Shown piece by piece: positions 1-20,895 of a stretch of 20,895 nucleotides of DNA. Origin of the DNA: a virus (lineage: Duplodnaviria; Heunggongvirae; Uroviricota; Caudoviricetes); IMG/VR virus record IMGVR_UViG_2671180460_000003, positions 1 to 20,895 of that record, one strand, 5' to 3'. A program made the translations under genes and the position numbers. Each line of letters starts with the position of its first letter. Position 1 is the first letter of the stretch. The notes beneath the pieces are model-generated. The model worked only from the letters and a program-made list of their open reading frames with translations, was not told the origin of the DNA and ran no database searches.

Positions 1-92
1 ACTGGCTGGTCGTCCTGATTAACCTGGTGTTCTGCGTGCTGGTGATACGAGCACGCGGGAACGTATCAAAAATCCTTTCATTACGGAGGTGA
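1..92 (+). CDS. Holin, 3' fragment (gene starts upstream of window)
   Basis: Only frame open from the window edge (frame 3) reads WLVVLINLVFCVLVIRARGNVSKILSLRR, a hydrophobic helix followed by a basic tail, typical of a holin C-terminus. Stop at 90-92 sits immediately next to the endolysin start, the usual holin-endolysin arrangement. Assignment is by position and composition only. Confidence 0.4.
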   Translation, partial: WLVVLINLVFCVLVIRARGNVSKILSLRR

Positions 93-94
93 GT

Positions 95-472
95 ATGCCC
101 GGTAAATTCAGATTCAGTCGCCGAAGTGAGAAAAATCTGGAGGGCGTCAAACCACAGTTGGTTGCTGTAGTTCGCCGTGCGCTGGAGCTGACGGAGGTTG
201 ATTTCGGTATTACGGAAGGCCTGCGCAGTAAGTATCGCCAGAAACAGCTGGTTGCAGAAGGCAAGAGCCAGACCATGAACAGCCGCCACCTGACCGGTGA
301 TGCGGTGGATGTTGTGGCCTACATTGGCAGCCAGGTGTCATGGGACTGGCCTCTGTACGAGAAAATCGCGCAGGCATTTAAGCAGGCTGCCGCAGAGCTG
401 GGAACTGCCATCGAATGGGGCGGGGACTGGAAAACACTGAAAGACGGACCTCACTTTCAGTTGAAGCGCTAA
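95..472 (+). CDS. Endolysin, peptidase M15 family (L-alanyl-D-glutamate peptidase type)
   Basis: Translation contains SRHLTGDAVDVV and a C-terminal GPHFQL, matching the zinc-binding H-x6-D ... H signature of M15 phage endolysins. GGAGG at 85-89 gives ATG 95 a 5-nt spacer; the in-frame GTG at 89 given by the ORF track overlaps that RBS and is less likely. Confidence 0.85.
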   Translation: MPGKFRFSRRSEKNLEGVKPQLVAVVRRALELTEVDFGITEGLRSKYRQKQLVAEGKSQTMNSRHLTGDAVDVVAYIGSQVSWDWPLYEKIAQAFKQAAAELGTAIEWGGDWKTLKDGPHFQLKR

Positions 473-486
473 TAACCAGGTGGTTT

Positions 487-669
487 ATGAACAGAAAACA
501 CTGGACACACAGAATGCCGCGAACGGCGGCGAAATGGGCACTGGTAGCGATACTGGTGCCTTTTTTATTGGTGGGATGCGTCAGTCTGGATAAGGCGCGC
601 CAGCTTTTCGATACCGCGTTTCAGGTCTGCCAGCTTATTGATGGCGTTCGACTGTGTACGCAGAACTGA
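487..669 (+). CDS. Small putative lipoprotein (possible degenerate o-spanin or lysis accessory protein)
   Basis: MNRKHWTHRMPRTAAKWALVAILVPFLLVGC: basic n-region, hydrophobic core and an L-V-G-C lipobox, followed by a roughly 30-aa Cys-containing mature part. AGGTGG at 478-483 precedes ATG 487. Sits directly after the endolysin. Too short and not proline-rich for a canonical Rz1. Confidence 0.45.
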   Translation: MNRKHWTHRMPRTAAKWALVAILVPFLLVGCVSLDKARQLFDTAFQVCQLIDGVRLCTQN

Positions 670-672
670 TCA

Positions 673-710
673 CCAGCATTACAGCAGCCCTTCAGTGTGA
701 GGGGCTGCGA
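673..710. terminator. GC-rich hairpin between convergent genes (possible bidirectional terminator)
   Basis: GCAGCCC (684-690) pairs with GGGCTGC (702-708) around an 11-nt loop, between the stop of the + strand lipoprotein ORF (669) and the stop of the - strand ORF (718). No clean U-tract on either strand, so this is weak. Confidence 0.3.
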
Positions 711-717
711 TAATGTT

Positions 718-930
718 TTAGTTATCTTTTATGAATCCGTTAACGGCCCATCCGACCAGTCTGAGTATGCCGTATGTCAGTAAGGCACATACCAGGGAAA
801 CTAATACAGCAAATAACGAGATTCCTGTACCAGCACCTGTTAATAAAAAGAAACCAAAGCTCAACATCAACACCAAAATAGCCAACAGAACGCCTGTCCG
901 GTGAAATCCTTTTGAAATAGTATTTTTCAT
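718..930 (-). CDS. Small membrane protein, two predicted transmembrane helices, unknown function (moron candidate)
   Basis: 70-aa ORF MKNTISKGFHRTGVLLAILVLMLSFGFFLLTGAGTGISLFAVLVSLVCALLTYGILRLVGWAVNGFIKDN with two hydrophobic segments. On the minus strand GGAG lies 5 nt upstream of the ATG. It is the only reverse-strand gene in the window and lies in a visibly AT-richer stretch. Confidence 0.55.
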   Translation of the reverse strand: MKNTISKGFHRTGVLLAILVLMLSFGFFLLTGAGTGISLFAVLVSLVCALLTYGILRLVGWAVNGFIKDN

Positions 931-989
931 TTGTTCTCCGTATAGGTTTTTAAGGAATGGTTATTTTACCATCAGGAGAGTGAAATTCT

Positions 990-1340
990 ATGCCATCACG
1001 GATCCCCCGCGCATGCCGTAAGCGAGGCTGCGCAGGCACAACGACAGACAGTTCTGGCTACTGCGATAAACATCGTGGTGAAGGCTGGGCACAGCACCAG
1101 CGCGGACTGAGCCGCCACCAGCGTGGTTATGGCTCAAAATGGACGGTGATTCGTGCCCGTATTCTGAAGCGCGATAAAGGTCTGTGTCAGTTGTGTCTGC
1201 GTGTCGGTGTGGTGAGCGAGGCGAAAACTGTCGACCACATCATCCCGAAAGCGCATGGCGGAACAGACGCAGACAGCAACCTGCGGAGTCTGTGCTGGCC
1301 CTGCCACAAAGAGAAAACAGCGCGCGAACGAATCAAGTGA
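990..1340 (+). CDS. HNH homing-type endonuclease, terminase-associated
   Basis: C-x2-C pairs (CRKRGC, CQLC, CWPC) plus DHIIPKAHGG...N...H form the HNH/zinc-finger core. Located immediately upstream of the terminase small subunit, as in cos-type HK97-like phages. Confidence 0.9.
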   Translation: MPSRIPRACRKRGCAGTTTDSSGYCDKHRGEGWAQHQRGLSRHQRGYGSKWTVIRARILKRDKGLCQLCLRVGVVSEAKTVDHIIPKAHGGTDADSNLRSLCWPCHKEKTARERIK

Positions 1341-1360
1341 TAATTATTCTCACTTGTTGG

Positions 1361-1410
1361 GAGGGGCGGGTCAAATCCCTGCAGCCCTGGCTGTCCGGGA
1401 CCGCCCGCCA
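1361..1410. other. Candidate cos / terminase recognition region (GC-rich, partially two-fold symmetric)
   Basis: Intergenic region between the HNH and terS genes. GGGGCGGGTC (1362-1371) ... CAGCC-CT-GGCTG (1382-1393) ... GACCGCCCGCC (1399-1409) form a nested, imperfect inverted repeat, followed by a T8 run at 1443-1450. Function is inferred from position only. Confidence 0.3.
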
Positions 1411-1487
1411 ACCCTTCTTCGCATCGCCGCAGGTTCGAAAACTTTTTTTTGGGAATGCGATCAAACGATTGATAGGTAAAACCGATT

Positions 1488-1970
1488 ATGTCAGGACCCC
1501 CGAAAACCCCGCCACGCCTGCATTTGATTCGAGGCAACCCCTCGAAGCGCCCCGTTAAAGACCACAAAAAAACCGCTAAAAAGGATGAAAAAGGTCTCCC
1601 TAAAATTCCGCAACATTTAGGGGCGCAGGGGAAGTACTGGTTCAGGCGAATGGCGGAAGAGCTGAATGCGGAAGGGATCATTTCTCAGCTTGATGCGCGT
1701 GCACTCGAGTTACTGGTGGAAGCCTACACCGAATACCGGCATCACTGCGAAACACTCGATGCTGAGGGTTATACCTACCGCACGGAAACGCAGAATGGCG
1801 ATGTGATGATCAAGGCACATCCGGCTGCGGCGATGAAAGCGGATGCCTGGAAGCGGATCCGGGCGATGCTTGCAGAGTTTGGTATGTCACCGGCAAGCCG
1901 GGCGAAAGTAAATACCGCCGGACCGGATGATGTTGATCCGCTGGCGGAACTTTTAAAAGCGAGAGACTGA
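1488..1970 (+). CDS. Terminase small subunit (P27 family)
   Basis: 160-aa protein with a basic N-terminus (KRPVKDHKKTAKKDEKG) and sequence character of P27-type small terminases. Directly upstream of, and overlapping by 1 nt (TGATG), the large terminase gene. Confidence 0.88.
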   Translation: MSGPPKTPPRLHLIRGNPSKRPVKDHKKTAKKDEKGLPKIPQHLGAQGKYWFRRMAEELNAEGIISQLDARALELLVEAYTEYRHHCETLDAEGYTYRTETQNGDVMIKAHPAAAMKADAWKRIRAMLAEFGMSPASRAKVNTAGPDDVDPLAELLKARD

Positions 1971-3727
1971 TGGCAAAAGTGGCTGACGGGATCCGCTACG
2001 CCGAACGTGTTGTTGCAGGAGAAATTGTCGCTGGCGAATTTGTCCGTCTGGCCTGCCAGCGTTTTCTTGATGATCTGAAGTACGGCGAAGAGCGGGGGAT
2101 TTATTTCAGTGAACCCCGTGCGCAGCACATCCTGAATTTCTACAAATTTGTGCCCCATGTAAAAGGGGCGCTGGCAGGTCAGCCCATTGAGTTGATGGAC
2201 TGGCATGTATTTATCCTCATTAATATTTTTGGTTTTGTCATTCCGCTGGTGAATGAAGAGACCGGGGAAGTTGTCATGCGCAGCGATGGCAGCGGACGCC
2301 CGGTGATGGTGCGCCGGTTCCGGACGGCGTACAACGAAGTCGCCCGTAAAAACGCAAAATCAACCCTGTCATCGGGTATCGGTCTGTATATGACGGGGGC
2401 AGATGGTGAAGGCGGGGCTGAGGTGTATTCAGCCGCAACCACGCGTGACCAGGCCAGAATCGTGTTTGAAGACGCCAAAAATATGGTCAGAAAAGCCCGG
2501 TCGACACTCGGGCGGTTGTTTGATTTCAACAAGCTGGCGATTTACCAGGAGCAGAGCGCATCAAAATTTGAACCGCTTTCCTCGGATGCAAACAACCTGG
2601 ACGGTCTGAACATCCACTGCGCCATTATTGATGAGCTGCATGCACATAAAACCCGCGACGTGTGGGACGTTCTGGAAACGGCAACCGGTGCCCGTCTGCA
2701 GTCCCTGTTATTTGGTATCACCACGGCGGGCTTTAACAAGGAAGGGATTTGTTACGAGCAACGCGATTACGCCATCAAGGTATTGCGAGGCTATAACAGC
2801 GACGTGGAGGGCGCGGTAAAAGACGACTCCTACTTTGCGATTATTTACACGCTCGATGAGGGAGATGATCCGTTTGATGAAACGGTCTGGCAGAAAGCGA
2901 ATCCGGGCCTGGGCATCTGTAAACGCTGGGATGATCTGCGTCGTCTGGCGAAAAAAGCGAAGGAGCAGGTCTCGGCGCGGGTGAATTTTTTCACCAAACA
3001 CATGAATGTGTGGGTCACTGCCGAATCGGCCTGGATGGACATGATTAAGTGGGAGAAGTGCGAATACATCGCTCCACAGCATGAGCTGAAAACGTATCCC
3101 ATGTGGGTCGGCGTCGACCTTGCTCATAAGATTGATATCTGTGCGGCGGCAAAACTCTGGCGAACGGATAACGGGCATGTTCATGCCGATTTTAAATTCT
3201 GGCTTCCGGAAGGGCGACTGGAACGGTGTTCACGGCAGCAGGCAGAACTTTACCGGAAGTGGGCGGAGATAGATAAGCTCATCCTGACGGATGGTGATGT
3301 TATCGATCATGCTCAGATAAAAAGTGACTTACTGGAATGGATTGGTGGTGAAAATCTGAGGGAACTGGGATTTGACCCGTGGAGTGCGATGCAGTTCAGC
3401 CTGGCACTGGCTGAAGAAGGGATACCGCTGGTGGAGGTTCCGCAGACGGTCCGCAATCTGTCAGAGGCCATGAAGGAAACGGAATCACTGGTCTATGCCG
3501 GACGTTTCCACCACAGCAATCACCCGGTCATGAACTGGATGATGTCTAACGTTACGGTGAAACCGGATAAAAACGACAATATCTTCCCGAATAAATCCAC
3601 GCCGGAAGCCAAAATCGACGGTCCTGTTGCGATGTTTACAGCAATGAGCCGGATGCTGGTCAATGGCGGTGAACCGGAGCCGGATCTGTCTGAGCATCTG
3701 GTCAGCGTTGGTATCCGCTCGCTTTAA
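1970..3727 (+). CDS. Terminase large subunit (Terminase_1 / HK97-like)
   Basis: 585-aa ORF, the size and position expected for terL: N-terminal ATPase region followed by a C-terminal nuclease region. Sits between terS and the portal gene. Confidence 0.93.
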
Positions 3728-3738
3728 CCGAGGTCATT

Positions 3739-3921
3739 ATGTTTCTGATAATTCTCACGCCACTGGTGGGCGTGCTGGGGGCGCTTTTGCTGGCGTATGG
3801 CACATGGCTGATTTATCCCCCGGCGGGTTTTGTTGTTGCCGGGGCGTTGTGCCTGTTCTGGTCGTGGCTGGTGGCGCGATATCTCGACCGTACGCGGCAG
3901 TCTGTCGGCGGAGGTAAATAG
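3739..3921 (+). CDS. Small hydrophobic protein (two predicted TM segments), unknown function
   Basis: 60-aa [68 protein letters not shown] lies 5 nt before the ATG. Its stop overlaps the portal GTG start (TAGTG). Confidence 0.45.
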
Positions 3922-5162
3922 TGTTCTTTTCGGGGTTATTTCAACGAAAAAGTGATGAGCCGGTGACCACGCCAGCAGAACTGGCTGATGCTATCGGGCT
4001 GTCATACGACACCTATACCGGAAAGCGGATCAGTAGCCAACGGGCCATGCGGCTGACGGCGGTCTATTCCTGCGTCAGGGTGCTGGCGGAGTCTGTTGGT
4101 ATGCTGCCCTGCAGCCTCTACAAAATCACCGGCACTCTTAAAACACGGGCAGTGGATGAACGACTGCATAAGCTGATTTCGGCAAAACCCAATGGCTACA
4201 TGACACCGCAGGAATTCTGGGAACTGGTCATTGTCTGCCTGTGTCTGCGGGGTAATTTTTACGCCTACAAGGTAAAGGCACTGGGGGAAGTGGTGGAGCT
4301 TCTTCCGATAGATCCGGGCTGTGTGGAACCGAAGCTGAACAGCCAGTGGCAGCCGGTTTATCAGGTGACGTTTCCGGATGGTTCCGTGGATGTGTTGACC
4401 CAGGATGAAATCTGGCATGTGCGCACTCTGACGCTGGACGGACTGGTGGGGCTGAATCCCATTGCGTATGCGCGTGAGGCCATTTCACTGGCAGCGGCAA
4501 CTGAGGAGCACGGTGCCAGGTTGTTTGGTAATGGTGCGGTGACATCCGGTGTGTTGCGTACGGAACAAAAGCTCACGCCGGATGCTTACGAGCGTCTGAA
4601 GAAAGATTTTGAGGAGCGTCACACGGGGCTTGGCAATGCTCACCGCCCGATGATTCTGGAAATGGGGCTGGACTGGAAGTCGATGGCGCTGAACGCCGAG
4701 GACAGTCAGTTCCTGGAAACCCGCAAGTTTCAGCTGGAAGAAATCTGTCGCCTGTTCCGCGTGCCGCTGCATATGGTGCAGAACACCGATCGCGCCACCT
4801 TCAACAATATTGAAGAGCTGGGGCTTGGTTTCATTAACTATTCCCTTGTGCCGTACCTGACCCGTATTGAACAGCGGATCAATACGGGGCTGGTCAGGGA
4901 GAGTAAACAGGGGAGATTTTACGCCAAATTTAATGCCGGAGCATTGTTACGTGGCGACATGAAATCCCGATTTGAAGCGTATGCCACGGGGATTAACTGG
5001 GGCATTTATTCCCCTAATGACTGCCGTGATCTGGAAGATATGAATCCCCGACCGGGCGGTGATGTGTATCTGACACCGATGAACATGACCACCAGTCCCT
5101 CTGCTGGCGATGACAACGGTAAGAAAAAGGAGAGTGGAGATGCAGACAAAACAGCGTCTTGA
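3921..5162 (+). CDS. Portal protein (HK97 family)
   Basis: 413-aa ORF in the canonical position after terL. GTG start preceded by GGAGGT with a 5-nt spacer. Acidic, Lys-rich C-terminus typical of portal proteins. Confidence 0.9.
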   Translation: MFFSGLFQRKSDEPVTTPAELADAIGLSYDTYTGKRISSQRAMRLTAVYSCVRVLAESVGMLPCSLYKITGTLKTRAVDERLHKLISAKPNGYMTPQEFWELVIVCLCLRGNFYAYKVKALGEVVELLPIDPGCVEPKLNSQWQPVYQVTFPDGSVDVLTQDEIWHVRTLTLDGLVGLNPIAYAREAISLAAATEEHGARLFGNGAVTSGVLRTEQKLTPDAYERLKKDFEERHTGLGNAHRPMILEMGLDWKSMALNAEDSQFLETRKFQLEEICRLFRVPLHMVQNTDRATFNNIEELGLGFINYSLVPYLTRIEQRINTGLVRESKQGRFYAKFNAGALLRGDMKSRFEAYATGINWGIYSPNDCRDLEDMNPRPGGDVYLTPMNMTTSPSAGDDNGKKKESGDADKTAS

Positions 5163-5790
5163 TATACCGCTGAACCTGAAATCTGTCAGTGATTCCGGGG
5201 AATTTGAAGGTTACGGTTCTGTTTTTGGTGTTAAGGACAGCCACGATGATGTGGTGGTCCCCGGTGCCTTTACCACAACACTCCAGAAATGGAGCGAAAA
5301 AAAGGCGCTGCCTGCGTTGCTCTGGCAGCACCGTATGGATGAGCCCATCGGTGTGTACACCGAAATGAAAGAAGATGATGTCGGGCTTTACGTCAGGGGG
5401 CGATTACTCGTTGATGATGATCCCCTGGCAAAACGTGCACATGCCCATATGAAGGCCGGTTCTTTAACCGGCCTTTCTATTGGCTACATCCTGAAAGACT
5501 GGGAATACGACCGTGAAAAAGGGGTATTCCTGCTGAAAGAGATCGACCTGTGGGAGGTCAGTCTGGTGACGTTTCCTTCCAATGATGAGGCACGTATCAG
5601 CGATGTGAAAAATGCGCTGGCACGTGGGGAGATCCCCGATCAGAAAATTATTGAGCGGGTCCTGCGCGATGTTGGACTCTCGCGAACCCAGGCCAAAGCA
5701 TTCATGGCCGGGGGATATGGCGCTTTATCCCTGCGTGATGCTGAGGATGTGGATGCCGCACTGAATGCACTGAAAAATCTTAAATTTTAA
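5140..5790 (+). CDS. Prohead maturation protease (HK97 family, S78/U35)
   Basis: Sequence character of HK97-type prohead proteases (GYGSVFGVKDSHDDVVVPGAF ... SIGY), located between the portal and capsid genes. AAGGAG at 5126-5131 supports ATG 5140; the upstream in-frame ATG 5110 has no RBS and lies deep inside the portal gene. Confidence 0.88.
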   Translation: MQTKQRLDIPLNLKSVSDSGEFEGYGSVFGVKDSHDDVVVPGAFTTTLQKWSEKKALPALLWQHRMDEPIGVYTEMKEDDVGLYVRGRLLVDDDPLAKRAHAHMKAGSLTGLSIGYILKDWEYDREKGVFLLKEIDLWEVSLVTFPSNDEARISDVKNALARGEIPDQKIIERVLRDVGLSRTQAKAFMAGGYGALSLRDAEDVDAALNALKNLKF

Positions 5791-5804
5791 CCAGGAGAAA
5801 AATA

Positions 5805-7028
5805 ATGGCTGACATTAAAGATGTGGAGCAGGTCGCGCAGGAGCTGCAGGCGAAATTCGACGATTTTAAGGAAAAAAACGACAAACGCATCGACGCGATT
5901 GAGCAGGAAAAGGGAAAACTTGCTGGTGAAGTGGAAACCCTCAACGGAAAACTGGCTGAGCTGGAAAATCTCAAAAACGATCTTGAGGCTGAGCTGGCTG
6001 AAGTCAAGCGTCCGGCAGGTGGCACGCAAAATAAAGTTGCCGGTGAACATAAAGAAGCGTTTATCGGATTTATGCGCAAGGGGCGTGAAGACGGCCTGCG
6101 TGAGCTTGAGCGTAAGGCACTGCAGGTAGGCAATGATGAGGATGGTGGTTATGCCATTCCGGAAGAACTGGATCGCACCATTCTGACGCTACTGAAAGAT
6201 GAGGTGGTGATGCGCCAGGAAGCCACTGTGATCACCCTCGGGGGCTCGGATTATAAAAAGCTGGTGAATCTGGGCGGCACAACGTCCGGATGGGTGGGGG
6301 AAACGGATGCACGTCCGGAAACCGCCACCTCAAAACTGGGGCTGATTGAACCCTTTATGGGGGAAATCTACGGCAACCCGCAGGCCACCCAGAAAATGCT
6401 CGATGATGCTTTCTTCAATGTGGAAGACTGGATCAACAGTGAGCTGGCGCTGGAATTTGCCGAACAGGAAGAAATTGCCTTTACCAGTGGCGACGGCAGC
6501 AAAAAACCAAAAGGTTTTCTGGCTTATGAGTCCACCGATGAAGATGACAAGACCCGTGCGTTTGGCAAACTTCAGCACATTGCTTCCGGTGCGGCTTCCG
6601 GCGTGACCGCCGATGCGATCATTAAACTGATTTACACCCTGCGCAAGGCGCACCGCAGCGGCGCGAAGTTCATGATGAACAACAGCAGCCTGTTTGCCAT
6701 TCGTCTGCTGAAAGATAACGAAGGAAATTATCTGTGGCGTCCGGGTATTGAGCTGGGTCAGCCTTCTTCTCTGGCGGGGTATGGCATTGTTGAGAATGAG
6801 CACATGCCGGATATTGCCACCGATGCAAAAGCCATTGCGTTTGGTAACTTCAAACGTGGCTATACCATCGTTGATCGCATCGGTACCCGTATCCTGCGCG
6901 ACCCGTATACCAACAAGCCGTTCGTGGGTTTTTATACCACCAAGCGAACCGGCGGTATGCTTGTGGATTCTCAGGCGATTAAGCTGATGAAAATTGGGGC
7001 TGCAACCCGCCAGAAAGCCGCTGCGTAA
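5805..7028 (+). CDS. Major capsid protein (HK97 fold) with N-terminal coiled-coil delta (scaffold-like) domain
   Basis: 407 aa. The N-terminal roughly 100 aa is Lys/Glu-rich with heptad-like spacing (QELQAKFDDFKEKNDKRIDAIEQEKGKLAGEVETLNGKLAELENLKNDLEAELAEVK). The remainder has HK97-type capsid character. Strong RBS AGGAG. No separate scaffold gene is present. Confidence 0.93.
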   Translation: MADIKDVEQVAQELQAKFDDFKEKNDKRIDAIEQEKGKLAGEVETLNGKLAELENLKNDLEAELAEVKRPAGGTQNKVAGEHKEAFIGFMRKGREDGLRELERKALQVGNDEDGGYAIPEELDRTILTLLKDEVVMRQEATVITLGGSDYKKLVNLGGTTSGWVGETDARPETATSKLGLIEPFMGEIYGNPQATQKMLDDAFFNVEDWINSELALEFAEQEEIAFTSGDGSKKPKGFLAYESTDEDDKTRAFGKLQHIASGAASGVTADAIIKLIYTLRKAHRSGAKFMMNNSSLFAIRLLKDNEGNYLWRPGIELGQPSSLAGYGIVENEHMPDIATDAKAIAFGNFKRGYTIVDRIGTRILRDPYTNKPFVGFYTTKRTGGMLVDSQAIKLMKIGAATRQKAAA

Positions 7029-7041
7029 TGCGGTTTTTTTT
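7014..7041 (+). terminator. Putative partial intrinsic terminator after the major capsid gene
   Basis: Short stem CCGC (7018-7021) / GCGG (7030-7033), extendable with A-U pairs, followed by T8 (7034-7041), immediately after the capsid stop codon. Confidence 0.4.
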
Positions 7042-7063
7042 GTGCCCGCGTAATGGCGGGCAC
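7042..7063 (+). promoter_or_regulatory. Perfect 8-bp stem hairpin directly upstream of the next RBS
   Basis: GTGCCCGC (7042-7049), loop GTAATG, GCGGGCAC (7056-7063), immediately followed by AGGAGG and ATG 7075. May modulate translation or mRNA stability of the downstream connector gene. Confidence 0.35.
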
Positions 7064-7074
7064 AGGAGGAAAAT

Positions 7075-7398
7075 ATGCTCCTGAAAGAAGAGGAGATTAA
7101 ATCTCACCTCCGGCTCGATGATGGTTTGTACAGTGACGGCGATTTTCTGCAATTGCTGGCACAGGCGGTACAGAAAAGAACAGAGACATACCTGAACAGG
7201 AAGTTGTATGCACCGGAAGAGACGATTCCGGAAGATGATCCTGACGGGATGCATCTGACTGATGACGTTCGTCTGGCCATGCTGATGCTGGTCAGTCATT
7301 TTTATGAAAATCGTTCAGCGAGTACCGATGTTGAGAAACTTGAAACGCCAGTGAGTTTCAGATGGCTCGCTGGCCCTTACAGGATTGTACCTCTATGA
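7075..7398 (+). CDS. Head-tail connector / adaptor protein (gp6-like)
   Basis: 107-aa ORF immediately after the capsid gene with a strong RBS (AGGAGG). Size, position and acidic character match head-tail adaptor proteins. Confidence 0.75.
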   Translation: MLLKEEEIKSHLRLDDGLYSDGDFLQLLAQAVQKRTETYLNRKLYAPEETIPEDDPDGMHLTDDVRLAMLMLVSHFYENRSASTDVEKLETPVSFRWLAGPYRIVPL

Positions 7399-7811
7399 AA
7401 ATCAGGCAAAGTCAGACCAGTGCCACTTACCTTTTACCGGATCCCGGAGAACTGAATCGCCGGATAAAGATCCGCCTCTGTGTGGATGAACCCACCGCTG
7501 ATTTTGGTACGAAGCCGACGTATCCGGAGTCGTTTGATGTCTGGGCAAAGGTGGCTCAGCCAGGCGCTGCCGCTTATCAGGGCTCAGTGCAGACAGAAAA
7601 TATCGTTACACATTATTTTACGATCCGTTTCCGTCACGACATCACGGCAGATCATGAGGTGGTTTATTACGGTCAGGAGTACCGGATCCGGCGAATACGC
7701 GACCTGAACGGTCAGCGGCGTTTTTTATTACTGGAATGTGAAGAACTGCGTACAGCGCGACGACGGGGTGAATGCCATGAATCAGACAGCATTTTTACAC
7801 GTCGACTTTAA
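7395..7811 (+). CDS. Head closure / head-tail joining protein (gp7-like)
   Basis: ATG 7395 overlaps the upstream stop (ATGA), indicating translational coupling. About 138 aa in the expected position. The ORF track start at 7362 is in the same frame but lies inside the upstream gene. Confidence 0.65.
   Translation: MKIRQSQTSATYLLPDPGELNRRIKIRLCVDEPTADFGTKPTYPESFDVWAKVAQPGAAAYQGSVQTENIVTHYFTIRFRHDITADHEVVYYGQEYRIRRIRDLNGQRRFLLLECEELRTARRRGECHESDSIFTRRL

Positions 7812-20895: not shown

What the first reader, a model, noticed from the sequence alone, without database searches (positions are those of the whole stretch)
473..990. AT-rich island between lysis and packaging modules with a reverse-strand small membrane protein
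The whole window is one co-directional late operon except for a 70-aa two-helix membrane protein on the minus strand (718-930) with its own RBS, sitting in a stretch that is clearly AT-richer by eye than the flanking genes. It converges on a small lipoprotein gene (487-669), with a GC hairpin between them. Opposite orientation, own translation signals and a compositional shift are the hallmarks of a moron acquired independently of the structural genes. Small two-TM proteins in this position could be superinfection-exclusion factors, membrane toxins, or antiholin-like lysis regulators; I cannot tell which from sequence alone.
Basis: partly seen in the sequence, partly recalled or inferred. Interest (0 to 1): 0.55.

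Follow-up and report, generated by a model that had tools for sequence, protein, structure and literature searches.

The report
Prophage moron encoding small membrane protein
A roughly 300-base AT-rich insert in an E. coli prophage carries one backwards-facing gene for a 70-residue, two-helix inner-membrane protein; the element is an ordinary prophage add-on gene ("moron"), but its protein belongs to a large family that no database has named or characterised.

Summary
ORF 718-930(-) is a real gene: it is intact in 8 diverged homologues, with dN/dS 0.12-0.33 in its own frame only. It is the only minus-strand gene in the window. It sits in the lowest-GC stretch of the 20.9 kb window (716-989, GC 0.38 against 0.525).

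The island is narrower than reported. The lipoprotein gene 487-669 has backbone composition and is conserved lysis-cassette backbone; its phiP27 orthologue has been called an o-spanin. The hairpin 684-708 is mainly a plus-strand terminator and is also present in phiP27, which lacks the gene.

Related prophages show a clean presence/absence polymorphism. E. coli A10 lacks 670-977 and phiP27 lacks 716-989. Only 16 of 5426 complete E. coli genomes carry the gene, always antisense and just upstream of the packaging genes. A promoter-like block (TAGAAy-N16-TGnTAAAAT) is conserved in all of them.

The product is a probably N-in/C-in helical hairpin. It defines an unnamed family of at least 435 proteins with the signature FHRxG...Y...GWxxxGF, found on mobile elements. 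Distant members occupy the same antisense slot in other lambdoid phages.

The moron reading is supported and the antiholin reading is disfavoured. The function, probably lysogen-expressed exclusion or defence at the inner membrane, remains inferred.

The parts
95..472 (+). Context: M15-family endolysin, the last enzyme of the lysis cassette.
   Evidence: Pfam Peptidase_M15_4 at E 1.5e-12 and phrog_465 endolysin at E 5.6e-75. It is 87-92% identical to phiP27 and E. coli prophage orthologues.
487..669 (+). Backbone gene, not part of the island: a 60-aa outer-membrane-type lipoprotein with lipobox LVGC and a 30-aa mature peptide. It is the orthologue of the phiP27 gene that Kongari et al. listed as a 'separated o-spanin'.
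   Evidence: phrog_7528 at E 1.5e-34. Weak NCBIfam spanin2_1 hit at E 0.06. GC 0.525. Present in all 13 related loci checked and in the 'empty-site' strain A10. The phiP27 o-spanin coordinates 20706-20861 correspond to this ORF.
676..717 (.). Stem-loop with core 684-708. On the + strand it is followed by a U-rich tail, so it looks like an intrinsic terminator closing the lipoprotein/lysis transcript. On the - strand it lies 10 nt after the stop of the 70-aa ORF but has no U-tract.
   Evidence: Terminator scan hit on the + strand only. dG is -28.6 (+) and -23.5 (-) kcal/mol with z about -5.5. phiP27 has it without the minus-strand gene, and A10 lacks it.
718..930 (-). The moron gene: a 70-aa helical-hairpin inner-membrane protein, predicted N-in/C-in. 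Family signature residues are F9 H10 R11 G13 before TM1, and Y53 ... W61 ... G65 F66 at and after the end of TM2.
   Evidence: Purifying selection in this frame only. AF2 model H2-31/H39-66 at pLDDT 81. Hydropathy and charge distribution. Family alignments A4 and A5. 100 cluster representatives at E<=1e-3 and 435 proteins.
936..939 (-). Shine-Dalgarno GGAG, five bases upstream of the ATG at 930.
   Evidence: Read directly from the minus-strand sequence. Conserved as GGAG or GGAA in all homologous loci.
963..990 (-). Predicted sigma-70 promoter of the moron. It has a -35-like TAGAAT (985-990), a 16-nt spacer, and an extended -10 TGgTAAAAT (963-971). The inferred transcription start is near 956. 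The -35 element abuts the HNH start codon on the other strand.
   Evidence: The block TAGAAy-N16-TGnTAAAAT is conserved in 12 of 12 loci, with only the n varying. That includes the HNH-less lambda-terminase prophages, where the sequence further upstream is unrelated. The generic hexamer scan did not flag it. There are no expression data.
990..1340 (+). Context: HNH endonuclease, the first gene of the packaging module (HNH, cos, P27-type terS, terL).
   Evidence: Pfam HNH at E 6.7e-16 and phrog_144. phiP27 annotates HNH followed by the cos-site.

Best explanation
Window 716-989 is a moron, a self-contained accessory transcription unit. It sits between the terminal hairpin of the lysis cassette and the HNH/terminase packaging genes of a phiP27-like E. 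coli prophage, in the same slot and orientation that bor occupies in lambda.

**Shown**
- The DNA is extra relative to close relatives.
- It is compositionally foreign.
- It has an evolutionary history separate from its flanks.
- It encodes a protein under purifying selection.
- It faces against the late operon.
- It carries a conserved extended -10 promoter-like block and an SD.

**Inferred**
- The gene is transcribed by host RNA polymerase in the repressed lysogen.
- It is damped by convergent, antiterminated late transcription after induction.
- The product inserts into the inner membrane as an N-in/C-in helical hairpin. Two conserved juxtamembrane motifs, FHRxG and GWxxxGF, face the cytoplasm, and a short hypervariable loop faces the periplasm.

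**Most likely role (inference only)**
The protein probably protects the lysogen at the inner membrane by a superinfection-exclusion or defence-type action. One possibility is interference with genome entry of incoming phages, directly or through a host membrane protein. This would resemble HK97 gp15, P22 SieA or T4 Imm in mechanism without being related to them.

My probability that it is a moron encoding a real membrane protein is about 0.9. My probability that the function is phage exclusion or defence is about 0.4. The confidence given for this entry (0.45) is for the whole statement, function included.
For: **Presence/absence**
- A10 and phiP27 are empty sites, and the region between endolysin and HNH is mosaic in the related loci.
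- 16 of 5426 complete genomes carry the gene, against 321 with the flanks.

**Composition**
- 716-989 is the GC minimum of the window.

**Real gene**
- dN/dS is 0.12-0.33, with no stops in 8 alleles.

**Separate history**
- dS is about 1.0 against 0.1-0.25 in the flanks.

**Position and orientation**
- In all 13 IMG/VR and Citrobacter loci, and in the annotated E. coli prophages carrying it that I inspected, the gene is antisense to the adjacent phage genes and lies directly upstream of HNH or of a Nu1-type terS.
- Family members at 23-31% identity sit alone on the opposite strand between lysis and terminase genes in two other lambdoid phage types (L025, L033/L035). Another sits alone on the opposite strand in a phage-like contig.
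- Others sit in what may be a repressor operon, judged only from an adjacent HTH_3 gene, in phage-plasmid-like elements.

**Promoter**
- The promoter-like block is conserved even where the upstream context differs.

**Topology and family**
- Basic residues flank the cytoplasmic ends, and acidic residues occur in the loop of homologues. Larger relatives carry 40-150-aa inserts, including Cys-containing ones, exactly at the loop.
- Invariant or near-invariant residues are F9, H10, R11, G13, Y53, W61 and G65.

**Precedent**
- The moron definition and the precedent of a small inner-membrane exclusion protein come from PMC3594210.
Against: - There are no expression data.
- The generic promoter scan did not call the site, and the -35 element is poor (3 of 6).
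- The hairpin lacks a U-tract on the gene's own strand, so an 'own terminator' is not shown.
- There is no similarity to any known exclusion or defence protein. PADLOC gave none, and Pfam returned no Imm, SieB or YebO hit.
- The exclusion function rests only on position, orientation, membrane location, allelic diversity and analogy.
- The conserved residues are cytoplasmic, whereas blocking of entry might be expected to involve the periplasmic face.
- Some family members lie in contexts with no phage genes.
Confidence: 0.45

Rival explanations
1. It is a moron, but its product is a lysogenic-conversion factor that tunes a host inner-membrane protein such as a transporter, sensor kinase or protease. 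This is how small E. coli membrane proteins such as AcrZ, MgrB or MgtS act. The benefit would be to host physiology or fitness, not phage exclusion.
For: The conserved motifs are juxtamembrane and cytoplasmic, which suits docking onto another membrane protein. The family is widespread, including non-phage contexts: next to a fimbrial operon and IS elements and in a chromosomal island. Its periplasmic inserts are highly variable. The precedent of small membrane regulators is my own background knowledge, and PMC3594210 mentions small envelope proteins.
Against: No partner gene is conserved next to it. The strong association with prophage accessory slots, and the very high allelic divergence relative to the flanks, is more typical of conflict loci. 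Nothing identifies a target.
Confidence: 0.25
2. It is a small membrane-active toxin, acting as an abortive-infection effector or an addiction-type (type I-like) toxin. Its expression or activation depolarises the membrane, and antisense late transcription or another factor controls it.
For: It is small, very hydrophobic and has two TM helices. It lies antisense to a strong late transcript that could act as an RNA antagonist (inference from the gene order). It is carried on mobile elements, in one case near a ParE/YafQ toxin-antitoxin pair.
Against: - A good SD and an apparently constitutive promoter with no adjacent antitoxin or sRNA would be lethal for a toxin.
- There is no Rfam hit in 400-1600.
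- There is no match to the Hok, Ldr, TisB, Ibs or Fst families in Pfam.
- Conservation is concentrated in specific polar cytoplasmic residues (H10, R11, Y53, W61), not in general hydrophobicity.
- Relatives tolerate large soluble inserts and fusions.
Confidence: 0.15
3. It is a lysis-timing component, such as an antiholin, pinholin or holin modulator, belonging functionally to the adjacent lysis cassette.
For: It lies next to the lysis genes. Its two TM helices and about 70 aa resemble class II holins or pinholins in size.
Against: - It is on the opposite strand from the late operon.
- It is absent from most phages with the same holin-holin-endolysin-lipoprotein cassette, including phiP27, the DH5alpha prophage that carries this cassette (probably phi80; my inference, not stated in the record) and A10. 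Only 16 genomes carry it against 321 with the flanks.
- No holin Pfam family is hit.
- The C-terminus has only K68 and D69 instead of a charged tail.
- Family members occur in phage early regions, in phage-plasmid-like elements and in IS-rich, possibly plasmid-borne, contigs.
Confidence: 0.05
4. It is not a functional gene: a chance ORF in AT-rich spacer DNA, or a decaying remnant.
For: PGAP leaves it unannotated in 6 of the 16 complete genomes that carry it (confirmed for two). No database gives it a function.
Against: The ORF is intact with no stop in 8 alleles despite dS of about 1. dN/dS is 0.12-0.33 and wobble-position variability follows its frame. A profile finds a large family with invariant residues.
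Confidence: 0.02

Closest known systems
Lambda bor moron (also in DLP12 and Stx phages)
   Same: It occupies the same genomic slot and orientation: a single small envelope-protein gene placed between the last lysis gene and the packaging genes. It is transcribed against the late operon and is expressed from the prophage. The position and orientation of bor are my background knowledge. The role of Bor is cited in PMC3594210.
   Different: Bor is a roughly 97-aa outer-membrane lipoprotein linked to serum resistance. This protein is an inner-membrane helical hairpin with no signal peptide and no sequence similarity. No Pfam hit other than noise was found.
HK97 gp15 (YebO-like), the prototype moron-encoded superinfection-exclusion protein
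   Same: It is a small inner-membrane protein encoded by a moron with deviant GC content and its own promoter. It is expressed from the prophage and blocks genome entry without touching the outer-membrane receptor (PMC3594210). That is the mechanism I consider most likely here.
   Different: - gp15 sits in the tail operon.
- It is related to the YebO family.
- It is not a two-helix hairpin (my background knowledge).
- There is no sequence relationship to this protein.
- An exclusion phenotype has not been tested here.
T4 Imm and P22 SieA/SieB (membrane superinfection-exclusion proteins)
   Same: They are phage-encoded inner-membrane proteins that act on incoming phage DNA entry. P22 SieA is described in PMC10883804 (listed; I saw only its abstract).
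   Different: They are unrelated in sequence, with no Pfam or PADLOC match. SieA is much larger. T4 Imm is expressed by a lytic phage, not from a prophage accessory slot.
Class II holins / pinholins (for example S21 68)
   Same: Similar size and two transmembrane helices, and a location adjacent to an endolysin gene.
   Different: The strand is opposite, the gene is not conserved with the cassette, there is no charged C-terminal tail, and no holin family is hit.
Pfam DUF6050 (PF19517)
   Same: It is the only database family that gave any score for the window protein (E 0.009).
   Different: The score is 16.7 bits against a cut-off of 27. Only 2 of 6 close homologues and 1 of 28 family members match, so the hit is compositional noise.

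Membership tests
Moron (Juhala/Hendrix definition as summarised in PMC3594210) | Extra DNA between genes that are adjacent in related phages | tested here: met
   E. coli A10 joins window 669 to 978, and phiP27 joins 715 to 990. The flanks are 85-95% identical.
Moron (Juhala/Hendrix definition as summarised in PMC3594210) | [quoted passage not shown] | tested here: met
   GC is 0.383 against a window mean of 0.525 (sd 0.036), the minimum of the window. GC3 is 0.41 against 0.56-0.62 in the flanks.
Moron (Juhala/Hendrix definition as summarised in PMC3594210) | Own promoter | tested here: inconclusive
   TAGAAy-N16-TGnTAAAAT is conserved in 12 of 12 loci, including HNH-less phages. The hexamer scan did not call it, and there are no transcript data.
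Moron (Juhala/Hendrix definition as summarised in PMC3594210) | Own terminator | tested here: inconclusive
   A stable hairpin lies 10 nt after the stop codon, but it has no U-tract on the minus strand. The hairpin is also present in phiP27 without the gene.
Moron (Juhala/Hendrix definition as summarised in PMC3594210) | Expression from the repressed prophage | not testable with these tools
   This needs strand-specific RNA-seq or a reporter in a lysogen.
Holin / antiholin (class II, pinholin) | Match to a holin sequence family | tested here: not met
   No holin Pfam or PHROG family matches at E<=1.
Holin / antiholin (class II, pinholin) | Co-oriented and co-inherited with the endolysin in the late operon | tested here: not met
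   The gene is on the opposite strand. It is absent from phiP27, from the DH5alpha prophage with the same cassette and from A10, which all have that cassette. 16 genomes carry it against 321 with the flanks.
Holin / antiholin (class II, pinholin) | Two TMDs plus a highly charged cytoplasmic C-terminal tail | tested here: not met
   Two helices are present, but after R57 the C-terminal tail carries only K68 and D69.
Known superinfection-exclusion / defence proteins (T4 Imm, SieB, YebO/gp15, PADLOC set) | Sequence membership | tested here: not met
   Pfam, PHROG, NCBIfam and PADLOC give nothing. Foldseek against BFVD and PDB gives nothing at E<=0.001.
Known superinfection-exclusion / defence proteins (T4 Imm, SieB, YebO/gp15, PADLOC set) | Reduced plating or DNA entry of superinfecting phage when expressed | not testable with these tools
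   This needs an efficiency-of-plating (EOP) panel and adsorption and injection assays.
Type I toxin-antitoxin toxins (Hok/Gef, Ldr, TisB, Ibs, Fst ...) | Sequence family and a cis- or trans-encoded regulatory sRNA | tested here: not met
   No Pfam toxin family is hit. There is no Rfam match in 400-1600 at E<=1.
Pfam DUF6050 | Score above the gathering threshold, shared by homologues | tested here: not met
   The score is 16.7 bits against 27. Only 2 of 6 close homologues and 1 of 28 family members match.
Two-component spanin, o-spanin subunit (for the lipoprotein 487-669) | Lipobox signal peptide and a short periplasmic domain, encoded in the lysis cassette | tested here: met
   The lipobox is LVGC with a 30-aa mature part. 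The gene is conserved after the endolysin in all relatives. The phiP27 orthologue is listed as a separated o-spanin (PMC6139136).
Two-component spanin, o-spanin subunit (for the lipoprotein 487-669) | A partner i-spanin gene embedded in, overlapping or adjacent to it | tested here: not met
   The phiP27 stretch that holds the proposed i-spanin (L001 2449-2937) is absent from the window. Here the endolysin stop (472) is followed directly by the lipoprotein start (487).

The most novel reading that the evidence does not exclude
The FHRxG...GWxxxGF two-helix module may define a previously unrecognised, widespread class of membrane-level anti-phage or exclusion proteins carried by mobile elements. 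The conserved cytoplasmic juxtamembrane motifs would form the effector or docking part. The variable periplasmic loop, from 6 aa in the prophage forms to 40-150-aa inserts and OB-fold fusions in relatives, would be the specificity part that meets the incoming phage. The E. coli moron would then be the minimal form of that system.
Probability: 0.2. Interest if true: 0.65.

Novelty: new member of a known kind. Interest (0 to 1): 0.4.

Why it matters
Morons are where prophages keep genes that change their host, such as toxins, serum resistance and phage exclusion. In close relatives of this prophage the lysis region, from just upstream of the holins to within the cassette, carries Stx2e, Stx2k or LT-II toxin genes. 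This moron adds a small inner-membrane protein whose family is large (at least 435 proteins), carried on mobile elements and sharply conserved at a few polar residues. The family is absent from Pfam, PHROGs, NCBIfam, PADLOC and from all 50,697 deposited phage genomes. If it proves to be an exclusion or defence factor, it would give a simple 70-residue, genetically tractable entry point into how phage genome entry is blocked at the inner membrane. If not, it is one more uncharacterised small membrane protein. The window also shows that the proposed phiP27 'i-spanin' is dispensable for this lysis cassette. That reopens the question of how this cassette breaches the outer membrane.

Tried and rejected
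- **DUF6050 hit:** rejected as noise, because it is below the cut-off and not shared by homologues.
- **Sequence libraries:** PHROGs, NCBIfam and PADLOC gave nothing for the 70-aa protein. PHROGs on 53 family members gave nothing.
- **Structure route:** a PDB sequence-profile search gave only a marginal TM-helix match at E 0.036. The AF2 model is a plain helical hairpin, and Foldseek against BFVD and PDB gave nothing at E<=0.001, so fold comparison is uninformative here.
- **tblastn searches:** the window protein against deposited phages and plasmids gave no match. Three distant family members against phages gave no match.
- **Rfam:** no match on 400-1600.
- **Locus search with the broad alignment:** The search for related loci failed because no stretch was conserved enough. 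The genome-contig scan with the close alignment returned only one true locus, in Citrobacter braakii.
- **Literature:** a search for the N-terminal motif strings returned no paper.
- **Plus-strand overlapping ORF 731-904:** rejected. It is open in only some homologues, and that frame has stops in 6 of 8.
- **The 70-aa protein as the missing i-spanin partner of the lipoprotein:** rejected. It has a 6-aa periplasmic loop, lies on the opposite strand and is absent from most cassettes.
- **Fusion partners of long family members:** these gave only tRNA_anti-like (OB) and DUF2569, with nothing for 10 others. They give no functional lead.
Full report
**What the window is**

The 5' end reads, on the + strand, as follows:
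- the tail of a holin gene;
- an M15 endolysin (95-472);
- a 60-aa lipoprotein (487-669);
- an HNH endonuclease (990-1340);
- a P27-type small terminase (1488-1970);
- a large terminase (1970-3727).

The DNA is about 92% identical to Stx2e phage phiP27 over the parts they share. The exact 70-aa and 60-aa proteins are recorded in E. coli assemblies as 'hypothetical protein'. The window is therefore the late region of a phiP27-like E. coli prophage.

**Checking the observation**

The ORF at 718-930(-) exists, and GGAG lies five bases before its ATG. Its product has two hydrophobic helices (AF2 model H2-31 and H39-66, pLDDT 81).

It converges on the lipoprotein gene, and a strong hairpin (core 684-708) lies between them. 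dG is -28.6 and -23.5 kcal/mol on the two strands, z is about -5.5, and none of 200 shuffles is as stable.

The composition shift is real but narrower than the reported range. The stretch 716-989 has GC 0.383, the lowest of all 274-bp windows in the 20.9 kb (mean 0.525, sd 0.036). The lipoprotein gene is at 0.525. No other credible gene lies on the minus strand, and a + strand ORF runs off the 3' end.

**Is the ORF a gene?**

I collected eight alleles at 51-67% protein identity from E. coli and Citrobacter prophages.
- None has a stop in this frame.
- Pairwise dN/dS is 0.12-0.33.
- Variable columns by codon position are 32, 20 and 51 of 63.
- Every other frame, including the overlapping + strand ORF, has stops in some or all alleles, and none has dN/dS as low in every pair.

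It is a protein-coding gene under purifying selection.

**Is it an insert?**

- **E. coli A10 (empty site):** against this related prophage, the window aligns up to 669 and resumes at 978.
- **phiP27:** the hairpin (676-715) is retained and is followed directly by HNH, so 716-989 is the extra DNA.
- **Mosaic region:** the stretch between endolysin and HNH is a mosaic hot spot with different optional ORFs in different relatives.
- **Rarity:** among 5426 complete E. coli genomes, 321 match the flanks and only 16 carry the gene.
- **Position:** where present, it is always antisense to the adjacent phage genes and immediately upstream of the packaging module. It lies next to HNH in phiP27-type phages. 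It also occurs in prophages with a lambda-type Nu1/GpA terminase and no HNH, where PGAP does not annotate it.
- **Separate history:** in E. coli relatives the flanking genes differ from the window by dN 0.01-0.02 and dS 0.1-0.25. The 70-aa gene differs by dN 0.21-0.29 and dS about 1.0. The cassette carries anciently diverged alleles that have been swapped into a much more homogeneous backbone.

**Signals**

Upstream of the ATG, all 12 loci compared share TAGAAy-N16-TGnTAAAAT, and only the n varies. In the window this is 990-963 on the minus strand. The conservation holds in the HNH-less phages, where the sequence further upstream is unrelated.

This reads as an extended -10 sigma-70 promoter with a weak -35. 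The generic scan, which requires two hexamers, did not report it. The promoter is therefore an inference from conservation.

The hairpin has a U-rich tail only on the + strand, and phiP27 has it without the gene. It is best read as the terminator that closes the lysis cassette. It may also end or stabilise the minus-strand transcript, but that is not shown.

Late, antiterminated transcription would run antisense through the gene and its promoter. From that I infer expression in the lysogen and damping during lytic growth.

**The protein and its family**

No curated library recognises the protein.
- Pfam gives only DUF6050 at 16.7 bits against a cut-off of 27, and the hit is not shared by homologues.
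- PHROGs, NCBIfam and PADLOC give nothing.
- 50,697 phage genomes and 72,556 plasmids give no tblastn hit.

A profile of six close homologues finds 100 cluster representatives at E<=1e-3 among 1.8 billion. A broader profile finds 435 proteins, almost all unnamed.

The alignments show a sharp signature:
- an N-terminal (R/K)(I/V)S(K/R)GFHRxG immediately before TM1;
- a variable segment;
- TM2 ending in Y...R..GW...GF.

F9, H10, R11, G13, Y53, W61 and G65 are invariant or nearly so.

Basic residues flank the outer ends of both helices, and the short loop is neutral or acidic. In longer relatives the loop is replaced by inserts of 40-150 residues, some with conserved cysteines. This fits an N-in/C-in hairpin with a periplasmic loop.

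Some relatives are fused to, or followed by, a membrane-anchored tRNA_anti-like OB domain or DUF2569. Fold searches with the AF2 model return nothing significant, as expected for a bare hairpin.

**Where family members sit**

- **L025:** a 71-aa member at 31% identity lies on the opposite strand between holin/lysozyme/Rz-like genes and terS/terL of a different lambdoid phage. A 209-aa membrane protein follows it.
- **L033/L035:** a 66-aa member at 23% identity lies alone on the opposite strand between lysis genes and lambda-type terminases.
- **Other contexts:**
  - next to an HTH_3 repressor-like gene in phage-plasmid-like elements with SWIB and ParA;
  - alone on the opposite strand in a phage-like contig;
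  - in a Salmonella phage as a tandem pair, one copy fused to the OB domain;
  - beside an integrase;
  - between a fimbrial operon and IS/Tn3 remnants.
- **Composition:** the enterobacterial members are also AT-richer than their loci.

The family is thus mobile-element cargo that repeatedly occupies accessory slots of temperate phages.

**Mechanism**

*Shown:* this is a discrete, compositionally foreign, independently evolving cassette. It carries a real gene for a two-helix membrane protein, oriented against the late operon and preceded by a conserved promoter-like element.

*Inferred:* it is expressed in the lysogen from that promoter, and the product sits in the inner membrane with its conserved motifs on the cytoplasmic face.

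*Most likely role:* protection of the lysogen at the inner membrane, that is, superinfection exclusion or defence. The reasons are:
- the lysogen-type orientation;
- the membrane location;
- the very high allelic divergence relative to the flanks;
- the restriction to mobile elements;
- the precedent of HK97 gp15, a small moron-encoded inner-membrane protein that blocks genome entry (PMC3594210).

I put this at about 0.4.

*Alternatives:*
- A modulator of a host membrane protein (0.25) is favoured by the cytoplasmic location of the conserved residues.
- A membrane toxin (0.15) is disfavoured by the strong, apparently unregulated expression signals, the absence of any antitoxin or sRNA, and conservation of specific polar residues rather than hydrophobicity.
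- A lysis regulator (0.05) is disfavoured by strand, distribution and the lack of holin features.

**Comparison with known systems**

The architecture matches the published definition of a moron on two tested criteria: extra DNA and deviant GC. It matches plausibly on a third, the own promoter. The terminator and prophage expression remain untested.

Positionally it is the counterpart of lambda bor, but it encodes an unrelated inner-membrane protein.

It is not a member of any holin, type I toxin, Imm, SieB, YebO or PADLOC family. All of these were tested and not met.

I rate it a new member of a known kind: a prophage moron encoding a small envelope protein. Its protein family is unnamed.

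**Side result on the lipoprotein**

Its phiP27 orthologue (20706-20861) is listed by Kongari et al. as a 'separated o-spanin'. It is paired there with a 64-aa TTG-start ORF (20348-20542) as the i-spanin, the shortest spanin pair in their survey (PMC6139136).

The stretch holding that i-spanin is absent from the window and from several relatives, whereas the lipoprotein is kept in every cassette. Either the i-spanin call is wrong or the lipoprotein works with another partner.

Noticed in passing
window 472-487; L001 (phiP27) 2449-2937: The lipoprotein (487-669) is conserved after the endolysin in every related lysis cassette. The phiP27 stretch that holds the published 'i-spanin' (a 64-aa TTG-start ORF, overlapped by a 90-aa reverse ORF) is missing here. 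This cassette therefore has an o-spanin-like lipoprotein with no recognisable i-spanin.
   Followed up: partly
window 19380-19700: This is the second-lowest GC stretch of the window (about 0.40). It lies at the junction of the tail-fibre gene's C-terminus (18274-19515) and the next ORF (19518-20063), which looks like a swapped host-range cassette. A further fibre-like + strand ORF starts near 20085 and runs off the window.
   Followed up: no
L007 993-2138; L001 1-998; L002 1-159: Close relatives carry toxin genes in or just upstream of the lysis cassette: LT-II enterotoxin A/B between the holins and the endolysin (L007), Stx2e upstream of the holins (phiP27) and Stx2k (phiSTEC1575). The lysis region of this phage group is a general cargo hot spot.
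   Followed up: no
L007 and L008 4018-4224(-); hits H58-H63: In six of the 16 complete E. coli genomes that carry a homologue, RefSeq/PGAP annotates no gene at the site. The 68-aa ORF is intact in the two genomes I inspected.
   Followed up: yes
L009 2938-3186(-): In E. coli STEC306-308 the phage sequence ends inside this gene, next to hyaA. The last residues are replaced, giving an 82-aa ORF, while HNH, terS and terL follow intact. This looks like a truncated prophage.
   Followed up: no
L028 4995-6183: A Salmonella phage carries two tandem copies of the module on the strand opposite its neighbours. The second copy is fused through two more TM helices to a tRNA_anti-like OB-fold domain. Stand-alone fusions of the same architecture exist (P0012, P0026).
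   Followed up: partly
window ~1400-1411: Homology to phiP27 stops at window 1409, which corresponds to the annotated 10-nt phiP27 cos-site (L001 4067-4076). The terS genes beyond that point belong to different alleles.
   Followed up: no
L033 7279-9234: A 651-aa AAA_15/AAA_21 ATPase gene lies on the opposite strand between Q and the holin, in the same prophage that carries a distant family member. It is a typical defence-type moron.
   Followed up: no
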